Sequence record: OL631479.1
Source: Escherichia phage ECML-10
DNA length: 64,000 nucleotides
Strand: one strand, 5' to 3'
Shown here: positions 1-64,000 of the stretch, in pieces
Numbering within the stretch: position 1 is the stretch's first letter
Layout of the letters: every line of letters starts with the position of its first letter
Translations under genes and position numbers: made by a program
The notes under the pieces: model-generated
The model's input: the letters and a program-made list of their open reading frames with translations, nothing else
What the model was told of the DNA's origin: nothing
The model's database searches: none

Positions 1-1009
1 CTATCCACTCTGGGACAAACACTGATGGAAAATCTGTTTCAGAATACCCTTTGGTCGGACTAGTGAATCTGCCAGTTATTGTGTTGGATCTTTTGTCAAA
101 TGAGGCTTCCGGATAGATCTTTACCTCACCACAGACACAATCCTCACTCAGTGTCATTGTTGCCGGGCCATAATATGCACCGACCAGCAAACCATACTTA
201 CCAGCTACATAGCTGAGATCTGCTCCACAAGCTTTCAGCATTTCTGCCATAATACTTGCGGGAGCCTCATCCATGTCAAACTCACCGTTAATGGTGTAAC
301 GTCGCTCACTGGTTCCGTCAGCGTTTTTTACCGCCTCGTCGCATATGTTAGCAGCTTCCTTGAAGGACTCCCAGTTGATGGTTTCGTCAGGACATTTAAG
401 GTACGTTCTTAAATAGTCTAGGATCACCAAGGCCGCGTTATTGGTATACACCTCTTTACTGATACGAGGATCATAGCATTTTTTACCAACCTTGACGAGT
501 GTAACGTTTGGCAACCCAAAAGGAAACTTGTTAGGGTCAAACTTGAAGCTGGCACGTAGCCAACTGATCCCTCTACCTATCATGTCTGGTGACCACGATG
601 GACAGTGTGTCCCCATGAAAGGATCAGCTGTTTTTCTGTCGTTATGTAGCTCCCACGATACCAGATCTCCATACGAGGAAATAGGATTACCGTCGATGAG
701 TATGTCTTCTATACCTTCCAGAGGATGATTGGCAAGAACAATAGCACAGTGGAGAGTTCTGTCTCTATCCTGCTCCAAAAACGCAAGCAATCCGGATGTG
801 CGTGTCTTCCCATACACTACAGAGCAAGGTGCAGCAGAAGATCTGAGAAGCTTTTGTCTATCTTGCTGACTTCTGTAAGATTTGTTGCCCTCAAAAATCT
901 TATCCAGAGTTCTGGTGGTAACAGTGTTCAGGCTGTCAGCCAGAGCTGCCTTGGATGCGTTCCAGTCATAACTTGAAGATCTTGCAGAAGCAACGATGTT
1001 ATCAATCAT
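1..1009 (-). CDS. Tail tip / host-specificity-like protein, partial (runs off window start)
   Basis: Minus-strand ATG at 1009 (MIDNIVASARSSSYDWN...); manual translation stays open to position 1; last gene of the tail module. Not in ORF track because truncated. Confidence 0.35.
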   Translation of the reverse strand, partial: MIDNIVASARSSSYDWNASKAALADSLNTVTTRTLDKIFEGNKSYRSQQDRQKLLRSSAAPCSVVYGKTRTSGLLAFLEQDRDRTLHCAIVLANHPLEGIEDILIDGNPISSYGDLVSWELHNDRKTADPFMGTHCPSWSPDMIGRGISWLRASFKFDPNKFPFGLPNVTLVKVGKKCYDPRISKEVYTNNAALVILDYLRTYLKCPDETINWESFKEAANICDEAVKNADGTSERRYTINGEFDMDEAPASIMAEMLKACGADLSYVAGKYGLLVGAYYGPATMTLSEDCVCGEVKIYPEASFDKRSNTITGRFTSPTKGYSETDFPSVFVPEWI

Positions 1010-1020
1010 TGCAATTGGCA

Positions 1021-1458
1021 TTAATACCTCCAGACATCAACAACGACAGAATCTTTCATATCGAACATAAATACCCCTTTATCACCTTTCGCCCAAATCT
1101 GGTTGTTCCAGAACACACCAGCGGTGAGCCCGTTCAGACCTTCGAAGATAACAATATCTCCACGCTGAACCTGTTTAGGAGTATCCAGCCTAGTCATAAA
1201 GAGATCAAAAATAGTAGGCAGGTGTGTGGTTTTGAAACGGAGCATGCACCATCTTTTGCTTTCCAACTCCGTTTTATACGTTCCTTCGAAGTTAGAAAGA
1301 AAATCTGTTCCGTATTGGGCATCAACACACTTAGCTGCAAAGGTGCAACAATCGTGGAATCCCCATTCAAAAGGTATGGTGGCCTCTTCGTCAAATACTT
1401 TCCACAATCTTTCTTGCCAGTCCACTAGACGAGGATGTGTGCTCATTAAACCTCCCAA
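1021..1458 (-). CDS. Hypothetical tail-associated protein, possible Cys/His peptidase-like
   Basis: 145 aa; FHDCC motif; position in distal tail module. Confidence 0.3.
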   Translation of the reverse strand: MGGLMSTHPRLVDWQERLWKVFDEEATIPFEWGFHDCCTFAAKCVDAQYGTDFLSNFEGTYKTELESKRWCMLRFKTTHLPTIFDLFMTRLDTPKQVQRGDIVIFEGLNGLTAGVFWNNQIWAKGDKGVFMFDMKDSVVVDVWRY

Positions 1459-2012
1459 ATGATCGGGCGGCTCGCCACCTGATCCACATATTTAAAAAAT
1501 CTGTCATTATCGTTTCTTGAGCTGTGGCTTTCCTCCGTGTACCGATAAGGAAAACCTCTTAACCAACTGTTGAAGATGGAAGAGATGGATATGGACAAAG
1601 CACTATTCTCACCAGTCTGAATAGCCATATCTGTTATAAGGCCGTCAAACAAGCCATTAGTTGTAACAGGCAGACCATTCTCCATAGCGGTAATGTACAA
1701 CGTGGCACGACAACCAGAATACTCCGTCTTCAGCAGATCACCCACATACTTAGGATCAAACCCGTTCAATGTCGCTACCACAGATCCGAAGTTGGTGGCA
1801 TCTTTCTCAGACACAGCAGTTAATGTTGCTGATCCACCTATCCCTATAAAATGTTGCCCCTCAATTACTACAACACCAGTGCCTGAGCACACCCTGACAG
1901 TTCCTGTCGGTAGCTCCAGCTTTGCAGCAATTAAGATCTCAACACCATCAAGCTCCAGCTTTTCAAGAAATAAATTATCTAATGGCGCTCTGATCATCTT
2001 AGAAATCCTCAA
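1446..2012 (-). CDS. Hypothetical tail protein
   Basis: 188 aa ORF co-oriented and overlapping neighbours in tail module. Confidence 0.3.
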   Translation of the reverse strand: MRISKMIRAPLDNLFLEKLELDGVEILIAAKLELPTGTVRVCSGTGVVVIEGQHFIGIGGSATLTAVSEKDATNFGSVVATLNGFDPKYVGDLLKTEYSGCRATLYITAMENGLPVTTNGLFDGLITDMAIQTGENSALSISISSIFNSWLRGFPYRYTEESHSSRNDNDRFFKYVDQVASRPIIWEV

Positions 2013-2589
2013 AGAAGTTGATAACTATATTATCACCTTTTTGCATAGCATCGACTTTTTGCTTAATTTTGTAAATATCTCTGATATGAAACCTACCCTT
2101 CGGAGATTGAGTTATTATCTTCATGGTGTCCCCTGCGGCAATAGGTTTTCTAAGTCTTGGAGATATGCCTATAACAGCAGACCCAACACCATCACTACGC
2201 ACTGGAGCTGTTACCACTTTCAATTCATCATTGACAGATATTTTATCCCCAGCTCTGGCTATGTCTCTGTTTGGCTCCCACCCAACAGTCCTCAAAAAAT
2301 CATCGTTACCAGTAGGACCAAGGGCGATTGGCTCATTAGCTGTAACTGAGTGACCGTAAGTTTTAATAAGAAAGATGTTTCCATCTTTATACACCTGGTC
2401 AACAAAGCTCTTAAGCTCTAGCAACTGTGATTCGCTGATATTGGAAACCGTCAAAGTGCCTTTCCAGTTAGGTGTGGCATAGGTTACTTTTTGCGTTTTA
2501 CCTGTAAACGGACTTTTAAACGTAACAATATCTGCCAGCAGCTCCAATCTAATATCTGGAAGGTATCTAGGCCTTTCCCATAAAAACAT
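1999..2589 (-). CDS. Hypothetical tail protein
   Basis: 196 aa ORF directly downstream of the long tail fiber gene. Confidence 0.3.
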   Translation of the reverse strand: MFLWERPRYLPDIRLELLADIVTFKSPFTGKTQKVTYATPNWKGTLTVSNISESQLLELKSFVDQVYKDGNIFLIKTYGHSVTANEPIALGPTGNDDFLRTVGWEPNRDIARAGDKISVNDELKVVTAPVRSDGVGSAVIGISPRLRKPIAAGDTMKIITQSPKGRFHIRDIYKIKQKVDAMQKGDNIVINFFEDF

Positions 2590-2688
2590 TGTGCCTCCAG
2601 GTTAAACAATCATGATAGTTATTTTACCAGATTTTGAGTTAATACGCAATACAAACAAAAAGCCCCCGCCGAAGCGAGGGCAAAACAG

Positions 2689-5600
2689 TTACTTCAGTTT
2701 CTCTTGCAACCCAGTAACAACCTCTGTCAATTTTTTAACCTGCTCCTCAAGGGCGGTTATTTTATCGTCCTGTTCCCTGCAAACCTGGACAAGCAAGCCT
2801 GTTACGGCTGCGTAATCCACGCTGTAGAATCTTTCCTCTGTTATCAAAGGAGTTCCATCTTGATCAGGGTTTGGGATTTCCTTTCTTTGCACGAAAGAGC
2901 TAACTGCTTCCGGCAGCGCTTCAAGCACTTCTTGTGCTATAACACCTGCATAAGGCATACCGTTCTCTTTAAGAGTGTAAGTATAACCCTTCATCTTCCG
3001 GATAGCTTCTAACGCATCAGGAATAACAGATATGTTGTCTTTCAGGTCTCTGTCAGAGCTCTGATTGACAGATGTGCAATTCACAGCACCGTTTACAGAA
3101 AGATATCTTGATTTATCCGGCAAGGTACCGCAATGCCATACCCAATTTGCTTGAGACTCGTCAAGAACCTTAAACTCTAACACGTTTGGACGATCCCCTG
3201 TGCTGCCGTTACCCCAATAGTGCATATGGGCGGCATTAGCAGGCATGTTGCCACCGTTATTAGTAACATGGCTTCCAGAAATATATACCTTTAACTCTGA
3301 GGTCGGTATTTCCCCTTCGGGAGTTGTTCCTCCATATCTGAAGCTAACACCATTGCCACCTGTTTGGGTCCACGGGCCCCAAGTGAAGGTTTGTCTCACC
3401 ATATTACCATAACGTATAAATCTATCGCCGTGATAGGTAATATACTCTTGAACACACCCATTACCGTTATTGGCGTTATTCTGCAACACAATAAGTGTTC
3501 CAGCTTCATTTACCGGATAATGACGATCATATGTTGCATCATTATTTGCCGATTGATGGTAAATGCCTTCCCACAACCCATTATAGGTGTCAAGGTCTGA
3601 GGTACCGAGACCCTGACCCCTGTGCTGCATAGCCTTATTCCAGGGGTGGTGATTACCGCCTTCTATAGACCTGGTGTATAAGTTACTTTGTCTGCCAGCA
3701 ATCTGGAAAGCGTAGTTTCCCGAGAATCCTACAGATAAACCTCCTACAACCATGGTGTCTTGTGGACCGTTAACATTACCAGCCATTATTTTTGACGGGT
3801 TATTAGGCCCGAACTGGTTGTTCCAGTCTCCACCAGTATGACATACAAAACCACCTGGGGCTGAAAAAGTACCATCCTTATTGAAGTTGTAGAATCTATG
3901 AGCTGTGCCCACAACATCTCGAACAATAACTTGACCAGCCTCTGGAGTAGACCTGAACTCTGCTTGACCTTTAAGGCCAGCACCATTACCGCATTTAGAG
4001 GTAAACGTGCCGTTAGTTAGATCCTCTGTTCCATCTGATGCACACTGGAATCCTGCGTTAGAGAATAGCGCCTTTCTAGGACCACTGTAGCACAAATAGT
4101 CAAAACCGTCAGCCCATAGCTCTACTTTAGGCATGTTCATTTTGCTCATTATCGCATAGCGTTCAGCAGTGCCTATATAGTGCCACTGTGTGCCGCCGCC
4201 AGTGTAGAACCCAGAGGTACCTTTGAAGTCAACAATAGGTCTGGTGTTGGTATTGTTATCTCCGAGAACAGCCAGATTTAAATCTGCTGACTGGAGAGGT
4301 GCAACGAACTTAACACCGTCCTGATTGTCTGTTACAGAGCCAACCTGGTAATCTTGCTCCCTGGTAAACACCTCGACAACATTTCTACTTGCGTATATGC
4401 TGACAGGGAAAGCACGCGCCTCTGCATAGAAAGCAACATATTCTTGTTTACCCCTTGTTGGAGCAACCATCCCAAGAAGTGCTTTTTCATTCTGGTAGAA
4501 ATTTACTACCCCGTAGAAAGAGTCTCCTCTGTCTGTCCAACCACCAGTTCTATAGTGACACTGTAAGGTAGCACAGTTCATAGGGTCATTTCCAGATGAC
4601 GATCTGGTAACTATGGTAATATCAGTACCAGTTGCTGGAGCATAGTACGGATCTGTTCTAACGATGATCGGGTAGTATTTCCCATCTTCCATCCCTGCGG
4701 TTCTTGGCAGTGTTAAGAAGTCTTTCACACCTGCTGCTATAGGAACTTTGAACAGATTCTGAGCATCTGCTAGAGTTGTAGCCCCGGTGCCACCTGCGGC
4801 TTGAGGTAGAGGTTCCCACTTGGCCTTCCGGTTGTTATAAACACCCCATTCCAGAGTGCCGTTACCGGATTCGTCCATCCAGCCATCCCAGATAACCATC
4901 TTGGCGGCTTTCTTAGATCCCCAGAAGCCTCTTTCTGCTCCTGAACTACGTATCCACTCTCCAAGTCCCCAGTTTGTCAGCTGACCAGTAAGATCCCCAA
5001 CCTGCATGTATTTAGGGCAGTCTAATACACCGTCTTCGCGGAAACCCAAATATCTATGAGTTTCAGATCCTTTTGCACCTTTGTGGAGGTGGATTGTCAA
5101 CCAAGCCTTATTGTCGTTTCTTACCTCAGAGTAGATCCTATATCCATGCTCAAGGACACCGTCAGCGCTGTATTTGTCCCCGTTAACAATACCGGATGCT
5201 GACTTAACATCAGCAGAACTTTGAGACAGGTAAAGGTGCCCGAAGGTAGGAGAATTTCTAGACCCGAGACCGATGTGCGATCTAAAGGTATCATCGTTAC
5301 GAGGTCTAACCATCGGCTGCCATGCAGTCCACTGATTTGTGTTGGCCTGATAGGTTCTCAAATACCAAACATCTACGTTAGAGAATGGGTAGTATTCCTG
5401 ACGACAACCTGTACCGCCGTTAGCATTGTTCTGCCAAACAATCAAGTGACCAGCACCAGAACCTGCAGGGTAACCATTTGCCTCAGTTGCATAAGCAGTC
5501 ATCGGCTGGTAGTATACACCATCCTGATTACCAGTCAAGTTATTGATATTGAAATTTGGCTCAAGGGCTGCACGTTGCTTATAGAAAGCACCGATATTGA

Positions 5601-6501
5601 TACGGACTCCAGCGGCATCTCTAGCCCCTGTGCCGCCTTGCTCTATAGCAAGAGGTTGCCACGAAGCTGTTTGTTGGTTCCACATACCCCAACGGCCTGT
5701 TGCATCAAGCTGCAAGTACCCTGCCGTATTTAAATCATCTCCAGCACGGATAACTGTTCTTGTTGGGTTGTTTGCCTCTAGGCGTTTAAATTCATCACGA
5801 AGTGCTATTCTTTTCGTTGTTGCTACACCGTTGGTTACTGCAATGGTGTACATGGCTCCGGTGGTAGCGCCACGGAAAATACCATCAACAGTTGTAGTAT
5901 CACGGCGAGATACCACACCGTTCAGAAATTTTTCACCAGCTGCTACAGAAGGGTAGTTGGTGGTTCTTCCCTCTTCAATAACTGCAGGGCCAACAAAGTT
6001 ATCAAGGTGAATAACATCGCCTACGGTGTGCACTGTACCAAAATCTACACGCTGTGCAAGTGCTTTAGCATCGTTAGCTGTCTGAACAGTAACATCCATT
6101 ACATCCTGGACAGACTGCCCTTCGGCTGTCATGATCATAGATGCGCCAATGGTAGATTCCAGCTCCTCCCTTAAGGACGGGTCAGTATATACCATCCATG
6201 CAGCGTCAGTAATCCCACCATCAGCGTACGGTGAAGACAGTGCAGGAACAGTGTGCGGAAATTCACCTTTCCAACGCAGGTAGAGGTCTTCCTCTTCGAA
6301 GTAGGCAAAATCCATTGGGCCGTTTAACTTACCACCTTCCTTAAAGGAGATTACATGAGAAACAGTCCCATCCACATGGACAACATCGCCAATTTTTACA
6401 CGACGGGTCAGGTCTGGTTGCTGAACAACCAGGTAATCATCCTCTGTCACTGCGGTAGTGGCAGGAAGAGATTCAATTCTGACAACTTTAATATCAGCCA
6501 T
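2689..6501 (-). CDS. Long tail fiber protein with C-terminal intramolecular chaperone (peptidase S74-like) domain
   Basis: 1270 aa; internal repeats with W-x-P-L...GGTGA motif; C-terminus SDRDLKDNISVIPDALEAIRKMKGYTYTLKE resembles tail-fiber auto-cleaving chaperone domain; N-terminal ~100 aa shared with the 9136-9804 protein. Confidence 0.75.
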   Translation of the reverse strand: MADIKVVRIESLPATTAVTEDDYLVVQQPDLTRRVKIGDVVHVDGTVSHVISFKEGGKLNGPMDFAYFEEEDLYLRWKGEFPHTVPALSSPYADGGITDAAWMVYTDPSLREELESTIGASMIMTAEGQSVQDVMDVTVQTANDAKALAQRVDFGTVHTVGDVIHLDNFVGPAVIEEGRTTNYPSVAAGEKFLNGVVSRRDTTTVDGIFRGATTGAMYTIAVTNGVATTKRIALRDEFKRLEANNPTRTVIRAGDDLNTAGYLQLDATGRWGMWNQQTASWQPLAIEQGGTGARDAAGVRINIGAFYKQRAALEPNFNINNLTGNQDGVYYQPMTAYATEANGYPAGSGAGHLIVWQNNANGGTGCRQEYYPFSNVDVWYLRTYQANTNQWTAWQPMVRPRNDDTFRSHIGLGSRNSPTFGHLYLSQSSADVKSASGIVNGDKYSADGVLEHGYRIYSEVRNDNKAWLTIHLHKGAKGSETHRYLGFREDGVLDCPKYMQVGDLTGQLTNWGLGEWIRSSGAERGFWGSKKAAKMVIWDGWMDESGNGTLEWGVYNNRKAKWEPLPQAAGGTGATTLADAQNLFKVPIAAGVKDFLTLPRTAGMEDGKYYPIIVRTDPYYAPATGTDITIVTRSSSGNDPMNCATLQCHYRTGGWTDRGDSFYGVVNFYQNEKALLGMVAPTRGKQEYVAFYAEARAFPVSIYASRNVVEVFTREQDYQVGSVTDNQDGVKFVAPLQSADLNLAVLGDNNTNTRPIVDFKGTSGFYTGGGTQWHYIGTAERYAIMSKMNMPKVELWADGFDYLCYSGPRKALFSNAGFQCASDGTEDLTNGTFTSKCGNGAGLKGQAEFRSTPEAGQVIVRDVVGTAHRFYNFNKDGTFSAPGGFVCHTGGDWNNQFGPNNPSKIMAGNVNGPQDTMVVGGLSVGFSGNYAFQIAGRQSNLYTRSIEGGNHHPWNKAMQHRGQGLGTSDLDTYNGLWEGIYHQSANNDATYDRHYPVNEAGTLIVLQNNANNGNGCVQEYITYHGDRFIRYGNMVRQTFTWGPWTQTGGNGVSFRYGGTTPEGEIPTSELKVYISGSHVTNNGGNMPANAAHMHYWGNGSTGDRPNVLEFKVLDESQANWVWHCGTLPDKSRYLSVNGAVNCTSVNQSSDRDLKDNISVIPDALEAIRKMKGYTYTLKENGMPYAGVIAQEVLEALPEAVSSFVQRKEIPNPDQDGTPLITEERFYSVDYAAVTGLLVQVCREQDDKITALEEQVKKLTEVVTGLQEKLK

Positions 6502-6515
6502 TCTTTCTCCTGAAA

Positions 6516-6532
6516 GGGGGCAAACAGCCCCC
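6516..6532 (-). terminator. Hairpin (GGGGGCUGUUUGCCCCC on minus strand) between 865-aa gene and long fiber gene
   Basis: GC stem 5 nt after stop of 6537-9134 gene, followed by short U-run then RBS AGGAGAAAG of fiber gene. Confidence 0.4.
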
Positions 6533-6536
6533 TATG

Positions 6537-9134
6537 TTAAAGGTACAATCCACGGTATTGAGCATAAAGGCCCAGACCGCGAAGGATTTCGCCAGAGTGA
6601 TAGCCAACCGGATCAGAAACTGCCCAGCAGCCGTTTAAAATATTATCCCCATTAATGAAGTGGTGCTTTTGCAGTAGCTTCACACAGGCTTCTACAACAA
6701 TATCTATTTGAGGTATTGTCTCTGAATATCCGCACAGACCTAGCCAGCAGCAACCTGCAAGCCATTCACCTACCACCCACATCCTGTCTCCTCTGTCCTG
6801 ATAAGAATATCCCCCAGAGGTGTTAAAGTCTGTAGGCAGATTTCCTGAATGAGATGACTGGAATCTGTTGAGGAACCATGCCCATTTCTGGCAGAACAGG
6901 AATAGTCTTTCATCAACAGGTTCTTTATGTTTCTTGAGCTCATATATTGTGCGGCACGCAGCAACAAAAGATCTTGACTGGAGCTTAGAGTTATCTACCA
7001 TCTCCCACCAACCAGTCAACCCTTCATTACCTCTTTGCCATACATAACGTGAGGCAACTGGACCCTCTGTCTTAAATGTATTATTATACCAGACTTGAGC
7101 GTCATACAGAAAGCCTATTGTATTTGACAATCTATGGCGATCTATGTTTTCTGCACCCATGCAGTAGACTGCTGGGTATTGCATGCCAGGGTAGGGCCAA
7201 TTTGGCTTTTCCTCTAAGAGATAGTTTTCCTTATCTATCACCTTTCCGGCAGGGAACACACCCGGTGTGTGCCTGTATGCACCTTGCTTGTAGTTTCTGA
7301 CATAGCAATCTCCAACCTTAGCGGTTGATTCTGTCTTGCTTGCCATCCATACACTAAACCAGATTAGATAAGCATCCCTATCTGCAATATAGAATTGCGG
7401 CAGCGTGTTGACGCAATATAGATCAAACAAGCCATTACCTATCTGCCTGTCGCTTAGGCTGAAATCCACAGAGGTGAGCCCCTTAGGATTAGCAAAGAAA
7501 GGTTTAATCTCTTCTTCGGTGTGATGAGGTTGTGTCGGATCTAGTTTGAAATCTCCTAGAGTAAGAGTTTCTGTTATCCATTGTCCATTAGTGGCATATA
7601 GATCAGCATACCATAACCACCTGTCTTTGTCAAGAAATTTGACCCTTACCATCTCATCATCTGATCGATAAGTTACTGAGTTTAAAGAAATCTCTCTTCC
7701 AAAATTGAAAGTTACTTTACCTCTTGCTATATTACAACGGGTGAAGTTGTCAGAGTGGTTGTAAATGTCGGTATCATACTGCATACTGACACTAGCGCCA
7801 CCGCTCACGGCAATGTTTTCCTCTTTAGGTAAGAGATACGGATTACCGTCTTTACCAACCACCTCTACGAAATCGGTAACCTTGGCAACTATTTCTGTTA
7901 CCTCTGCCCCTCCAAAAGGAACCCCTATCCTGTACTGTTTTTTGTTATTGTTGCCATCATTAAGGATGAAATGTGGCTGGAACAGAACCCCTTCTCCTCC
8001 GAAATTCATAACAATTTCAGCATCTCTGCCTATTTTGTATGTAGTCCCTTTTTGGATTATTTCGCAAGGCTGGCGTGCGTTCATTCTAAAATTGATATAC
8101 CCGTCACTGTCCCTGCTCATGACAGGAACTGTTCCTGCAACAAGACAAGTACCATCTGTAAACGGTGCCTTAATCAACGTGGTCTTTCTAAACAGTTTGT
8201 CGTAGGCGTTTATATCACTGAAATTAAGCAACTTGTTGTAAGACTGTTCAAACGCGGTGTAATACTTTTCCTCACCTGTTAAGGTGTAGAGTTGATAACA
8301 AGCGTCACACCACATCTCTTCCCCGTCCAACTCTGGGGCTTGATTATCTGCAACCACGTTTATAGGATTTACAATTACAGGCGATCCTGCAGGTATCACC
8401 GATCCACCCTGCTCTTGGGGTAATCTTACACAATAGGTCACCTTGTGGCTGCCTGTAACACCCTTATCTTGTAATTGGATTGTGCCGAACTCTACAGACG
8501 TATGACCACTGTCGGCTATGCTACCGTTAGCCCAATAGCGGTTACCATCCCATGCTATATACCACTCAACCCACCAACTTAATCCAGATGTTGTCCAATC
8601 TGGGTTAGCATCTGTGCCGCCGTAAACATCAGCGTCTACAGTGTTTCTTCCTAACACACCGTTATATGCTTGGAAGGCCTTGTCCAGGTATTCTCCCCAT
8701 GTCGGAGATCCAGCTGGGATTTTTCCTCTACCGTTAGTAAAAGACACCACCACATCTTTAAACCCACCATGTGATGGGACCCCGTCTGTGGATAGAGGGT
8801 AGTGGGACAATCTTTGCATTTTACTTTCTACAGCATATGCGCCCAGAAGATGACTATTGTAAGCTTCCCAAGCATCTTTTGCCCTATCCAGATAGAAATC
8901 GCTTTTCGATGCCCTGTATGCTTCAATGTATCCCAGAATCAACACAGCTTGGGACTCATGCATTGCCCAATCATTATTTATCTTATTACCTGCCCACCCT
9001 GCAGCTATAAGACCATCAGGGTTTACTAGCTTATTTTGTGTAGGGGTGTTGGTAATACCTGTGTTGTTATCGAGGCACTTCCTGTGCCCCTCAATCATCT
9101 GAAATACGTTATCAATGTTGTGTTGAATACGCAT
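6537..9134 (-). CDS. Tail fiber/spike-like protein, possibly enzymatic (glycosidase-like)
   Basis: 865 aa, Trp/Gly/Tyr-rich, between two fiber genes; no recognised anchor domain. Confidence 0.45.
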   Translation of the reverse strand: MRIQHNIDNVFQMIEGHRKCLDNNTGITNTPTQNKLVNPDGLIAAGWAGNKINNDWAMHESQAVLILGYIEAYRASKSDFYLDRAKDAWEAYNSHLLGAYAVESKMQRLSHYPLSTDGVPSHGGFKDVVVSFTNGRGKIPAGSPTWGEYLDKAFQAYNGVLGRNTVDADVYGGTDANPDWTTSGLSWWVEWYIAWDGNRYWANGSIADSGHTSVEFGTIQLQDKGVTGSHKVTYCVRLPQEQGGSVIPAGSPVIVNPINVVADNQAPELDGEEMWCDACYQLYTLTGEEKYYTAFEQSYNKLLNFSDINAYDKLFRKTTLIKAPFTDGTCLVAGTVPVMSRDSDGYINFRMNARQPCEIIQKGTTYKIGRDAEIVMNFGGEGVLFQPHFILNDGNNNKKQYRIGVPFGGAEVTEIVAKVTDFVEVVGKDGNPYLLPKEENIAVSGGASVSMQYDTDIYNHSDNFTRCNIARGKVTFNFGREISLNSVTYRSDDEMVRVKFLDKDRWLWYADLYATNGQWITETLTLGDFKLDPTQPHHTEEEIKPFFANPKGLTSVDFSLSDRQIGNGLFDLYCVNTLPQFYIADRDAYLIWFSVWMASKTESTAKVGDCYVRNYKQGAYRHTPGVFPAGKVIDKENYLLEEKPNWPYPGMQYPAVYCMGAENIDRHRLSNTIGFLYDAQVWYNNTFKTEGPVASRYVWQRGNEGLTGWWEMVDNSKLQSRSFVAACRTIYELKKHKEPVDERLFLFCQKWAWFLNRFQSSHSGNLPTDFNTSGGYSYQDRGDRMWVVGEWLAGCCWLGLCGYSETIPQIDIVVEACVKLLQKHHFINGDNILNGCWAVSDPVGYHSGEILRGLGLYAQYRGLYL

Positions 9135-9135
9135 C

Positions 9136-9804
9136 TTAGATAGCTCCTGCGATAATCAGTGCCCCGTACCAAGTTAACCCGTTGTCGTAGGTTTCCAACT
9201 TGAAAATGTCTGTTGCACCAGCCGTGAATGTTAGGATAGGATCTCTTCCATAAGCCCATTTAACATTATCAGGCCAATAGACTTTGTTGCCGCCAGAGGT
9301 CTGCGTAATGCATACGGTTATAGTTCTCGCCACCCCTTCAAGACCTTCTGTTTGATTTTCAAAAGAGATTGTGGTATTTGAAGTTAGTCGAACTTTAAAG
9401 GTATCCGCAACTTCAAGATCCATATCAAGCTGACCACCGATAGATCCGTAATCAACTATTCTGCCAGAAGAAGTTGCAGCAAGCTCACCAAAAACAGACC
9501 AGGCATTTGCAGACACACCCCCAGCACCCTCTACAGTGGAGTCTGGGAGGATTATTTTAGGATAATCCCCGTTCCACGTGTAGTAGCGCTTAGTTTCGGG
9601 GTCGTAAGCAAAGTCCTTCTTGCTCTTAAGATAACCACCCTCTGTGAAATAGACTATCTTAGTAATGCTAAGATCGTTGACAACATCGTCAATCTTAGCC
9701 TTTCTTGTCCCATCAGTCTGGTTGACAACCAAGAAGTCATCACTCAGGACTGTTTCTGCATCTTCAAGATCTGGAATTGGTATTGTAGGATAAGCTACAG
9801 CCAT
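9136..9804 (-). CDS. Short tail fiber/spike protein sharing N-terminal anchor domain with long fiber
   Basis: 222 aa; N-terminus (DDFLVVNQTDGTRKAKIDDVV...YFTEGGYLKSKKDFAY) aligns with N-terminus of 2689-6501 product. Confidence 0.5.
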   Translation of the reverse strand: MAVAYPTIPIPDLEDAETVLSDDFLVVNQTDGTRKAKIDDVVNDLSITKIVYFTEGGYLKSKKDFAYDPETKRYYTWNGDYPKIILPDSTVEGAGGVSANAWSVFGELAATSSGRIVDYGSIGGQLDMDLEVADTFKVRLTSNTTISFENQTEGLEGVARTITVCITQTSGGNKVYWPDNVKWAYGRDPILTFTAGATDIFKLETYDNGLTWYGALIIAGAI

Positions 9805-9813
9805 GATTTCTCC

Positions 9814-10530
9814 TTAGTTAACATCAATAGCACGACCAGACTGGTTGGCAATAGCCTCATCGTTGGAGGTAGCAATAACACCAGAGTATTCGCGCTCATC
9901 TGGAGCAAGCGTCCAGGTATTGCGGTTAATGGTTTGTTCTGCCTCAGTCATCAGCAGATCTTTATCCTGAGTCAACAGAGAGCCTACAGGGATCGGGTTT
10001 TCCATCTCAGGACCAGCATACTGGTTCCACCATGTGGCATCTCCGGTTCTAGGCAACCTGAAGTTGATCAGATAGTACAGTTTATTAGCCCACTTAATCC
10101 AACCCTCATCATCACAGAGAGAGGTTGTCCCAGAATCAGGCTGTGGGTAGGTGAACTGATCAAGACCTACGAAAGCCAGTCTTACAATCTCGTTCTCTTT
10201 GGTAACAACCTCAAAGAACGCTTGGTATGTTCTCGATCTTCGATCCATGGTAGACTGGAAGTTTATGATGTTTAGCACATCCGGCTCTTGTCTTGCCACT
10301 TCCATGATCTTGTTATCAAGAACAGTCTTCATGACCTTCTTACTGAGAAAGTCCATATAAGGGAAGCCAAACAACTCGTCAAAGTACCAGCTCCCCTTCC
10401 ACGTATTAAACCTCATCCACAAGCGCTGGCGCAGACTTACCTGGTTTGAATCTATCAACTCAAGACCTTTGTCTATCGCCAAATCGCCTGTCTGTGGGTC
10501 CATCAATATATCACTATAAAGCGTAGCCAT
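9814..10530 (-). CDS. Putative baseplate protein
   Basis: 238 aa ORF between spike-like protein and fibers. Confidence 0.35.
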   Translation of the reverse strand: MATLYSDILMDPQTGDLAIDKGLELIDSNQVSLRQRLWMRFNTWKGSWYFDELFGFPYMDFLSKKVMKTVLDNKIMEVARQEPDVLNIINFQSTMDRRSRTYQAFFEVVTKENEIVRLAFVGLDQFTYPQPDSGTTSLCDDEGWIKWANKLYYLINFRLPRTGDATWWNQYAGPEMENPIPVGSLLTQDKDLLMTEAEQTINRNTWTLAPDEREYSGVIATSNDEAIANQSGRAIDVN

Positions 10531-10542
10531 GAAAGCCCTCTA

Positions 10543-11220
10543 TTAGTGCGGTCCACTTGTCTCGCCATCAGGGCAAGAGTGGGTATGACCTTTATATTCT
10601 GCATAGAATGAATCCAAATCCACACCAGCAGCAGTTATAATTCTACCAGATGGGTCTATTGTGGCACCATTCATTCTGATATTTCCATCCACAGCAGCTC
10701 GCAAATTGGCAGCCCCGTTAGTGAAAGAAAACTCCCCACTGCTGTCGCACCGTAATGTCCCACCAGGTGTTTGAAGCTCAAAATCGCCAGAAGGTGTCAG
10801 TTTAAAATAAACCCTATCATTCCATAACTCTACGTTATCAGGATCGATCTGTAAAGCGTTTGAGTCTGAATGAACAGAGGTGATTGCCCACCCTGGAAAC
10901 AGGCCGTGAGTTTGTTGATCGTCGTTATTGTTTTCATTTCTCTCTGAAAACTGCAATCCTACAACATCTCCGGCCTTAATAGGAAGTGTTAACCTTGCCT
11001 TTCCGCTGTTTGCGGACATCACTTGGATTGGAACGTCATAGATAAGAGGGTATCTCTCCACATCTCCGTCATCAAACGTGGTTTCAGCTATTGGCTGCAC
11101 GGCTGCAGAAGGTATACTGTAGTCAACACTGACAACTCTGGCCCTGATACTTGTGTGGTAGTCCCTCATCATTTTTTCTATGAAGGATCTTACAGCAGCA
11201 TCTTTCCTATTTATTGCCAT
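10543..11220 (-). CDS. Putative baseplate central spike protein
   Basis: 225 aa; Gly/Asn-rich beta-helix-like repeats and C-terminal His/Cys cluster (GHTHSCPDGETSGPH). Confidence 0.35.
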   Translation of the reverse strand: MAINRKDAAVRSFIEKMMRDYHTSIRARVVSVDYSIPSAAVQPIAETTFDDGDVERYPLIYDVPIQVMSANSGKARLTLPIKAGDVVGLQFSERNENNNDDQQTHGLFPGWAITSVHSDSNALQIDPDNVELWNDRVYFKLTPSGDFELQTPGGTLRCDSSGEFSFTNGAANLRAAVDGNIRMNGATIDPSGRIITAAGVDLDSFYAEYKGHTHSCPDGETSGPH

Positions 11221-12224
11221 TATACCTCCTCAGTTTTGTCAACAACTCCACCCACTGTTTCCCCAAGGCCAAGCTCTGTAGTGTAATCACCTCCTTCTAT
11301 GGTGCCCTTATGATGCACCGTGATCACCTTATAGAATCCTGTATATTGCTTGCTTTTAAGATAAATAGTGGACTCTGGGAGGATAGCTCCGTTAAGGCAG
11401 GTGGTTACAGTAAGGCCAACATCCTCTCTCGGGTTTTTCTTTTTCTTTTTAGATGTCGAACCACCTTTGGCAGCAGCTTTAGCTTTTCGTTTTTTAGCAG
11501 GTTCTGGGTTTTTAGGGGTAGGCGATCCGTGCATCCCAGACTCTGCACTTATTTCAAACACAGAGTCTTTGAACCTTTTTCCAACCTTGGTCCAATACAA
11601 AGCTCCATCCTGAACGCTAAATGTGGAGTTGGTCAGCCTTGCAAACCTGCGGAGGTTCTCTGCAGTGTTTCCAGAGAAAGCCATAGAGTATTGCAAAGTC
11701 TGGTTTCCAAAACCAACAACCCTACCTTTTGGCAAGTTCATATCCTTCAGTAGGTCATTAAGCACAGAGTTCAGAGGTGTGCCTTTCTGATAAGATCTTG
11801 TGCTTTGGCACTTAATGATGTTCTCAGTACCATCCCCGAAGATGAACTTAGTTTTTCTGGTCGGACCTTCCCATCTGTCTTCAACAAACTCTACAGTTCC
11901 GGAGAATATCAACTGGTTCTCATCATCATAGCCAGCTTCAAACATAACTGCAAGGGCATCAGCCTGATGCATATCCAGATAGTTAACTGTATCGTCAGAC
12001 AGGTTGTAAACTGTCACATAACCTTTGTTTGGCTCTTTGGTATTGTCCTTTTGTATGTCAAACTCTATATTGGCGGCACCAGTGTCTGAGCTAACTTCAT
12101 AAACTCCGGAATCACTCTCCCCTTTCTTTTCAACAGATTTTGGGATATTGGTTTTTGATTTACCGCCATGCTCTACCGGACGACCAAACAATAATCGCCA
12201 TGTTCTACGTCTGTACTCTGCCAT
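11220..12224 (-). CDS. Putative baseplate/tail hub protein
   Basis: 334 aa with Lys-rich internal linker; position after tape measure. Confidence 0.3.
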   Translation of the reverse strand: MAEYRRRTWRLLFGRPVEHGGKSKTNIPKSVEKKGESDSGVYEVSSDTGAANIEFDIQKDNTKEPNKGYVTVYNLSDDTVNYLDMHQADALAVMFEAGYDDENQLIFSGTVEFVEDRWEGPTRKTKFIFGDGTENIIKCQSTRSYQKGTPLNSVLNDLLKDMNLPKGRVVGFGNQTLQYSMAFSGNTAENLRRFARLTNSTFSVQDGALYWTKVGKRFKDSVFEISAESGMHGSPTPKNPEPAKKRKAKAAAKGGSTSKKKKKNPREDVGLTVTTCLNGAILPESTIYLKSKQYTGFYKVITVHHKGTIEGGDYTTELGLGETVGGVVDKTEEV

Positions 12225-12604
12225 TATTCTAACCCTTGCTGTTCCTTGTAAAGATCAACCGGGGTGCCGTATACAAGTTGTAGCTCAGATCTCGCCCCAA
12301 GGTTATATCTTCCAACCCTACCCCAATATTGATCGTCTTTAAACGACAGCGCCATCAGTCTACCTTTCGGTAAATCATCTCTGTAATGCAGTCCGTCTAA
12401 AATATCTTGACAAGCTGTTACTTTTCTGGTTACTAAAGGGCTGTCACCTACTGGACCAAGAGATAACCACCAGGACTCATCCCTCTCATTCCATTGCATA
12501 CGCATTTCATACGTTTCATTGTCTAAAACAACACGCATGGTTTGATCAGGAAAGCCGTCAATGTCCCACACAAAGGTAATTATGCACCAATCTTTAAGCT
12601 CCAT
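12224..12604 (-). CDS. Hypothetical tail protein
   Basis: 126 aa ORF in baseplate block. Confidence 0.3.
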   Translation of the reverse strand: MELKDWCIITFVWDIDGFPDQTMRVVLDNETYEMRMQWNERDESWWLSLGPVGDSPLVTRKVTACQDILDGLHYRDDLPKGRLMALSFKDDQYWGRVGRYNLGARSELQLVYGTPVDLYKEQQGLE

Positions 12605-12616
12605 TATACGCTCTCC

Positions 12617-13501
12617 TTATTTCCCGTTAACTTTGTTGTAGTTTCCCTGCTCAGAGGGGACTATGGTAGAAGGTCTTCCATATTCCTGATAATACCAATC
12701 CGCAGCCGATTGGGTAACACCGTTTTCATCTGTCCACATCATAGATTTGTATGGCTGCCACTCCTCTGCAGCGTTTGTGGATGCAGTGTCTGCGAATGCT
12801 CCTGTGTCCCTCTTGTTACCCACGTTACTGCCATTCTTACAGTCGTTGACAGCACCTTTTTGCTGGGTTTTGCCTACTTTCTTAGGATTGCTGTATACAG
12901 TTGCATTAACAACCTTATTCAAGTAGAATGTGCGGAACTCTGTAAGCTCTACATCAAACACCATTGCAGCGCCTTCACCAACAGACTTGTTGGCAGAAAG
13001 ACTGGTTATGATGTAGTTCTCAAGAAGTCTCTCCTCGGTAACCAAAGAAACCAACTGTCGCTTATTGATAATCTCAGTCAAAGCCTCCAATGCAGCGCCT
13101 GGTCGCATAGATGCTGCAGGGTTTTTAGAGTCAGTATTCCTATCAATGTAGTTTTGCTCATAAATTATGTGTGGGGATGTATTTACCCTACCAGTAAAAG
13201 AAAATACACCATCTTTAATTACAGCGTGGTCTGACAGGGTAGATTTATCTTCCACCGCAAACCCAGTCTTATCAACAGAATGTTTGAAAGAGTAATTCTC
13301 AACCTGATCGAAGATAATGGCAAGATCGTTAGTAAAGTTTTTACCCTTCATCTCCGTATTGCGACCGCCATAGTTAAGACCGCTGACAAACATAGTGTAC
13401 TTTACATCGCTTTCAGTTTGCTGCTCTGCCTTTTCAGCCTTTGGAGATTTAACCTCTTGAGGCTTGTACAGGTCTTTTTCATCAACTATATTGCTTGGCA
13501 T
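12617..13501 (-). CDS. Hypothetical tail/baseplate protein
   Basis: ORF trimmed to ATG at 13501 (RBS GGAGAGG) because promoter -10 lies at 13535-13540. Confidence 0.3.
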   Translation of the reverse strand: MPSNIVDEKDLYKPQEVKSPKAEKAEQQTESDVKYTMFVSGLNYGGRNTEMKGKNFTNDLAIIFDQVENYSFKHSVDKTGFAVEDKSTLSDHAVIKDGVFSFTGRVNTSPHIIYEQNYIDRNTDSKNPAASMRPGAALEALTEIINKRQLVSLVTEERLLENYIITSLSANKSVGEGAAMVFDVELTEFRTFYLNKVVNATVYSNPKKVGKTQQKGAVNDCKNGSNVGNKRDTGAFADTASTNAAEEWQPYKSMMWTDENGVTQSAADWYYQEYGRPSTIVPSEQGNYNKVNGK

Positions 13502-13534
13502 AACCTCTCCAGGACACTCCGATACCATCTAGAT

Positions 13535-13563
13535 ATTGTATCATAAAATAGCCGTTTTTACAA
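13535..13563 (-). promoter_or_regulatory. Sigma70-like promoter (TTGTAA-N17-TACAAT)
   Basis: Minus-strand hexamers with 17-nt spacer upstream of 13501 start. Confidence 0.4.
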
Positions 13564-13566
13564 CAC

Positions 13567-13594
13567 CGATAAAATAAAGGGGGCCGGAGCCCCC
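13567..13594 (-). terminator. Rho-independent terminator after tape measure gene
   Basis: Minus-strand GC hairpin (GGGGGGCUCCGGCCCCC) followed by UUUUAUUUU. Confidence 0.5.
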
Positions 13595-13606
13595 CTGCAC
13601 AGTTTA

Positions 13607-15943
13607 TTACCAAAGGTCGGTAGACATGAAGTTGATATCTTTATTGTTCTCCCACTCAAGTTTTGCATCAAATATTTTGTTAAACTCACCCTCATCTATT
13701 GAAATCGTGATTTTCCCATCACTGATCTCTAAAGGTAGCATTTCCATAGTTCTTAATTGAGAAGCAAAACCAGGGCCACCCGGCAACGGAAGAGTCCCGC
13801 CCGGTAAGGTGTCCAAAGGATTAACAAACCCGTTACCTCCCGATATGATATCTTTGCGAATCATATCGCTGATAGTATCCAGCTGCTGATTTCTTTCACT
13901 TAGTGGGTTGTAACGGTCATTAAATAATTCCCCGGCGCTTAGTATTGTACCGATAATGCCCAGCTTACCGAGCAGACCAACTTTGCCACCAGGTGTCTTG
14001 AGGCCACCTCCACCTTTTCCTGCCGGAGCTCCACCACCAGATCCTTCTGTAGTAGCGGCACCCGCTGCTCCAGCTGCACCCCTTAGAGAGTTAAGGAATT
14101 TAAAGGTTTTTACAAGCATAGATGCCATGACAAAACCTTTTGTTAGGGCGTTGACGACCAGCATGATGGCAGCAGCAAACCCTGCCCATTTAGCATAGCT
14201 AAAGGTGTCATGAAGCTCTTCAGAATATTCCTTCGTCTTGGCTGTTATGAACCCCCATTTAATCCCCCATTCAAGGAAAAACATGCGGATCTTGACTATA
14301 GTGTTGTTTAGTTCACCAACTACCCAGTTAAGGCCTCTCACAAACCCGCTAACAAAATCACCAGAGGCATCCCACACAAATTGCAGAGTCTCACCAGTGC
14401 GGATTAGTGTATAATAGAACTCTGTTAGTTCGTCAGACCAACGGGTGAACAGTTTCTGACGAGTCAGTTCGATAAAGGTTTTCAGTCTGTTTTCTGCCAG
14501 CACGTTAGACTTCTGCATTCTTTCATAACCAGCTGCAGATGCCTCGTTCATGTACTTAGCCACATACTTCATGATCTTGGCTGTTTTAACCTCGCCTTTC
14601 TTCATCATATCCATGAACTGATCCATGGAGAGTTCAGAAAGACCAAAAGCCTCTTTGGTGGCCTTGATAAAAGGTTCGTATGCACCAGGCAATGCTTCAG
14701 CAAGCTGTTGCTTCAGTTCCTCGGACATTACTTGTCCCTTGCCAAGCATCTGTTGGATTGCCATAATACCGCGCTGGTATTTTACCTCATCGGCACCATA
14801 AGCAGCAGCATACTGGGAGTATGCAGAAAACAGCTCATGCACTTCCTGATTTGTCATCTGGTTTTTGGCGTTTACCGACATCTGGGCGTAACCTTGAAGA
14901 CCAGATTTGAGATCAAAACCAAGACGCATAGCCTCTTGCTGGACAAACGCAACCTCACTGTTGGCTTTGTTTGGATCTCCAGTAACAGCAGTAAGAGCAG
15001 CACTTGCCCCCTCCATCATGTGACCGGATCTGTTAACCGCAGCAAATCCAGAAAAAGCTGTATACGCAGCTGTTGCATTAATAACAGATCTACGTAAGTC
15101 TCTCATGGCATCGCCTAGTGTAAGCGTTTGACTGGTGGCGCTTTTAAACCCAGACTGCAGCGCTGACAGGTGGGCGTTAAAGGTTGACTTCTTCATCTCC
15201 CCGCGAGCAAACCTGGACTCTAACTCTGAGTATCCTGGCAAGCTTCCACGGAATCCGGCCCCATACTTGGCAGAAAGTCTTATCGCGGAGTTGTAGAGGT
15301 GGGTTCTCCTTGCCTCACGATCCGACATAAGCCTATTATCCATACCAGCTTTACTGTCTCTTCTTAGCTGTCTATGATAACGATTCATAGCGGCTGTCTG
15401 AGCTTTCACAAGGTTAGGGTCGGAAGCCACACCACCCATATTAGGGTTACCGGGGATATATTTGAAAGATTTGGCATTAGCCAAAACTCTTGCCTTAGGT
15501 GCCTTATAACCACCGTAAGACACTGGTGCAGATTTGGCAGCCTTTTTGGCCTCTTTAGCTTGCTGCTGGTAGAACTTACGCATCCTAGCCATTTCTGGAT
15601 TTTTAGCGGTAAGATTACCTACAGCTTGTTTACGTCTCGCATTCTCCCTACGTTCTATTGCAGCCCTTACTGCAGCCTCTTTCTTGGCCTGTGCTACGCT
15701 CTCTCTGTGCAGTTTAGCATTTGCCTGAGATTGCTGTCTGGCAACCCTCTGCATTGTCTGCTGGGTTTTAACAGCTACCGCCTGCCATCTACTCATGGGG
15801 TTGGCTGAGTTAAAATCCTCGCCCAGTTTCCTGAACTCCCTCCCAATACTGCGAATTTTCTCTACAGCTTTTTTGTAGGAGGAGTTCTCTATCTCAAAGC
15901 CAATCTTGTTGACTGTTGTGGCAACTATTTTGTTTGTAGCCAT
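13607..15943 (-). CDS. Tail tape measure protein
   Basis: 778 aa, coiled-coil-rich with Gly-rich segment (GGGAPAGKGGGGLKTPGGKVG); between chaperone ORFs and baseplate genes. Confidence 0.7.
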   Translation of the reverse strand: MATNKIVATTVNKIGFEIENSSYKKAVEKIRSIGREFRKLGEDFNSANPMSRWQAVAVKTQQTMQRVARQQSQANAKLHRESVAQAKKEAAVRAAIERRENARRKQAVGNLTAKNPEMARMRKFYQQQAKEAKKAAKSAPVSYGGYKAPKARVLANAKSFKYIPGNPNMGGVASDPNLVKAQTAAMNRYHRQLRRDSKAGMDNRLMSDREARRTHLYNSAIRLSAKYGAGFRGSLPGYSELESRFARGEMKKSTFNAHLSALQSGFKSATSQTLTLGDAMRDLRRSVINATAAYTAFSGFAAVNRSGHMMEGASAALTAVTGDPNKANSEVAFVQQEAMRLGFDLKSGLQGYAQMSVNAKNQMTNQEVHELFSAYSQYAAAYGADEVKYQRGIMAIQQMLGKGQVMSEELKQQLAEALPGAYEPFIKATKEAFGLSELSMDQFMDMMKKGEVKTAKIMKYVAKYMNEASAAGYERMQKSNVLAENRLKTFIELTRQKLFTRWSDELTEFYYTLIRTGETLQFVWDASGDFVSGFVRGLNWVVGELNNTIVKIRMFFLEWGIKWGFITAKTKEYSEELHDTFSYAKWAGFAAAIMLVVNALTKGFVMASMLVKTFKFLNSLRGAAGAAGAATTEGSGGGAPAGKGGGGLKTPGGKVGLLGKLGIIGTILSAGELFNDRYNPLSERNQQLDTISDMIRKDIISGGNGFVNPLDTLPGGTLPLPGGPGFASQLRTMEMLPLEISDGKITISIDEGEFNKIFDAKLEWENNKDINFMSTDLW

Positions 15944-15997
15944 GGTTTCCTCATAATAAAAAGGGCCAGATCCCAGAAAAGGAATCCGGCCCTTAGA

Positions 15998-16246
15998 TTA
16001 TCCTCTCCTGCGCTTAGCTTTCGCAGCAGCTGCGGCAGCCTTCTGCTCCCGCTCCATTTCCCTGTTTTGGACGGTATCTAGGAATTCTTCGATATCAAGA
16101 TACTCACAGAGCTTCAGGAAATACGCCATATCTGCAAGATTTAGCGATTCAAAATTTTCCCCTTTGAAATTCTTGAGCACCCTGCACCAAAGAAAGTCGA
16201 ACCAGTTGAGTGAACTGTTCTTGGCTGCCCACTCACTGGCCCTCAC
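15998..16246 (-). CDS. Putative tail assembly chaperone (small)
   Basis: 82 aa ORF immediately upstream of tape measure. Confidence 0.35.
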   Translation of the reverse strand: MRASEWAAKNSSLNWFDFLWCRVLKNFKGENFESLNLADMAYFLKLCEYLDIEEFLDTVQNREMEREQKAAAAAAKAKRRRG

Positions 16247-16257
16247 AACAACCTTGC

Positions 16258-16731
16258 TTATTCCTGCTCTTCCGGAGTCTGATCCAGGTTGTTCACCTGC
16301 TGAATCATACCCATCTGCTGTAACATCTCCAGAAGGCTTCCTAAACCGTCTTGTGTGAAAAAACAGCCGTAGTTAACCTCCAGAACCTTACCTGCCAGCT
16401 TAATCATCTCCAGCAGATGCCCTGCAAACACAACATCCGGGTTAAGCTTATCCACACCATCTACGGTAATATCTTCGAACAAGATTTTAAATAGCTCTTC
16501 AATAGAGTTATCATCAAGTTCTTGGAACAGGTAAGCCAGAGCTGTAGGAAGGACCTCTGCCATGTTCTGACCGCCTGAGATAATAGATCCACCGATAGCA
16601 CCTAGCGGGACAGCCACAATCTTACCGATTTTAGGCATGTTTTTCATTGCTTTCATCGGTCCCCAGTGGGTGATCACAAAGTTGTGCCCTGCTAAATCAA
16701 TCTCTGTTGTAGGTCTAAAGTTTATAGCCAT
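16258..16731 (-). CDS. Putative tail assembly chaperone
   Basis: 157 aa acidic ORF between tube and tape measure genes. Confidence 0.35.
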   Translation of the reverse strand: MAINFRPTTEIDLAGHNFVITHWGPMKAMKNMPKIGKIVAVPLGAIGGSIISGGQNMAEVLPTALAYLFQELDDNSIEELFKILFEDITVDGVDKLNPDVVFAGHLLEMIKLAGKVLEVNYGCFFTQDGLGSLLEMLQQMGMIQQVNNLDQTPEEQE

Positions 16732-16774
16732 TTTATAGCATCCTTATTAGTCATGTTGTGCACCATATTTGTGT

Positions 16775-16803
16775 ATTTTACCATGATTATGGTGCATTGT
16801 CAA
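16775..16803 (-). promoter_or_regulatory. Sigma70-like promoter (TTGACA-N17-TAAAAT) flanked by inverted repeats
   Basis: Minus-strand hexamers upstream of 16731 start; GCACCAT / ATGGTGC inverted repeats flank the -10. Confidence 0.45.
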
Positions 16804-16852
16804 TTTAACCTTTCAAGCAATTCAAGAACGTGTGTCAAAACCATAAAAGCAA

Positions 16853-16884
16853 AAAGCCCCACCCGAAGGTGAGGCTTATGCTAA
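16853..16884 (-). terminator. Rho-independent terminator after tube gene
   Basis: Minus-strand 8-bp stem with UUCG tetraloop (GCCUCACC-UUCG-GGUGGGGC) followed by UUUUUGCUUUU. Confidence 0.6.
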
Positions 16885-16893
16885 AGTGTGCCC

Positions 16894-17367
16894 TTAGATA
16901 ATACCTGCAAGACCTGCGAGGCCAGTAAGAGCACCAGTGATGTTATCACGGTTGAGCCATGCATCCAGAATACCGATATCCCAGTCCAGCTGACCTACTT
17001 CGGTTCCGTAAGTCAGGTCAGGCTGTTTCTGGATCCAACCAATTGTGGAAATACCAGGGCCCTGGCTACCTTCCAGCAGAACCGGGAAGAATACCAGGCC
17101 AGTAATCGATGCCTGTTTCTGCCAGTCAGAAAGGTAAGCGTTCCATACAGAAGTGTTCTGCAAAGATACAGTCATAACACCAGATTGGTTACGAGACAGG
17201 GCAGCAGACATTTCGCCATCCACACCAACGTGAGGGTAGATGTTGTCTTCGTTTCTTGAAACAACGATCTTGGTGTCAGCAGCGAAGCCAGTGACACGCT
17301 GCTGCATCAGATACAGTTTGACCTTTTTAGGATCATAAGCATAAGGAGTTAAAATTTGAGTTTCCAT
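16894..17367 (-). CDS. Putative tail tube protein
   Basis: 157 aa ORF directly downstream of the putative sheath gene and followed by a strong terminator. Confidence 0.5.
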   Translation of the reverse strand: METQILTPYAYDPKKVKLYLMQQRVTGFAADTKIVVSRNEDNIYPHVGVDGEMSAALSRNQSGVMTVSLQNTSVWNAYLSDWQKQASITGLVFFPVLLEGSQGPGISTIGWIQKQPDLTYGTEVGQLDWDIGILDAWLNRDNITGALTGLAGLAGII

Positions 17368-17377
17368 CTAGTCTTCC

Positions 17378-18754
17378 TTATTCAGTCATTGCAACAGCAT
17401 TGGTGGATTTAGAACCAACTTTGTCCAGAAGGACGTTGATCCGGATACGAACGAAGTGCAGGGCGTTGTTATACACCAGTTCTACTTTCACACCTTCCAG
17501 AACACGAGCAGCCAACTGATTGGTTGGAATCTCTGCACGTTTAGGAACTGTGATGATCGGGTCGTAGAACACATTGTTGTCTTCGTCAAAACCTGTCAGG
17601 ATCGCACCATTCTTAATGCCAGTGTTGATTGGGTTGTTCATCAGGACAGACTTGATGACCGGAAGATCATCATCAGACATCTTCATGCTTAAACCCATGT
17701 TGGAGCGACGATGCATGTACCCAAACATAGATTCTTCAGATCTGAACTTGATCCAGTGTGCAAAACGAATAGCGTCTGCATACTGACCTGAAGCACACTT
17801 ACCTTCCCAGAAAGCGCCAACACCGTTAATCATTCTGTAGAAGTTAACGTGGTTTTCCCAAATAGCCATACGCTGAGTTAAAGTCAGAGACGGTGCAATC
17901 ACACCTGGCATCTGTTTTAAGTGCAAGCTGTCGCCGTAGGACGGATCGTTGGATGCCATAGCACCTATGATACCACCCTCCGGGAAGTCCTTATCTGCAC
18001 GAGGATCGTACATGCCAACACTGTCATATTGTGCAGCTTTCAGTTTGGTAGCGATGTTACTATCTTTGCCAGTCACATCTTCTGCAGTAGAGTAGACGTG
18101 CAGCTTGTAGTTGGCCTGAGCCCACTTAGCACATGCTTCAATGTCGGTGTGGTCTTCATGGCACAGGAAGTACCAATTGTCCCGCTCAGCATTGATCTTA
18201 TCAACTACTGTAGAAGGTTTTTCAGCATTGGCGATATTTTTAATTGTATAGTTACCAGTATGATAACCTACAGTGCAGTCACCAGTGATGGTGATAACAC
18301 CGTCTTCAGCCGCTACAGTGATATCGTCCAAGTTATCATCTGCTTCGATTTTAGTCTTCATGGACTCTGCGATCTGAGTTGCAGCTGTCCCACCAGAGAT
18401 AGGAACTATCAAAGAGGTATTGTAGCCACCTTTTGCAATAGTCATTACTACATCGGTATCAGCTGCGGCAGCAATACCTTTAAAATCTACAGTGGTTTTT
18501 TCTTTGGCCTGTCTGCCGATCATAACATATTGTGGAGGGAATACACCACCAAAAGCTTTTGCTGCAAACTCATACGCTGCAGAGCCTTGTGCGAAACCAT
18601 CTTCCACCATCTGATCCAGCTCCGCATATACGCGAGCTCGCTCAGTAAAGTTGTTGTGGATAGCGATGAACAGGGGAGTTTCGAAACCTACAGTGTCAAT
18701 AGGTTGGGTTCCGAGGTTAACTGTAACATCTACCACTTTATCTAAATATGGCAT
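17378..18754 (-). CDS. Putative tail sheath (major tail) protein
   Basis: 458 aa; sheath-tube-chaperone-tape measure gene order typical of contractile tails. Confidence 0.5.
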   Translation of the reverse strand: MPYLDKVVDVTVNLGTQPIDTVGFETPLFIAIHNNFTERARVYAELDQMVEDGFAQGSAAYEFAAKAFGGVFPPQYVMIGRQAKEKTTVDFKGIAAAADTDVVMTIAKGGYNTSLIVPISGGTAATQIAESMKTKIEADDNLDDITVAAEDGVITITGDCTVGYHTGNYTIKNIANAEKPSTVVDKINAERDNWYFLCHEDHTDIEACAKWAQANYKLHVYSTAEDVTGKDSNIATKLKAAQYDSVGMYDPRADKDFPEGGIIGAMASNDPSYGDSLHLKQMPGVIAPSLTLTQRMAIWENHVNFYRMINGVGAFWEGKCASGQYADAIRFAHWIKFRSEESMFGYMHRRSNMGLSMKMSDDDLPVIKSVLMNNPINTGIKNGAILTGFDEDNNVFYDPIITVPKRAEIPTNQLAARVLEGVKVELVYNNALHFVRIRINVLLDKVGSKSTNAVAMTE

Positions 18755-18826
18755 TTGTTTCCTCTTAATATCTGTGCACGGATATCAAACACGCAGTGTA
18801 ATCATTACACTACACAATTATAACGA

Positions 18827-19378
18827 TTACTGACCACTGTCTGTAACCGATTTATCAGAATTGGGTGAAGGGAAGTGTGTGGTTATTTCAGCCTTAATTC
18901 CCTGAAGATCCTCAAAAGCCCCAATGTCTGTCTCAACAAACCTTACGTTAAATGTCAGCATTACCGTGGCTCTATTTTCATACGTCTGCTTATTCAACGG
19001 CACTCTTTGAGGTGAGATTGTTGAATTGTTAGAGTAGGCAAAGCACGATCCCAGAGGGAAATACTTGTCATAAAACATTGGAAGGTTTATTGCTTGCAAT
19101 ACTCTGCTAAGTGCAGCATATGCCCTGCCGCGATAAGCTGTTAACAGATAAGTAACAGTGTAACTGTGGGTGACGTAAGCATTACCTTCCGCATCTTGAA
19201 ACTCATTATCTTCCCAAGTGGTGGGATTGATCGCCAGGGTTTGCAAAAGTACAAACTCACCTTCCGGCTTCGGTATGGTAGAGCTTTCTGCCAGAACTAC
19301 AGTTCTTCCTGTGGCAACCTTGACAAGCTTAGCGATGGTTGTTTCAAGATCAGAAAAAACTTTTTCGAAAGCTTCCAT
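18827..19378 (-). CDS. Hypothetical neck/tail-completion protein
   Basis: 183 aa ORF between capsid and tail genes. Confidence 0.3.
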   Translation of the reverse strand: MEAFEKVFSDLETTIAKLVKVATGRTVVLAESSTIPKPEGEFVLLQTLAINPTTWEDNEFQDAEGNAYVTHSYTVTYLLTAYRGRAYAALSRVLQAINLPMFYDKYFPLGSCFAYSNNSTISPQRVPLNKQTYENRATVMLTFNVRFVETDIGAFEDLQGIKAEITTHFPSPNSDKSVTDSGQ

Positions 19379-19803
19379 CAGTTTTCTCCTTCAGGCTCTT
19401 CTACCACAAAAAATCTATATCTTCCACCACCAGACGTGACATAAGCATCACATTTTAAAACGGTAAACCACTTCAGGTCACCACGGATGTCAGGCAGTTG
19501 AATTTGATCAGCCATTGCATATGTTCCTTCGTCTGGACTATACAACTTGGTTGAGGAGTAAACTGTAAAAGCCTCGTACTGTCTGTCACCCTCAGGATTT
19601 ATCTGGGAGGAGTAATCTTTAGCTGCCCTTCCTGTCAACGGCTGCACAACACACTCTAAGACATCAAACTCTTCATACTCAAGTTCTAACCCCTCGTTGG
19701 CAAAAGGGCCACCAACTGTTTTGTTATACACTCTGTGGCGACCTTTGAATGTTTTACGAGGTATTAGTCTGTTCTTTCCTATCAGCTTATAACCTGCTGC
19801 CAC
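19378..19803 (-). CDS. Hypothetical head-tail joining protein
   Basis: 141 aa ORF, start overlaps stop of upstream gene. Confidence 0.3.
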   Translation of the reverse strand: MAAGYKLIGKNRLIPRKTFKGRHRVYNKTVGGPFANEGLELEYEEFDVLECVVQPLTGRAAKDYSSQINPEGDRQYEAFTVYSSTKLYSPDEGTYAMADQIQLPDIRGDLKWFTVLKCDAYVTSGGGRYRFFVVEEPEGEN

Positions 19804-19819
19804 TCAACCCCCCTTATTT

Positions 19820-20290
19820 TTACTGTCCGATTTTAAAGGTTGCAGATTCAAGCAGCACATCGTAATGCCGCATAGCCTCGTTGAAGCCTTTCTCTTGTGC
19901 CCACTGCTCGCTAACAGTAGGATTACTAAACTGCCCAGCCTCAATAACAAACTGGATAGCTTTGGCCCCTGTGTCCCCCATCTGCTTAAGAATAGCCTCT
20001 GCACTCGATCCCCTAGCCATAGCTCTCAACAATTTTTCTGTCAAGGTCTGTAGTTGAGTACTATGAAATGCAAAAGCTGTCTCCATGAAATTGCGAACAG
20101 GCAGCCCGTTCCAACCGAAGTTGTGAATGGCTGCCAATGTTGCCATATTTAAGCCTGACGGGTGAGGTTCGTCATAAAAGCCGTAGGTTATTGTTTTACT
20201 TTCAAGTCTCACAAGCTCTTTGTAGAAGCGATCTAAACGCTTTAGGTTGAACCTTGTTTGACATTTAACCTTTAGCATTATATCCCTCAC
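19820..20290 (-). CDS. Hypothetical head-tail joining protein
   Basis: 156 aa ORF in connector region. Confidence 0.3.
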   Translation of the reverse strand: MRDIMLKVKCQTRFNLKRLDRFYKELVRLESKTITYGFYDEPHPSGLNMATLAAIHNFGWNGLPVRNFMETAFAFHSTQLQTLTEKLLRAMARGSSAEAILKQMGDTGAKAIQFVIEAGQFSNPTVSEQWAQEKGFNEAMRHYDVLLESATFKIGQ

Positions 20291-20331
20291 TAATGTATTT
20301 TACCACAAAGATGCATCAAAAGCAACAATTT

Positions 20332-21009
20332 TTAAAAACTGCGTTTGCGTCTTGGGTGGCGAGGAGGTTGGTTATTTAGACCACTGATAGGTGTAATCCC
20401 CTGGACATCGAACGGTCCGTTGCTGTTTTCATTAAATTTAACCCGAATTCCTTCGTCTACACGAACACCACCAATGATAATCATTCTGCTGTAAGCATCT
20501 AACTCAGAATCTACATAGTCTGGGTGTGCCAGCAGCCAATCAAGAAAATCCTTCCATTGGGCGTAGGAAGATCCACCACGAATCTCTATGGTCTCATCAC
20601 CTATTTTTTCCAGACGGGAAGTTATACTTGCATTACCACTGGACACTTCCTGCATCATCAGCCACCGCACAAGTTGCACAAGAACATTGTACTTAAGCAG
20701 CGGTAGCTTATCAGGATCTGCCGGATAATTTAGTTTCAACTTCTCCATGTCAAGGAATGTTTTAATTACCTCATCAGGGAGAGTTTCCTCATCAACATTG
20801 CCAAGCAATAACCTCATAATATCAATAAGAGGTTGGTCTGGATCAGGTTCCGGAGGCACAGGATCTTCTTTTGGTGGTTCTTCTGGGGTATCGACTACAC
20901 CATCATGGTTAGGCGGTGACGGGATAATCTCTTCATCTTCATACCATGCCATTTGAAAATACCTCGTAAAAATAAAGCCCCATTCCTGATTTGGAAGGGG
21001 CCTTAACAA
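20332..21009 (-). CDS. Hypothetical virion protein
   Basis: 225 aa with Pro/Glu-rich linker (PPEPDPDQP). Confidence 0.3.
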   Translation of the reverse strand: MLRPLPNQEWGFIFTRYFQMAWYEDEEIIPSPPNHDGVVDTPEEPPKEDPVPPEPDPDQPLIDIMRLLLGNVDEETLPDEVIKTFLDMEKLKLNYPADPDKLPLLKYNVLVQLVRWLMMQEVSSGNASITSRLEKIGDETIEIRGGSSYAQWKDFLDWLLAHPDYVDSELDAYSRMIIIGGVRVDEGIRVKFNENSNGPFDVQGITPISGLNNQPPRHPRRKRSF

Positions 21010-21011
21010 AA

Positions 21012-21839
21012 TTATGCCAGTGCAGCCTCAAAATCTTTCATCATATTTTGGAAAGTTTTTGCCTTACTTAAGGTAACACCGTACTCTTTAGCGAAGGTTT
21101 GGAGTGCATCTTTTGAACCACTTTTGTCATCTTCGTTGTTAAGAGCTGCGGCCTGTTTAAGGATTTCATCCTTATTCTCAACGGTTACAAATGAGGAAGA
21201 GGATACAGTCACATCTTGCGGATCTGCTACAGTAACTTCACCGTCACCACCAGGTTCAGTAGGACCTACAGGTGGCTCCGGCTCTGGTTCAGGCGGTGGA
21301 GCTATCGTAGAGACCAGTCCAAGATTTACAACCTGAGAACGTTTCTTAGGCCACTCAATGGTGAAAGTTTGGGTATCTTCTTCATAAACAATGTTGCATT
21401 GCTCATCGTTTATGGTCACTTTTTTAGGCATCCCTACAGGGTCCCATAGATGGCCCTCTGCCACGGAAACTTGGAAAGCCGCATCTACCTCTTTAAACAC
21501 TGACGGGGTGAGTGTGATATTGACATCACCGCTTTGCAGTGTTAAAGTGCTTTCATCAAGGTTCTCTGTGAAGAACAGAAGAATAACACCCATACGAATA
21601 GTTGAGATACCAGTATCAATTGGCAGGCCTGTGTGTTTTGCAATCTTCTCGAAGAAGTCTACAATCGTTCTGCACGGATAGTGAACACTGCCAATAACGA
21701 ATTCTGTTGGTGGCAGCAGGGCTGATAAACCAACATTGATTTCTGGATTGTATTGTGATAAAAATTGATAAAAACTTAACTGATTGTTGAAAACTCTTAA
21801 TAGAGGATCATACTCGACTGGATATACAGCTCTCTTCAC
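21012..21839 (-). CDS. Hypothetical virion protein
   Basis: 275 aa with Pro/Glu-rich linker (PPPEPEPEPPVGPTEPGG). Confidence 0.3.
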   Translation of the reverse strand: MKRAVYPVEYDPLLRVFNNQLSFYQFLSQYNPEINVGLSALLPPTEFVIGSVHYPCRTIVDFFEKIAKHTGLPIDTGISTIRMGVILLFFTENLDESTLTLQSGDVNITLTPSVFKEVDAAFQVSVAEGHLWDPVGMPKKVTINDEQCNIVYEEDTQTFTIEWPKKRSQVVNLGLVSTIAPPPEPEPEPPVGPTEPGGDGEVTVADPQDVTVSSSSFVTVENKDEILKQAAALNNEDDKSGSKDALQTFAKEYGVTLSKAKTFQNMMKDFEAALA

Positions 21840-21860
21840 GGGACACTCCTGTTAAACCCT

Positions 21861-21900
21861 AATAAATAAAAAGGGGAGGGGAGAACCCCCTCCCCCCCCC
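21861..21900 (-). terminator. Rho-independent terminator after major capsid gene
   Basis: Minus-strand long GC hairpin (GGGGGGGGGAGGGGGUUCUCCCCUCCCC) followed by UUUUUAUUUAUU. Confidence 0.55.
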
Positions 21901-21924
21901 ATATGGGATGAATCACCTTAGTGA

Positions 21925-22932
21925 TTATTCACTTTTCAGAGTTACTTTAACAACCAGCTCTGGACGGGTGTTAACTGCCAGCATAGAAGTTTCAGATTCA
22001 ATCTTCTCTTCACGCAGGTATGCAGAGTGTTTATACCACATGTACAGTTCCTGTGCTGGAGTGTTTGCTTCGTTAACATCGTCTGCCGGAGCAAAGTGCA
22101 GCTGGAACATCTGATCAATACCCATCGGCAGAATGCGAGCTTCTTTCTTAGGAATATTGCCAGAGATATCTTCGATAAAGGTGATACCTTTATGCTCAAA
22201 CACACGGTATACGCTGTCTTGACCGCCAGCACCCAGACGGCGACGCAGAGGTTCCTGAGCAGAGCCGTAATAGGTGTATGCCAGTTCTACCAGCGGGTGA
22301 TGAGTAACAGCACTGAAGAACTCCGGTGAGCACAGGGCTACAATGCGATAGCCAGCTGCGTTATCACCAGCTTGCAGTGCGATGTGCAGACGAGCTTCTT
22401 CCAGAACCTCCATAGGATCCTGATCTGCTTTTGCAGGGTCGATCTCAACAGACTTCTGAGACACACCCCACAGAGTGTAGTAATCATACTGGCAGGTAGC
22501 GTCACCAGGTGCATAGGATTTACCCAGAATAGCCTGGAACAGCGCTTTCTCACGCAGTGCTTCATGGGAAACACGGATACGGCGAACAACGCGGGTCACT
22601 ACGTCCTGAACAGTTTTCGGAGCATCAGGGGTGAAGTAACGACGGAAGTTCTGGACATCTGCAGCAGTGATGCCTTTATCCAGAGGGAAGAACGGGATGT
22701 TCAGGTTTTTAACCTGAGCACGTTCATTACCAACGTAGTTACGCTCACCACCACGACGGCGTGCTGGAATGTCGGTTACAACTTCATCAACACGCTCAAT
22801 CTGAGCAATTGTTGAGGTGCCGAGACGAGTTTCGAACAGATCCATACCGGTAATCAGGCGAAATTGACGCGGAACAAGGTCCAGAGTAGCACCTAAATCG
22901 ACAATGCCAAATTCATCTTTACGAGTAATCAT
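21925..22932 (-). CDS. Major capsid protein (lambda gpE-like)
   Basis: 335 aa; follows decoration gene and precedes strong terminator; resemblance to lambda E family from memory. Confidence 0.7.
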   Translation of the reverse strand: MITRKDEFGIVDLGATLDLVPRQFRLITGMDLFETRLGTSTIAQIERVDEVVTDIPARRRGGERNYVGNERAQVKNLNIPFFPLDKGITAADVQNFRRYFTPDAPKTVQDVVTRVVRRIRVSHEALREKALFQAILGKSYAPGDATCQYDYYTLWGVSQKSVEIDPAKADQDPMEVLEEARLHIALQAGDNAAGYRIVALCSPEFFSAVTHHPLVELAYTYYGSAQEPLRRRLGAGGQDSVYRVFEHKGITFIEDISGNIPKKEARILPMGIDQMFQLHFAPADDVNEANTPAQELYMWYKHSAYLREEKIESETSMLAVNTRPELVVKVTLKSE

Positions 22933-22984
22933 TTATTTCTCCAAAGTAAAACTTAAATATTTTTCCCGAACAATTTAGGGCTTA

Positions 22985-23371
22985 TTATTCACCAATAGTC
23001 TGGACGTGAACTTTGTTACCTAAAGCTTCCAACTTATCCAGAATTCTTTGGTCTGCTTTAGCTCCATCTGCACCTAACAGCATGTCTTTTGCAAAGGTGA
23101 CACCATGGACGGCAACAACCAGGTTATAGGATTGTCCTACTTCTAACGGTTTTGCAAGATGAACCGTACCAGCATCTTTGACAAGAGCACGGTCAACAAG
23201 AACGCCGTACACATCAGAACCGTCTGCGTTAGCGATGGTACCTGTTTTTGTTACAACAGTGCCAGCGTGGTGATGCTCTGTCAGTGTTACCTTAATCTCT
23301 TTAAAATTGTAGCCAGCATCGCTAGAATCAACTTTGCCGAGCACGATATCAGAATATTGAGCGGTAATCAT
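22985..23371 (-). CDS. Head decoration protein (lambda gpD-like)
   Basis: 128 aa ORF immediately upstream of major capsid gene. Confidence 0.5.
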   Translation of the reverse strand: MITAQYSDIVLGKVDSSDAGYNFKEIKVTLTEHHHAGTVVTKTGTIANADGSDVYGVLVDRALVKDAGTVHLAKPLEVGQSYNLVVAVHGVTFAKDMLLGADGAKADQRILDKLEALGNKVHVQTIGE

Positions 23372-23391
23372 TTATTTCCCCCGTTAATGTC

Positions 23392-24369
23392 TTATTTGTT
23401 AGATTCTGCACGTGCACGAGCAAGTGCTTTTGCAACGTTTTCAGCAAGAATTTCTTCTGCGGATTTTGCAATATCATCCACAACAGGTTCGCCATCATTA
23501 CCATGTTCAGTGGTGGCAAACTCTTCTTTAGTTTTATGCACCTCTGCTTCCAGCTCTTCAATTTTTGCTTGAGCTTTCTCCAGCATAGCTACGATAGGTT
23601 CGTTAGCTTTTTCCAGCATGAAGTCAACCAGGGTTGCGTGATCTTCTTCACCAACAAAGCTTAAAGCTTGAGCCTTAGTCAGCATTTTAGCTTTTTCAAC
23701 TTCAACCTGGGCCTTGATGATTTCTTCAGCTTTACTCTGGGTTGCTTTCAGCTCTTCTACTTGCTTCAGCAGATCCAGATACTCTTTAGTTTTGGTTACG
23801 TCCACCGGATTCTCCTCGGTATTTGCGGATTTTGCAACATCATCCACCTCGGTAGTTTTATCCACCTCAGCAGGTTCCTGTACCGCCTTGATCAGGTTCC
23901 CTTCTTTATCGAAGAGATCAGCGGTTACTTGTTCAAAAATCTGTTGTGTTTTTAACAGGCTGTACTGATCTACCACACTAAGCTGCTTGCCTTCTTTTGC
24001 AGCCTTATGAATGGTCACGTTATCACAACGCTCTTCCAGCCATGCAATACAAGACTCTGCGTCAGCTTGCGCCCATTCCCAATCAGGATGCTCTTTAGCC
24101 CAAGCCTCCTCTTCAATCTCAAAACCAAGCATGTGTGCAAGTGCTTTAGCATCATCATACCACATATCGAAGAAACGACGCAGGTATTCTTCAAAACTAA
24201 GCTCCACAGTAACTTGGCGAAGTGCCTTAACAATATCGTCTGTTAACTGCTCAGGCTTAAGATCACTCTTCATCAAAAGAGATACAGGTCTATTGTTAGC
24301 GCTATAGCCTTGCGCCTTGTGGCACAGGGCAATCCCCTTCTCTTTAATAGTAATCGTTTTTTCAGACAT
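23392..24369 (-). CDS. Putative scaffolding protein
   Basis: 325 aa with Glu/Lys-rich coiled-coil C-terminal half; between portal and capsid genes. Confidence 0.45.
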   Translation of the reverse strand: MSEKTITIKEKGIALCHKAQGYSANNRPVSLLMKSDLKPEQLTDDIVKALRQVTVELSFEEYLRRFFDMWYDDAKALAHMLGFEIEEEAWAKEHPDWEWAQADAESCIAWLEERCDNVTIHKAAKEGKQLSVVDQYSLLKTQQIFEQVTADLFDKEGNLIKAVQEPAEVDKTTEVDDVAKSANTEENPVDVTKTKEYLDLLKQVEELKATQSKAEEIIKAQVEVEKAKMLTKAQALSFVGEEDHATLVDFMLEKANEPIVAMLEKAQAKIEELEAEVHKTKEEFATTEHGNDGEPVVDDIAKSAEEILAENVAKALARARAESNK

Positions 24370-24800
24370 TATTCATTGCCCTCTTCTACAACACTGATCC
24401 CGAAGTTTACGTTGGTAATTTCACCAGTTTCTTCATCAACATTACCTGTTGCCTGAATGCTTAGGCCACCAACAATGCCAGCCTTCTTAGCTTCCCATAG
24501 TTCAGGATTATTGTATTTAACTTTAGCAACCCAAGAGCCAGCCTTGATGACCTGCTCAGTGCCAATCACTACAACATCAAACTCTTCTTGAATCCACGTC
24601 TTTTCAATGGTGAAAGCATCTGTAGAGGTCAAGTGGAAAAGGTTCTCAGAAACTAGGCCTGCGGCGTATGCTGCGTCCCAGTTATCTTTGGCCTTTTTGA
24701 TGGTGTCTTTACTCATCCACTCCCCGTGAGCATCTTTAGTGTCAGGTTCGTAGATGATTTCGTAGGAAATCATTTCTTCCTGTGGCATCTTATTCCCCAT
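24369..24800 (-). CDS. Hypothetical head morphogenesis protein
   Basis: ORF trimmed to internal ATG (24800 or 24788) to avoid overlap with portal. Confidence 0.3.
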   Translation of the reverse strand: MGNKMPQEEMISYEIIYEPDTKDAHGEWMSKDTIKKAKDNWDAAYAAGLVSENLFHLTSTDAFTIEKTWIQEEFDVVVIGTEQVIKAGSWVAKVKYNNPELWEAKKAGIVGGLSIQATGNVDEETGEITNVNFGISVVEEGNE

Positions 24801-24855
24801 GTGGATTATTTTATCACGCCAAAGGAGGTTTTGCAACCCCCTGTGTTGATAATTT

Positions 24856-26412
24856 TTAATTTTCCATGTTGGATATGGAATTATCTCTGGTTGATGACAT
24901 CTTAGAAGTGCCGTTGCCAGTGGATCCTGCAGCCATTCCATCACCAGCCCTACTGATGTCCTGGCCCAAGAGCTTCATCAGCTCTTCCTGATCCATGTCC
25001 TCGTCAAATCTTTCATCAAACCCGCCTACTTCAAGAATCTTATTAATTACTGCAGGAGTTTTTGGCAAGTAACCTACAGCACCGATCCTCTGGACAAACT
25101 TGGAGAAGCTCTCCATGTCCACTTCTTCAATCAGACCAGGTTTCAGTTTAGGCATATCATCATCCTCAAGGATGATACCATTCAATGCCAGAAGCTGTGG
25201 AATAAGATCTTTATTGAAGGCCTCAGTGATAATATCTATATCACGCTGAACAAAATGACCATGAATAGATTGTTTTGACTCAGACAGAGAGAAGGATCCA
25301 ACGTTATCGTTACCAAGGTTAATAAAGCCAGCACCGAAACGGTCAAGAATCGCCTTCTTACGGGCATCAATCAAATCTTTAGTGGAATACTGCTTACCCA
25401 TACCGTCAACCCCCTTCAGGGTCATGGAGTAAAGCTCTTTACCAGACTTATCTCTATCAGACGGAAGTATAAAGAAACTTTGCTCACCACTATGGGCGTT
25501 TGCTGCGTCAAGCATAAGGTCTGCAACCATTCTCCCTTCCATTGAATTCGGGTCAATGCTGGCCTTGTTCAAAATATTGGAAGGAATTTTCAGCTCAAGC
25601 ACACCACCAAGGTCTTTGGAACAGCCAACAACCTCAAGGTTTTCAATCAGAACTTTCTCACGGAAAGATCTGTAGCAACCTATCATCGGTGACACACCTG
25701 CAGGGTTAGATTCTGTTCCTGACAGGGTCATGAGCATAAGCTTTTTAGCAGGGATGAAAATTTCAGGCTCATTAAAGCCTTTTGAAGGCATTGCAGCAAG
25801 AGGTCCAGCCCAGCGTGCATTCTGAGTGTTTAGAAATGCATTAGGTGACTGATAAATACCTGTCAGTGTTCTACTATTCTTGTCAAAGACAAACGGCTCT
25901 GATCTGGACAAACTGGCCTGAGGTCGGAATGCAATTTTATCAATAAGAAGCATCCCGGCATATTTACCTTCTTTCTCTCTGCGGTATACTTTCTCAAACA
26001 GTGAAAAACCATACTCGTTAAAGGTAGCTGCGCTTCTTGCAATATCTCGAAGAGTTTGTTGGTTTGCCAAATTACGCAAAGAATACTCTATAAGCTCGGC
26101 AGCTTTCTTAGAGTCTTCACTTTTAACATTGTAAAGGATCTTAAAATCATTGAATGCTTTCGTGATGAAAACATATTTTGTATCTAAGGCAGTAGCAACT
26201 GTGGAATCACATTTCATAGTCTCCACTGTGGCAATCAGCTGAGGCCAACGCAATTCCTCAACCATCATAGATTGCGATTCTGCCATAATTTGGGAAAGTG
26301 CGCCAGAACCGATCTCACTCATACGAACATTATGAGTTGGTGCGCCTGCGTTCCCAGATTTATTCACAGTTTTGGCTGTGGCGTTGTGTTTCCTGCGGTT
26401 CTTTTTGGACAC
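24856..26412 (-). CDS. Portal protein
   Basis: 518 aa ORF immediately downstream of terminase, upstream of scaffold/capsid genes. Confidence 0.6.
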   Translation of the reverse strand: MSKKNRRKHNATAKTVNKSGNAGAPTHNVRMSEIGSGALSQIMAESQSMMVEELRWPQLIATVETMKCDSTVATALDTKYVFITKAFNDFKILYNVKSEDSKKAAELIEYSLRNLANQQTLRDIARSAATFNEYGFSLFEKVYRREKEGKYAGMLLIDKIAFRPQASLSRSEPFVFDKNSRTLTGIYQSPNAFLNTQNARWAGPLAAMPSKGFNEPEIFIPAKKLMLMTLSGTESNPAGVSPMIGCYRSFREKVLIENLEVVGCSKDLGGVLELKIPSNILNKASIDPNSMEGRMVADLMLDAANAHSGEQSFFILPSDRDKSGKELYSMTLKGVDGMGKQYSTKDLIDARKKAILDRFGAGFINLGNDNVGSFSLSESKQSIHGHFVQRDIDIITEAFNKDLIPQLLALNGIILEDDDMPKLKPGLIEEVDMESFSKFVQRIGAVGYLPKTPAVINKILEVGGFDERFDEDMDQEELMKLLGQDISRAGDGMAAGSTGNGTSKMSSTRDNSISNMEN

Positions 26413-26436
26413 AAGCTTTACCCCTCAAAACAGTAT

Positions 26437-26463
26437 AACAAAATAGCCCTCGTGTTAGAGGGC
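26437..26463 (-). terminator. Hairpin terminator between terminase and portal genes
   Basis: Minus-strand GCCCUC-UAACAC-GAGGGC stem-loop followed by UAUUUUGUU. Confidence 0.45.
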
Positions 26464-26514
26464 CAGTATCTCCGATTACTCTATTCTACCACATCTAATT
26501 AAGATTGGCAACAC

Positions 26515-27321
26515 TTAGATAAAACGCTTGAACATAGAAGGTGATGAGATTGATGGAATCACACAAGGAAGTGCTACCTCCTCTTTCTCCAGGAAATTAA
26601 TCGCAGAAGCTACACAGTCGGCCCAGTCGTCTTTCCTGTTAAATGTTGATCTTTCCCCGTTGAATTTTTCAAGTTCAGTCAGAAATGCTTCCAGAGTATC
26701 AGGATGGAAACTGGATTTTACAATCCTAACCATTCCTTGTTGGGCAAGATTGGCAAAAGGTGAGAACCTTGTCAGTTTAGATTTGTTGGAAGGCATTGGG
26801 TCTTCTTCAACCCTAAACCCTTCGGCGAGCAAGGATCTGGAGGATGTTAAGAACTCACTCTTACCTGCCTGACCAGGGTCCACAGAGAATACGATTATAC
26901 AATCATCACCATCAAACTGCGCCTGTTTCCTGATGATCACATCTCGTTCACCAGCCTTTTTACAGAACTTACCTTCCAGACCTGTGGAATACCTCCCGTC
27001 ATCAACGTTCTCAGGACAATAATCACCGGACAGGTAATAAAAGCCGTCGCTATCCTTACTTACCTTAACACTGGCTGTAAAGTCAGGAAATTTATTACCG
27101 GAAGTTCTCTCGGTTCCTGCCTTATCCCATGCCCTGCAAGATACTGATCCAAGGGGTACTCTATCGGCATCACGAAGGAAAGATCTTTGAAAATAGTTTG
27201 CACCCTCAGGCTTTGCAAACCAGTTGCCATGAAGAAGCTGGGCTTTTTCAAGCTCGGGCAGACCTTCAAGAAAAGCAAGGTATTCTGGGTTGTCTCTTAA
27301 GCAGACAGGATTATCGAATCC
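26515..27321 (-). CDS. terL: Terminase large subunit, C-terminal nuclease part (putative exon 2)
   Basis: Frame open from 27321 to 26515 (269 codons, longer than the 141-aa track ORF); RAWDKAGT and DFTAS motifs typical of terminase nuclease domain. Confidence 0.65.
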   Translation of the reverse strand, partial: GFDNPVCLRDNPEYLAFLEGLPELEKAQLLHGNWFAKPEGANYFQRSFLRDADRVPLGSVSCRAWDKAGTERTSGNKFPDFTASVKVSKDSDGFYYLSGDYCPENVDDGRYSTGLEGKFCKKAGERDVIIRKQAQFDGDDCIIVFSVDPGQAGKSEFLTSSRSLLAEGFRVEEDPMPSNKSKLTRFSPFANLAQQGMVRIVKSSFHPDTLEAFLTELEKFNGERSTFNRKDDWADCVASAINFLEKEEVALPCVIPSISSPSMFKRFI

Positions 27322-28291
27322 TTATATTCAAAGGTGGTCGCAACACCACCTTCCGCACCTTTACGTGCTGCTGCATGTTACCATGCAGAGTAGACTATAT
27401 CACCACCCATTTCAGGGTGCTTCGCTTTTCGAGCGCCATAAGCTTGCGCCCTACTCCCTCTCGGGATAGTCGTTGAACTACATTACCAATCGTAATTGTT
27501 TGAAATATAGGTGTAAGTCTTACGGTCTTTTATTCCTTTAACAACACTAAAACTTACTCCCCACTTCTTAGCTATTTTATTTACACACAAGACCTTATCA
27601 CTAAGATCCTCGCAGATACCTATTATCTTGTGCTCACTTATCCGATTAGAGGTTGGCACTTTTCTAAAGTTAAACTCTTTAGAAATATCTGGGTATACTG
27701 AGCCATTCTTTATACCACTTACAAGTGGTTGATTGACACCAAACATTTCACAAATGTCTTTTACCCTTGCGCCTTGCTCTAACAGCCTACATATTTCAAG
27801 AGCAGTGGCATCATCCAGAGACCTGTATTTATTGACATAGTCCTTTTTAAGTCCCATTTCATGAGCGTGATGTGTGTTTTCCTCAGGCGTTGTCCACTCA
27901 AGGTTCCATGCGGCGTTATTCAACTTATTACCATCTAGGTGGTTTACTTGAGTTTTTACGCTGGGATTGTCATTATCAACAAAAGTCATAGCAATCACTC
28001 TGTGAACGAGCACTTGGAACTTTTTACCGTCCTCGCACAAAGTTACCATAGCATAGCCAGTCTTTTTCTGCACATTAGGATGGAGGAATTTATTAGAATA
28101 CAGACTGTAAATTCTGCCATCGTATGTAGCACAATAATGATTGTAGCCTAAAAAGCCTAAATTTTTCATTTCAAACATCTCCCTACTACAGGTTCGGAAG
28201 GGTAATTATAGCTGCTGATTGTCCGTTTAGCAATCGGATTTCCCAGCAATTAACGAAGTTATTCGACGTGCATTTCTGCACGAAGCCACTA
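27322..28291 (-). other. Intervening sequence in terL, putative group I intron carrying an HNH ORF
   Basis: ~970 bp between the two terminase halves; same-strand HNH ORF; 3' part contains a GATATAGTCT-like element. Boundaries approximate. Confidence 0.45.
27483..28178 (-). CDS. HNH homing endonuclease
   Basis: 231 aa; HNH motif VNHLDGNKLNNAAWNLEWTTPEEN; located inside interrupted terminase gene. Confidence 0.8.
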   Translation of the reverse strand: MFEMKNLGFLGYNHYCATYDGRIYSLYSNKFLHPNVQKKTGYAMVTLCEDGKKFQVLVHRVIAMTFVDNDNPSVKTQVNHLDGNKLNNAAWNLEWTTPEENTHHAHEMGLKKDYVNKYRSLDDATALEICRLLEQGARVKDICEMFGVNQPLVSGIKNGSVYPDISKEFNFRKVPTSNRISEHKIIGICEDLSDKVLCVNKIAKKWGVSFSVVKGIKDRKTYTYISNNYDW

Positions 28292-29041
28292 TCATTTAAT
28301 GGTTGCGCCTATGAACGAGAATGACAACGGTCTTGGCTTGATCTCTACACCCAGTCCGTTAACCGTGGTGTATTTCTCTATCAACTCTTCTTTAGAGTCT
28401 CCCCATATAAATTCACCGTCGCGTCGGATAAAATATCTTTTCTTACCGCATTTCTCCGGATCTGGATACCCTTCATCGTCCAACCACCATCTAACCAGTT
28501 TGGCAAGCATGTGTTCTGAATCGGGGTTACAGCTGATAACCATTCTTGATGGATACTTTGACTGAGATCGCAGACGAGACATCAGATAGTCTATCTGCTC
28601 CCATTCGAACTGCGTGCCCTCATCGAAGCAAACCATGGTGTACTCAAGCCCCTGATGGTTAAGCTTATCTTGTACATACTCCATGTGGCAGTATTTTACA
28701 ACAGCTCCCTTTTTGCTTCTATCCCACTTGCCAGTGCTCGGATCAAACCGTGGAAAAATGAACTTATGATCCTTCTCTCTGAACTTTGGCTTAATGTTTT
28801 CAGGCAGATCACTATAAATAGCTACTGCTTTAGGCCATAGTCCACCCTCACCTTCCAACTGTGGGGTTGTTCTTCGGAACATAACCACAGAGCTGTGGGG
28901 GTCATCAATAATTTTAAGTGGCATCAACTGCAAGAGGAACGACTTGCCAGACCCTGCGGCACCGCCGATTACCAAAATATCTGCATCGTTTTCTAGGATC
29001 ATCTTCTGCTTTTCAGAACACGGTCCGTAAATCTTAGACAT
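28292..29041 (-). CDS. terL: Terminase large subunit, N-terminal ATPase part (putative exon 1)
   Basis: Walker A GGAAGSGKS, Walker B-like VCFDEG; 249 aa. Confidence 0.75.
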   Translation of the reverse strand: MSKIYGPCSEKQKMILENDADILVIGGAAGSGKSFLLQLMPLKIIDDPHSSVVMFRRTTPQLEGEGGLWPKAVAIYSDLPENIKPKFREKDHKFIFPRFDPSTGKWDRSKKGAVVKYCHMEYVQDKLNHQGLEYTMVCFDEGTQFEWEQIDYLMSRLRSQSKYPSRMVISCNPDSEHMLAKLVRWWLDDEGYPDPEKCGKKRYFIRRDGEFIWGDSKEELIEKYTTVNGLGVEIKPRPLSFSFIGATIK

Positions 29042-29328
29042 TAACCTCTCTCCTTTGGAAACAGTGTTCTAATATAGTCTTGCAAAATGATCAATTTAGC
29101 TCTATCATTGCTACAAGACAGATTATTATCCCTCATAATGCCAGAGTTCACTGCATCTGGCGCACCTTTCTTCAAAGGCATAGCTTTAGCAGGTGGTTTC
29201 ATGGCACCTTCTGGGGGTTTAACAATCAACCTTCCTACATCTGGAGGGTCAATCTTGTATTCTTTCTCAACACTGGTTGCACACCCACATAATAACAAGC
29301 ACGCAATAAACAGTGTAGCAACTCTCAT
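29041..29328 (-). CDS. Putative o-spanin (outer-membrane lipoprotein)
   Basis: 95 aa; N-terminal signal with Cys cluster (FIACLLLCGC), Pro-rich mature region; follows i-spanin-like gene with 4-nt overlap. Confidence 0.5.
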   Translation of the reverse strand: MRVATLFIACLLLCGCATSVEKEYKIDPPDVGRLIVKPPEGAMKPPAKAMPLKKGAPDAVNSGIMRDNNLSCSNDRAKLIILQDYIRTLFPKERG

Positions 29329-29723
29329 CGATCCTCCTGATTGATACTCTCATTATAAATATCTATAAGCTGATCAGGAAGTGTTGACTTCTTACCTTCA
29401 GGTGATTGGAGGTAGATAATCTGCTTTTCTCTACCTGCCCTCTCAGCTATATTTAATTTATCCTGCAAATCAGAAAGAGATTTTTCAAGGTTTTTAACCT
29501 CCTCTGCGTGGCCCATTTTAATTTTGTCGGCCTGCTTTTGTTGCTGATCAAGGATCCGTTCCCACTTTAACTCTGTTGCTGACACACCCTCTTGGTAGGC
29601 ATCATTAAGCTTAGAGTTAAACCAATACACGGCCCCAAGATAAGCTGCACCTATAGCCGCTGCAAAAACTAAACCTTTTATGATCCCTTTATACCTACTC
29701 AGCCATGTTAAAACTGAAATCAT
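29325..29723 (-). CDS. Putative i-spanin
   Basis: 132 aa; N-terminal TM helix (GLVFAAAIGAAYLGAVYWF) followed by charged coiled-coil region. Confidence 0.5.
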   Translation of the reverse strand: MISVLTWLSRYKGIIKGLVFAAAIGAAYLGAVYWFNSKLNDAYQEGVSATELKWERILDQQQKQADKIKMGHAEEVKNLEKSLSDLQDKLNIAERAGREKQIIYLQSPEGKKSTLPDQLIDIYNESINQEDR

Positions 29724-29828
29724 TTTAAGGCTCCAGAAACGAAAAAACCCCGCAGCTATGCAGCTAACGGGGCGGGTTAAAATTGAGTAACCTAAATAGA
29801 TCGAAACTAACTAAAAGGAGACTAATAC

Positions 29829-30098
29829 TTATCGAGGCACTCGGTGGATGATTCTAACAGTAACTGCATTTTCATTCATCAAGTATGCATCTACATCTCT
29901 GTAAATATAAAACTTCTGCTCACTATCAACAACACAAGCTACCGCCCCTTCAGAGTTGTCTTCAAAAAAGACCACCACTGCATCGCAGCTGAGTTCATGA
30001 TATGACTCTCGAAGATTTACAGCCAGAGGATTGAAATCGTCACGAAAATCTACGGTATGGGTTGGATTTACACGCTCTACAATTTTAAGTGTATACAT
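29829..30098 (-). CDS. Hypothetical protein
   Basis: Track ORF 29829-30188 trimmed to ATG at 30098 (RBS AAAGGAAC) because upstream part overlaps tRNA-Pro. Confidence 0.3.
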   Translation of the reverse strand: MYTLKIVERVNPTHTVDFRDDFNPLAVNLRESYHELSCDAVVVFFEDNSEGAVACVVDSEQKFYIYRDVDAYLMNENAVTVRIIHRVPR

Positions 30099-30143
30099 TT
30101 TAAAGGTTCCTTTTGTTTGTATATGTTTAAAGTATAACTGAAA

Positions 30144-30221
30144 GTGGTCTCCACGGAGTGATTCGAACACTCGACCTCCTGATCCCAAATCAGGCGCTCT
30201 ACCAAGCTGAGCTACGCGGAG
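30144..30221 (-). tRNA. tRNA-Pro (anticodon UGG)
   Basis: Hand-folded cloverleaf: 7-bp acceptor, T-loop TTCGAAT, anticodon loop UUUGGGA, encoded CCA. Confidence 0.75.
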
Positions 30222-30232
30222 TATTCATTATT

Positions 30233-30307
30233 TGGTGGCCCTGGGTGGAATTGAACCACCGTCTGGCGATTATGAGTCGCTTGCTTGAACCTTCCAGCTA
30301 CAGGGCC
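30233..30307 (-). tRNA. tRNA-Met (anticodon CAU; could be Ile-lysidine type)
   Basis: Acceptor GGCCCTG/CAGGGCC, T-loop TTCAATT, anticodon loop CUCAUAA, CCA encoded. Confidence 0.7.
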
Positions 30308-30308
30308 A

Positions 30309-30384
30309 TGGTGCTGATGGCAGGACTTGAACCTGCAACCTATTGATTACAAATCAATTGCACTACCAATTGTGCTACATCAGC
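30309..30384 (-). tRNA. tRNA-Thr (anticodon UGU)
   Basis: Acceptor GCTGATG/CATCAGC, D-stem GCAC/GTGC, anticodon loop UUUGUAA, T-loop TTCAAGT, CCA encoded. Confidence 0.7.
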
Positions 30385-30390
30385 AAAAAG

Positions 30391-30488
30391 GTGCTAGGTG
30401 ATGGAATCGAACCACCTATGTATTCAACGACTACCTCGTCTATTTTCAGGATTAAAAATCCTCGCCCTTGCCAAAGGGCTTACCTAGC
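30391..30488 (-). tRNA. Atypical tRNA-like gene (~98 nt), isotype unresolved
   Basis: Perfect 7-bp acceptor and 4-bp D-stem, T-loop TTCGATT; anticodon arm has only 4 bp with loop UUUUUAA (UUU) and a ~30-nt variable region. Confidence 0.4.
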
Positions 30489-30596
30489 TCAGTATGTTGA
30501 CCATGTTGCTAGTCGGCGATGACGACTGTAACATTTGATAATCCGGTTCTGCTTCCGGCTTTCGCTTAATTACAAGGTCAACAATATGGCAGAGGA

Positions 30597-30686
30597 TAAT
30601 GGAATCGAACCATCATCGAGTCATCCTCAACGGGACGGTTTTCAAGACCGCTTGAGCACCATTGCTCCCTACCCTCTTTTATAAAC
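30597..30686 (-). tRNA. tRNA-Ser (anticodon UGA)
   Basis: Type II tRNA with long variable arm; anticodon loop CUUGAAA; T-loop TTCGATT; CCA encoded. Confidence 0.65.
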
Positions 30687-30791
30687 AATACTGATAATGA
30701 CACTGATTTTCGAGCAGTTAGTGACTAGTATAAACGACGATAAATATCAATGCCATTATCTGTATGATTTATGCATTTAAAAATATAAATT

Positions 30792-30879
30792 TGGTGGTGA
30801 GTGATGGAGTCGAACCACCAGAATCGCAATGATAACAGATTTACAGTCTGCCCCGCTACCCCTACGGAATTAACTCACC
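30792..30879 (-). tRNA. tRNA-Tyr (anticodon GUA)
   Basis: Acceptor GGTGAGT/ACTCACC, anticodon loop CUGUAAA, long variable arm, T-loop TTCGACT, CCA encoded. Confidence 0.7.
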
Positions 30880-31009
30880 TAAATACTAATATTTAAATTC
30901 TTTTTAAAATAGCTAGTGTTCTCACCACTAACTATGAGGTATCGGTAAAGTGGTTACCGCCACTTGCCGAAGATTTACTCTGCTAAAGTAAGCTACATTA
31001 AAAAGAACT

Positions 31010-31084
31010 TGGCACCCCGTACTGGACTCGAACCAGTGTCAACGGCTTAGAAGGCCGCTGCTTTATCCACTAAGCTAACAGGGC
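31010..31084 (-). tRNA. tRNA-Arg (anticodon UCU)
   Basis: Acceptor with two G-U pairs, D-stem GCTT/AAGC, anticodon loop CUUCUAA, T-loop TTCGAGT, CCA encoded. Confidence 0.65.
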
Positions 31085-31180
31085 ACTGGGTGGCTTTCTT
31101 TTACACCTTAGCCGCCAGAAAAGGTGGGAGACCATGTTTACAATATTACACTGTTAAGCAAAGTTTGTCAAGAAAATATT

Positions 31181-31516
31181 TTAGCTATTGCTAACAGGCT
31201 GTATTTCTGTAGTAAATGGCATAAAAGGTGCTGGTTTTTCAGCCTCTTCCACTACCATCTCTTCCTCTTCACCAAACATCTCATCATATTCTTCCTGCAT
31301 TCGGTCTGCCTTATCAAGAACATACTCTGCAATGCTTTGACGAATATTTTGTTTGGTTTTCGGGTCCAACATCATCTCTCTTAAAACTTTGTGAGCTTCT
31401 GGAACCATCGCTATAAAAGATTCCTTCATATCAAGGATGTTCTTCTCTAGCTGAATGGCGTTGGACTCCTCTTTCAGAGGTCTGCCTCTACGGCGACGCT
31501 TTTTAGTTGTATCCGC
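31181..31516 (-). CDS. Hypothetical protein with basic AT-hook-like N-terminus
   Basis: Start chosen at MADTTKKRRRRGRPLK; acidic C-terminus. Confidence 0.3.
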   Translation of the reverse strand, partial: ADTTKKRRRRGRPLKEESNAIQLEKNILDMKESFIAMVPEAHKVLREMMLDPKTKQNIRQSIAEYVLDKADRMQEEYDEMFGEEEEMVVEEAEKPAPFMPFTTEIQPVSNS

Positions 31517-31865
31517 CATGTTTCCTCCATTATCACGTGATAGGTGGATTTTATCATAGCAAATACTGATTGTCAAGTTCGCCGCAGGGTGGTATTCCCT
31601 GCGACTTGTCCAGCGTCCTGGACCAGCAAGACCCAACAAGTGGGTTACCAGAGGCCTATTACCCGCGCTTCGGCTCGACCTTGTTACAGGTTGGCTGGGG
31701 TCACATCGTCATGTGCTGGCTGCCCCTACCATTTTAAGTGTGGTGCACTATCAAGCCCTCTAAGGGGAACTCAGTCTTCTCCGAACCCTGTTTCAAAGCA
31801 TCCGGAGATAAAGCCATCAAATTCATCTTTAAATTGGATATTCATCATGATACACGAAAACAACC

Positions 31866-32108
31866 TCATTGTAAAGCACAAATAAATAAAACATACTTAA
31901 TTTGTTTGTTATCAGGCTCAGGGTAGAAGTAGAAGATCTTGCTATCACCGATCTGAACACCACCATCCCAACAGCATAGCCCATAACCTGTATTCATACA
32001 AGCTAAGTCGTTGGCAAAATCTATTGCATCATCCAGTGCACGAAATTCACCTTCATCTTCTAAATAATCCTCATTCATGGAACGAAAAACGAGCTTAACC
32101 TTAAACAT
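31866..32108 (-). CDS. Hypothetical protein
   Basis: 80 aa ORF, co-oriented. Confidence 0.25.
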   Translation of the reverse strand: MFKVKLVFRSMNEDYLEDEGEFRALDDAIDFANDLACMNTGYGLCCWDGGVQIGDSKIFYFYPEPDNKQIKYVLFICALQ

Positions 32109-32184
32109 AGCATTACCTGTAGACCTCGTAAGTTAAAATTGTAGCACATCATATTGCAGATCTTATCAGGTAACATTATTTTTG

Positions 32185-32394
32185 TCAACAGATTCCGGCC
32201 TTATCTCGCCTGTCTGCGTATTCTTTAATCGCAACCTCATCTGCATTAGTGACCAGGTCTTCAAAGTAACTCTCAAGCTCCTCGTCAATGTCAGGAGACC
32301 AGCTCTTTTTCCTGTCAGTGTGAATTGCAGACTTGTTGAACTTATTACAGTTCTTTGCTACCGGATTATTCATTAAGCGCTCCTCAGCGTTCAT
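32185..32394 (-). CDS. Hypothetical protein
   Basis: 69 aa ORF overlapping upstream gene end. Confidence 0.25.
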   Translation of the reverse strand: MNAEERLMNNPVAKNCNKFNKSAIHTDRKKSWSPDIDEELESYFEDLVTNADEVAIKEYADRRDKAGIC

Positions 32395-32962
32395 AGTAAA
32401 TTTTATTTAACATTACCTCATCCTTTGCAGAAAGAATACCGAGATATGCATCACCGAATCTACCTGCAACAACCTCTGCGTGATACATCACTTCGTTAAT
32501 ATCGTCAAGAGTGATAACTGGATGACCGTATCTCTCTGAGTATTGTCTCAGAGTGCGATGTAGGGAGTCATCATCATAGGCAGACTTTTTAATATCACAA
32601 ACACGACGAATAGCCTTGATGTCGAAAAACCCTGTACGATACCAACCAAGAAAAAGGTTTCGTGCAGTGTCAACATCTACATCAATACCATCAAGAACCT
32701 TATCTACAAGATAGCTGTCATCCTTTGGACCTGCTTCCTTAGTGCGAATGTAGTTGCCATCTTTTCCAGGTGACAGCTCCTTCTCATCACCAACCTGAAT
32801 GCCATCATTTGGCGGTGTTAACCACTTATCCGGATGCTTACGATCACGAGCGTTAGAATGATTACGCTGGAAACCTGGCTTCCACTTGAAAGTTTTCTCC
32901 ATCTGTTCTTCATTCTGATAACGTTTTGCAATCTTTTCACGGTCATCTTTGCGTGAGCTCAT
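32384..32962 (-). CDS. Hypothetical protein
   Basis: 192 aa ORF downstream of the non-coding repeat region. Confidence 0.3.
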   Translation of the reverse strand: MSSRKDDREKIAKRYQNEEQMEKTFKWKPGFQRNHSNARDRKHPDKWLTPPNDGIQVGDEKELSPGKDGNYIRTKEAGPKDDSYLVDKVLDGIDVDVDTARNLFLGWYRTGFFDIKAIRRVCDIKKSAYDDDSLHRTLRQYSERYGHPVITLDDINEVMYHAEVVAGRFGDAYLGILSAKDEVMLNKIYYER

Positions 32963-33465
32963 AGCTGCCTCCTCTTCAAGTTATAGAAAAACTCACTGTA
33001 TCGCTTTGTAACGAGCTTTTCTATCAAACTGGTGCGATTGCATTACTTGGTATGGTTTATACAGCTGTGGAGCGATTTAGGGGCCTCATTATCCGTTTCC
33101 ACACATAAACTTTATCCAAACTCGCGCGGGAGTCTCTCAACCGACTCCTTACGGCGCTGGCAAGCTTTCGTCGGTGGCCCACATTAGTGCTCGGCCTTTG
33201 GCCTGCGCTATCGCTTCGCTCCCACACATGTTAACAGACCTGCATGTATGCACTTCTGTTATTGTGTGCACTATGGAGGCCCGGCATCTCGCCCCCTCGT
33301 AGGCGAGTGCCAATGAAGGGCCGACACTACCTATAGAAAGTAATAAATTTAAAACATGGTACTTAGGATCTAGTATATTCTACATAAGTTAAGTATATGT
33401 ACTTAGTACCATAAGTACTAGATCTTTTATTTTTTATTATTTAGTTATTTTAGTTATATTCTTTA

Positions 33466-33549
33466 TGTGTCCGTATCACGGACAGTTAGTGTCCGTATTA
33501 CGGGCAGATGTGTCCGCGTGACGGACAGTAGTGTCCGTATCACGGACAG
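33466..33549. repeat. Four tandem 21-bp palindromic repeats (consensus TGTCCGT-NNN-ACGGACA), candidate iterons/operators
   Basis: Units at ~33466, 33487, 33508, 33529, each an internal inverted repeat; preceded by AT-rich tract 33421-33465. Confidence 0.7.
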
Positions 33550-33623
33550 TTACTAGCCTCTGTTCCAGGGCGAACATAAAACATACGAATCCTTATAGTA
33601 CAGATATTTAAGTTTTTACTGGT

Positions 33624-33974
33624 CTAACCAGTTGTTGACATCCGAATAACTTCTTCTGGTGGCAAAACTTTGGAAAATGTGCATCTTTTACCTCTCCCTT
33701 GTGTGGATATTTCAACCACTCCCGCACATTCTAAAGTTTTAACGCACGCTGCTGCTTTTGTTTTCTTTATCCCAACATCTGCTGCAATTTTCCTTGTGCT
33801 GGGTGTGAAGCGTGAATTTCCTCCAAGCTTATACCAGTTGTGCAGGTAGCAGTATACAATCTTGTCATACAAGTCAAGAACAACAACCTCTCCAGTTGTG
33901 TCATTCAAAACTTTTGACATAGACAGTATTTCAAGGGGGACTTTAAGATATAGCAGCTTATCCCCATCTTTCAT
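33624..33974 (-). CDS. Hypothetical protein, possible DNA-binding
   Basis: 116 aa ORF ending ~75 bp upstream of the palindromic repeat array; basic segment RKIAADVGIKKTKAAACVKTLE. Confidence 0.3.
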   Translation of the reverse strand: MKDGDKLLYLKVPLEILSMSKVLNDTTGEVVVLDLYDKIVYCYLHNWYKLGGNSRFTPSTRKIAADVGIKKTKAAACVKTLECAGVVEISTQGRGKRCTFSKVLPPEEVIRMSTTG

Positions 33975-34021
33975 ATCTCCTGATTCTCCTTGTGTGGCAA
34001 TTTTCTTTAAAATAGCAGGGA

Positions 34022-34576
34022 TTACTCCCCGCTGTCAATAGCAAGACTCATTGCAATACGGTATGCCTCTTCTAATGGTAAGAGTCTCCCCCACACATCC
34101 CAACCGACATCAAGCTGCCTGCCAAACAACTGTTGTGTGGTTCCGTGAGCATGACCGAACAGTTGGACTGATCCATGAGGCTTTCTGTTCCACTTTGCAA
34201 ACTGGTAATGGCTCATACAGATCAAATTCTTGTTGTGGCGAAGCTCGTAATAATCTACAACCTCGTGATAGAACTCTTTCATAATTCTGACAGTCGTCCT
34301 TGTGTCATGGTTGCCACGAACAAGAATAATATGTCCGTTCAACATATTTAGAATATCCGGGAGTAAGTTGTTGATATTCTTATCATTAGTGCACGCAATA
34401 TCTCCCAAGTGGAACACAGTGTCTGCAGGTGACACAACAGAGTTCCACTCGGCGATGATTCCTGCATTCATACTGTCAAGATTGTGATCATACTGAGATC
34501 TGTGTTTTTGACATGAATCAAACTCCATGACCCGCTGGTGGAGAAAGTGTGTGTCGCTTGTTACAAAGTATTTCAT
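34022..34576 (-). CDS. Calcineurin-like metallophosphoesterase
   Basis: Motifs GDIACTND, GNHD, GHAHG; start at ATG 34576 (RBS GAGGAA) just after kinase gene stop. Confidence 0.65.
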   Translation of the reverse strand: MKYFVTSDTHFLHQRVMEFDSCQKHRSQYDHNLDSMNAGIIAEWNSVVSPADTVFHLGDIACTNDKNINNLLPDILNMLNGHIILVRGNHDTRTTVRIMKEFYHEVVDYYELRHNKNLICMSHYQFAKWNRKPHGSVQLFGHAHGTTQQLFGRQLDVGWDVWGRLLPLEEAYRIAMSLAIDSGE

Positions 34577-34583
34577 ACATTCC

Positions 34584-34994
34584 TCATTTAAGTTTAATGC
34601 AGTTTTTAAGCTGGCGTTCCATACGATCCACAACCCTGTCTGGAACATCATGAATGCTTTTATTACCGTGGCGGTTTTCAACCACGATCACGGTATAACT
34701 ATACCCATGACTGATTGCCATGTCAATATATTCTTGCACATGTTTTTCTTTTGTAAACGTATTACTTACCACGATACGGTCGTATCCCATACGCATCATA
34801 TCTTCTACGTTATCTTTGCACCATTTTGCTGCAAGTGTTACTTTACTTGCATCCCAGTTGTAATTTCCGTCATCGTCGTACCAGAACATGTCGTTCTCAA
34901 AATGTGGATACAGACCTTCTAAAGATAGAGCATTTGCCAGTGTTGATTTGCCAGACCCTGGTATACCACGCACGATATATAGCATTTTAGACAT
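34584..34994 (-). CDS. P-loop polynucleotide kinase-like protein
   Basis: Walker A GIPGSGKST near N-terminus like T4 Pnk kinase domain; start ATG 34994 with RBS GGGGGA. Confidence 0.5.
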   Translation of the reverse strand: MSKMLYIVRGIPGSGKSTLANALSLEGLYPHFENDMFWYDDDGNYNWDASKVTLAAKWCKDNVEDMMRMGYDRIVVSNTFTKEKHVQEYIDMAISHGYSYTVIVVENRHGNKSIHDVPDRVVDRMERQLKNCIKLK

Positions 34995-35022
34995 AGCAAT
35001 CCCCCGTTTTAATTTTAATGAT

Positions 35023-35051
35023 AGTATACCTAACTGTTTTGTTAATTTCAA
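35023..35051 (-). promoter_or_regulatory. Sigma70-like promoter (TTGAAA-N17-TATACT) for kinase/phosphoesterase genes
   Basis: Minus-strand hexamers in divergent intergenic region. Confidence 0.4.
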
Positions 35052-35054
35052 GTG

Positions 35055-35084
35055 TTGACACTAGGTTGTTTGTGTGGCAGGATA
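35055..35084 (+). promoter_or_regulatory. Candidate promoter for RNA ligase operon (TTGACA, weak -10)
   Basis: TTGACA at 35055-35060; -10 region diverged; shares leading GTTGACA with other plus-strand promoters. Confidence 0.3.
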
Positions 35085-35094
35085 GACTGACAAA

Positions 35095-36030
35095 ATGACA
35101 AATGAGGAACGTATGATGAAGTATTTTAATGCAGACGATCTAGTTGACAAAGGTCTTGTAACCAGTCGATATTATCCAGATCTTGGATTAAAGATCTATA
35201 AATATGCCAGAAAAGTATTCTACAACAATCTGTGGCATTTGTCCCCTCGTTTGCTGGAGTGCCGAGGCATTGTTGTCGGTAATGAAGGAAATGTTGTGGC
35301 ATGGCCCTTCACAAAAGTGTTTAACTTGGGAGAAAATCACACCAACCTGCCTGACAATAAGCTTGTGACGGCGGTAGAGAAAAAGAACGGATTCCTCGGC
35401 GTGGTGTCATCTCATAAAGGTGAACTATTGTTCTCAACAACCGGATCTCTTGATTCCCCATATTGTAACCTCGCAAAGGAAACCATCCGGGAGCAATGTG
35501 GTAATTTAGATCTTATCAAGAAGGTTATGGGCAATGAAAACATGACATTCATGTTTGAAATTTGTCACCCTTCAGATCCGCATATTGTTCAGGAAGATCA
35601 TGGCGCATATTTGATAGGTTGCAGATATAATGATTCTGGAATAATGCTGCCAGAAGCAGCTTTAGATGGGATTGCCAAATACCTTGGCGCAAAACGTCCT
35701 CACACTGTGCGTGAAATTCCGTTCAGCTATGCAAAAGAATTGGCTGCAGAAACAAGAGGTGAAGGGTATATGATTCGTAAGCCTTACTACCCTTATGATC
35801 TGCAGCTGAAGATCAAGTCTCCATACTATCTGGCACGGAAGGCCGTAATGAGGGGTAAAGCTTGGAAGATTTGGGATGATGATATCTTTAAACGTGTTGA
35901 CGAAGAGTTTTACGGCATGGTAAACTTCATTCGTAGCAATTACACAGAAGATGTGTGGAACTGCCTACTGGAGCAGGAACGCAGGGAGATACTCGACCAC
36001 TATTTCCACAACGAGGACTATATGCAATGA
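35095..36030 (+). CDS. rnlA: RNA ligase 1 (T4 RnlA-like)
   Basis: LLECRGIVV, FTKVFNLGEN, VEKKNGFLGVV (motif I), GEGYMIRK (motif IV), LKIKS (motif V); matches T4 Rnl1 as recalled. Alternative start ATG 35113. Confidence 0.7.
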   Translation: MTNEERMMKYFNADDLVDKGLVTSRYYPDLGLKIYKYARKVFYNNLWHLSPRLLECRGIVVGNEGNVVAWPFTKVFNLGENHTNLPDNKLVTAVEKKNGFLGVVSSHKGELLFSTTGSLDSPYCNLAKETIREQCGNLDLIKKVMGNENMTFMFEICHPSDPHIVQEDHGAYLIGCRYNDSGIMLPEAALDGIAKYLGAKRPHTVREIPFSYAKELAAETRGEGYMIRKPYYPYDLQLKIKSPYYLARKAVMRGKAWKIWDDDIFKRVDEEFYGMVNFIRSNYTEDVWNCLLEQERREILDHYFHNEDYMQ

Positions 36031-36377
36031 AGAAGTTGATTGTGTGGCTGGATGATTTGAGAGATCCGTCAAATTATGGACTCCCAGACGCTGTTTGGCT
36101 GAAGAATTCCTCCGAGTTTATGGATTTTATTAACGATAAGGGAAAGCTCTACAGACGCGTTTCTGAGTGGCATATGGACAACGACTTAGGAGAAGTATTC
36201 GAAGGATATGATTGCCTATCCATGTTGGAGGAAAAATTTGTATTCGGTAAGCCTCCAGTGGTTGACAACGTGAAGATTTTCGTACATACTTCTAATCCAT
36301 CAGCGGCTCGTAAATTCATGCTTGCAGCTGACTCGTTTAAAAAGTTTGGAATAGAGATTAAACAAAACATCTACTGA
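36027..36377 (+). CDS. Hypothetical protein (receiver-like N-terminus), translationally coupled to rnl and sir2
   Basis: ATG overlaps rnl stop (ATGA); begins MKKLIVWLDDLRDP. Confidence 0.3.
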   Translation: MKKLIVWLDDLRDPSNYGLPDAVWLKNSSEFMDFINDKGKLYRRVSEWHMDNDLGEVFEGYDCLSMLEEKFVFGKPPVVDNVKIFVHTSNPSAARKFMLAADSFKKFGIEIKQNIY

Positions 36378-36385
36378 GGACACTT

Positions 36386-37147
36386 ATGCGACGACTGATT
36401 ATTATCTCCGGTGCTGGTTTGAGCGCTGAATCTGGTATTCCCACTTTCCGATCTGGTAGCACTGCAATGTGGGAGAATTTCAGCATCGATGAGGTGTGCA
36501 ACATCCACACCTTTGCCAAGAACTACTATAAGGTGCATGACTTTTACAATGCACGTCGTGTAGCTCTGGGCAGTGTTGATCCTAACCTTGCACATCTTCG
36601 GATCGCTGAGTGGTATTCCCGCTGGTCTGGTCGTGTGATCAACCTTACCACCAATGTAGATGATTTGCTGGAGCGTGCTGGTGTAAAACATGAAGATATT
36701 TTACATGTCCACGGGTATTTGCCTGAAATCACCTACGAAGATGCTGAAGGTAATGATGTAATTAAAAATATCGGATACACGGAGGTAGATACAGGTAAGT
36801 ATACCTGGGTTAAGCCCAATGTAGTGTTCTTCGGTGAGGTTGCTCCTAAGTATACAGACATGTATGACCTGTTGACATCTCTCACAAGCAATGATATGGT
36901 GATCCTGGTAGGTTGTTCTAACACAGTTATTAATTTTAACTGGGAATTGTTTCCTGCTACTTGTAAAGGCACAAAACTGCTGATTGTAAACAAGTATGAT
37001 TCGCAGAGTGCAGATGGAAGTGGCATTTCACGTAGCGACCTTTATCAATATGAGGATCGCGGGATCCCTGTATGGTTTAACGGTGCTGTTGACGCTTTCT
37101 CTGATAAAGTATTTATTGAAACTGTAGAAAACTTTATGGAACTTTAA
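36386..37147 (+). CDS. Sir2-family NAD-dependent protein (sirtuin-like, no zinc ribbon)
   Basis: GAGLSAESGIPTFR, TTNVDDL, HVHGY, VVFFGE, LVGCSNTV motifs; no CxxC pairs. Confidence 0.75.
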   Translation: MRRLIIISGAGLSAESGIPTFRSGSTAMWENFSIDEVCNIHTFAKNYYKVHDFYNARRVALGSVDPNLAHLRIAEWYSRWSGRVINLTTNVDDLLERAGVKHEDILHVHGYLPEITYEDAEGNDVIKNIGYTEVDTGKYTWVKPNVVFFGEVAPKYTDMYDLLTSLTSNDMVILVGCSNTVINFNWELFPATCKGTKLLIVNKYDSQSADGSGISRSDLYQYEDRGIPVWFNGAVDAFSDKVFIETVENFMEL

Positions 37148-37160
37148 AAGGAGACCTTTA

Positions 37161-37874
37161 ATGCTGAATACTAAACTGATCGACAACCTGGAAAAACTGT
37201 CTCAGCCTGAAAACTACCTTTGGTCTGCCAACTGGGTGGAAAACTGGAACCGTGTGGCAGCTAAGGTGAAAAAATCATACACACCATTCGAATTACAGCT
37301 TAGCTTCATTGAGGAAGAGTTCAATGAAGTTTTGGAAGAGCTGGAGAAAGGTGATGGTGGAGATCACTTGCTAAAAGAGGCCTGCGATCTTCATGTTGTC
37401 ACAAGTTATGCCGCTTATCTTGTTAATGACAATCACGAAAAGTGGTCAAACCTGTTTGATAATCCACGAGGTATTAAGTTCAAGATTGGTGAGTTCTATG
37501 ATACACTGATCGCTGCGAAAAACACCTCTAAGCAAAGAGCGTCTGCTTACCGCTTAGCAGAGTTGTCAACAGCTTTGCTGTTCCAGCTTCGCGGTGATGT
37601 GTGCGGGATGATGCGTAAGGTTCTCAAATCGAATGACAGCAAGTTTGCACGGGTCAACCATCTACGGTATTCACACGGTGCCAGTGCAGATATGCCTGCT
37701 GAACAACTCATCGAGTTGGAGATTAAAGATCTTGAGCGACGCTTTGATGGTCGATATGAAGGTTTTGTTGCCAAGGAAGAATTCTACAACGGTAATAAAG
37801 TTATCATATTCCTTGACAGTAAAGGTAAGATCATGAAGCCTTCAAGCTTCAAGGATGTAACAGAGTATATTTAA
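37161..37874 (+). CDS. Hypothetical protein, possibly MazG-like nucleotide pyrophosphohydrolase
   Basis: Glu-rich helix IEEEFNEVLEELEKGD; assignment tentative. Confidence 0.3.
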   Translation: MLNTKLIDNLEKLSQPENYLWSANWVENWNRVAAKVKKSYTPFELQLSFIEEEFNEVLEELEKGDGGDHLLKEACDLHVVTSYAAYLVNDNHEKWSNLFDNPRGIKFKIGEFYDTLIAAKNTSKQRASAYRLAELSTALLFQLRGDVCGMMRKVLKSNDSKFARVNHLRYSHGASADMPAEQLIELEIKDLERRFDGRYEGFVAKEEFYNGNKVIIFLDSKGKIMKPSSFKDVTEYI

Positions 37875-37880
37875 CAACAT

Positions 37881-37905
37881 AGCCGGGTGATCCCGGCTTT
37901 ACTTG
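37881..37905 (+). terminator. Rho-independent terminator ending the rnl-sir2 operon
   Basis: Hairpin AGCCGGG-UGAU-CCCGGCU followed by UUACUUGUUG. Confidence 0.45.
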
Positions 37906-37937
37906 TTGTGGAAAGTATGCAAGTGAGGCAGATAGTT

Positions 37938-38246
37938 ATGTACAAGCACTCTAGAGATCTTGAAAACGATGCTGTGTTTGGGGATCAGATGAAAGAGTTG
38001 GTTAAACTCATAGACAGGATAGAGGATAAGTTTGACACTAAGATCTACATCGACAGCAAAGTATTCAACCACAAAATATGGACAAATCTGTGTGTTGGGC
38101 TACATGGTGATAAAGATATTGTAAATTTGGTTGTAATAAAGTTCATAGTGTGGCAGAATAAGACTATACGTTATTCCGATCCACACTTACTTGTTTATCC
38201 TATAAAAGACCTACTACAGAAGGAGGACTGCAATGCCGTTATTTAA
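37938..38246 (+). CDS. Hypothetical protein
   Basis: Start trimmed to ATG 37938 (RBS GAGG) downstream of terminator. Confidence 0.3.
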   Translation: MYKHSRDLENDAVFGDQMKELVKLIDRIEDKFDTKIYIDSKVFNHKIWTNLCVGLHGDKDIVNLVVIKFIVWQNKTIRYSDPHLLVYPIKDLLQKEDCNAVI

Positions 38247-38502
38247 TCTTGCTAAACCTGTAGAAGCCCACCAGTTTGACGGAAGCTCTTCATCAGTATC
38301 TGATCTGCAACGGTGGATTGATACAGGTGTGTTTACATCGTCACCTGTTCGGACCAGAGATCTTCGTCGCATGTGTGAGCTTGTCGAGCCTTTTGGTAAC
38401 CTTGTCTTGTACCAGGGAGATTGGCTAGTTGACTTTATGGGAGACTGGTTGGTAATGAGTAAAGAAGAGATGTTTAAAATTTTTAAGGAAGAGGCCGAGT
38501 AA
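38233..38502 (+). CDS. Hypothetical protein
   Basis: 89 aa ORF, overlaps neighbours by a few nt. Confidence 0.3.
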   Translation: MPLFNLAKPVEAHQFDGSSSSVSDLQRWIDTGVFTSSPVRTRDLRRMCELVEPFGNLVLYQGDWLVDFMGDWLVMSKEEMFKIFKEEAE

Positions 38503-39785
38503 TGCATCAAATCAAAACAACACTGTACGCACTGAACAAAGATGGCAGCTACCAACAGTGGAAAGTATTCACTGATGGCGAAAAGGTTATCGTAGAGTTT
38601 GGCAAGCTTGACGGTAAATTGCAGTACAAAGAGACGGTATGCACACCTAAGAACGTAGGTCGTGCCAATGAGACTACAGCTGAGCAACAGGCCGAGCTTG
38701 AGGCTATCAGCAAGTGGGAAAAACAAGTCCGTCTGGGGTATGTTGAAAACATGGAAGATTGCGAGCAGGGTGTTGATCTTTTACCCATGCTGGTGCATGA
38801 CTACCTGAAGCGTGGCAAGGCACTTAAATTACCTTGCTGGATCTTGCGTAAGTTAGATGGCCTTCGTCTGCTTGTTGTTTTCCAAAATGGTGAGCCTAAA
38901 TTTATTTCCCGTGGTAATAAGTCCTATCCTATTCAAGGAAAGCTTTTAGAGCAACTTCGTTCTTTCCATTCTACCACTGGGATTAAACAACTTGATGGGG
39001 AACTATACATTCATGGTCTTCCTTTGCAGAAAATAGTGTCTCTTGCTAAACGGTGGCGCACACAGGAAGAGATTCAGGCCGAGATCGATAAAGACTATGA
39101 GGCAGATAAAAAACGCCGTCATGCCGCAATTAAGGCAGGCTTATCAACATACAAAAACTTCAACAAGGTAGATATTCCTGTCGATGTTGAGCCTGTTCGT
39201 GATGATTTGCGTTACGGTGGGTACTGTAGCTACGATCTTGAGTATCACATTTTTGATATTCCTAGCGACAAGGTGTGGTGGGATCCAGAAACAGAGTCTG
39301 GACGCTGCAAGGATCTTATGGATGCAGAGGATACCGTTACCACTCTGATGCTTGACCATATCAAGGTTGTTGACGCAGAGCTTGCGTACACAGTTGATCA
39401 TTGCGAAGAATCTGTTGGTATATTCATGTCCGAAGGATATGAAGGTACCATTATGCGTAACTTCTGTGGTAAATATGAGTATGGTCAGCGAACATCTGAA
39501 GCATTGAAATGGAAAAAGTTCAACGACGCAGAGGTGAAAGTTATTGACGTTGAGAAAGATAAGAATGATGAAGGTGTTCTTATCTGTGTTGACAAGGAAG
39601 GTGTTGTTGTTAAAATGAAGATGAAAGGCACGCACGAGGAGCGTAGCTATGACAGGATGCAGAAAATGATCGGCAAGTTTGTCACCTTCAAATATCAAGC
39701 AAGGACAGAAGACAACAACTACCAATTCCCTGTCGGTATCTGCGTCCGAAATGTTAACCCAGACACTTGGGAGGTTCTGGAATGA
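38502..39785 (+). CDS. ATP-dependent DNA ligase
   Basis: 427 aa; motif I RKLDGLR (KxDG), DGELYIHG, EGTIMRN; nucleotidyltransferase layout. Confidence 0.65.
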   Translation: MHQIKTTLYALNKDGSYQQWKVFTDGEKVIVEFGKLDGKLQYKETVCTPKNVGRANETTAEQQAELEAISKWEKQVRLGYVENMEDCEQGVDLLPMLVHDYLKRGKALKLPCWILRKLDGLRLLVVFQNGEPKFISRGNKSYPIQGKLLEQLRSFHSTTGIKQLDGELYIHGLPLQKIVSLAKRWRTQEEIQAEIDKDYEADKKRRHAAIKAGLSTYKNFNKVDIPVDVEPVRDDLRYGGYCSYDLEYHIFDIPSDKVWWDPETESGRCKDLMDAEDTVTTLMLDHIKVVDAELAYTVDHCEESVGIFMSEGYEGTIMRNFCGKYEYGQRTSEALKWKKFNDAEVKVIDVEKDKNDEGVLICVDKEGVVVKMKMKGTHEERSYDRMQKMIGKFVTFKYQARTEDNNYQFPVGICVRNVNPDTWEVLE

Positions 39786-39912
39786 TGTAGGATGGTTTAG
39801 TAGATAACGGTAGCCAATTGAATGATGGTTTTTCAATTGGCACCTACATAACCACACTATGCAGTGTTGTTGTTGATCGGGTTAGTTATGAGTAAACTGG
39901 AGAGTATGAAAA

Positions 39913-40410
39913 ATGAAACTTGATAAAAATGTTCAACGAAAAGCTTTCTTGGATCTTATTGGCTGGGCAGAGGGAACAACAACCCACCCTGCCACCAAAT
40001 GTGGAGGATACGATGTTGTAGCATACGGGATGGACGGAAAACCTGAAATCTTTACAGATTTTTCTACGCACCCTTTTGCAAACGGTCGCCCTGGTAAAGT
40101 GTTTAACTCAAAAGGGCAAAGAACTACAGCCTGCGGTAAATATCAATTTCTTGTCAAATACTGGGAACACTACAAAAAACAGCTTAAGTTGCCGGATTTT
40201 GGACCAGATAGCCAGGATAAGTGGGCAATCCAGTTGATCAGGGAACGTAAAGCACTTGAAGACATAGATAACGGTCATATTAAATCTGCTATACGTAAGA
40301 CCTCAAATATTTGGGCTTCGTTCCCATACAACCAGTACGACCAAAATCCAAAAACCATTGACAAGTTGCTTAAGAAATTTGTAGAGTTTGGAGGTGTTGT
40401 TCTGGATTAA
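39913..40410 (+). CDS. Endolysin, lambda R-like lytic transglycosylase
   Basis: 165 aa; QRKAFLD, EGT, GYDV, GKYQ, SQDKWAIQLIRERKAL, NIWAS align with lambda R as recalled. Confidence 0.85.
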   Translation: MKLDKNVQRKAFLDLIGWAEGTTTHPATKCGGYDVVAYGMDGKPEIFTDFSTHPFANGRPGKVFNSKGQRTTACGKYQFLVKYWEHYKKQLKLPDFGPDSQDKWAIQLIRERKALEDIDNGHIKSAIRKTSNIWASFPYNQYDQNPKTIDKLLKKFVEFGGVVLD

Positions 40411-40464
40411 TGATCAAAAGGTAGGCCACTCGCCTACCTTTCTACACCAGAGGTGTGTTGAGAT

Positions 40465-41226
40465 ATGAAGATACATTTCTTTTTTAATGATCACTATCCT
40501 TATTGGTACAAGGATGGTGATCTAATCTTTTGGAAACCTGGCTACAGTAGGAATGGAAATAGGGCTGGACACTACAACAAAAAGACTGGATATTTCCAAG
40601 TGTACAATAAGCTGACAAATGTTAAACGTGGCAGACATAGGGAAATTTTTGACATGTTTTACGGATGTGTCACAGATACTTGGCATATCGATCATATCGT
40701 CTCTAAGAAAAATTCTACTAACGGAGTGCCTGTAGACAAGATAGAAAACCTTCAAATGTTGAAGCCTTGGGATAACTACTGTAAGAGAGCCTTGGAAAAT
40801 GTGCAAAGCAATAACACCTCTACAGTGACTGGTGTGGTATGGCTGAAAAGAGAGGGTAAGTGGAGGGCAAGTAGAAGGATAAATAGGGTAAATGTTAGGT
40901 TGGGAGATTTTGACACTTTCGAAGAGGCTAAGTCTAGGGTTGAATGGTCAATAGCCAACCCGGAAGAGGCTTTAAAGATAGTTCCAAACCCGCACAAGAA
41001 TAATATCCTGCCAGGTATTGATTGGTCTAAGAAAGATACCTGTTGGAGGGCACGAGATAACAAAGGAAGAAACTTAAGATGCTTCAACGACAGGAAGTGG
41101 CTAAATCCGTGGTGGGAGGCAGTTTGTGCAAGAAAGTCTTGGGAAGTAAACTGTCTCTACGGAGGGATGTCACTAACTGAGTGGAAGTTATCCAGAGGCT
41201 ATCCAAGACCTTGTGTTGAGGATTGA
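40465..41226 (+). CDS. HNH homing endonuclease with AP2-like DNA-binding domain (free-standing)
   Basis: HNH motif WHIDHIVSKKNSTNG...NLQML; AP2-like segment GVVWLKREGKWRASRRINRVNVRLGDFDTFEEA. Confidence 0.75.
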   Translation: MKIHFFFNDHYPYWYKDGDLIFWKPGYSRNGNRAGHYNKKTGYFQVYNKLTNVKRGRHREIFDMFYGCVTDTWHIDHIVSKKNSTNGVPVDKIENLQMLKPWDNYCKRALENVQSNNTSTVTGVVWLKREGKWRASRRINRVNVRLGDFDTFEEAKSRVEWSIANPEEALKIVPNPHKNNILPGIDWSKKDTCWRARDNKGRNLRCFNDRKWLNPWWEAVCARKSWEVNCLYGGMSLTEWKLSRGYPRPCVED

Positions 41227-41289
41227 TCATTGACATAACCACACGGACGTGGTACTGTTACCTCATAAAATGTTTGAGGGGGTTTAACC

Positions 41290-41496
41290 ATGAAAGATTT
41301 TCTGTTGGCAATTTTGTTCATGGCGGCATGTCTGGCCTGTGGTGTCGTGTTTGCAGGTGAAACAGCGTATCTTGTCGATGTATATCGTGACAATGGTAAA
41401 CGTATTTGCCTTTATGAGACAAGCCAAGGTGAGCTCTACGAGCTTGTGAAACAAGGTGAGGCAGGTTCCTGCCCTCGCACCAATTTCTTTGAATGA
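41290..41496 (+). CDS. Small signal-peptide protein
   Basis: 68 aa; hydrophobic N-terminus LLAILFMAACLACGVVFA. Confidence 0.35.
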   Translation: MKDFLLAILFMAACLACGVVFAGETAYLVDVYRDNGKRICLYETSQGELYELVKQGEAGSCPRTNFFE

Positions 41497-41505
41497 GGGA
41501 GAACA

Positions 41506-41971
41506 CGTGGAAGACGGACGTTTAATGAAGTCTGAACGAAGGCTTATTGTGCAACTGATCCCAGAAACAGCTTGGTATAATAACCTCCGAAACGCTGTGA
41601 AGAAGAGTGAGTGGGATAAGATCCGCAAGAAGTGCTATAGAGAAGCCAACTACACCTGTGAGGTGTGCGGCGGTAAAGGCAGCAAACACCCAGTGGAGTG
41701 TCATGAACTTTACACTTTCGAAGAGGGAGTGATCCGGCTTGTCGGACTGATAGCACTGTGCCCGGATTGTCACACATCGGTGCATCCTGGGTTAGCAAAT
41801 ATCCGTGGAAAGTATGCTCAGGCAGTTAATCAGTTGGCTAAGGTGAATAAGATCACCAAGAGTATGGCAGAGGCGTATTACCGAGACTGCTTTGCAGAGT
41901 GGCGTGAGCTTAGTAAAGTTCCAGAATGGAAGACTGACTTTTCGTGGATAGAGGGTTACCTTGATGGCTAA
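41506..41971 (+). CDS. Zinc-finger protein, possible HNH-like nuclease
   Basis: GTG 41506 preceded by RBS GAGGGAG; CEVCG...ECHEL...CPDCH pattern. Confidence 0.3.
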
Positions 41972-42254
41972 GAGACCTGTAAAAGAGAAATTCGATAAGA
42001 CAGCTTTTGTATTCGATACACCTCTGGACGACATCATTAGAGGTATGCAATCATTGTATCGGAAGGCTGAATCTGAGCAGCTGTCGGAATCAGAACTTTA
42101 CTGGCTCGGTTGGTGGGAGTTAAACCTGCCTAAAGCTGAAAGTTCTTCTCTGAGAACTGTTAAAACGTGCGCCCAAGAAAACGCTGCACTTGGAATCTAC
42201 CACAAAAGGAAAAGATCAACAAAAAGCTCTCCAAGAAAGACTAAAAAGTCTTGA
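41961..42254 (+). CDS. Hypothetical protein
   Basis: 97 aa ORF with basic C-terminus. Confidence 0.25.
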   Translation: MMAKRPVKEKFDKTAFVFDTPLDDIIRGMQSLYRKAESEQLSESELYWLGWWELNLPKAESSSLRTVKTCAQENAALGIYHKRKRSTKSSPRKTKKS

Positions 42255-42280
42255 CAAAAGTGTTATTAATCTGATATTAT
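42251..42280 (+). promoter_or_regulatory. Sigma70-like promoter (TTGACA-N18-TATTAT)
   Basis: Consensus -35; member of recurring GTTGACAAA...AGATATTATCGG family. Confidence 0.5.
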
Positions 42281-42313
42281 CGGTCAGATATCTATAAACT
42301 AGGAGAACTAGAT

Positions 42314-42622
42314 ATGCTTAAAATTTTTATTGTTGAAGATAAAGATATTGTCCAGTTGTATGCAAACGAGAATCATAAAGGTATGATTCTGAAGAAGGCA
42401 AGCAACCTTCATGAAAACACAATTCAACCTGGCGATGTAATTAAGATCTGTGGTTATATGATACCAGACTCCTTGATGAAAATAACCCACCACTGGGGGT
42501 CTAATCCGTTCCTTTTTGAAAAGTATTGGGATGTTGAGTCACTTATTGCAGAGAGTGATGATGCATTCCATTACAGCATCCAACCATCTTGCAGAATAAC
42601 TAACAGGAGGGTCTTTGAGTAG
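42314..42622 (+). CDS. Hypothetical protein
   Basis: 102 aa ORF with RBS AGGAGAA. Confidence 0.3.
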   Translation: MLKIFIVEDKDIVQLYANENHKGMILKKASNLHENTIQPGDVIKICGYMIPDSLMKITHHWGSNPFLFEKYWDVESLIAESDDAFHYSIQPSCRITNRRVFE

Positions 42623-43754
42623 AGAATATCCACTTATTGAGTCCATAGATTGTCTGGCTGATCTTCTTGAACCTGACGCTATAGTTTATTATGACTTCGA
42701 TCAGGTTGCATATCAAGCTGCAGCAAGTTGTGAAAAAAGGACAATTGAGGTAACACACAAAGCCTCCGGACGTAAGAAGATGTTTAAAACACGAACAGAG
42801 TTCTGGGGGCGGCAGAAGAACACAGTTGGTGGTTGGTTAAAAGCTGAGAATACCAACCGTGAAGCTGCATGTAAAAAGGCTGGCAAGGAGTTTATTCCGT
42901 GGACACGAGAAGATTTCGATGTCTTGGATATCCAAACCCCTGATCCTGTAGAGAACTGCTTGCACACAATTAAGTGTAAAGCGAATGCAGTCCTTAATTA
43001 TCTCGGTATTCCGGAAGATCGGTGCGTGGGGGTACTTGGAGGCACAGGTAATTTCAGACTAGATCTTCCCATGCCGGAAAGATATAAAGCCAACCGTAAC
43101 AATACTCTTCGACCACTGCTGCTTGGAGATGCAAGACAGTATCTCCAAAAGCAGTATAATGCTCAAGTGATCAACGGTATCGAGGCTGACGACTGGTTAG
43201 CTATCCAGCAATTTGAAGGTTGGAACCACTACCAAAAAACAGGTAAGTTCAACAAGTTTATTATCTCTATTGATAAGGACCAAAGAACACTGCCGGGGCT
43301 TGTGTTCGATCCCATGCGAAACGATAAGGGAGATTTTGTAAGGGAAACCCCTATGCTGATCGATAACGGTATGGGGAACATCTTCATGAAGCCTAATGGA
43401 GAGGTTGGTGGTTACGGAATGCTGTTCTTCGGATACCAAATGCTGTGTGGTGACTCTGCCGACAATATCAAGCCGTATCAAGGACTTATCGGTAAGGGTA
43501 AGTTCGGGGATGCCTCAGCATTCTACCTACTGTCTCAGTGCAGCACTCCAAAGGAGATGTGGGTGGCTATTATTGATCAGTACAAGAAGTGGTTCCCGAA
43601 AGGTGTTGTTAAGTATACTGACTTCAATGGTGTTGATCGTAGAATTTCCGTAGGTCAATGGATGAGTATAATTTTTGACTGTTTGTATATGAAGCGAACA
43701 TTCAATGATCAAACAAAACTTGTTAACGTTCTTAGAAATGTTGGAGCAATTTGA
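42615..43754 (+). CDS. 5'-3' exonuclease / flap endonuclease
   Basis: GIEADDWLA and LCGDSADNIKPYQGLIGKGKFGDAS (H3TH-like) motifs. Confidence 0.65.
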   Translation: MSREYPLIESIDCLADLLEPDAIVYYDFDQVAYQAAASCEKRTIEVTHKASGRKKMFKTRTEFWGRQKNTVGGWLKAENTNREAACKKAGKEFIPWTREDFDVLDIQTPDPVENCLHTIKCKANAVLNYLGIPEDRCVGVLGGTGNFRLDLPMPERYKANRNNTLRPLLLGDARQYLQKQYNAQVINGIEADDWLAIQQFEGWNHYQKTGKFNKFIISIDKDQRTLPGLVFDPMRNDKGDFVRETPMLIDNGMGNIFMKPNGEVGGYGMLFFGYQMLCGDSADNIKPYQGLIGKGKFGDASAFYLLSQCSTPKEMWVAIIDQYKKWFPKGVVKYTDFNGVDRRISVGQWMSIIFDCLYMKRTFNDQTKLVNVLRNVGAI

Positions 43755-44086
43755 TGACTAAAAATTCTGTAGATAGTGCAATTATGGAAGCTGTTTTTGA
43801 GGATGATCATACAACAGGGACACTTAAAACAAAAAATACATTCGTTGTTGCCACAGGTATGTGGCGGTTGTATGAAGATGACACCATTTCATACATCCTG
43901 TACACTGATGATTACGCAGATGACCGTGTATGGTCTGCTGTTTTAAAAGAGGATTGTGAACTGATTGAGGGCGAGCGGTTATGCATGTTCCCCAGTGTGG
44001 AAACAGATGTTAAGCTTTGCTCTCTCGTCTTGTTCAAAGATAAGGCTTATGCTCCTGATGAAGGAGAGGAGGATGAGGAAGTATGA
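43751..44086 (+). CDS. Hypothetical acidic protein
   Basis: 111 aa ORF, overlapping start/stop with neighbours. Confidence 0.25.
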   Translation: MMTKNSVDSAIMEAVFEDDHTTGTLKTKNTFVVATGMWRLYEDDTISYILYTDDYADDRVWSAVLKEDCELIEGERLCMFPSVETDVKLCSLVLFKDKAYAPDEGEEDEEV

Positions 44087-44712
44087 GAGAGCGTCTATTA
44101 TCCATAGACCAGTCGTTGACACACACAGCTTGCGTTGTATGGGACGATGGAAAGCCTGTTCATAAGGTTGTGTTACGAACTCAAAGCTCATCTGCAAAAG
44201 AGAAGAAACCAGGGACGGTTTCTTTTGCAACAGCTGCTGAGCGTATTGACTGGATCTGCAAACAGGTCAGATATTATATCCACACGCACGGAGTTGACAC
44301 CGTGGTTATGGAAGGACTTTCCTTCGGATCTCGCGGGGATGCCACACGTGAACTGGCTGGGTTGTTTTACGGTCTCGAAGTTATGCTTTGGGATGCTTTA
44401 GCTGATTGTGAAAATGACGGCCTGTTTAAGGTTCACACAGTGACACCAACAACTGCCAAAAAGTTTGCTCGTAGTCATCTTCCTGAAGAACTTGCTTTTG
44501 AGGAGAAGAAAAAGCTTGACAAAAAGACAGGTAAAGAGCATACTGTGAAGAAACCTGTTACGATGGATAAAAAGTTGATGGTTAAGGCCTGCGAAGTATC
44601 TGAACCAGGGTTCCTAGATGGGATCAATTTGGTACAAGGTAAGGCCGATCTCGCAGATGCTTATTGGATAGGCAGGGCGCATCTGGAGGGGTTATCGCAA
44701 AGCGTAAAATAA
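44083..44712 (+). CDS. RuvC-like Holliday junction resolvase
   Basis: N-terminal LLSIDQSLTHTACVVWDDGK and C-terminal KADLADAYWIGRAH resemble RuvC motifs. Confidence 0.5.
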   Translation: MRERLLSIDQSLTHTACVVWDDGKPVHKVVLRTQSSSAKEKKPGTVSFATAAERIDWICKQVRYYIHTHGVDTVVMEGLSFGSRGDATRELAGLFYGLEVMLWDALADCENDGLFKVHTVTPTTAKKFARSHLPEELAFEEKKKLDKKTGKEHTVKKPVTMDKKLMVKACEVSEPGFLDGINLVQGKADLADAYWIGRAHLEGLSQSVK

Positions 44713-45269
44713 GAAAGAAAGCTGTCAAAGCCCCCGTTCATAGCGGGTGGCTAAAAGATTCTAAGGACATAGCCAACTTTCGAAAAGAATTGTCAGAGGA
44801 GCAGGATGGTCTTGATCCGATCTTGTGCGAGCCACTTCGTAAGCCTTGTTTAGATCATGATCATCTGACTGGTCGTTGCAGGGGTGTTTTGTCTCAGTGC
44901 ACTAATACCTTTGAGGGGTATGTGCTTAAATACTGGATGAAATACTGTAACGAGTATACAGATTGCAGTTTATCAGAGGCGTTGCGCCGGATGGCTGACT
45001 ATCTGGAGAAAGACTACAGCGACTTCCCGCTCCACAAAAACTACAGAGATGATATGACAAAGTTCTTGAGGAGATGCTCTAAAGCTACGATTATTGCACG
45101 AGCAGAATCAGATCTCAATCTTGTCATTAATCCAGAGTGCACCAAGCATGAGGCTATTGAGTCCTACATGCAGGAGTTTATAAAGAAAACTGAGGAGAGA
45201 GATTTCTATGGGGATGAAAAAGGTATTCAATCCTTGCGACTCAGTCCTGATCAGGATGAAATACCGTAA
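44664..45269 (+). CDS. Endonuclease VII-like (T4 gp49-type) resolvase
   Basis: CLDHDHLTGRCRGVLSQCTN motif; start uncertain (TTG 44664 overlapping upstream gene, no early in-frame ATG). Confidence 0.65.
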   Translation: MDRQGASGGVIAKRKIRKKAVKAPVHSGWLKDSKDIANFRKELSEEQDGLDPILCEPLRKPCLDHDHLTGRCRGVLSQCTNTFEGYVLKYWMKYCNEYTDCSLSEALRRMADYLEKDYSDFPLHKNYRDDMTKFLRRCSKATIIARAESDLNLVINPECTKHEAIESYMQEFIKKTEERDFYGDEKGIQSLRLSPDQDEIP

Positions 45270-45429
45270 CTGGAAAGGTGTTGTTGCAGATCGCTGCGTT
45301 ACTGAGCCTAATTTATGGTTTGGCTCTACAGAGTATCATAAAGAAGAGCAGTGGTTGATGCATGCCTTTGATGTAGACAAGGGCGAATATCGTGACTTCG
45401 CTTTAAAAGACATTCTTCAGTTTTACTAA
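45208..45429 (+). CDS. Hypothetical small protein
   Basis: 73 aa ORF overlapping 3' end of preceding gene in another frame. Confidence 0.2.
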   Translation: MGMKKVFNPCDSVLIRMKYRNWKGVVADRCVTEPNLWFGSTEYHKEEQWLMHAFDVDKGEYRDFALKDILQFY

Positions 45430-45441
45430 GGAATTTTGACG

Positions 45442-46425
45442 ATGATGGCAAAGTTAACTCTTGAGCAAATTTTAACACTAAAGCAGCAGGGATACACTAA
45501 TAGACAAATTGCTCGTGAATTTTTAGGCCGTGAGTCACGTGAGAGTTGGATCCGACTACAGCTTAAACGTGCACAAGAGAATATGTCAGAGATTGTAGGA
45601 GAAGCAACGGAGCGCTTCCTTGAAGAACACAAAGGAGCTAAAGTTTGGGTGTATGATACAGAAACATCACCAACAAACGGCTGGTTCTTTGGGCACTATA
45701 AGACCAACATTCAAACCTGCGGTATTGAAATTATGCCCTATATGCTAACTTTCGCAGGTAAGTGGTTAGACAGTCCTAGTGTGGTTGACTGCGCTCTTCC
45801 CGATTACAAAATGTGGGATGAGGATATTCACAATGACCTCGAATTGATTCAGGACTTGTGGTATTATCTGGATAAATGTGATGTCGCAGTAGCCCACAAT
45901 TCAGGTTTTGACTGTGGGTGGGCAAACCAACGATTTGCATTTCACGGGTTGCCTCCAACAAGCCCATACAAAGAGGTTGACACCCTTAAAATGATCAAGA
46001 AGGCATTCCGTTTGAATGCAAACACTTTGGAGTATGCATGCAAATACTTCCAACTTGCCAGACAGAAACTGATTGACCACACATTTGAAATGTGGATCAA
46101 GTGTGTTCATGGTGATCTTGAGGCGTTTAAACAGATGCGGGAGTACAATGTTGGTGATATCCTATCTCTGGAAGGCCTGTATTTGCTGGCACGCCCGTTT
46201 GCTAAGCAGCACCCCAACATGTCATTGTACTACCAGGATGAGGAGCCAAAAGTTCGTTGCCCACGCTGCGGTGGAGAACACCTTCACGAGGAAGAAGCTT
46301 TGGCGTATACTCAACTGAGTGCATTTAAAACATATCGCTGCGAAGGTTGTGGATCTGTTGTTCGTGACCGTAACAACATCCGTACCAGAGAAGAAATGAA
46401 AAACACCCTGATTCAGATAATCTAA
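45442..46425 (+). CDS. HTH / DEDD-family 3'-5' exonuclease / Zn-ribbon fusion protein
   Basis: N-terminal HTH-like LKQQGYTNRQIAREF; VWVYDTETSP, AHNSGFD, EYNVGD exonuclease motifs; C-terminal CPRCG...CEGCG. Confidence 0.5.
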   Translation: MMAKLTLEQILTLKQQGYTNRQIAREFLGRESRESWIRLQLKRAQENMSEIVGEATERFLEEHKGAKVWVYDTETSPTNGWFFGHYKTNIQTCGIEIMPYMLTFAGKWLDSPSVVDCALPDYKMWDEDIHNDLELIQDLWYYLDKCDVAVAHNSGFDCGWANQRFAFHGLPPTSPYKEVDTLKMIKKAFRLNANTLEYACKYFQLARQKLIDHTFEMWIKCVHGDLEAFKQMREYNVGDILSLEGLYLLARPFAKQHPNMSLYYQDEEPKVRCPRCGGEHLHEEEALAYTQLSAFKTYRCEGCGSVVRDRNNIRTREEMKNTLIQII

Positions 46426-46434
46426 TCAAGTATA

Positions 46435-46462
46435 GGGAGGCTTGCGCCTCCCTTTTCCTTTT
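46435..46462 (+). terminator. Rho-independent terminator
   Basis: Hairpin GGGAGGC-UUGC-GCCUCCC followed by UUUUCCUUUU. Confidence 0.5.
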
Positions 46463-46471
46463 GGAGGCACT

Positions 46472-47290
46472 TTGAGCAAGAAAGAGTCCAACGACAAATA
46501 TTACACAAACCCTGAGTATGCAGAATATCTTGTTGGTAAAGTAAAAGATAAGTATGGAAATTGTGCATACGTTGAGCCTTCTGCTGGAAGGGGTTCTTTT
46601 TCAAAACTATTTTCAGAGATACTGTCTTACGATCTAGTACCAGATCCTGAATTTGAAGGACCAACACCGTGCATTCAGGCAAACTTCTTGGAGGTGCATC
46701 CCAAGGCAGATGTCTTCATAGGTAACCCACCATTTGGCAAGAATTCATCTTTAGCTTGCAAATTCTTTAACCATTGTGCATCATTGCTAGAGCTTGGAGG
46801 GGCTATAGCCTTCATCTTGCCACGGACATTTGAAAAAATATTTTTTGCAAACAAACTGGACATGTCGATGCACCTTGTCTACAGTGAAAGGTGCCCTAAG
46901 AACTCGTTTCTACTTAATGGCAAACCTTATGACGTGCCGTGTGTTTTCCAAATTTGGGAGAAAAAGGCGTGCAACAGGGATCCTGTAGAGATTGGGGAGA
47001 ATAAGTTATTTTCTTTTAGCACTCCAGATGACTACGACTTCTGTGTAAGACGTGTTGGGTATAATGCTGGAAAAGTATTGGGGGAGGATGACCCAAAATC
47101 TGAAGAATCAACATATTTCATAAAATCTTTAGTTGACGGTGTTGACAGAGTGTTTGCTGAATGCTATTCTTCTTTTCAAGAAGAAGCAGGTAAGACTGCC
47201 GGAATGAAGAGTATAGGTAAGAAAGAACTACAATACATTTTGGAGACTAGGTATGATCAAAAGCATAGACTTGACCAAAGAACTTACTGA
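46472..47290 (+). CDS. N6-adenine DNA methyltransferase
   Basis: Motif I-like VEPSAGRGSF and motif IV NPPFG; start TTG 46472 after GGAGG (no early in-frame ATG). Confidence 0.6.
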   Translation: MSKKESNDKYYTNPEYAEYLVGKVKDKYGNCAYVEPSAGRGSFSKLFSEILSYDLVPDPEFEGPTPCIQANFLEVHPKADVFIGNPPFGKNSSLACKFFNHCASLLELGGAIAFILPRTFEKIFFANKLDMSMHLVYSERCPKNSFLLNGKPYDVPCVFQIWEKKACNRDPVEIGENKLFSFSTPDDYDFCVRRVGYNAGKVLGEDDPKSEESTYFIKSLVDGVDRVFAECYSSFQEEAGKTAGMKSIGKKELQYILETRYDQKHRLDQRTY

Positions 47291-47711
47291 TGCAAAAGCT
47301 TTTGGTGAGACAGCGGTACAAAGGGGGCAGGCGATGGGACTGGCACTACCTTTCGTATTAAAAGAGCACTTTACAGATTTTCAACTTATCAAGGGTGATA
47401 AGGGAATGCTTATCCTGGAGCATAAGTTGAGTAAGAAACGCTATAAAGTTGTTTTTAATTCTAAAGCTCCAACAAAACTGGGATTCAGAACTTACAATCT
47501 TAACCCATCCTACACTAAGGGTGTTGGAAGGGTAGAACAACAGCATTTCAGTGCCAGAGCTTCTTTAGCCCCTTTGATGCTAAATTTCTCAGGGGTGGCT
47601 TTAGGATACCTTGATAAGAAAAGAGTTCTTCATGTCCGTTTCACAGACTTTGTAACGCTTCTAGCCAACAACGAGGTTGATGAAAAGGGACGTGTAAAAA
47701 CAAACTTCTAA
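47253..47711 (+). CDS. Hypothetical protein
   Basis: 152 aa ORF overlapping end of methyltransferase gene. Confidence 0.3.
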   Translation: MIKSIDLTKELTDAKAFGETAVQRGQAMGLALPFVLKEHFTDFQLIKGDKGMLILEHKLSKKRYKVVFNSKAPTKLGFRTYNLNPSYTKGVGRVEQQHFSARASLAPLMLNFSGVALGYLDKKRVLHVRFTDFVTLLANNEVDEKGRVKTNF

Positions 47712-47738
47712 TAACGCATAGTATGATTGGAGAACGCA

Positions 47739-47930
47739 ATGACACTAAAGTTAACAATTCCAGACAGCTTTTCAGAAGACTTTATCCCAGAAATGATGGG
47801 TAAGATGCGATCATTGCTTGATCAGATCGAGGAAGCTGTTTGGGAAGACGATGCTGTAGTGGCTAACGAGCTGGTAGATAAGTGTAAAAGTATTATTGAT
47901 GCAGTTGAAGAATACCACGGAGGTTTTTGA
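47739..47930 (+). CDS. Hypothetical small acidic protein
   Basis: ATG 47739 with RBS GGAGAA. Confidence 0.25.
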   Translation: MTLKLTIPDSFSEDFIPEMMGKMRSLLDQIEEAVWEDDAVVANELVDKCKSIIDAVEEYHGGF

Positions 47931-48544
47931 TGGATATTATTGTTCTTAACGCCCCACCCAGCAGTGGTAAGGATCACATTGCAGATCTCTTGTTGGAAGC
48001 TATTCCTAACTCACACCACCGTGAGGTTAAGGAGATGCTCTTCAGTGTGGCAATTAAGGCAGCTGGTGTAACTCCTCAACTCTGGAATGCACTTTATGAC
48101 CGCCACTACAAAGAAGAGCCTTGCCCTTTCTTAATGATAGACGGCAAGCATGTTTCTCCGCGAGAATGGATGATCCATTGTAGTGAAAATCTGATTAAAC
48201 CTATCTTTGGTGAAGATGCTTTCGGTAAAGCCGCAGTCGCATCTTTGAAGAAAGATTTCCCTAAAGGTAAAGGGGTTGTTGTTTACTCCGATGGTGGATT
48301 CAAAGAGGAGCTGGCATGCCTTAGCGAGTACGCGTACAGCACAGGTGGAGATCTGTTGTTGTTCCGTATTCACCGTGTCGGATATGACTGGGGAAATGAT
48401 TCCAGAACCTATCTAAGTCTGGAAAAGAACGGAATAAAAGGAATTGAGTTCGATGTTGTAAACCCTGAAGGTGCACCTTGGGAATGTGCATCGGAGATTG
48501 TGTGCAAGTATATTGATGCTAAAGAGGCCCAAGAAGAATGTTAA
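47930..48544 (+). CDS. Putative deoxynucleoside monophosphate kinase
   Basis: N-terminal P-loop variant NAPPSSGKD resembling T4 gp1-type kinases; RBS GGAGG. Confidence 0.4.
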   Translation: MDIIVLNAPPSSGKDHIADLLLEAIPNSHHREVKEMLFSVAIKAAGVTPQLWNALYDRHYKEEPCPFLMIDGKHVSPREWMIHCSENLIKPIFGEDAFGKAAVASLKKDFPKGKGVVVYSDGGFKEELACLSEYAYSTGGDLLLFRIHRVGYDWGNDSRTYLSLEKNGIKGIEFDVVNPEGAPWECASEIVCKYIDAKEAQEEC

Positions 48545-49131
48545 TCGGTATTGATGTAGATTTGACACTGGTAGATTCAGGAACAGCATGGTGGGAGTGG
48601 TTGGAGCGTTTATATGGTCCAGCCAGTAAGACAGTCACTAAACCTTCTAATGGGTTAATGTATTACGATCTGTCAAAGTATTGGCCTGATCGCCCCAAAG
48701 AAAACATCATAGGGCCTTTTGATTTCTGGAGTGACCCGTTCCTCTACGACTTTCTTAAGCCTGAAGAGGGGGCTATTGAGGTTATGAAAGATTTGGTGGC
48801 TCGTGGTCACAAGCTTGCATTTATCTCGGTATGCAAGAAAGGTCACCTTGCATCTAAATCAAGGTTCTTAAAGCGTTGGACTAGTGATTTTATGGATCTG
48901 GACGATCACACCCAGGGTCACGGCTTCTACGCCACGCATTTCAAGGGAAATGTGGCTGTAGATGTTATAATTGACGACAGGCATGAATACCTGAACCAAT
49001 TCGCTTCACGCCCTGAAGTTATTAAAATCCTAAAAGATACGCCTTATGAGCAATTTGAGGAGTTAAAGGTTAGTGTTGACTATACCGCTAATAGCTGGTA
49101 TAAAATAGGAAAGTTTTTAGAAGGTATTTGA
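48538..49131 (+). CDS. HAD-family phosphatase / 5'-nucleotidase-like
   Basis: N-terminal HAD motif I IGIDVDLTLV. Confidence 0.45.
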   Translation: MLIGIDVDLTLVDSGTAWWEWLERLYGPASKTVTKPSNGLMYYDLSKYWPDRPKENIIGPFDFWSDPFLYDFLKPEEGAIEVMKDLVARGHKLAFISVCKKGHLASKSRFLKRWTSDFMDLDDHTQGHGFYATHFKGNVAVDVIIDDRHEYLNQFASRPEVIKILKDTPYEQFEELKVSVDYTANSWYKIGKFLEGI

Positions 49132-49132
49132 A

Positions 49133-49333
49133 ATGGGCAGATGTTCTAAAGGTGGCGATCCTGTAGTCAGATACGGTGACTGGCTAGAGGTGTATGATCT
49201 GGGAGGTAAGCTGGTGTATGCCTCCAGGATCACCCAAGACATGTGCTCCGATATGTTCAACAGATACCTTGCATTTAAGGCCAACATAAACCCAGACGAA
49301 ATTTCCAAAATTAAAACAAGGAGAGCTAAATAA
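49133..49333 (+). CDS. Hypothetical small protein
   Basis: 66 aa ORF tightly packed between neighbours. Confidence 0.25.
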   Translation: MGRCSKGGDPVVRYGDWLEVYDLGGKLVYASRITQDMCSDMFNRYLAFKANINPDEISKIKTRRAK

Positions 49334-50316
49334 TGCTAAAACTGTGCACTGCAAAGATCATTGCTGACAGCATTTCCGAGAAAGGTAAGCGCATCACAAC
49401 TTTTGAGCTAGAGTATCCTCGAATTATTCACTCAGAGCTTATGACGCACCGAGTGTTCAGCCGAAACGCCATGTCTTCCCGTGCAGTGCCTGTCGGAAAG
49501 ATGCTGCAACAGATTGTGGAGAATCCGGCAATGCCAGTTCGCTTCGGTGTAAATAAGCGAGGAATGGAAGATGGTGGGGAACACGATCAAAAGATCCGTG
49601 TAGAGTACACTGATATGGAGCTAACTCCGGAAGAGTTTTGGAAAGAAGCTGCAAAAAACGCCGCTTGGCATGCAGAGAAGTTTGCCCTTGCTGGTTACCA
49701 TAAGCAAGTATGTAACCGCTTAGTGGAGCCTTTTCAGCGCATGAAAACAGTTGTAACAAGCACCGAGTGGAATAATTTTTTCCACCTCCGTTGCTGGCAC
49801 GATGCGGATCCTACGATTCAGATGTTAGCTAATTGTATGTGGGAGGCTCTTGTGAATAGCACTCCTGAAATCCTTAAACCGGGTCAATGGCACACTCCAT
49901 ATGTAGAGCACGTTTATTTGGACGGGGAGTTTAACTACGCTGTACGTGACACAGAAGGAAAGCTCTGCATTCTCGATACTAAAGAAGCTCTGTCTATCAG
50001 TGCTAGTTGCTGTGCACAAGTATCTTATCGAAATATTGACAGCACGTTTGAAAAGGCAGACAGTGTGGCTAAAAAATTGATTGGTGGGGATCGTATTCAT
50101 GCAAGCCCTTACGAGCACCAGGCAACACCTATGGATCACGATAACGCAATGGAACGTTTAAACTACTACCTGTCTTCATGTGAAATCACACAAGACATCA
50201 GTACTTGGCAGGAAGGTGTAACCCATCAAGACCGTGATGGTAAATTCTGGTCTGCCAACTTTTGTGGGTGGGTTCAGCACAGACAACTGCTTAATAACCA
50301 CTTCGTGAAAGGTTAA
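49333..50316 (+). CDS. thyX: Flavin-dependent thymidylate synthase ThyX
   Basis: SELMTHRVFSRNAMSSRA matches ThyX signature (ELVRHRxxSxxxxSxR) as recalled. Confidence 0.7.
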   Translation: MLKLCTAKIIADSISEKGKRITTFELEYPRIIHSELMTHRVFSRNAMSSRAVPVGKMLQQIVENPAMPVRFGVNKRGMEDGGEHDQKIRVEYTDMELTPEEFWKEAAKNAAWHAEKFALAGYHKQVCNRLVEPFQRMKTVVTSTEWNNFFHLRCWHDADPTIQMLANCMWEALVNSTPEILKPGQWHTPYVEHVYLDGEFNYAVRDTEGKLCILDTKEALSISASCCAQVSYRNIDSTFEKADSVAKKLIGGDRIHASPYEHQATPMDHDNAMERLNYYLSSCEITQDISTWQEGVTHQDRDGKFWSANFCGWVQHRQLLNNHFVKG

Positions 50317-50317
50317 T

Positions 50318-50344
50318 CCTATCACAGCGATAGGTAACTTTTGT
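50318..50344 (+). terminator. Hairpin after thyX
   Basis: CCTATC-ACAGC-GATAGG stem-loop followed by TAACTTTTGTG. Confidence 0.35.
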
Positions 50345-50345
50345 G

Positions 50346-50374
50346 TTGACTAATAGTATTAGATAATCTATAAT
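50346..50374 (+). promoter_or_regulatory. Sigma70-like promoter (TTGACT-N17-TATAAT)
   Basis: Near-consensus hexamers with 17-nt spacer. Confidence 0.6.
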
Positions 50375-50414
50375 AATGGCTCACTTTGTTGGTGAGCCAG
50401 AAATGGAGACAGAT

Positions 50415-50876
50415 ATGAGTAATGTTATGATTCCTAAAAAGACATTTATTTCAGTTACTTTGGATTTCCTATCTACCGTTCCCGGGTTTAACGTTCGCAC
50501 ACGAAACGGTCTCCGAGCTGCACTCTTTGCCGTAGGGTTTGATTTAAAAAGTATTGATGTTCTTCGTGGAAAAAACGTTCGATGCAAAAATAAGCCAACA
50601 CATTATCGAAAGGCAGATGTATTTGCTGGTGTCATGCGTGCAGACTTTAGATACCCGCAAATGTATAACGGTGTAGATATTTTAGATGTGGATAAAGCAC
50701 CTGGTGAGGCAATGCTTGTTCAAGATCTTCCGTATGATATTCCTGTAGAGGATCGTGTTAATGTAAGAAAGTATACAAAACAATCTGAAAAGGCTGAAGA
50801 TATTCATATTGTTGATGAACCTTTCAATTTTGAAGATCTGCATCGCCTGGAAAAATTATTCGGTATTGAAAGCTAA
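50415..50876 (+). CDS. Hypothetical protein
   Basis: Track ORF trimmed to ATG 50415 because promoter -10 ends at 50374. Confidence 0.3.
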   Translation: MSNVMIPKKTFISVTLDFLSTVPGFNVRTRNGLRAALFAVGFDLKSIDVLRGKNVRCKNKPTHYRKADVFAGVMRADFRYPQMYNGVDILDVDKAPGEAMLVQDLPYDIPVEDRVNVRKYTKQSEKAEDIHIVDEPFNFEDLHRLEKLFGIES

Positions 50877-50886
50877 GGTGGTGAAG

Positions 50887-51117
50887 ATGAGTCATAACTC
50901 CAAGTGGAAGGATCTTGGTTTTGCAAGTCGGTCAGAGTATGTTGGTTGGCTTTGGTTCAACGGCCTGACAAATGATATTAAAATGTATGATGATGTTTAT
51001 TATGACGAGTATACAGGCAAAATTATAAATATCTCTGTAGAAGAGGATACCTTTATCCAGCAAGATACTGATACCTGCCTTGATAAATACGTTGATGAAG
51101 TGGAGGAAGCAAATTGA
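50887..51117 (+). CDS. Hypothetical small protein
   Basis: ATG 50887 with RBS AAGGTGGTG; stop overlaps nrdA start. Confidence 0.25.
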   Translation: MSHNSKWKDLGFASRSEYVGWLWFNGLTNDIKMYDDVYYDEYTGKIINISVEEDTFIQQDTDTCLDKYVDEVEEAN

Positions 51118-53429
51118 TCACCAAGGTAATTAAAAGCAACGGATGTGAAGTGGCATTCGATCCAGAACGTTTAAATAAGGCAGCTATTTTCGGTGACGAC
51201 GGTAACGGCAATTGGTCACATATTGCACTGGATGCATACAAACGACTGTATGATGGATGTACAACCAAAGAAGTTAACCAAGCTATCATAGACTCCTGTG
51301 TTAGCCGTAAAGACGAAGCACATTCCTGTATGGCTGGTCGTGTTCTTATTGGTCAGATTTATAAAGAGGCTTTTGGAGGGTTTACAAAGATCCCTTCCTT
51401 ACCATCATTTTACAACGACATGGTTGAGAAAGGGTATTGGGAGGATATGGGATATAGCTTTACCGAGCTAAACACTTTAGACGCTGTTATTGACCACAGT
51501 AAAGATCTCGGTTATGGCTATGCAGTCCTTAAACAGTTTCGCGACAAATACGGGATCAAGGATACTCTTAAAGACACCTTGTTTGAATCTCCCCAGATGA
51601 TGTTTATGGGGATAGCAATGGCTGTCATGAAGAATATGCCGAAAGAACGTCGTATCAACGATGTTGTAAAATTATACACTTATCTGTCCGACTTAAAGAT
51701 CAATGCCCCGACACCGTACTTAAACGGGCTGCGCACAGGTAAGACAGGGTATGCATCTTGTTGTGTAATAAAAGCTGACGATACAGCAAAATCTATTGGT
51801 GTGGCACGTGAAGTTGCGTACACAATGACGGTTAACCAAGCAGGTATCGGCTACTATTTATCATCAAGATCTGCAGGTGATGGTGTTCGCGGTAACACTA
51901 TTAAACACATGGGTAAGATTCCATATTATCGAGGTATTGACGCTGGGGTTAAGGAGAACAGGCAACAATCACGTGGCGGTTCTGCAACAGTATCATTCCT
52001 TGCACTAGACCCGCAGATTGATGAGCTAATCCGCTTGAGAAACCCTATGACTGTTGCTTCAAAAAGAATCAACACCATGGACTACTCCATCGGTATTAAT
52101 AGGTCGTTTATCAACCGTGTGGCTAAGAATTTAGATTGGATGCTTGTTTCTTATAAGCACGCTCCTCAACTGCATGAGGGTATCTTCACCATGTCTATGG
52201 AGGAGTTTGATGCAGAGGTTGATCGTATTGCTAAAGATGACAGTATCCCTAAAACATGGATCCGAGCCAGAGATCTTGCTGTTGAACTGATCACGCAGCG
52301 TACTGAGGTGGGAAGGCTGTATGTATACTGGACAGATGAGATGAATAGACATACACCTTTTAAAGATGTGATCTATTCAAGTAACCTGTGTGCAGAAATA
52401 GCCCTCCCTACAAAAGGCTATTCAGATATGCGTAATATCTTCAAGTACGATGCTGATGATGGAGAGGTTGCATTGTGCTTCCTGTCATCTCTTGTAGCTG
52501 GAAGGGTTACTCCAGAGGAGTATGAGGATGTTGCATACTACACGGTGCTTATGATTGACAATGTTATGGAAATCATGACATATCCGTATGAAAATATGGA
52601 AAGCACAGTTAAAAAACGCAGATCCATCGGGGTTGGCCTTACCAATGTTGCACATTTTATTGCCAGCCACAAGGTTACTTACGGATCTCCTGAAAGTAAA
52701 CAGCTTGTTCACGATCTTGCAGAACTTCACAGCTACAGCTTGCATAAGGCAAGTTTACGGTTGGCAAAAGAGCGTGGTGTCTGCGAGTGGATGCATAAAA
52801 CAAAATATCCAGAAGGTTGGTTACCAATCGACACCTATAACAAAGAGGTCGATAGCGTGGTGAAAGATCCTTCTCTTAAACAGGATTGGGAAGGGTTACG
52901 TAAAGAAATTATTGAAAATGGTGGGCTACGTAATAGCGTTCTTGAAGCATATATGCCTAATGAAAGCTCTTCGCTGGCAACAAACACCACTAACGGGGTT
53001 TATCCTGTCCGTGAGCACATTATCTTTAAAAAGTCGCCACAAGGGCAGGTGCTGTTTATCGTTCCTGACTATGATGAGTTGAAAGAGTATTACACCTCGG
53101 CTTGGGACGTTGATACTAACGACATGATCGATATGTATGCTGTGATTCAAAAATTTACAGGTCAGGCAATCAGCGCGGATTTATACATAGACTACACCAA
53201 GTTGAAAGATGGTAAAATTTCAATGAAGGAGCAGCTAGGGTACCTTATCCGTGCCACTAAATTCGGGATGAAGACATGGTATTATTTAAACTCCAGGGTT
53301 GGTGCTGGTGACTCATTGGCAGAGGAACTTCATGCCAAGAAACAGGCTGAAGATGAAACCAGAAAGAACTACCCTTTGATTGCAGATAGTTCGGTTGAAG
53401 ATCCGTATTGCGAAAGTTGTGCACTATAA
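51114..53429 (+). CDS. nrdA: Ribonucleotide reductase class Ia alpha subunit NrdA
   Basis: 771 aa; ATP-cone N-terminus, NLCAEIALPT active-site motif, C-terminal CESCAL; TTG start after RBS GGAGGAAG. Confidence 0.9.
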   Translation: MITKVIKSNGCEVAFDPERLNKAAIFGDDGNGNWSHIALDAYKRLYDGCTTKEVNQAIIDSCVSRKDEAHSCMAGRVLIGQIYKEAFGGFTKIPSLPSFYNDMVEKGYWEDMGYSFTELNTLDAVIDHSKDLGYGYAVLKQFRDKYGIKDTLKDTLFESPQMMFMGIAMAVMKNMPKERRINDVVKLYTYLSDLKINAPTPYLNGLRTGKTGYASCCVIKADDTAKSIGVAREVAYTMTVNQAGIGYYLSSRSAGDGVRGNTIKHMGKIPYYRGIDAGVKENRQQSRGGSATVSFLALDPQIDELIRLRNPMTVASKRINTMDYSIGINRSFINRVAKNLDWMLVSYKHAPQLHEGIFTMSMEEFDAEVDRIAKDDSIPKTWIRARDLAVELITQRTEVGRLYVYWTDEMNRHTPFKDVIYSSNLCAEIALPTKGYSDMRNIFKYDADDGEVALCFLSSLVAGRVTPEEYEDVAYYTVLMIDNVMEIMTYPYENMESTVKKRRSIGVGLTNVAHFIASHKVTYGSPESKQLVHDLAELHSYSLHKASLRLAKERGVCEWMHKTKYPEGWLPIDTYNKEVDSVVKDPSLKQDWEGLRKEIIENGGLRNSVLEAYMPNESSSLATNTTNGVYPVREHIIFKKSPQGQVLFIVPDYDELKEYYTSAWDVDTNDMIDMYAVIQKFTGQAISADLYIDYTKLKDGKISMKEQLGYLIRATKFGMKTWYYLNSRVGAGDSLAEELHAKKQAEDETRKNYPLIADSSVEDPYCESCAL

Positions 53430-53436
53430 TTTTAAA

Positions 53437-53456
53437 GGGGCTTCGGCCCCATTTTA
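53437..53456 (+). terminator. Hairpin after nrdA (GGGGC-UUCG-GCCCC + AUUUUA)
   Basis: Short GC stem with UUCG loop and U-rich tail between nrdA and nrdB. Confidence 0.45.
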
Positions 53457-53468
53457 GAGGTTAGAATA

Positions 53469-54557
53469 ATGGCTGTATTTAATGCTGAGAACACCGCTCA
53501 TAAAACTGGTGACTATCCGCTGTTTCTAGGACAGCAAATGGGTATGTATGACTCTATCAACAAAAAATATCCACAACTGTTTGAACTATACAAAAAACAA
53601 AAAGAGCAAGATTGGGCAGAGGATGAAGTGGATTTGTCGCAATCTATTTCAGATTTTGTAACATGCTCCAAGTCAACTTATGACGTGATGGTGCAGACCT
53701 TGATGTGGCAATGGGAGGCTGATAGCGTTGCGGCAAGATCGATCATCTGCCTCTTTTCACCATTCATCACTAATAGTGAGCTTTTCACTCTATTGATGAA
53801 ACAGTCAGAGATTGAAGTTCTTCACGCACTAACTTACTCAGAGATTGTTAGACAATGCCTCCCCAATGCCCGTGAGATTATAGAAGAGATTCAGGAAAAC
53901 CAAAACGTTCTGAGCAGATCTGGCGTTATTGTCAAATACATGCAAGAGCTCGAGGTTATTGGTGCAAAATACCGACTGGATCCTTCTAGTGTTGAAGAAG
54001 ATGTTGTGCGGAAATGCATTCTTAGAGCGCTTTTTGCACTTTTAGCCCTGGAAAGTATTGAGTTTATTGCAAGTTTTGCATGCACTTTCGCAGTAGCTGA
54101 ACAGGGTATCTTTGTTCAGGTGGCGCAGCTTGTTCAAAAAATCATGCTTGACGAAATGCTACATTCGAAAGGTGATTTTGCCATCATTGATATCCTGCTT
54201 AATGATCCCACATGGGAGAAAAGCTTCCTTGAGATAAAGGGGGAGTTAAAAGAGATTCTTGATGAAGTACGAACCAAAGAGTACGGTTGGAGTGACTATA
54301 TTTTCAGCGAAGGAAGGGCGATTATAGGTCTTAACTCACCGTTGCTTAAAGAATGGGTTGACTATAACTGCTCACCGATTTATGATTACTACGACATCGA
54401 CAAAGACTTTGTGCCGCCAACAAAGGACCCGCTACCGTTTATGCAGGTGTGGATGAAACCTTCATTGCAACAGACGGCGAACCAAGAAATGTCGAACACT
54501 GACTACCGCGTCAACACAACTGTTAACGACGCTGAAGAAGAAATTTGGGAGTTTTAA
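53469..54557 (+). CDS. nrdB: Ribonucleotide reductase class Ia beta subunit NrdB
   Basis: 362 aa ferritin-like protein directly after nrdA; acidic aromatic C-terminal tail (EEEIWEF). Confidence 0.85.
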   Translation: MAVFNAENTAHKTGDYPLFLGQQMGMYDSINKKYPQLFELYKKQKEQDWAEDEVDLSQSISDFVTCSKSTYDVMVQTLMWQWEADSVAARSIICLFSPFITNSELFTLLMKQSEIEVLHALTYSEIVRQCLPNAREIIEEIQENQNVLSRSGVIVKYMQELEVIGAKYRLDPSSVEEDVVRKCILRALFALLALESIEFIASFACTFAVAEQGIFVQVAQLVQKIMLDEMLHSKGDFAIIDILLNDPTWEKSFLEIKGELKEILDEVRTKEYGWSDYIFSEGRAIIGLNSPLLKEWVDYNCSPIYDYYDIDKDFVPPTKDPLPFMQVWMKPSLQQTANQEMSNTDYRVNTTVNDAEEEIWEF

Positions 54558-54560
54558 TAT

Positions 54561-54839
54561 ATGAGCTGCGAAAAATCTTTTTTCATCATCATTTACGGTA
54601 AGGATAACTGCCCACATTGTGTCAGAGCAAAAGAATTTGCAATCAGCAAAGGTCTGCCTTTTGTATATAAGACACTTGGCGAGGGCTACACAAAAGAAGA
54701 GCTTATTGAGAAGTGTAGTCCAATCGTCCCCCGAACGTTGCCGCAGATCTTCTTAGAAAGCGATCTTGACAGTATCCATATAGGCGGTGCCGACGATTTC
54801 ATCTCTTTTGTTAAGAATGGTTTTGGAGAGAAAAAGTGA
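54561..54839 (+). CDS. Glutaredoxin-like protein
   Basis: 92 aa; CPHC redox motif; between nrdB and nrdD. Confidence 0.75.
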   Translation: MSCEKSFFIIIYGKDNCPHCVRAKEFAISKGLPFVYKTLGEGYTKEELIEKCSPIVPRTLPQIFLESDLDSIHIGGADDFISFVKNGFGEKK

Positions 54840-55699
54840 AAGTTGTAAAACGGGACGGTAGAGAAGAGTTCTATAACGGAATTAAGGTGATCAAGGCGGC
54901 AGAGTCCGCCTTATTTGAGTCTGGACATACTGAAGAAGAAGCTTACCGGATCGCCTGCGAGGTTAATGAAGTTGTTGCTAACAATCTACCAACCGACCAG
55001 TGCACGATCTCTGTAAAAAATATCCATATCCTTGTTGAAGACGCTCTTATGGATATGGGTTTAAAATGTGCAGCCAGAGAATACATCCAGTATAGGCAGA
55101 CAAGAGATAATAACAGAGAGGCAGGTGGAAAACTGCTCGCAGATATTAGTGGCTTCTTGGATCGCACTTGTGATGAATTTACAAAAGAAAACGCAAATAA
55201 GCCTACCAATCATGTACACACTCATCGTGACCTGCTTGCAGGCATCCTTAGCAAACACCTTGCATCAACACAGATCCTGCCAGACCGTGTCTCAGAAGAG
55301 CACAATAAAGGCTTCATCCATGTGCATGATCTTGACTACTTGATCAGTCCGTTAACAAACTGTTGTTTGGTAAATTATCCAGATATGTTGGAAAACGGAT
55401 TCAACATTGGTAACGCCCATGTCAGTAAGCCGAAGTCAATAGGGGTTGCAACAACAATCCTTAGCCAAATCTCTAGTGCGGTAGCTAGTGCTCAATATGG
55501 GGGTCAGACTATGAGCCATATTGATCATTATCTGGCACAGTATGCTGAAGCGACCTATGAGAAGAACCTTAAATTTTGCCAGGAACATTGGTTGCCAGAT
55601 GCTGAGACTGTTGCAATGCAAATGACAGATAAAGACGTATTTGACAGTATGCAGACATTACTTTATCAAATCAACACGTTAACCTCTGTCAACGGTTAA
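54836..55699 (+). CDS. nrdD: Anaerobic ribonucleotide reductase NrdD, N-terminal part (putative exon 1)
   Basis: ATP-cone-like N-terminus MKVVKRDGREEFYNGIKV; ORF ends at in-frame stop presumably inside intron. Confidence 0.75.
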   Translation: MKVVKRDGREEFYNGIKVIKAAESALFESGHTEEEAYRIACEVNEVVANNLPTDQCTISVKNIHILVEDALMDMGLKCAAREYIQYRQTRDNNREAGGKLLADISGFLDRTCDEFTKENANKPTNHVHTHRDLLAGILSKHLASTQILPDRVSEEHNKGFIHVHDLDYLISPLTNCCLVNYPDMLENGFNIGNAHVSKPKSIGVATTILSQISSAVASAQYGGQTMSHIDHYLAQYAEATYEKNLKFCQEHWLPDAETVAMQMTDKDVFDSMQTLLYQINTLTSVNG

Positions 55700-56547
55700 C
55701 AAACTGGCCGTTGTAAAACTCTCCTAACCTCATAAGAGGGGTCGGTAAATCCGGCTAACGGGGAACGCTAAGGCGAAAGCTATGCCAATCCCGTGACTAG
55801 TTCTTACAGGAGTTGGAACGGTTGTAACGACTAACGAAAGGCAGAGATGCTTGACAAACATTTCTGAACCAAGTAGTGTAGGGGTTAGTTGAAATACTAA
55901 CTTCGAAATGGAGAGGCTCTATGAAAAAGATCATTCTTAATGGTGAAGAATCAAACTATGTGATTGATGAGGTTGGAAACGTATACGGAAAACGTGGAAT
56001 GCTACACCCAATATTGTGGGGAGGTTATGGAAAAGGTAACAAGCATGTTAAACGCCGTTATATGTACTCTTTCAACCACAAAGGTAAAAAGATTCGAATC
56101 CAAACCTCAAGGATTGTTGCCTTGTATTGTTTGCCGGATGTCCCAGAAGACCCTGAAAACTGGGAAGTGAATCATAAAGATGGCAATACATTGAATGATC
56201 ATCCGTCTAACCTAGAGTGGGTTTTGCCGGAAGATAATAAGAGACATGCTTTCCGAACAGGACTTTGTCCAGGTAAGTGCTATAGGAAAGTGCAGGCATA
56301 CAAAGGGAAAACCTTGGTGGGTGAATATCCTTCACTCTATGCCTGTGCAAAAGCCTTAAATTTGAACGTAGGTAACGTTCATAGGGCTATCGAAGGAAAT
56401 GCCGAAGGTAAGCATCTCACAATAAAGGGTTATTATCTTATTGAAGTAGAGTAAGAGATAGTCTGGCCCTGTGGAAACACAGGGAGGAGACAGCAGACTC
56501 CATTCATCACATTAAGTTTAGGACTGGATACCTCGGTCTTTGGTAGA
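55700..56547 (+). other. Putative group I intron in nrdD carrying an HNH ORF
   Basis: ~850 bp between the two nrdD parts with ~220 nt structured leader before the HNH ORF. Boundaries approximate. Confidence 0.5.
55921..56454 (+). CDS. HNH homing endonuclease (intron-encoded)
   Basis: 177 aa; HNH motif VNHKDGNTLNDHPSNLEWVLPEDN. Confidence 0.8.
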   Translation: MKKIILNGEESNYVIDEVGNVYGKRGMLHPILWGGYGKGNKHVKRRYMYSFNHKGKKIRIQTSRIVALYCLPDVPEDPENWEVNHKDGNTLNDHPSNLEWVLPEDNKRHAFRTGLCPGKCYRKVQAYKGKTLVGEYPSLYACAKALNLNVGNVHRAIEGNAEGKHLTIKGYYLIEVE

Positions 56548-57756
56548 ATGATTACCAAAAACTACTTGAAAGTCCACAAAATGGGTCTTGGTGAAGAACG
56601 TATCACACCTGTGTTCCCTAAAGTGCTGTTCTTCCTAGAAGAGGGTGTCAACATGAACCCTGGAGATCCTAACTATGATTTGAAACGATTAGCTCTGGAA
56701 TGCTCTGCAGAGCGGATTTATCCTGACTTTGTTTCTGTTCCACTAAATCGTAAAGTGACAGGCTCGACAGATGGTAAAGTAACGAGCATGGGTTGCCGGA
56801 GTTTTCTTAGCAAATACAATGACTTGGAAACAGGCGAGGAGAAATACCTTGGTAGATTTAACTTAGGCGTTGTTAGCCTTAACCTGCCAATGATTGCGGC
56901 AAAAGCTAAGACGGAAGGTGTTGATTTCTTTGCCGTTCTTGACGAGTATCTGGATTTGGCATATGAAGCTCACCTTGTAAGGGTTAACCGTCTGAAAGGC
57001 ACCAAAGCAGGGCAGAACCCTATCATGTGGTGTGAAGGCGCTCTTGCTCGCCTGGATCCTGAAGAGAGTATTGATAAACTCTTCTATGACGGGTACGCTT
57101 CCATCAGTATTGGGTATATTGGTGTGTATGAAACCTGTCAGATTTTGGGCAGGGAGGGTGACAAGGCTTTAGCTCTTGGAATACTTCAGCACATGAGAGA
57201 TGCTTGTGAGCGATACAAGAAGGAAAGTAGACTAGCGTTTAGCTTGTACGGCACCCCTTCTGAGAGTCTATGCTATAAAGCTGCAACCTGTCTGGATCGT
57301 GAATATCCTGAAGTGTTGAAGCACGAGCATGAATATCTCACCAACAGTTTCCATCAGCCAGTATGGATCAATAGCTCTCCTTTTGATAAGTGGGAGTATG
57401 AGGAAGGTTTTGCTATGATCTCCTCTGGTGGCAACATCGGATACGTAGAGACACCAAATCTGAAAAACAACTTAGATGCTTTGGAAGCTCTTGTTGATTT
57501 CGGATATAAACACATTATGTATTTTGGTATCAACCAGCCTGTGGATAAATGTCTCAAGTGTGGTTTCTCTGGTGAGTTCAGTGCAACAGCTAAAGGCTTT
57601 GTATGCCCAGAGTGCGGAAACCATGAAGAGGGAACGATCAGCGTAATTCGACGTGTGTCTGGATACCTTTCCAGTCCTAACTCTCGTCCTTACAATAAAG
57701 GTAAGCAAGCGGAAGTTATCGAGCGAGTTAAGCACTACGGAAGTTGTGGTTGCTGA
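56548..57756 (+). CDS. nrdD: Anaerobic ribonucleotide reductase NrdD, C-terminal part (putative exon 2)
   Basis: Glycyl-radical motif RRVSGYLS near C-terminus; Zn-ribbon CLKCG...CPECG. Confidence 0.8.
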   Translation: MITKNYLKVHKMGLGEERITPVFPKVLFFLEEGVNMNPGDPNYDLKRLALECSAERIYPDFVSVPLNRKVTGSTDGKVTSMGCRSFLSKYNDLETGEEKYLGRFNLGVVSLNLPMIAAKAKTEGVDFFAVLDEYLDLAYEAHLVRVNRLKGTKAGQNPIMWCEGALARLDPEESIDKLFYDGYASISIGYIGVYETCQILGREGDKALALGILQHMRDACERYKKESRLAFSLYGTPSESLCYKAATCLDREYPEVLKHEHEYLTNSFHQPVWINSSPFDKWEYEEGFAMISSGGNIGYVETPNLKNNLDALEALVDFGYKHIMYFGINQPVDKCLKCGFSGEFSATAKGFVCPECGNHEEGTISVIRRVSGYLSSPNSRPYNKGKQAEVIERVKHYGSCGC

Positions 57757-57822
57757 TACTTGACAAAAGCCACAAGGATGTGGCACACTTAGTTCAAAGA
57801 TTAGAGCTAAGAAGGTTCAGCA

Positions 57823-58950
57823 GTGTCCAGAAAACTTACAACAGATGAGTTTATAAAGAGGGCAAAAGCAGTTCATGGAGATAAGTATGATTACTCTAAG
57901 GTTGAGTATGTAAATGCCTGCACCAAGGTTATAATTATCTGCCCATATCATGGAGAATTTGAACAAGCTACCCACCAACACCTTGCAGGACGAGGCTGCC
58001 GGGAATGTGGAAAGCTAAAAATGGCACAAAGCCACATTATACCACATAAGGAGTGGTTGAATGTTATCCAAGAGGTCAATCCTTATGTCGAAGTGATTGG
58101 AGAAATAATAAGCTGCAGAACAAAAGTGCCGTGCCGCTGCAAAATTTGCAGTCATGAATGGTCAGCAATGCCTTATCTTCTTAAACAAGGACATGGGTGC
58201 CCTAGATGCGGCAAGCTAAAATTCGCACAAAGCAGAGCTATAGCCCATACCGAGTGGGTCGAGGACATAACGAAGAAAAATACATATATTGAAATAGTAG
58301 AAAGGGTTAAAAATAGCGATACACCAGTATTGGCACGATGCAAAATTTGTAGTCATGAATGGTTAGCAAGACCATCCCATCTTAAACGAGGGCATGGGTG
58401 CCCTAGATGTAAAGGCAATGCAAAGAGATCCCATGTGGAATGGGTAGGGCATATAAAGGTTGTCAATCCAAGTATTAAAGTGCTTGGAAAAATTAAAAAC
58501 GGCAGTGCAAAAGTATTATGTAGGTGTAAGATTTGTGATTATGAATGGTCTCCTGCTCCTATTAGGCTCAAGCAAGGACATGGGTGCCCTAGATGTGCTA
58601 ACTACGGCTTTTTATCGTACAATCACGGCAAACTTTACATTATGGTTGATGACTTAGAAGTACCAACACTTATGAAGATCGGTATTAGCGTCAGTGTCGA
58701 AGAGAGAAAAGATAGGATATTGAAAAGTGCCAAAAGGGCAGGGGTAGGTATTTATGATCTCTACCTGGCGAAAACGTGGGAAGGATCAACTCAAAACATG
58801 GCAGATTTAGAAAAATCTGTGCATAAGGCCTTCAGCAAGTATAAAATAAACTTCCCTGTAAAATTTGATGGTAGCACAGAATTCTTCTACTACAGGCCTG
58901 AAGTGTTTGACACGGTGGAAGAAGTATACAGGAAGATTTGTGGTAAATGA
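57823..58950 (+). CDS. Zinc-finger repeat protein with C-terminal GIY-YIG/T5orf172-like domain (putative nuclease)
   Basis: Four ~60-aa repeats (C-x-C-K-I-C...HEW...GHGCPRC) also visible as nucleotide repeats; C-terminal KLYIMVDD...MKIGIS; GTG start. Confidence 0.35.
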   Translation: MSRKLTTDEFIKRAKAVHGDKYDYSKVEYVNACTKVIIICPYHGEFEQATHQHLAGRGCRECGKLKMAQSHIIPHKEWLNVIQEVNPYVEVIGEIISCRTKVPCRCKICSHEWSAMPYLLKQGHGCPRCGKLKFAQSRAIAHTEWVEDITKKNTYIEIVERVKNSDTPVLARCKICSHEWLARPSHLKRGHGCPRCKGNAKRSHVEWVGHIKVVNPSIKVLGKIKNGSAKVLCRCKICDYEWSPAPIRLKQGHGCPRCANYGFLSYNHGKLYIMVDDLEVPTLMKIGISVSVEERKDRILKSAKRAGVGIYDLYLAKTWEGSTQNMADLEKSVHKAFSKYKINFPVKFDGSTEFFYYRPEVFDTVEEVYRKICGK

Positions 58951-59002
58951 TCGTAGAAAGATATGCATATCTTAAATATGCTATTAACTAAGGAGGTTCA
59001 GT

Positions 59003-59119
59003 ATGTCATCGGGTATCTATAAAATCTGCAAGTGCGGTTGTCATTGTAATCTTCGTTGGTGCAAGGCACTGGACGATTTTATTTGGCATTGCCCTAAATG
59101 TGATGCGGAGTATCTATGA
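59003..59119 (+). CDS. Small Cys-rich zinc-ribbon-like protein (38 aa), not in ORF track
   Basis: RBS AAGGAGG 7 nt before ATG; MSSGIYKICKCGCHCNLRWCKALDDFIWHCPKCDAEYL; stop overlaps nrdG ATG. Confidence 0.4.
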   Translation: MSSGIYKICKCGCHCNLRWCKALDDFIWHCPKCDAEYL

Positions 59120-59589
59120 ACATTGCCGGATACACAGAAATATCTTACACCGAAGGGCCAGGTATTAGAACTGCCTTATGGGTATCTGGGTGCCCACACG
59201 CCTGCCCTGGTTGCTTTAATCAGGCATTTTGGTCAAAAGATAAAGGAAGAGAGTTCACTGAAGAAGACTTGCAAAAAATCTTGTCAGATTTAGATAACCC
59301 GTCTGTGTGCGGTATCTCTCTGCTGGGTGGAGAACCCTTAGCATACTATAATGAGCCAGATATTATTAACCTGATGGAGAAAATTAAGGAAAAATTTGGT
59401 GACAAGAAAACTATTCTTGTATATACTGGGTTCACATTTGACCATATCTCTAGCGATGTTCTTAAACTGGCTGATATCATCATTGACGGTAAGTATGTAA
59501 AAGATTTACCAACCAAGAAACCGTTCCGAGGTAGCGATAACCAAAGAATGTTTAAAAAAGTATCAGGCGGTTGGGTTCAGGTAGACTAG
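59116..59589 (+). CDS. nrdG: Anaerobic ribonucleotide reductase activating protein NrdG
   Basis: 157 aa; radical-SAM CxxxCxxC motif CPHACPGC. Confidence 0.8.
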   Translation: MNIAGYTEISYTEGPGIRTALWVSGCPHACPGCFNQAFWSKDKGREFTEEDLQKILSDLDNPSVCGISLLGGEPLAYYNEPDIINLMEKIKEKFGDKKTILVYTGFTFDHISSDVLKLADIIIDGKYVKDLPTKKPFRGSDNQRMFKKVSGGWVQVD

Positions 59590-59592
59590 TTG

Positions 59593-59622
59593 TTGACAAA
59601 GCTTTGTTTAGATAGGTATAAT
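59593..59622 (+). promoter_or_regulatory. Sigma70-like promoter (TTGACA-N18-TATAAT)
   Basis: Consensus hexamers; same family as 42251, 50346, 60986. Confidence 0.6.
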
Positions 59623-59653
59623 TATCGTAAAATGAAAGCAGAGGAGGTGCCAA

Positions 59654-59767
59654 ATGGCTAAAAAAGCCTTGAAGAAGGCGTACAAGAAAGAGATTGCGCT
59701 TGAGCTTAAGAAAAAACACAAGCGTGAAAAGAAACATCATGAGGATGAAGAGGGGGTGCAACAGTGA
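59654..59767 (+). CDS. Small Lys-rich basic protein (37 aa), not in ORF track
   Basis: RBS GAGGAGG; MAKKALKKAYKKEIALELKKKHKREKKHHEDEEGVQQ; stop overlaps GTG start of next ORF. Confidence 0.35.
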   Translation: MAKKALKKAYKKEIALELKKKHKREKKHHEDEEGVQQ

Positions 59768-60114
59768 CACAAGAACGTATCGATTTGGCTAATAAGTTTG
59801 TAGATCTCATTTTGCCACGGTTAGTTACTCAACATGCAGACGCTATTTCTACTAATCTTGATGGCTTACGTCTAATGCTAAATCGCACAGATGACCCTCG
59901 TATTCGGGCTGATTTAGAAGCCTCTGCCAACAAACTGGAAAAGTTCTTGCAAGTAGATACGCAAGAAGCCTTACACAAGATTATGGTGGAAGGTTTCTCT
60001 AAAGAATTTACCATTAAAGAGCTTAAGGAGCTGATCCACCAAGAAGAGATGAATATCCGAGTTCAGGCTGTTGCAAGCAGCATGGAGGCGGCTATTGAAA
60101 AACTGTTGCAGTAA
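59764..60114 (+). CDS. Hypothetical protein
   Basis: 116 aa helical ORF, GTG start. Confidence 0.3.
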   Translation: MTQERIDLANKFVDLILPRLVTQHADAISTNLDGLRLMLNRTDDPRIRADLEASANKLEKFLQVDTQEALHKIMVEGFSKEFTIKELKELIHQEEMNIRVQAVASSMEAAIEKLLQ

Positions 60115-60152
60115 AAGTACTTGGCACATCTCAATCTGAAAGGAGTCCCAAC

Positions 60153-60941
60153 ATGGGTCGAGCTAAAGAAACAAAACGCATGCGTGATGAAGCTAGAGAG
60201 GCTCGCAAATCTGATCGCCTGCGTAAGGCTGCTGAGAAATTTGCTGACGAACGAGAGCACACCGCTCCAGCTCTCCGACCAATGAATAAAAAGCAGCAAA
60301 AGTATCTTGATTATCTAGGGTCACGTAAGATTATTATTGTAAACGGTGTGTTTGGATCCGGTAAGACATTCATGGCATCTGCATATGCAGGTGATCTTCT
60401 GCGTAAGAATGAGATTGATAAGATCATTGTTGCACGTCCTTATGTACAGACCGGAAAATCAAGCGGATACAAACCGGGAACGTCAATGCAGAAGCTTTGG
60501 CCTTACCTTCGTAGTATGATGGACACGATTTGTCGTCGTGTTGGCAAAGGTGCTTTTGCCGCAATGCTGGGAGACGGTCAGAACAGCCGTATCGAGATTT
60601 GTGAAGTTGAAAGCATTCGTGGTCGTAGTTTCGATGAGCGATGCTTTGTCCTGATTGACGAGGCACAGCAAACTAACCCTGAAGAAATGTTGTCAATTAT
60701 CACAAGGATCTCTGATCAGGCCACCCTTGTAATTATGGGCGATAATAGCCAACGTGACATCCCTGGTAAATCTGGCCTTGCATGGGTGACGGATTTCTTT
60801 ACTCGTCATCCAGATCCTGAGGTTGGAATGATCAGCTTTGATAGTCCAGACGATGTCGTTCGTTCCGGGTTGGGTCGTCAGATTGCACTCAATCTTATTG
60901 AGGATCGTGCAAATCATATTTGGACCCCTGTTTCCGAGTAA
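60153..60941 (+). CDS. phoH: PhoH-like ATPase
   Basis: 262 aa; Walker A GVFGSGKTF and PhoH-like downstream motifs. Confidence 0.85.
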   Translation: MGRAKETKRMRDEAREARKSDRLRKAAEKFADEREHTAPALRPMNKKQQKYLDYLGSRKIIIVNGVFGSGKTFMASAYAGDLLRKNEIDKIIVARPYVQTGKSSGYKPGTSMQKLWPYLRSMMDTICRRVGKGAFAAMLGDGQNSRIEICEVESIRGRSFDERCFVLIDEAQQTNPEEMLSIITRISDQATLVIMGDNSQRDIPGKSGLAWVTDFFTRHPDPEVGMISFDSPDDVVRSGLGRQIALNLIEDRANHIWTPVSE

Positions 60942-60985
60942 TACAGAAGGGTGGTTATTCCACCCTTAAATATCTAAAACAGTTG

Positions 60986-61014
60986 TTGACAAATAGGCAA
61001 GCTTTAGATATTAT
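60986..61014 (+). promoter_or_regulatory. Sigma70-like promoter (TTGACA-N17-TATTAT)
   Basis: Follows hairpin 60947-60967; -10 context GATATTATTATCGG resembles promoter at 42251. Confidence 0.55.
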
Positions 61015-61041
61015 TATCGGACAAAACAAGGAGAAGGACAG

Positions 61042-61354
61042 TATGGCCACAATACAAGAGAAACTGAATAAAATATACTGCCTGTTTGTCTATAACGGCG
61101 AGACAATTTTGGCATATAAAGGATCCAAGAATGTATGGATCAAGGACAGTGGTGGTAATATAATCAATTTAGCGTTGCTACGTGAGCGCCGACACAGATT
61201 CTTTATCGAGTCTAGAATTATTGAAAGTAGTACCTGCTACAGAACAGGCGATAAAGTAATTGTTGACAATGATACGTGGTATGTGGTAGACTGGCAATCA
61301 TTGAGCTGTGATGCTTCTGACAATCGTAAGTACTCTATAGTGATTGCTAAATAA
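61042..61354 (+). CDS. Hypothetical protein
   Basis: Start ATG 61042 with RBS AAGGAGAAGG downstream of promoter. Confidence 0.3.
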
Positions 61355-61414
61355 AGGTAAATGTGAATCAGGTTTAAATAAATAGCTTTCAACTTCCAAT
61401 ATTAAGGATTTCTC

Positions 61415-62464
61415 ATGAATTTAACACCTCGCAGCACCATGGTACACGGCATGAAAGAAAAACAGAACGGTTTCGAACCTATGAGTAATAAAATGTTCGG
61501 TATGCCGGGTGGTATTATGGAAACATACAGCTACCCAACACCAGTTGTTGACCACGTTCTTTATATCGACGATTTGGAAGACTTACAAGATCATATGTCT
61601 CGTCTGCAGACGATCCGTATGGCTCAGCCGGAAGAAAGCATTCGGGTGATCATCAATAGCCCTGGGGGTTGCGTGCACATTGCAATGGCTTATCTGCAGG
61701 CATTCCGCGAGTCTCAGGCAAGCGTTGTTGCACATGCTGAAGGGATGTGTTGCTCTGCTGGAACAATCTTATGGCTTGGTTGCAAAGAACGTACTGTGGC
61801 TCCGGACACAGAATTTATGTTCCACTACTATCAAGGTGGCACTTATGGTAACGGTGTGAACATGAATACTCAGGTCAGCTACTGGAAAAAACGTTTTGAA
61901 CGCCTGATCGAAAAATACTACGGTGAGGTGCTGACAGAAGATGAGATCGCATCCATCACAGCTGGTGGCGAAGTGTGGTTGGACGGAGAAGAGCTGGCAG
62001 CACGCACTGGAGCTATTATTCTGGATGAAGGCAACATACAACGCATCCAGAACGGACAAAAACCGAAAAAGCTTCTGGCAAAAGGTGATGAGGAAGGCGT
62101 GTTAGGTGAAGCAGGTCTTCCGGAGATTCACCAGTGCACATCTTTAGATGAGTTAGTTCATGCTGTTGAATCTGCAAAAGAGGGTGGTTCGAAAGGTGAT
62201 GTTCACACTGTGTTCCTGAATCTGCAGATGGAAAGTGGCGAGACCGTCCGAATTGCCCTGGGTGAGATTACTTCAGAAGATCTGCAGAGATTCTCTGTCG
62301 TTGAACTTCAGGATATTCTGTCTCAATTGAAGACCACTCTGAACGGCGGTGAAGAGGTTAAGGTGAAAGATAAGACTCGCAAGCGTCTTGTGGACAATAT
62401 TATTAAAACAGCAAAAGAGCTCAATGAAAAAATCCTGGGTGCAGGAATTGTCGAAGAAGCTTAA
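61415..62464 (+). CDS. ClpP-like serine protease (S14 family) with C-terminal extension
   Basis: VIINSPGGCVHIAMA and HAEGMCCSAGT (catalytic Ser context); ~150 aa Glu-rich C-terminal extension. Confidence 0.7.
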   Translation: MNLTPRSTMVHGMKEKQNGFEPMSNKMFGMPGGIMETYSYPTPVVDHVLYIDDLEDLQDHMSRLQTIRMAQPEESIRVIINSPGGCVHIAMAYLQAFRESQASVVAHAEGMCCSAGTILWLGCKERTVAPDTEFMFHYYQGGTYGNGVNMNTQVSYWKKRFERLIEKYYGEVLTEDEIASITAGGEVWLDGEELAARTGAIILDEGNIQRIQNGQKPKKLLAKGDEEGVLGEAGLPEIHQCTSLDELVHAVESAKEGGSKGDVHTVFLNLQMESGETVRIALGEITSEDLQRFSVVELQDILSQLKTTLNGGEEVKVKDKTRKRLVDNIIKTAKELNEKILGAGIVEEA

Positions 62465-62476
62465 ACATTAATTCTA

Positions 62477-62500
62477 AAGCCCTCTTCGGAGGGCTTTTAT
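62477..62500 (+). terminator. Rho-independent terminator after ClpP-like gene
   Basis: Hairpin AAGCCCUC-UUCG-GAGGGCUU followed by UUAU. Confidence 0.55.
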
Positions 62501-62515
62501 GATCTGGAGATTTGC

Positions 62516-63049
62516 ATGACTTGTGCTAGAAAACCTGATGAACAACGTAACGCATACGATGAGTATGTGACACCGGAGTGGTGTGCAGAAGGGCTGTATG
62601 ACCTCATTCCGTTCCCAGAAGATTGGACCTATTTGGAGCCTTGCAGAAATAGCGCCTCAGGCGTGTTCTACTCCCGTATGCCGTTAGGATCTGCATGGGG
62701 AGAAATCCAAGAAGGTGTTGACTATCTGAATACAGAATACAACCATGTTGACTGTATTATCACCAACCCACCGTACAGCTTGGCTCGTGAGTTTGTAGAC
62801 AAGGCGTTGAAAGATGCTGACGTAGTTATTATGCTTTTGCGTCTTAATTTTCTGGAAAGCAAAGCCAGATTTGAATGGTGGCTTGATAATGCACCTACCA
62901 CTGTGATCACAATATCTAAGCGTCCATCATTCCAATCGAATGGCAGAACTGACGGGCAAGCATATGCATATTTTGTATGGGACAAGAAAAACCGTCTAGA
63001 CTTGCCGCCATTTATGTGGTTGGCACCACCAGAGGCAGATTTGAAATGA
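62516..63049 (+). CDS. Small N6-adenine methyltransferase-like protein
   Basis: 177 aa; DCIITNPPY (motif IV) and EPCRNSASGVF (motif I-like). Confidence 0.4.
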   Translation: MTCARKPDEQRNAYDEYVTPEWCAEGLYDLIPFPEDWTYLEPCRNSASGVFYSRMPLGSAWGEIQEGVDYLNTEYNHVDCIITNPPYSLAREFVDKALKDADVVIMLLRLNFLESKARFEWWLDNAPTTVITISKRPSFQSNGRTDGQAYAYFVWDKKNRLDLPPFMWLAPPEADLK

Positions 63050-63330
63050 AAATGAGTGCTAAGGACAAGTTGCACCAGTTAGCGCTAAAACGTCCTGTAA
63101 CGCTCCCTGACGAGCTTAACTCCATTTATGATGCGATTGTAGGGGAGATACAAAATAAAGCGTTAGCAGGCTTTCTGGGATGCGGATTTTCGATAAATCT
63201 ACCCTCACATCTCTCAGATTACTTCCCGCATATTGTTGGGGATTTGAGGGCAGGAGGTCTGCAGGTAGATGTTGTTGGCATCTCTCCAGAGAAAAATAAC
63301 ACGGTTGCCTACTTGACAGTAACCTGGTAG
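63046..63330 (+). CDS. Hypothetical protein
   Basis: ATG overlaps upstream stop (ATGA). Confidence 0.25.
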   Translation: MKMSAKDKLHQLALKRPVTLPDELNSIYDAIVGEIQNKALAGFLGCGFSINLPSHLSDYFPHIVGDLRAGGLQVDVVGISPEKNNTVAYLTVTW

Positions 63331-63364
63331 TTGTGTATTGTTGTTATCAACAAGGGGGTCATTT

Positions 63365-63604
63365 ATGTACAAGTCATTTTCAATTTACTCAAGACAGGCG
63401 AAACACTACACAGAGATCCTGATTACTCAGAAAAAATCTGTAGAGGGTGAGTGGGAGTATCACCATAAAATGTTGCGTCCAGCTTGGGTTTTTGATAGAC
63501 TTATTGCTATGATCCCTCTTGGAGAAGTATACCCTCTGACAGGTCATAGGGATGCTTGGGATTTAATTGATTACATAGATTCATTTAAGGAGCCCAGTGT
63601 ATGA
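63365..63604 (+). CDS. Hypothetical protein
   Basis: ATG 63365 with RBS AAGGGGG. Confidence 0.25.
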   Translation: MYKSFSIYSRQAKHYTEILITQKKSVEGEWEYHHKMLRPAWVFDRLIAMIPLGEVYPLTGHRDAWDLIDYIDSFKEPSV

Positions 63605-63999
63605 AGATTGAGATCACTAAAGAAGGTAAGAAAGTGTCTGGAGACTATGCAACAGTAATTCGAGATTTAATGTTTGAAACCACCAAGTTCGGCACATCTA
63701 AAGTTGGTCAAACGGTGAGTGTGCAAGGTAATATCACCTCAGGAGAGAAGATAATCATCGTGATCAAAGGACAAGATCCTGTGGAAGGAACAGTGGGCCG
63801 AGGAGGCTACCTGTGCATTTCTGAAGAACCGCGCATGCTGGTTGCTGATGACTCCACAGGTAAAAAGCGGGTATGTAACACTGACGAGGTGATGATTATC
63901 TATCCAGTCAACCCAGATGATCCTGCAACATGGATTGTGGGGAATGAAATCTTCTCTTTAGAAGAGTTATCCTTCCCAGCTCCGCGCTCTGTTCAGTAA
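63601..63999 (+). CDS. Hypothetical protein
   Basis: 132 aa ORF, start overlaps upstream stop. Confidence 0.25.
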   Translation: MKIEITKEGKKVSGDYATVIRDLMFETTKFGTSKVGQTVSVQGNITSGEKIIIVIKGQDPVEGTVGRGGYLCISEEPRMLVADDSTGKKRVCNTDEVMIIYPVNPDDPATWIVGNEIFSLEELSFPAPRSVQ

Positions 64000-64000
64000 T

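Follow-up and report, generated by a model that had tools for sequence, protein, structure and literature searches.

How is the large terminase subunit (TerL), an essential protein, made from a gene that is found in two pieces? In Escherichia phage ECML-10 (record OL631479.1), the two halves of terL lie on the minus strand of the window, the whole stretch of 64,000 nucleotides that was analysed, which is of Vequintavirus, rV5-like origin. All features described below are on the same strand. The initial annotation, made from the sequence alone, had placed an ATPase half with the Walker A motif GGAAGSGKS at 28292-29041, a nuclease half (RAWDKAGT...DFTAS) at 27321-26515 and an HNH ORF between them at 27483-28178. 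It offered two options, a group I intron that carries a homing endonuclease and a gene split into polypeptides that are translated independently of each other. All three reading frames are borne out by Pfam. The 249-aa ATPase ORF matches Terminase_6N (E = 5e-17), the nuclease frame matches Terminase_6C (E = 4.8e-7), and the 231-aa HNH ORF matches HNH_3 over residues 57-102 (28.0 bits against a cutoff of 24.8). Our analysis indicates that the large terminase gene of this rV5-like Escherichia coli myovirus (Vequintavirus) almost certainly contains a mobile group I intron, of the phage IA type, that interrupts it.

The intron is located at 27320..28298 (979 nt), starts with UAAAUGAUAGUGG... and ends with ...UUGAAUAUAAGG. 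The 5′ boundary lies after the U of a U·G wobble in P1, and the 3′ end reads ...UAAGG, with the final G at 27320. An insertion between the halves had been recognised correctly at the outset, although its limits, given as 28291..27322, were not exact. The comparison with phages lacking the insertion, which had also been suggested, fixes them. The intron-free relatives FFH2, FV3, Murica and phiWec189 have a span of 1822 nt where the query has 2801 nt. They differ by exactly 979 nt at this point, which puts the insert far beyond chance. The ECML-10 sequence reads ...GCAACCAT up to the intron and ATTCGATAAT after it; the uninterrupted FFH2 sequence reads ...GCAACAATATTCGATAAT.

Exon 1 (28299..29041, 743 nt) encodes the ATPase domain with the Walker A motif and the Walker B motif CFDEG, and its 3′ end reads ...GGC GCA ACC AT. 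The frame of exon 1 runs into TGA and then TAG at most 9 nt past the junction, and the ATPase ORF takes its final two codons and its stop from the intron. Exon 2 (26515..27319, 805 nt including the stop) encodes a linker (FDNP...) and the RNase H-like nuclease domain. A scan finds a terminator-like hairpin followed by a T-run at 26444..26465, downstream of the TerL stop, and a rho-independent terminator is annotated at the corresponding place in rV5. Removal of the intron restores the reading frame, joins the exons as ACC AT/A TTC (the slash marks the junction) and leaves a coding sequence of 1548 nt. The predicted protein has 515 aa rather than the roughly 518 aa first estimated; that the halves sum to a normal TerL length holds, as the predicted product and the uninterrupted FFH2 TerL are of equal length and colinear, with one substitution by eye and the junction at GATI/FDNP. 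Both the Terminase_6N ATPase and the Terminase_6C nuclease domains are present, in the same order as in the intact homologue. A PDB sequence search with the spliced TerL as query gave no match at E ≤ 0.01, which left no solved terminase structure on which to place the insertion site.

The same exon anatomy bears on the second option of the initial annotation, in which terL is split into two separate polypeptides that assemble after translation, with no RNA splicing. Split genes of this type have a precedent in nrdA of Aeromonas phage Aeh1, which is divided by mobE. The exon 1 frame stops just inside the insert, and unspliced RNA could give a 249-aa ATPase fragment; cases of HNH-associated insertions without splicing are documented (discussion in PMC7344957). 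Exon 2, however, does not begin with a ribosome-binding site, and no in-frame ATG, GTG or TTG occurs in its first 126 codons, which makes independent translation of the halves very unlikely. The first possible start within exon 2 would remove the catalytic RAWDKAGT region. We therefore consider two separate polypeptides a very improbable arrangement.

Two ribozyme segments can be mapped in the intron sequence. The 5′ segment (28207..28302) was mapped by Rfam alignment, minimum free energy (MFE) fold and covariation. In P1, exon CCAU and intron UA (28302-28297) are paired with the guide UAGUGG (28291-28286), and the 5′ splice site is marked by U28299·G28289 (CCAU/UA with UAGUGG). U·G is the commonest pair at the splice-site column of the family alignment (62 of 90). 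P1 is followed by P2 (28282-28277 with 28272-28267), the 5′ strand of P3 (28258-28253), P4 (28248-28243 with 28218-28213), P5 (28238-28235 with 28225-28222) and the 5′ strand of P6 (28212-28207). The MFE fold recovers P1, P2, P4 and P5. The 3′ segment (27320..27482) was mapped by Rfam alignment, fold and covariation. It opens with the 3′ strand of P6 (27482-27477), followed by J6/7, the 5′ strand of P7 (27471-27467), P7.1 (27466-27455; UCCC-GAGA-GGGA) and P7.2 (27450-27432; GGCGC-N9-GCGCU). The 3′ strand of P3 (27425-27420), P8 (27419-27404), J8/7 and the 3′ strand of P7 (27397-27393) come next, and P9 (27388-27371), P9.1 (27368-27355) and P9.2 (27352-27331) lead to the terminal G. Folding of 27320-27400 yields P9, P9.1 and P9.2 (z = −3.55). 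The core helices P3-P9 follow one another in the canonical order, and the P3/P7 pseudoknot, J8/7 and the guanosine-binding helix P7 with its bulged nucleotide are all present; P7 reads A-bulgeC-GACUA with UAGUC-U. Only a weak P10 is seen by eye, of about 3 bp at most.

The helix map was examined as a covariance model over 125 related phage introns. Paired cells make up 95.7%, as compared to 59.9% for shuffled and about 42% for slid sequences, and compensatory changes occur in 53 of the 55 pairs; as the alignment was fitted to the structure, these pair counts are somewhat inflated, and as the loci were chosen by their P7 sequence pattern, the figures cover the helices other than P7. P7.1 and P7.2, located between the 5′ strand of P7 and the 3′ strand of P3, are hairpins of the IA type and are 97.7% and 98.6% paired in the same analysis.

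A covariance-model search had been proposed in the initial annotation as a check, and its outcome was mixed. RF00028 aligns to the ECML-10 intron in two halves, one with 35.3 bits (E = 5e-7) and the other with 19.8 bits (E = 0.022), both below the gathering score of 50; in this alignment, the U·G of P1 falls at the 5′ splice site as mapped above. The whole-window Rfam scan at the gathering threshold reports tRNAs only, and the intron surfaces only in E-value mode. The halves fall short because a 732-nt ORF cassette in P6 splits the model, not because the fold is absent. The ORF-less copies at the same terL site score 95.6 bits (RudolfGeigy) and 92.7 bits (VB-EcoM-WM) against the same threshold of 50. 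An intact core supported by covariation also argues against the two-polypeptide arrangement. With the core, the U·G in P1, the terminal G, the restored frame and the covariation, the other option of the initial annotation is the one favoured: judged by its sequence, the insert is a group I intron, which would be expected to splice. A search of the window with our own covariance model, R1, gave no further copy of this intron type. An intein was ruled out by the in-frame stops, and no Hint domain was found in the Pfam scan. A group II intron was not considered further, given the match of the insert to the group I core.

A decayed, non-splicing intron that leaves terL a pseudogene, or an insert that is an assembly artefact, is extremely improbable. 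Nothing specific points to either, and the score of the window alone under the Rfam gathering level is the only observation in that direction. TerL cannot be dispensed with, and we noted no other terL in the window. All the core helices are intact. Moreover, the ORF-bearing intron is shared by 13 phage records, those in which 80% or more of the query is covered.

The HNH ORF (27483..28178) is located in the P6 loop. It forms most of a cassette of 732 nt (27479..28210), delimited by BLAST against VB-EcoM-WM and by alignments, which replaces the 21-nt distal P6/P6a of the ORF-less form. The P6 stem of ECML-10 differs from the ORF-less form, with GCUAUA/UGUAGU around the cassette. The second ATG of the ORF, at 28169, has the better spacing to the Shine-Dalgarno sequence AGGGAG (28184-28179). 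A hairpin that would hide this Shine-Dalgarno sequence (a 5-bp CCCUU/AGGGA stem) is predicted but was rejected; it does not stand out from shuffled sequence (z = +0.56 and +0.29) and thus gives no evidence for translational sequestration. A consensus scan finds a sigma-70-like promoter match, TTGCTA-17-TATAAT (10/12), at 28205..28233, just upstream of the ORF; the scan returned 7 sites where 5.9 are expected, and the match alone is not significant. Its −10 hexamer TATAAT falls in the 5′ strand of P6 that is specific to the ORF-bearing form. A direct repeat of 6 nt, UGUAGU, flanks the cassette at 28190-28185 and 27482-27477, which leaves the 5′ strand of P6 with two alternative partners. On a reading that we consider unlikely, the cassette, which has taken the place of the compact P6a of the ORF-less intron, is a module that moves on its own and is not fixed in the intron. 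Endonuclease expression and splicing could then be coupled or uncoupled by the choice between proximal and distal P6 pairing, or by transcription from the internal promoter, and the repeat could mark the gain or loss of the ORF.

The HNH protein is 100% identical to rV5 gp066. Of the proteins with a solved structure, the closest to it is I-HmuI, the homing nickase of the DNA polymerase intron of Bacillus phage SPO1 (PDB 1U3E; E = 3.1e-11). The alignment of the HNH_3 core covers residues 11-154 and brings the catalytic His and Asn into register, and both proteins are encoded inside a phage group I intron. We take H80 and N101 of the ECML-10 protein to be the conserved general-base His and metal-ligand Asn. 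The overall identity is low, the Asp beside the His in I-HmuI is Asn in ECML-10, and the C-terminal region of the ECML-10 protein is longer and has weak helix-turn-helix (HTH) matches.

The location of this ORF inside a terminase gene suggests another role, that of a working packaging component and not of a selfish homing endonuclease. HNH proteins encoded beside terminase genes are known packaging factors, and in HK97-like phages the terminase-associated HNH proteins act in this way, as far as the citation of Kala et al. 2014 in PMC7344957 goes. The distribution speaks against it. The terL region is matched with at least 95% identity by about 126 phage records, whereas the HNH protein is encoded, again with at least 95% identity, in only 14. 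Sister phages with no HNH protein, or with the ORF-less intron, are viable, and such natural ORF-less phages suggest that loss of the ORF leaves burst size and packaging unaffected. The relationship to I-HmuI points the same way. A packaging role is thus highly doubtful, and a homing endonuclease remains the preferred assignment.

Close relatives of ECML-10 have empty, ORF-less intron and ORF-bearing intron alleles, all at the identical terL site. Isolates among the matching phage records are cultured phages. The exon base at −3 is C, which pairs with a guide G, in all three intron-bearing alleles compared and A in both empty alleles. RudolfGeigy (MZ501102) and VB-EcoM-WM (PQ014731) carry the ORF-less form, of 268 and 266 nt, respectively. 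Their ribozyme core is identical to that of the ECML-10 intron outside the P5 loop and P6, and they have a compact palindromic P6a (CCUGAAUAUUCAGG).

The intron is already known, since it is annotated and published for rV5, and hence is real but ordinary. TerL of rV5 (V5; ‘ORF64ABC’, NC_011041) has the same gene, insertion site and intron, with 98.7% nucleotide identity over the matching segment. The rV5 record annotates the TerL CDS as a three-piece join with the HNH gene gp066 inside, and “Introns in terminase” are described for this phage by Kropinski et al. 2013 (PMC3606486). In contrast to ECML-10, rV5 has a further group I intron after Walker B, which is 320 nt long, lacks an ORF and scores 84.9 bits on RF00028. 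This second site, at 28615..28616 (GAG GGC/ACG, just after the DEG of Walker B), is empty in ECML-10. In JES2013, HdK5 and A142, it is occupied by an 883-nt intron whose ORF is annotated as a recombination endonuclease, and in one record as endonuclease VII.

Terminase introns are also found in more distant phages. A TerL group I intron in Lactobacillus phage LL-H is mentioned in PMC3606486, which cites Mikkonen & Alatossava 1995. In Pectobacterium phage CB7, splicing of a TerL group I intron was demonstrated by RT-PCR (PMC7344957), and its HNH protein is 36.8% identical to that of ECML-10. The CB7 intron is located at the Walker B site (GVD/EGTQF), the site that is empty in ECML-10, and not at GATI/FDNP. 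We therefore rejected the CB7 result as experimental proof for the ECML-10 intron; RT-PCR evidence was found only for this Walker B-site TerL intron. The best core match seen outside Vequintavirus phages is the bnrdE group I intron of Bacillus phage SPbeta (SPBc2), which matches 86% of the ORF-less intron with 72% identity. In this intron, P7, P7.1, P7.2, P3′, P8, P7′ and P9 follow in the same order, with compensatory changes in P7.1, P7.2 and P3. It differs in its host gene, a ribonucleotide reductase, and in its phage lineage, and the matched copy has no ORF.

Our data suggest the following scheme, in which splicing, the activity and specificity of the endonuclease and homing are all inferred from sequence. 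The whole terL region would be transcribed as one pre-mRNA, and the intron RNA would fold into the P1-P9.2 ribozyme. Free guanosine would attack the phosphodiester after U28299, held in the U·G wobble by the internal guide sequence. The freed exon 1 would then attack after the terminal G at 27320, and exon joining (ACC AT/A TTC) would give an mRNA for a single 515-aa TerL. The free-standing ORF in the P6 loop, with its own Shine-Dalgarno sequence, is predicted to encode an I-HmuI-like HNH endonuclease. When two related phages infect the same cell, the intron-less terL allele of one may be cut or nicked by this enzyme, and repair from the intron-bearing copy would spread the intron together with adjacent exon bases.

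The practical weight of the finding lies mainly in annotation, as the exact boundaries permit a correct joined terL CDS. In several deposited Vequintavirus genomes, among them PDX, YP-6, HdK5, JES2013 and VB-EcoM-WM, terL is annotated as separate fragments or exon 2 is missed. The principle of intron homing is well established from the T4, SPO1, Twort and SPbeta introns, and the stages usually described for a homing endonuclease are the empty site, the ORF-bearing intron and the ORF-less intron. Three homing stages are found here at two sites of one essential gene, in phages about 95-99% identical in the region. Vequintavirus terL would therefore be a convenient natural system for intron homing and co-conversion.

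The large terminase gene (terL) lies on the minus strand, where 29041-26515 contains three frames: a 249-residue ORF with the Walker A motif GGAAGSGKS (28292-29041; Pfam Terminase_6N, E=5e-17), a 231-residue ORF (27483-28178; HNH_3, 28.0 bits against a cutoff of 24.8, plus weak HTH matches) and an open frame containing RAWDKAGT...DFTAS, from 27321 to a stop at 26515 (Terminase_6C, E=4.8e-7). Given these Pfam assignments, the layout in the initial annotation of ATPase half, HNH ORF and nuclease half (29041-26515) is accurate. The comparison with insertion-free relatives that it proposed maps the insertion points to the exact base. In megablast, the 2801-nt query matches a span of 1822 nt in FFH2, FV3, Murica and phiWec189, a difference of 979 nt; the TerL of FFH2 is a single uninterrupted chain of 515 residues. 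Because both window junctions align to FFH2 (...GGCGCAACCAT, intron, ATTCGATAATCC versus ...GGCGCAACAATATTCGATAATCC), the limits are fixed on the minus strand as exon 1, 29041-28299; intron, 28298-27320 (979 nt); and exon 2, 27319-26515. These limits replace 27322-28291, and the final two codons and stop of the 249-residue ORF belong to the intron. The computed spliced CDS (1548 nt, 515 residues) reads ...SFSFIGATI|FDNPVCLRDNPEYL... and its product is colinear with FFH2 TerL, with a single substitution counted by eye; the length is 515 rather than ~518 residues.

The insert is very probably a group I intron with a homing endonuclease, its splicing and homing being predicted from sequence; this reading, already put forward in the initial annotation, draws on the restored frame, the Rfam group I model (RF00028) on ORF-less copies and the helix map. 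The other reading offered there, that the halves are made as two independent polypeptides, is argued against by exon 2, where no ATG, GTG or TTG stands in frame over the initial 126 codons; translation could begin no earlier than a GTG at 26940, and the product would then lack the catalytic residues around RAWDKAGT. Stop codons rule out an intein: past the junction, the exon 1 frame meets both TGA and TAG in no more than 9 nt.

In E-value mode, RF00028 matches the 5′ half of the insert at 28057-28308 (19.8 bits, E=0.022), spanning P1 to P6, and the 3′ half at 27371-27609 (35.3 bits, E=5e-7), where the reliable portion is J6/7 to P9. The model cannot bridge the ORF, so both halves, although matched, stay below the gathering score of 50 bits, and the Rfam scan of the whole window at that threshold consequently returns tRNAs only. 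The decisive test is given by copies of this intron that naturally lack the ORF and occupy an identical place in terL. The RudolfGeigy copy (268 nt) scores 95.6 bits and the VB-EcoM-WM copy (266 nt) 92.7 bits, and both are identical to the window intron except in the P5 loop and P6. Separately, the tRNA cluster at 30145-31084 holds a 99-nt tRNA-like gene with a long variable arm (30390-30488, minus strand; Rfam tRNA 35.5 bits, fold z=-3.17) between tRNA-Thr and tRNA-Ser; ARAGORN reports it as 'tRNA-???' with an odd anticodon loop, and in rV5 the annotation of this cluster is limited to the other six tRNAs.

All helices are on the minus strand. P1 pairs CCAU|UA (28302-28297) with UAGUGG (28291-28286), with the splice site at U28299·G28289. 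P2 pairs CGUGCA (28282-28277) with UGCACG (28272-28267), P3 CUUCGU (28258-28253) with GCGAAG (27425-27420), P4 UGCUGG (28248-28243) with UCAGCA (28218-28213) and P5 UCCG (28238-28235) with CGGA (28225-28222). P6, GCUAUA (28212-28207) with UGUAGU (27482-27477), encloses the ORF. P7 pairs GACUA (27471-27467) with UAGUC (27397-27393), with an extra A-U pair across a bulged C. It is followed by P7.1 (27466-27455, UCCC-GAGA-GGGA) and P7.2 (27450-27432, GGCGC-N9-GCGCU); such a pair of hairpins, placed after P7 and before P3′, is the hallmark of IA-type phage introns. P8 (27419-27404, CACCC-UGAAAU-GGGUG), P9 (27388-27371, 7 bp, GUAA loop), P9.1 (27368-27355, GCAC-GUAAAG-GUGC) and P9.2 (27352-27331, 9 bp) precede the terminal G at 27320. 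MFE folding recovers P1, P2, P4, P5, P9, P9.1 and P9.2, and gives the 3′ domain z=-3.55.

A covariance model was built from three Vequintavirus sequences with mapped structure, omitting P7 because it forms a pseudoknot, and searched against 86 loci, 80 of which came from scanning viral contigs for CAACGACUA-N50-80-GAUAUAGUCU. P7 was the selection pattern for the loci, and the covariation covers the other helices. Across 125 matches, in an alignment fitted to the structure, 95.7% of cells are paired, compared with 59.9% in shuffles and 39-43% with partners slid by 1-3 columns; both sides change in 53 of 55 pairs, the covariation score is 0.644 (0.160 in shuffles) and every helix in the model pairs at 90-99%. 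Beyond the Vequintavirus phages, the most similar core seen belongs to the SPbeta bnrdE intron, which matches 86% of the ORF-less intron at 72% identity, scores 92.4 bits on RF00028 and has the same P7.1/P7.2 layout with visible compensatory changes. Viral contig IMGVR_UViG_3300033074_000206 (111 kb, about 30% GC) carries at least 15 group I introns above the gathering score, in two of its stretches (L086 119-2223 and 3733-7104; L085 7430-8921). Seven lie back-to-back with 11-100 nt between matches, a tandem array of group I ribozymes; this stretch has no ORF of at least 60 residues, aragorn with intron search found no tRNA, and hand-joined micro-exons gave no obvious ORF.

A megablast search of the phage collection with 26400-29200 returned 153 records, most of them rV5-like myoviruses of E. 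coli (Vequintavirus) that are 95-99% identical to the query; the best match to a 25-kb query of the window was 97.9%. Three states occur at GATI|FDNP: an empty site (e.g. FFH2, JES2013, Murica), an ORF-less intron (RudolfGeigy, VB-EcoM-WM, several MG0656xx records) and an ORF-bearing intron (13 records with query coverage of 80% or more, among them rV5, PDX, YP-6, SophiaRose and HdK5). The window carries 732 nt (28210-27479) where the ORF-less form has 21 nt, and its P6 stem is GCUAUA/UGUAGU as against GCC/GGU with a palindromic P6a; the two forms are thus separated by a module swap rather than a clean deletion. The silent exon base -3 (28301) is C (ACC) in 3/3 intron-bearing alleles and A (ACA) in 2/2 empty ones (FFH2, JES2013); in P1, that C pairs with a G of the guide sequence. 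Co-conversion would account for this pattern, as would selection either for P1 pairing or for immunity to cleavage. GenBank MG065639-MG065690 ('Campylobacter phage' A142, A141, A140, A13b, C7, C9 and others) carry a doubtful-looking Campylobacter jejuni host label: both in the terL region and across 25 kb of the window, their identity to E. coli Vequintaviruses is 97-99%.

The HNH ORF is preceded by AGGGAG (28184-28179), better spaced to the second ATG (28169), from which the HdK5 copy is annotated. Among solved structures its best relative is I-HmuI (PDB 1U3E; E=3.1e-11), an HNH homing nickase from the DNA polymerase intron of SPO1, whose catalytic His and metal-binding Asn line up with H80 and N101 of the window protein. 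The protein is 100% identical to rV5 gp066. It might be thought a component of the packaging machine, but at 95% identity or more it occurs in only 14 phage records, against about 126 for the terL region; it is therefore dispensable, which speaks against such a packaging role and fits a selfish element. Just upstream, within the intron, is a sigma-70-like match (TTGCTA-17-TATAAT, 10/12; 28205-28233, minus strand), not statistically significant alone, whose -10 hexamer sits in the P6 5′ strand exclusive to the ORF-bearing form. UGUAGU occurs twice on the minus strand, directly before the HNH Shine-Dalgarno (28185-28190) and directly after the HNH stop (27477-27482), so two partners, one proximal and one distal, are available to the P6 5′ strand (GCUAUA); insertion of the cassette may have left this repeat as a footprint, or it may be chance.

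A second terL intron site, GAG GGC|ACG (28616|28615, minus strand), just after Walker B (CFDEG), is unoccupied in the window. In rV5 and RudolfGeigy a group I intron of 320 nt that lacks an ORF sits there (RF00028 84.9 and 84.0 bits), and in JES2013, HdK5 and A142 an 883-nt version whose ORF is annotated as recombination endonuclease; exon base -1 is T in rV5 and C in the window. Splicing of the Pectobacterium phage CB7 TerL intron was demonstrated by RT-PCR (PMC7344957). That intron lies at the Walker B site (GVD|EGTQF) rather than at GATI|FDNP and is thus a supporting precedent, not direct evidence for the window intron; its HNH protein is 36.8% identical to ours.

The intron and endonuclease are already known, since the same intron with an identical endonuclease is annotated and published for rV5. 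The rV5 terminase CDS is a three-piece join ('ORF64ABC') with gp066 inside, and Kropinski et al. 2013, under 'Introns in terminase', describe TerL in three segments with a homing endonuclease within one intervening piece, crediting D. Shub with help in placing the intron (PMC3606486). Terminase introns occur elsewhere in LL-H, CB7 and Jug phages (PMC12880540). In the deposited PDX, VB-EcoM-WM, JES2013 and HdK5 genomes, terL appears as separate fragments or lacks exon 2, with no joined CDS. The contribution here is the base-exact boundaries and the helix map; the mapped boundaries would correct the terL annotation in these genomes.

Follow-up and report, generated by a model that had tools for sequence, protein, structure and literature searches.

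In phage lambda, the spanin is composed of Rz, which is inserted in the inner membrane in type II topology and has a helical domain in the periplasm, and Rz1, a small proline-rich outer-membrane lipoprotein, and the presumed mechanism is a fusion of the two membranes after wall degradation. The Rz1 gene is embedded inside Rz, the pair belongs to a cassette of holin, endolysin and spanin genes, and cysteine is present in both proteins. In T4, PseT.3 and PseT.2 have a separated architecture with an i-spanin that lacks cysteine and an o-spanin with periplasmic cysteine, and a long distance separates the spanin genes from those for holin and endolysin (Kongari 2018, PMC6139136). PseT.2 needs two cysteines, the holin of T4 is known, and its spanin pair lies away from the terminase. 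In the podoviruses SP6 and K1-5 and in Vibrio phage VP4, the spanin genes are found beside the large terminase gene (Buttimer 2020, citing Summer 2007). For phages rV5, PVP-SE1 and CB7, the spanin pair has been reported to adjoin the large terminase gene outside any lysis cassette (Buttimer 2020). Spanins of the rV5 type also appear in Tables 3 and 4 of Kongari 2018 (PMC6139136), as an o-spanin family ('rv5', seven phages) with separated architecture and as an i-spanin group (rv5, 2_JES-2013, FV3); overlaps as small as 4 nt are classed there as 'separated'.

The locus described here lies in a stretch of 64,000 nt from Escherichia phage ECML-10 (OL631479.1), which was analyzed as a whole and is called the window below. 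The window represents an rV5-like (Vequintavirus) E. coli myophage and is ∼98% identical to phage rV5. When the 3-kb stretch around the gene pair was searched, 730 phage records matched, among the best of them Escherichia phage rV5 (NC_011041, genus Vequintavirus), with 98.2% identity over 96% of the stretch. The first-pass annotation had placed a spanin-like pair at 29041-29723, and both open reading frames were found there to the exact nucleotide, on the minus strand (Table 1). They are the same genes as gp068/gp067 of rV5, bas54_0001/0002 of Bas54 and gp66/gp65 of LL12, which are 96–99% identical to those of the window and share with them the 4-nt overlap and the location, with the tRNA cluster on one side and the large terminase gene (TerL) on the other. 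TerL carries an interruption in both the window and Bas54, but the site and the interrupting HNH gene are not the same in the two. The locus resembles T4 in its separated architecture, in the distribution of cysteine between the two proteins, and in the distance of the spanin genes from the other lysis genes; it differs from T4 in that its o-spanin has one periplasmic cysteine, no holin is known and the pair stands beside the terminase. The pair of the window is predicted to share the protein types and the presumed mechanism of lambda Rz/Rz1, whereas the embedded gene, the cassette and the cysteine in both subunits are absent from it. With SP6, K1-5 and VP4 it has the terminase-side position in common, but these phages are of different morphotypes and belong to different spanin families in the Kongari 2018 tables.

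Table 1. Coordinates of the features discussed, with related proteins of phages rV5 and Bas54 that lie outside the window
Feature	Position	Strand	Homologue	Basis or remark
Large terminase, part 2 (aa 234-499)	26515..27318	-		tblastn, 73% identity to 4MG TerL residues 234-499; phrog_9453/979
Large terminase, part 1 (aa 1-233)	28298..29041	-		tblastn with intact 4MG TerL; phrog_9526/979; Pfam Terminase_6N
Putative o-spanin gene (95-aa precursor)	29041..29328	-	rV5 gp067; Bas54 bas54_0002	predicted mature lipoprotein of 80 aa
Predicted lipobox L13-C14-G15-C16 of the o-spanin	29281..29292	-		PS51257; Cys16 predicted lipidated; Ala17 at +2
Putative i-spanin gene (132 aa)	29325..29723	-	rV5 gp068; Bas54 bas54_0001	
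N-terminal transmembrane segment of the i-spanin, residues 14-35, IIKGLVFAAAIGAAYLGAVYWF	29619..29684	-		Kyte-Doolittle 19-residue maximum 1.93
Terminator-like GC-rich hairpin with T-run	29740..29780	-		terminator scan; its end lies 16 nt upstream of the i-spanin start
Soluble endolysin, homologue of the lambda R-type lytic transglycosylase	39913..40410	+	rV5 gp085	phrog_90, E 3e-51; PDB 1AM7, E 6.5e-35
HNH endonuclease gene (253 aa)	40465-41226			inserted between the endolysin gene and the 68-aa ORF
Small membrane or secreted protein (68 aa)	41290..41496	+	rV5 gp086	hydrophobic residues 4-22; Kyte-Doolittle 19-residue maximum 2.74
gp124-like protein (78 aa)	∼0.8 kb past the right end of the window		bas54_0164	two TMDs, charged tail; non-essential in Bas54
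gp178-like protein			bas54_0115	'putative holin' in the Bas54 record (BASEL collection of annotated E. coli phages); non-essential, 27/28 TA sites hit
gp002-like protein			bas54_0065	SleB-like hydrolase, signal-like N-terminus; non-essential in Bas54
gp031-like protein (104 aa)			bas54_0037	N-terminal TMD and helical domain; in an essential tail-fibre cluster; essential in Bas54
gp029-like protein (88 aa)			bas54_0039	phrog_1322 'membrane protein'; in an essential tail-fibre cluster; essential in Bas54
gp185-like protein (117 aa)			bas54_0110	N-terminal TMD; early; essential in Bas54

Architecture and conservation of the gene pair

The pair is very probably a two-component spanin with 'separated' gene architecture. 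The i-spanin/o-spanin reading proposed in the first-pass annotation is supported by family matches, by the topology and lipobox tests, by synteny in the Vequintavirinae, by the annotation of related genomes and by the catalogue of Kongari 2018. In the RefSeq entry of rV5, rv5_gp068 and rv5_gp067, flanked by a tRNA cluster and the gene for the large terminase, are each named 'Rz-like spanin', and other GenBank records use 'putative spanin inner membrane subunit' and 'outer lipoprotein subunit', or i- and o-spanin. The i-spanin was matched over its full length by phrog_4297 'Rz-like spanin' (E 6.7e-49) and the o-spanin by phrog_1267, of the same name (E 1.7e-22). The sequence identity was 127/132 with rV5 and 128/132 with Bas54 for the former, and 94/95 and 93/95, respectively, for the latter. 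A search of Pfam (E ≤ 0.01) and NCBIfam, including the Pfam models of Rz and Rz1, gave no match for either protein. Judged by their architecture, the two proteins would act like lambda Rz/Rz1 while standing outside the Pfam sequence families of these. The family assignment rests on PHROG and on curated spanin families, which are themselves defined by architecture.

Based on Kyte-Doolittle hydropathy, the i-spanin has a sole hydrophobic segment, at residues 14-35. Lysine or arginine is found at positions 10, 12 and 16, and this basic N-terminal side of the segment fits a type II topology (N-in, C-out). The protein contains no cysteine. In the AlphaFold model (single-sequence, mean pLDDT 74.5), a helix of residues 12-105, which includes the transmembrane segment, is followed by a loop (106-114) and a second helix (115-127). 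The protein had been described as a transmembrane segment plus a coiled coil; the single transmembrane segment and the long helix were recovered, but the coiled coil was not, given that the heptad periodicity observed in a crude test was reached by 1223 of 2000 shuffled sequences and was not significant. We therefore claim only a long helix for the i-spanin. Its C-terminal DIYNES motif is invariant in the Seunavirus homologues, with which it shares 27–29% identity.

The prediction of transmembrane segment and lipobox, which had been named as a check on the pair, gave the segment at 14-35 in the i-spanin and a PS51257 lipobox at Cys16 in the o-spanin. The o-spanin starts with MRVATLFIACLLLCGC, a sequence that agrees with the lipoprotein pattern PS51257 of PROSITE and has Arg2 in its n-region; the hydrophobic signal carries three cysteines (Cys10, Cys14 and Cys16). 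The lipobox had been called non-canonical, with FIAC or LCGC as the alternatives; this was wrong, since LFIACLLLCGC with Cys16 fits the pattern and all seven of the homologues aligned have Gly15-Cys16. FIAC, with Cys10, lies outside PS51257 and was rejected as the lipobox. The description as a small proline-rich protein with a cysteine-containing signal region was borne out, with nine prolines in the mature part of 80 aa. The predicted mature protein starts with C-A-T-S and has no aspartate at +2; aspartate at this position keeps a lipoprotein from outer-membrane sorting (the Lol avoidance rule). The only further cysteine of the mature protein is Cys72, which is periplasmic. The only hydrophobic segment is the N-terminal one, which sets the protein apart from a unimolecular spanin of the T1 gp11 type, with its lipobox and C-terminal TMD.

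When seven o-spanins were aligned (from the window, two IMG/VR contigs and four Seunavirus phages, with identities down to 37%), the boxes read LCGC, LSGC, ISGC, LVGC, VSGC and LIGC around the invariant Gly15-Cys16. The prolines P38, P39, P46 and P51 were among those invariant, and a C-terminal NDRxKLxxLQxY block was kept in the homologues. Cys72 is absent from those of the Seunaviruses. A periplasmic cysteine for an intermolecular disulfide is present, at least once, in about 96% of spanin pairs (Kongari 2018, PMC6139136), and the Seunavirus pairs belong to the ∼4% without one that are mentioned in the same study.

By tblastn against the phage collection, the o-spanin was found in 145 phage records, most of them Vequintaviruses with 93–100% identity, the remaining ones Seunaviruses with 38–42% (e.g., 4MG and PVP-SE1). 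A search for related loci in viral contigs recovered five. Four Seunavirus genomes keep the order i-spanin, o-spanin, TerL and next structural gene, with tRNA genes slightly upstream. From the tRNAs through i-spanin, o-spanin and TerL to the portal gene, Vequintavirus and Seunavirus share one gene order; the i-spanins of the two genera share 27–29% identity only.

For the pair of the window, we infer lipidation, complex formation and membrane fusion as follows. One N-terminal helix would anchor the i-spanin in the inner membrane, and its mostly helical domain would reach into the periplasm. The o-spanin precursor would be cut by signal peptidase II after the glycine of LCGC and lipidated on Cys16, giving an 80-aa proline-rich protein that would be sorted to the outer membrane because alanine, and not aspartate, stands at +2. 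The two proteins would then bind each other by their conserved C-terminal regions, with DIYNES of the i-spanin and NDRxKLxxLQxY of the o-spanin as the likely contact by analogy with lambda, and the complex would span the periplasm through the peptidoglycan mesh. After degradation of the wall by the lambda-R-like endolysin, the complexes would be freed and the inner and outer membranes would fuse in the final step of lysis.

Terminase operon, essentiality and alternative readings

The position beside the terminase, which the first-pass annotation had also reported, was confirmed: TerL starts at 29041, and its start codon overlaps the stop codon of the o-spanin gene (TAATG). The two spanin genes overlap each other by 4 nt (ATGA), and a Shine-Dalgarno sequence is located ahead of each. 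Upstream of the i-spanin gene, the terminator-like hairpin (Table 1) closes the tRNA/gp069 unit; a sigma-70-like promoter was not found between the hairpin and the i-spanin start codon. Translation of the two spanin genes would be coupled, and coupled also to that of TerL; on this account they would be expressed late, at the head of the operon for packaging and structural proteins. In a search of Rfam at the gathering threshold, no group I intron was found in the interruptions of TerL or nrdD, only tRNAs being matched.

Indirect evidence on the need for the pair comes from Bas54 (MaxBurger, MZ501093), a phage of 97–98% identity, in which transposon insertions were mapped in the HIDEN-SEQ preprint (10.1101/2025.11.20.689424, 2025). 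There, bas54_0001 (i-spanin) and bas54_0002 (o-spanin) had 0/29 and 0/19 of their TA sites hit, the endolysin gene bas54_0202 had 0/24 and TerL had 1/78, and all four were called essential. The spanins of T-even phages score essential as well: in Bas37, the mean counts were 2.2 for the o-spanin and 0.0 for the i-spanin, with counts in the hundreds for the flanking genes (10.1101/2025.11.20.689424). HIDEN-SEQ therefore does register spanins as needed. Since both spanin genes head the terminase operon, the zero insertions in Bas54 could also stem from polarity on TerL and not from a requirement for the spanins. In the literature, we found no report of a complementation test, lipid labelling or a lysis-arrest phenotype for the rV5 spanin family.

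A lipoprotein together with a type II membrane protein is a generic envelope combination, and the pair could accordingly be some other envelope module, such as a lipoprotein for superinfection exclusion or receptor blocking (as T5 Llp or Cor) with a membrane partner; the distance from the endolysin gene and the lack of a match to the Pfam Rz/Rz1 models agree with this. However, exclusion lipoproteins are usually dispensable and encoded by early or moron genes, whereas the two genes of the window appear coupled to TerL in a late operon and tolerate no insertions in Bas54, and the ordered i-then-o pair is kept across two genera with spanin-family matches of E 1e-22 to 1e-49. We consider this reading very improbable.

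The gene for the small terminase subunit usually lies directly upstream of TerL. No such subunit is annotated around TerL in the records of rV5 or Bas54, and the 132-aa gene is essential in Bas54, which would suit a missing small terminase subunit, with the lipoprotein ORF being unrelated. This is less probable still, given that the lipoprotein gene stands between the 132-aa ORF and TerL, that the 132-aa protein carries a strong transmembrane segment at its N-terminus, and that its full-length PHROG match is to an i-spanin, with no terminase-family match; on the transmembrane segment and the family match, the i-spanin was rejected as the small terminase subunit. A reading of both ORFs as decayed genes or as frames open by chance has a negligible probability, and no observation was found to favour it. 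It is refuted by conservation: over 100 phage genomes carry the ORFs at 93–100% identity, and in another genus they are recognizable, with their motifs kept, at 27–40%. The Shine-Dalgarno sequence ahead of each also speaks against it.

Endolysin and holin candidates

The endolysin gene had been placed at 39913, on the opposite strand and some 10 kb away from the pair, and this was found to be correct (39913-40410, plus strand, 10.2 kb from the pair). A hydropathy scan revealed no hydrophobic N-terminus in the endolysin, which therefore needs help in crossing the inner membrane. When all ORFs of the window were scanned for transmembrane segments, no small ORF with two such segments was found on the coding strand. 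The first-pass annotation was thus right that no holin-like gene with two transmembrane segments is adjacent, but it did not mention a 68-aa ORF with a single segment shortly downstream of the endolysin gene (41290-41496, plus strand). Apart from the two spanin genes, this ORF was the sole free-standing one for a small membrane protein that the hydropathy scan of all ORFs revealed on the coding strand.

The 68-aa protein has two cysteines and a C-terminal part with acidic and basic residues. Its homologue in rV5, gp086, is annotated as 'contains transmembrane domain' and directly follows the endolysin gene in rV5 and in CarlMeissner; in the window, the HNH endonuclease gene is inserted between the two, an insertion that is common to 19 of 120 related records. 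The protein matched only phrog_4641, a family of unknown function, and no holin family in PHROG, Pfam or NCBIfam. Its Bas54 homologue, bas54_0201, was hit at 7/8 TA sites and is non-essential (10.1101/2025.11.20.689424), and the ORF was downgraded as the holin on this ground. It is a weak candidate for a holin or a lysis regulator and is unlikely to be the sole holin because the homologue is dispensable; a redundant or regulatory role in lysis is not argued against by this result.

A search of the remaining genome for holins had also been proposed. The whole genome of rV5 and the rest of that of Bas54 were scanned, and the result was combined with the essentiality calls for Bas54 (10.1101/2025.11.20.689424). 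Candidate membrane proteins were indeed obtained, in rV5 gp086, gp124, gp178, gp029, gp031, gp185 and others, but none of the gp124-, gp178-, gp002-, gp031-, gp029- and gp185-like proteins (Table 1) had a holin family among its matches in PHROGs or Pfam. The proteins that look like holins, namely the 68-aa, gp124-like and gp178-like proteins, are dispensable in Bas54; the endolysin and both spanins are essential there.

The holin gene t of T4 also follows tail-fibre genes, which makes the gp029-like and gp031-like proteins reasonable leads. Polarity is possible within the tail-fibre cluster that contains them. Tentatively, the holin may come from an unrecognized family, with the gp029-, gp031- and gp185-like proteins as the candidates, all of them outside the window, or there may be redundant holins; we consider this reading slightly less likely than not.

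The statements that no holin was identified and that the lysis functions appear dispersed match what has been published on rV5-like phages, for which the holin has likewise gone without identification, and two papers on further related phages agree. The spanin pair, its position beside the terminase and the missing holin are all already known and in print. As a textbook separated spanin, the pair has little significance past its correct annotation. The scan for membrane proteins, combined with the published transposon data, removed the obvious holin candidates, including the 68-aa ORF near the endolysin gene. The holin gap of these phages is thereby narrowed to a few essential small membrane proteins encoded in other parts of the genome, which are leads and not findings. 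The dispersed lysis layout resembles that of T4, in which the genes for spanin, holin and endolysin are all separated from one another.

Interrupted genes and homing endonucleases

Two genes of ECML-10, encoding the large terminase (TerL) and the anaerobic ribonucleotide reductase (nrdD), were each found in two parts. The TerL parts are separated by approximately 980 nt containing an HNH homing endonuclease ORF, and no group I intron was detected in this interruption by Rfam at the gathering threshold. TerL of the related phage rV5 is annotated as three joined pieces, and that of the near-identical phage Bas54 (MaxBurger, MZ501093) as two pieces, of which both the break point and the HNH gene differ from those seen here. 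At least five homing-endonuclease-like genes were counted in the 64 kb of ECML-10.

In the tRNA cluster, the odd call is 99 nt long with a four-base anticodon (ARAGORN), and its Rfam score was only 35.5 bits; this tRNA may contain an intron or be degenerate. A 97-nt tRNA-Lys is annotated in the phage CarlMeissner at what appears to be the corresponding position.

Features of the ECML-10 window by position
Feature	Position	Strand	Remark
TerL gene, both parts	26515-29041	-	
TerL part 1	29041-28298	-	aa 1-233
TerL part 2	27318-26521	-	aa 234-499
HNH homing endonuclease ORF	27483-28178		between TerL parts
tRNA cluster, seven genes	30145-31084	-	Pro, Met, Thr, Ser, Tyr, Arg and one odd call
Odd tRNA	30390-30488	-	
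HNH endonuclease gene	40465-41226	+	253 aa; inserted between endolysin and 68-aa membrane ORF
68-aa membrane ORF	41290-41496	+	
Second HNH ORF	41456-41971		after the 253-aa HNH gene
nrdD region	54836-58950	+	
nrdD part 1	54836-55699	+	phrog_487 profile positions 4-293
HNH endonuclease ORF	55921-56454	+	separates nrdD parts
nrdD part 2	56548-57756	+	phrog_487 profile positions 312-714
Large endonuclease ORF	57823-58950	+	stands where rV5 has gp109-gp111

The endolysin side and the 68-aa membrane protein

In rV5 and CarlMeissner, the endolysin gene directly adjoins the 68-aa membrane ORF, without the HNH insertion of ECML-10, and the endolysin/HNH/68-aa ORF arrangement was covered to at least 80% by just 19 of 120 related records. 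For the endolysin region, GenBank records MG0656xx titled 'Campylobacter phage' ranked first among all matches (99.4%). About 19 such records, with Campylobacter jejuni given as host, are 97-99% identical to the rV5-like E. coli phage sequence of the window; it seems that either the stated host is questionable or mixed samples gave rise to the records.

The 68-aa protein, a homolog of rV5 gp086, matches phrog_4641 (unknown function) and is nearly restricted to Vequintavirus. Its hydrophobic N-terminus of 19-20 residues could act as a signal anchor; alternatively, it could be a signal peptide, for which VFA|G is a possible cleavage site. Two Cys residues lie within the 45-aa C-terminal part. 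When compared with PS51257, the protein fits the pattern at Cys14 only, one residue below the position range of the rule. Its function might lie in the regulation of lysis or in exclusion.

Seunavirus spanin pairs

In the Seunavirus homologs (4MG, PVP-SE1, EC152 and NINP13076), no periplasmic Cys was found in either spanin subunit. The position of Cys72, the single periplasmic Cys of the ECML-10 o-spanin, is occupied by Gly or Ala, and the sole other Cys in these pairs lies within the TMD of one i-spanin. The Seunavirus pairs fall among the ∼4% of two-component spanins without the supposedly general disulfide link.

Holin leads outside the window

The holin-like proteins gp086 (its Bas54 homolog being that of the 68-aa protein), gp124 and gp178 (a 'putative holin' in the Bas54 record annotation) are all dispensable according to the Bas54 transposon data (10.1101/2025.11.20.689424). 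Three small membrane-type proteins, bas54_0039, bas54_0037 and bas54_0110, are scored as essential in the same data, and two of them (rV5 20937-21203 and 22348-22662) are located between tail-fibre genes. Because gp086, gp124 and gp178 are all dispensable, these three proteins are the remaining holin leads.

Follow-up and report, generated by a model that had tools for sequence, protein, structure and literature searches.

A probable Vequintavirus tRNA operon with six canonical tRNA genes and a conserved, phage-restricted tRNA-shaped RNA that is probably not a standard decoder

Organization and transcription of the tRNA cluster

The window analyzed here is a 64-kb stretch of Escherichia phage ECML-10 (OL631479.1). 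Positions 30145-31084 contain seven co-oriented tRNA-like genes, all on the minus strand, which are the sole ARAGORN calls in the window. Six of the seven also pass the Rfam tRNA model (RF00005), at 35.5-79.5 bits against a gathering score of 29. An earlier note on this DNA, made from the sequence alone, had described seven co-oriented tRNA genes here; rejection of most of them by prediction software was not seen, and every anticodon letter that it listed is correct. In order of transcription, the features are:

31143-31171, minus strand: putative sigma-70-type promoter, TTGACA-17-TAATAT (consensus scan, 10 of 12 matches)
31010-31084, minus strand: tRNA-Arg(UCU), reading AGA/AGG; G73; CCA encoded (ARAGORN; Rfam tRNA model, 67.8 bits)
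30896-31009, minus strand: conserved insert RNA of about 115 nt, filling the Arg-Tyr gap (homologues, covariation, fold)
30792-30879, minus strand: tRNA-Tyr(GUA), class II; A73; CCA encoded (Rfam tRNA model, 42.8 bits; ARAGORN)
30678-30791, minus strand: Ser-Tyr spacer, predicted to form one long imperfect hairpin (fold -26.4 kcal/mol, z = -4.7)
30587-30677, minus strand: tRNA-Ser(UGA), class II; G73; CCA encoded (ARAGORN)
30489-30571, minus strand: conserved Ser 3' flanking element with two hairpins (BLAST matches in lambda and phage D6)
30390-30488, minus strand: atypical tRNA-shaped RNA of 99 nt, the seventh gene (ARAGORN "???(atcc)"; Rfam tRNA model, 35.5 bits)
30309-30384, minus strand: tRNA-Thr(UGU), reading ACA; A73; CCA encoded (ARAGORN; Rfam, 79.5 bits)
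30233-30307, minus strand: tRNA with a CAU anticodon, of Ile2 type by sequence (ARAGORN; Rfam tRNA model)
30145-30221, minus strand: tRNA-Pro(UGG), final gene of the cluster; C1-G72, A73; CCA encoded (ARAGORN; Rfam, 66.4 bits)

The Arg, Tyr, Ser, Thr, CAU and Pro genes show the features of canonical elongator tRNAs, namely a 7-bp acceptor stem, a 7-nt anticodon loop with U33 and a purine at position 37, and a T loop. Without tRNA-Ser, these canonical genes score 42.8-79.5 bits with RF00005. tRNA-Ser itself is a regular class II cloverleaf, for which Rfam retains, after clan competition, only a sub-threshold tRNA-Sec match (39.4 vs 47 bits). For tRNA-Tyr, the Rfam alignment places the 5' end at 30879 (acceptor GGUGAGU/ACUCACC), and the ARAGORN end at 30875 is 4 nt short. 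CCA is encoded in six of the seven genes, the atypical gene ending in A-CC-U.

The short spacing of several genes reported in the earlier note was confirmed, with gaps of 11 nt (Pro-CAU), 1 nt (CAU-Thr) and 5 nt (Thr-atypical gene); the remaining three gaps measure 98, 110-114 and 130 nt. The putative promoter follows the stop codon of the preceding ORF (31181-31519) by 10 nt and precedes tRNA-Arg by about 50 nt. A weak promoter-like site is also present in the Ser-Tyr spacer. A terminator scan found no credible site inside the cluster, nor between tRNA-Pro and the ORF at 29829-30098, which starts 46 nt after it. Given the single strong upstream promoter, the lack of a credible internal terminator and the gaps of 1-11 nt, the cluster is probably polycistronic. 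The polycistronic precursor proposed earlier thus gains support from the layout, from which we infer co-transcription; most likely, a single precursor RNA would be made and then cut by host tRNA-processing enzymes. The placement of the cluster downstream of the structural module, in contrast, holds for plus-strand coordinates alone. Read along the coding strand, the order is tRNA cluster, small unknown gene, two spanins, terminase, portal, major head and sheath, and transcriptionally the cluster heads this lysis-terminase-structural block.

The cluster itself is not new, having been published in 2013 as six tRNAs. The same locus in rV5 (Kropinski et al., 2013; PMC3606486) and other Vequintavirus phages carries the same six canonical tRNAs in the same gene order, and across the cluster the window shares 97-99.7% identity with deposited rV5-like genomes. 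The rV5 paper lists six tRNAs, names the CAU gene Met and leaves the seventh RNA unmentioned (PMC3606486). More than 100 rV5-like records span at least 80% of the cluster. The window differs from rV5-type records such as pangalan by its 115-nt Arg-Tyr insert, which those records lack. The region is probably best described as the tRNA operon of a Vequintavirus (rV5-like E. coli myovirus), comprising six ordinary tRNAs and a seventh, phage-restricted tRNA-shaped RNA that is not a standard decoder.

The CAU gene and codon usage

The assignment of the CAU gene to Met, also made in the earlier note, is contradicted by sequence comparison. The gene is 76% identical to E. coli ileX and 82% to a prophage tRNA-Ile(CAU), as opposed to 58% to metT/U and 51% to the initiator metV. 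Its best matches in 5,413 E. coli genomes are all annotated tRNA-Ile, and the BASEL annotation reads Ile/ATA. Its acceptor begins GGCCC, as in ileX (GGCUA in metT), and its anticodon arm core, GCGACUCAUAAUCGC, is identical to that of ileX. In work from 2005 attributed to Ikeuchi and colleagues, the TilS determinants are said to be the CAU anticodon, the pairs C4-G69 and C5-G68, and an ileX-type anticodon stem, and the gene has all of these hallmarks of tRNA-Ile2. Elongator tRNA-Met was rejected on the identity values given above. Initiator tRNA-fMet was rejected on the same grounds and because G1-C72 is paired and the anticodon stem is AGCGA/UCGCC, where an initiator has a C1xA72 mismatch and, in the lowest part of the anticodon stem, three G-C pairs in a row. 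By its sequence, the gene is therefore an Ile2-type tRNA, expected to be converted by host TilS to the lysidine form and to read AUA. Codon usage agrees with this, as AUA is enriched in the phage and AUG is not. The long-standing "unwarranted Met tRNA" of rV5-like phages would thus cease to be a puzzle, and the codon-supply explanation becomes stronger.

The codon-usage comparison proposed in the earlier note was run against a host sample of 50 kb of K-12, half of it ribosomal-protein genes. Most members of the cluster read A-ending codons that are far commoner in the phage than in E. coli. Per thousand codons, AGA is used 6.2-fold, AUA 2.9-fold and ACA 2.8-fold as often as in E. coli. AGA and AGG are the top two phage-enriched codons; among 59 codons, AGA ranks 1st, ACA 3rd, AUA 4th, CCA 14th and UCA 16th (rank test, p ~0.0015). 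In contrast, UAC (37th) and AAA (39th) are not enriched. Five canonical tRNAs would accordingly decode codons used 2-6 times more than by the host (AGA/AGG, AUA, ACA, CCA/CCU and UCA). The suggestion that the cluster supplements phage codon usage therefore stands for Arg, Thr, Ile2, Pro and Ser, but not for Tyr or the Lys-like seventh RNA. Describing the phage as AT-rich likewise needs tempering, since the genome is only moderately so (~43% GC; GC3 0.42 vs 0.54 in the host sample).

Taken literally, the earlier note described seven ordinary decoding tRNAs, Met among them, retained only to match an AT-rich codon usage. Such a reading can draw on the seven ARAGORN calls, on the significant enrichment of the cognate codons of the canonical set, and on the rV5 paper, which made the same codon-usage argument for the Arg and Pro tRNAs (PMC3606486). 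It is nevertheless improbable: the CAU gene belongs with Ile2 rather than Met, neither UAC nor AAA is enriched, GC content is just moderately below that of the host, and the seventh RNA is structurally non-canonical, with homologues that are not decoders.

A conserved phage-only family of tRNA-shaped RNAs

The window copy of the seventh gene has a 7-bp acceptor stem, a 6-bp D stem with a 4-nt loop, a canonical T arm, and A73 followed by CC-U. Its variable region of 30 nt contains a 5-bp hairpin. The MFE structure equals the centroid cloverleaf (z = -4.5). The anticodon-arm hairpin can be drawn as AGGAU-UUUUA-AUCCU or as 4 bp with the 7-nt loop UUUUUAA. A covariation-backed fifth pair (U31-A37, C-G in other genera) leaves a loop of 5 nt, which the MFE structure closes further. 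Existing records disagree on this gene, labelling it Lys, OTHER, TERM, Pseudo or "???", or leaving it unannotated; in the SSE-121, Mydo and NINP13076 records, hypothetical-protein ORFs are annotated across it.

A family search returned 40 matches representing 26 distinct sequences at 92-122 bits, with the window copy at 103.6 bits and ordinary tRNAs at no more than 34 bits. The family ranges over five genera of Vequintavirinae and one N4-like phage. A conserved 22-mer had no match in 185,579 prokaryotic species genomes, on which ground a bacterial origin was rejected. In addition, 18 metagenome matches were found, including contigs of ~137-152 kb and short fragments. A wider family defined by the D-arm word CCTTTGGCAAGGNCGAGG was discarded: it occurs in 26 IMG/VR contigs, of which those outside known phages score at most 20 bits and give no ARAGORN tRNA, as expected of chance.

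Conservation of the fold is well documented by covariation. Across the family, 99% of cells are paired, vs 31-46% in slid controls, and 11 of 22 pairs change on both sides, vs 0-2 in the controls. RNAalifold recovers the same cloverleaf with 12 of 23 pairs covarying, and for each member the MFE structure is its centroid cloverleaf. Compensatory changes are seen in each of the four cloverleaf stems and at one tertiary pair, while the variable hairpin is retained with altered sequence. The tertiary D-loop/T-loop pair G19:C56 is G:C in 10 sequences, U:A in 4 and mismatched in none, as expected of the tRNA L-shape. The 6-bp D stem with its 4-nt loop appears in RNAalifold and in every single-sequence fold; its two extra pairs are invariant, and covariation is neutral on them. 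Covariation proves a conserved fold, not a non-decoding role.

Several constant features set the family apart from canonical tRNAs. A8 and U14 are invariant, and the variable region measures 30-40 nt, nearly all members sharing its single-stranded flanks GAAAA and AAUACAUA unchanged; canonical tRNAs have U8/A14, a D stem of 3-4 bp and a variable region that spans 4-5 nt in class I or as many as ~21 nt in class II. The anticodon loop, by contrast, varies in length from 5 to 8 nt and is not fixed in sequence (UUUUA, UUAUA, CAUCCA, CCUCAA, CCUCCA, CAGCCA and (C/U)AUCAAA), with A or C at position 33 in most members, so that neither the anticodon nor U33 is conserved across orthologues. A73 occurs in Vequintavirus only; members of the Seuna-, Mydo- and Henunavirus types have U73, and those of Avunavirus U or C. 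The Lys-like combination of a UUU loop triplet and A73 is thus confined to the Vequintavirus lineage.

Seuna- and Mydovirus phages carry the family RNA together with 21-24 canonical tRNAs, Gly(UCC), Lys(UUU) and Lys(CUU) among them. In these genera its loop reads CAUCCA, CCUCAA or CAUCAAA, in each case without U33, and ARAGORN calls no family member in the scanned loci from other genera. Because of this coexistence, the missing ARAGORN calls and the loops without U33, the sequences indicate that at the family level the RNA is not a substitute decoder. The RNA is conserved across five genera although flanking sequence is not alignable, and it is one of just seven RNAs in the reduced Vequintavirus set. 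The family is thus a selectively maintained, phage-only group of tRNA-shaped RNAs whose fold no curated model describes. The literature searched, in which most subscription-journal papers, including older T4/T5 stable-RNA work, lay outside scope, yielded no description of the cluster's extra RNAs, and the seventh gene apparently belongs to a conserved, undescribed RNA family. The "one atypical" tRNA of the earlier note is indeed atypical, but covariation and the family model make it more than an odd tRNA.

Other identities were also considered for the seventh gene. An ochre suppressor with a UUA loop ("tRNA-TERM" in some records) was rejected, as it would need a stem register with mismatches at 4 of 5 positions. 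Leu identity, suggested by class II and A73, is opposed by U14 in every family member, as E. coli LeuRS requires A14. The ARAGORN tmRNA search gave no call for this gene; weak YrlA and tmRNA_permuted matches in Rfam overlie Pro-Ile2 instead.

Structured RNAs in the spacers

Conserved structured RNAs occupy two of the spacers and have counterparts in unrelated phages, among them lambda and T5-like phages. The insert RNA between tRNA-Arg and tRNA-Tyr is predicted to fold into a four-way junction made of a 12-bp closing stem and three hairpins (z = -3.4). Homologues are present in 177 phage records, with 98.6% of cells paired and 6 pairs changing on both sides, vs 0-1 in slid controls. Missing from most rV5-like phages (the Tyr-Arg gap of pangalan is 5 nt), it is found in tRNA clusters of unrelated phages, and in T5-like, Phapecoctavirus and Pseudomonas phages it is directly flanked by tRNAs. 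Of eight IMG/VR matches to an insert-RNA 19-mer, four were set aside as due to chance.

The Ser 3' element gave pairwise alignments of 83% over 88 nt and 80% over 179 nt with lambda and D6, respectively. The lambda counterpart lies at 44866-44952, between orf-64 and S, and tRNA-Ser with its 3' flank is 80% identical to the tRNA-Ser(UGA) region of the P1-like phage D6. One hairpin changes from GUCG/CGAC to GGCG/CGCC. A small peptide was considered and rejected, because the short ORFs of the window and of lambda are unlike in sequence and an indel puts them in different frames. Neither this element nor the insert RNA matched any of 4,227 Rfam models (window, E up to 10; two homologous loci, E up to 1). 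The Ser-Tyr spacer, in turn, is restricted to Vequintavirus, all 113 records being rV5-like and at least 94.8% identical.

Candidate roles of the seventh gene

Several explanations of the seventh gene were weighed against the conservation pattern. Decay into a functionless tRNA pseudogene is hardly credible. Several GenBank records do say tRNA-Pseudo or tRNA-OTHER or omit the gene, the full CCA is missing, and the phage V18 copy lacks its 5' half. Yet the RNA is conserved over five genera while its flanks are not alignable, it keeps its variable hairpin, it is among only seven RNAs retained in Vequintavirus vs 21-24 elsewhere, and the compensatory changes in four stems and a tertiary pair effectively refute this explanation. 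A recoding tRNA is also very unlikely, whether as an opal suppressor or tRNA-Sec relative (UCA, Henunavirus type) or as a four-base decoder (8-nt loops, Seuna-/Mydovirus). Hena1 carries the annotation tRNA-sup(tca), some rV5-like records read tRNA-TERM, and ARAGORN proposes a four-base anticodon. However, the "atcc" drawing depends on a weak AUUUU/AAAAU stem that breaks the AGGAU/AUCCU hairpin covarying across genera, and its loop bases align with stem, not loop, in other genera. The triplet is not conserved (UCA, UCC, UUU, UAU), position 33 is A or C rather than U, and no obvious stop-codon recoding was noticed in the ORFs looked at.

The recoding explanation leans further on tRNA-Sec (RF01852), which has in common with the family a long variable arm and a D stem of 6 bp capped by a 4-nt loop. 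Outside Vequintavirus, family members match this Rfam model best, at 23-39 bits, short of its gathering score (47). The Henunavirus-type loop CAUCAAA is one base away from CUUCAAA, the loop of E. coli tRNA-Sec. tRNA-Sec identity was nevertheless rejected for the window gene, since its acceptor/T arrangement is 7/5 rather than 8/5, the discriminator is A here and U elsewhere instead of G, U33 is lacking in the family, the window triplet is UUU, and the best match in the window is tRNA.

The window copy may simply be a working, if odd, tRNA-Lys, because a canonical 7-nt loop can be drawn, the Rfam threshold is passed and Vequintavirus has no other Lys tRNA. In its fuller form, this explanation posits a tRNA-Lys(UUU) on an unusual scaffold, charged by LysRS through its UUU anticodon and A73 and given CCA by the host enzyme, which replaces host tRNA-Lys destroyed by nucleases; its foreign anticodon stem AGGA/UCCU (host GUUGA/UCAAU) would make it a poor nuclease substrate. 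The 7-nt drawing (U32 U33 UUU A37 A38) gives UUUUUAA, equal at six of seven positions to the E. coli tRNA-Lys loop CUUUUAA (quoted in PMC11464382). A73 occurs in Vequintavirus only, the Rfam tRNA score of 35.5 bits exceeds threshold, and BASEL records annotate tRNA-Lys/AAA. As AAA is not phage-enriched, a Lys tRNA would be easier to understand as a counter-defence than as a codon supplier. Consistent with such a role, AriB of PARIS cuts host tRNA-Lys(UUU) at 40/41 and T5 escapes with a variant tRNA-Lys (PMC11464382), RorSlfn5 also cuts host tRNA-Lys(UUU) (PMC13056530), and a shortened anticodon stem contributes to the resistance of phage tRNA-Thr to P2-OLD (PMC12445682). Like the window RNA, the T5 tRNA-Lys has a UUU anticodon and an anticodon stem unlike that of the cleaved host tRNA (Burman et al., 2024; PMC11464382). 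It is, however, a canonical class I tRNA with few stem substitutions and experimentally shown rescue, whereas the window RNA has a non-canonical body and is known from sequence alone.

Altogether, a functional tRNA-Lys seems rather unlikely. The predicted fold shuts the loop to 3-5 nt, and drawing a loop of 7 nt reduces the stem to 4 bp bordered by G.G; the 30-nt variable region, the 6-bp D stem and the absence of an encoded CCA are further departures. In the sister genus Avunavirus, the triplet UAU with discriminator U or C matches no identity set, and most members have loops unfit to present a normal anticodon and occur beside canonical Lys tRNAs. A Lys-like U/A-rich loop could also come from drift.

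On the explanation favoured here, the conserved job of the family would depend not on reading a codon but on recognition as a tRNA body by a tRNA-binding factor. Candidate factors are a synthetase, an enzyme for processing or CCA addition, and a defence nuclease that targets tRNAs. Selection would keep the acceptor stem, T arm, D arm, elbow contact and variable-region hairpin, with the anticodon loop free to vary. In Vequintavirus, the loop would have become UU-UUU-AA with A73, and lysine charging may be an added or substituted role. A more specific proposal, which we advance tentatively and consider less likely than not, is that the seventh gene represents an undescribed class of phage tRNA mimics that engages a tRNA-binding factor without decoding, the insert RNA and the Ser 3' element being further mobile cassette RNAs. 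The features in question are the retained acceptor, T arm, D arm and elbow, the tRNA-Sec-like D arm, an oversized variable arm of three interchangeable types, and an "anticodon" loop under no constraint. Such a mimic could be a decoy or inhibitor of tRNA-targeting defence nucleases, or an acceptor in a non-ribosomal reaction. PARIS, retron-Eco7 and P2-OLD were all recently found to be neutralised by phage tRNAs, which makes a conserved tRNA mimic with a loop differing by host genus a candidate counter-defence or regulatory RNA.

tRNA-targeting defences and the make-up of the cluster

Host defences could also have set the composition of the whole cluster, with Thr(UGU), Tyr(GUA), Lys(UUU)-like and Ile(CAU) RNAs kept as spares for the targets of enterobacterial nucleases. 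According to PMC12445682, P2-OLD targets tRNA-Thr(UGU), PtuAB of retron-Eco7 tRNA-Tyr(GUA) and AriB tRNA-Lys(UUU), all matching anticodons of the cluster, and phage tRNAs with the same anticodon rescue each. RorSlfn5 cuts Lys(UUU) and Ile/Met(CAU) (PMC13056530). Moreover, codon usage leaves two members unexplained, and these are Tyr and Lys. As the main determinant, defence is nonetheless a doubtful explanation: the most enriched codons are those read by Arg(UCU), Thr(UGU) and Ile2, three tRNAs that codon supply explains without defence, and no rV5-like tRNA is named in the text of PMC12445682 or PMC11464382. The defence and codon-supply explanations are not exclusive.

Likeness to other phage and non-canonical tRNAs

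Natural non-canonical tRNAs offer a further parallel. In an abstract from 2017 attributed to Mukai and colleagues, such tRNAs are said to occur in bacteria and their phages and to act possibly as suppressors or regulatory RNAs. As described by Mukai et al. (2017; PMC5389517) and Krahn et al. (2020; PMC7609411), allo-tRNAs and their relatives resemble the seventh family in being tRNA-shaped with long variable arms and unexpected anticodons. Allo-tRNAs are, however, defined by an 8/4 or 9/3 acceptor/T arrangement, whereas the family has 7/5, the comparison being one of descriptions.

The spacer RNAs are common to rV5-like, T5-like, phAPEC8-like, P1-like and lambda phages, which suggests that phage tRNA clusters hold small RNAs missing from annotations and that they exchange cassettes. 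If the seventh gene is indeed a tRNA mimic, the insert RNA and the lambda-related Ser 3' element would join it in a pool of small structured RNAs moving between phage tRNA clusters. The tRNA cluster of T4 is likewise compact, and it is co-transcribed, with Arg(UCU), AUA-reading Ile(CAU), Pro, Ser and Thr among its tRNAs. Between these lie small stable RNAs other than tRNAs, of unassigned function (species 1 and 2; rnaC/rnaD), and some of its genes lack an encoded CCA. The two clusters are thus alike in combining a compact tRNA set with extra RNAs; the likeness is one of described layout, and the extra RNAs here are known only from conservation and covariation. According to one report, the T4 cluster additionally contains the homing endonuclease gene SegB (PMC2330249).

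Gene content of the tRNA cluster

ARAGORN called seven tRNA-like genes in the 64-kb window, all on the minus strand and all inside 30145-31084. This bears out the seven co-oriented genes of the earlier note, whose anticodons and short gaps (11, 1 and 5 nt) were also correct. The observation is thereby confirmed and its interpretation is partly right; to it are added an Ile2 reassignment, a conserved family of non-canonical tRNA-shaped RNAs and two conserved spacer RNAs.

Features of the cluster (tRNA-like genes as called by ARAGORN)
30145-30221, minus strand, Pro(tgg)
30233-30307, minus strand, CAU gene
30309-30384, minus strand, Thr(tgt)
30390-30488, minus strand, unassigned '???(atcc)', 99 nt (the seventh gene)
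30489-30571, minus strand, Ser 3' element, 83 nt after tRNA-Ser, from homology to phages D6 and lambda
30587-30677, minus strand, Ser(tga)
30678-30791, minus strand, Ser-Tyr spacer, from its predicted fold
30792-30875, minus strand, Tyr(gta)
30896-31009, minus strand, Arg-Tyr insert, structured RNA of about 115 nt, from homologues and covariation
31010-31084, minus strand, Arg(tct)

The remaining intergenic gaps measure 98, about 112 and 130 nt. Six of the seven genes scored above the curated threshold of the Rfam tRNA model, and Rfam alignment placed the Tyr 5' end at 30879. The sole Rfam match of the Ser gene was a sub-threshold one to tRNA-Sec; its cloverleaf is of regular class II form, with G73 and CCA. 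CCA is encoded in six genes, the atypical seventh ending in A-CC-U. The cluster as such was already known, since it recurs at 97-99.7% identity in over 100 genomes deposited for Vequintavirus (rV5-like) phages and the rV5 genome paper lists six tRNAs, namely Arg, Tyr, Thr, 'Met' and Pro, together with Ser via ARAGORN (PMC3606486).

Identity of the CAU gene

By sequence similarity, the CAU gene is of the Ile2 type, and the earlier Met(CAU) assignment is not upheld. In alignments with K-12 genes it was 76% identical to ileX and 82% to a prophage tRNA-Ile(CAU), as against 58% to metT/U and 51% to initiator metV, and AUG is not enriched in the phage. Like ileX it has C4 and C5 in its acceptor stem, and the anticodon-arm core GCGACUCAUAAUCGC is identical in both. 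Among 5,413 E. coli genomes, every one of its best matches was annotated tRNA-Ile, the top one adjoining a prophage Q gene, and the BASEL collection labels the gene Ile/ATA. An initiator reading was rejected, the initiator hallmarks being absent.

A family of tRNA-shaped RNAs

The seventh gene has been labelled Lys, OTHER, TERM, Pseudo or '???(atcc)' in GenBank, or omitted. Diverged homologues were found in Avunavirus, Seunavirus, Henunavirus, Mydovirus and one N4-like Salmonella phage. Under a covariance model built on 14 sequences, family members score 92-122 bits and no ordinary tRNA exceeds 34 bits; the model's 40 matches comprised 26 distinct sequences. The conserved 22-mer of the family had no match in 185,579 prokaryotic species genomes and was present on 18 metagenome contigs, from short fragments up to phage-genome size. 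In the MAFFT alignment, 99% of cells formed pairs, compared with 31-46% for slid partners, and 11 of 22 pairs changed on both sides versus 0-2 in slid controls; in addition, four sequences have U:A in place of the D-loop/T-loop pair G19:C56. The same cloverleaf was recovered independently by RNAalifold and was both the MFE and the centroid structure in every member tested. A pseudogene is effectively excluded by this conservation with covariation.

In the predicted fold the acceptor stem has 7 bp and the T stem 5 bp. The D stem has 6 bp and closes a loop of 4 nt, a geometry that explains why A8 and U14 never vary. The anticodon position is taken by a hairpin of 5 bp. Within the variable region, 30-40 nt long, lies a further hairpin, which comes in three sequence types; the single-stranded motifs on either side of it, GAAAA and AAUACAUA, are unchanged in nearly every member. 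The 3' end of the Seuna-, Mydo- and Henunavirus-type RNAs is U73-CCA.

The loop in the anticodon position reads UUUUA in ECML-10, UUAUA in Avunavirus, CAUCCA-like in Seuna- and Mydovirus and (C/U)AUCAAA in the Henunavirus type, and U33 is absent from most family loops. In Seuna- and Mydovirus the RNA stands alongside 21-24 canonical tRNAs, including Gly(UCC), Lys(UUU) and Lys(CUU), and its copies there fall below both the tRNA and the tRNA-Sec thresholds in Rfam; ARAGORN never called it on the scanned loci of other genera. Because the loop varies and the copies that stand beside canonical tRNAs escape both programs, the family RNA is read as an extra tRNA-shaped RNA and not as a substitute decoder. 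The pattern of conservation indicates that the selection target is the tRNA body and the presence of the hairpins, not a triplet. Its role would require that some protein recognise it as a tRNA. Readings as tRNA-Sec, opal suppressor or four-base decoder fail on the 7/5 geometry, the discriminator and position 33.

The main LysRS determinants are a UUU-type anticodon loop and A73. The Vequintavirus copy can present UU-UUU-AA with A73, matching them, and the genus has no other Lys tRNA, so that it could be a nuclease-resistant tRNA-Lys. This is rather doubtful, however, given the UAU and the discriminator U or C of the sister genus and the lack of an encoded CCA.

'Hypothetical protein' CDSs overlie the tRNA-shaped RNA in SSE-121 (L040 185-268), Mydo (L046 253-454) and NINP13076 (L041 337-456; coordinates of the fetched loci); these are likely to be spurious annotations. 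In SSE-121 an HNH endonuclease gene follows the RNA, about 220 nt downstream. A 152-kb metagenomic phage contig carries, about 1.5 kb from its copy, a CUA-anticodon tRNA (L063 7862-7934) that ARAGORN reported as tRNA-Pyl in a call touching the end of the fetched locus; a possible reading from the anticodon is an amber suppressor.

Codon supply and tRNA-cutting defences

Codon usage was compared between 17,200 phage codons (70 long ORFs in the window; GC about 43%) and 14,500-14,700 host codons from one 50-kb K-12 segment. Per thousand, the most phage-enriched codons were AGA (6.2x), AGG (4.4x), GGA, AUA (2.9x) and ACA (2.8x). When 59 codons were ranked by relative synonymous usage, those cognate to the cluster stood at 1 (AGA), 3 (ACA), 4 (AUA), 14 (CCA), 16 (UCA), 37 (UAC) and 39 (AAA); for the six canonical genes, a random-set test gave p = 0.0015. 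On these ranks and this test, the proposed codon supplementation accounts for Arg, Thr, Ile2, Pro and Ser, but gives no explanation for Tyr or any Lys decoder. The rV5 paper likewise favours codon supply and terms its Met tRNA 'seemingly unwarranted' (PMC3606486).

By analogy with published systems, tRNA-cutting defences are a plausible second selective force on the cluster. Host tRNA-Tyr(GUA) is cut by retron-Eco7 PtuAB, tRNA-Lys(UUU) by PARIS AriB and tRNA-Thr(UGU) by P2-OLD, with rescue by same-anticodon phage tRNAs in all three cases, and CAU tRNAs are cut by a Schlafen nuclease; none of these papers names rV5-like tRNAs (PMC11464382, PMC12445682, PMC13056530).

Structured spacers

The Arg-Tyr insert fills the gap between those genes with a predicted 12-bp closing stem and three hairpins. 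Most rV5-like phages are without it. Unannotated homologues occur in 177 phage records (Phapecoctavirus, Justusliebigvirus, T5-like, Certrevirus and one Pseudomonas phage), for instance in fetched loci L078 (401-530), L079 (401-516), L080 (401-522), L082, L083, L084 and L086; in these phages the homologue exactly occupies the space between two tRNAs. Six sequences support the four-way junction, with 98.6% of cells paired and six pairs changing on both sides versus 0-1 in controls. The sole bacterial-genome match, on Scandinavium lactucae contig NZ_JAWXRD010000031.1 (L089 about 205-300), has only hairpins A and B, preceded by a TTGACA motif; closing stem, hairpin C and a nearby tRNA are all absent.

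The Ser 3' element accompanies a Ser(UGA) gene in P1-like phage D6 (L077 391-566) and stands alone in lambda at 44866-44952 (L076 501-587), in the late leader between orf-64 and S, with a compensatory change in one hairpin. Neither this element nor the Arg-Tyr insert matched any Rfam family. The Ser-Tyr spacer, restricted to Vequintavirus, contains a weak promoter-like site, ATGGCA-18-TATACT, and is predicted to fold into a single long imperfect hairpin (z = -4.7).

Genomic context and plasticity

Neighbouring genes were assigned by PHROG matches. In minus-strand order, an unknown gene (31181-31519) precedes the cluster, which is followed by a small unknown gene (29829-30098), two Rz-like spanins, the terminase large subunit, portal, major head protein and tail sheath. 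In this gene order the cluster leads the lysis, packaging and structural block, contrary to the proposed position downstream of the structural module. A candidate promoter, TTGACA-17-TAATAT, lies at 31171-31143, ten bases past the preceding stop codon. Terminator-like matches within the cluster are tRNA arms; none was found 3' of Pro, and the next ORF begins 46 nt on. The simplest reading would be one precursor, possibly reading on into the late genes. A stronger sigma-70-like site (TTGACA-17-TAAAAT, extended -10 TG, 11/12 matches) lies at 31548-31576 on the minus strand, upstream of the ORF preceding the cluster.

In phage V18 (L007 1451-1547), a deletion has left the 3'-terminal 47 nt of the seventh RNA attached to a Tyr-like 5' half. 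Ser and Pro have gone as well, so that Arg, Thr and the CAU gene are all that remain. Escherichia phage 241Ecol014PP has no intact Pro gene owing to a 353-nt HNH endonuclease insertion within the tRNA-Pro anticodon arm (L003 1692-2033, matching window 30189/30197). The insertion is too short for an ORF-bearing group I intron. These rearrangements and the cassette-like spacers together show frequent gain and loss via recombination and homing.

The terminase large subunit appears split (26515-29041, minus strand), with no Rfam match to a group I intron at gathering threshold. Profile positions 147-373 are matched by its N part (28292-29041) and positions 489-621 by its C part (26515-26940); the HNH endonuclease ORF between them (27483-28178) makes this a candidate intron or homing-endonuclease insertion. 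Finally, about 18 unannotated 'Campylobacter phage' GenBank records (MG0656xx series) are 96-100% identical to the ECML-10 cluster, which suggests that their host may be mislabelled or that coliphage contaminated that submission.
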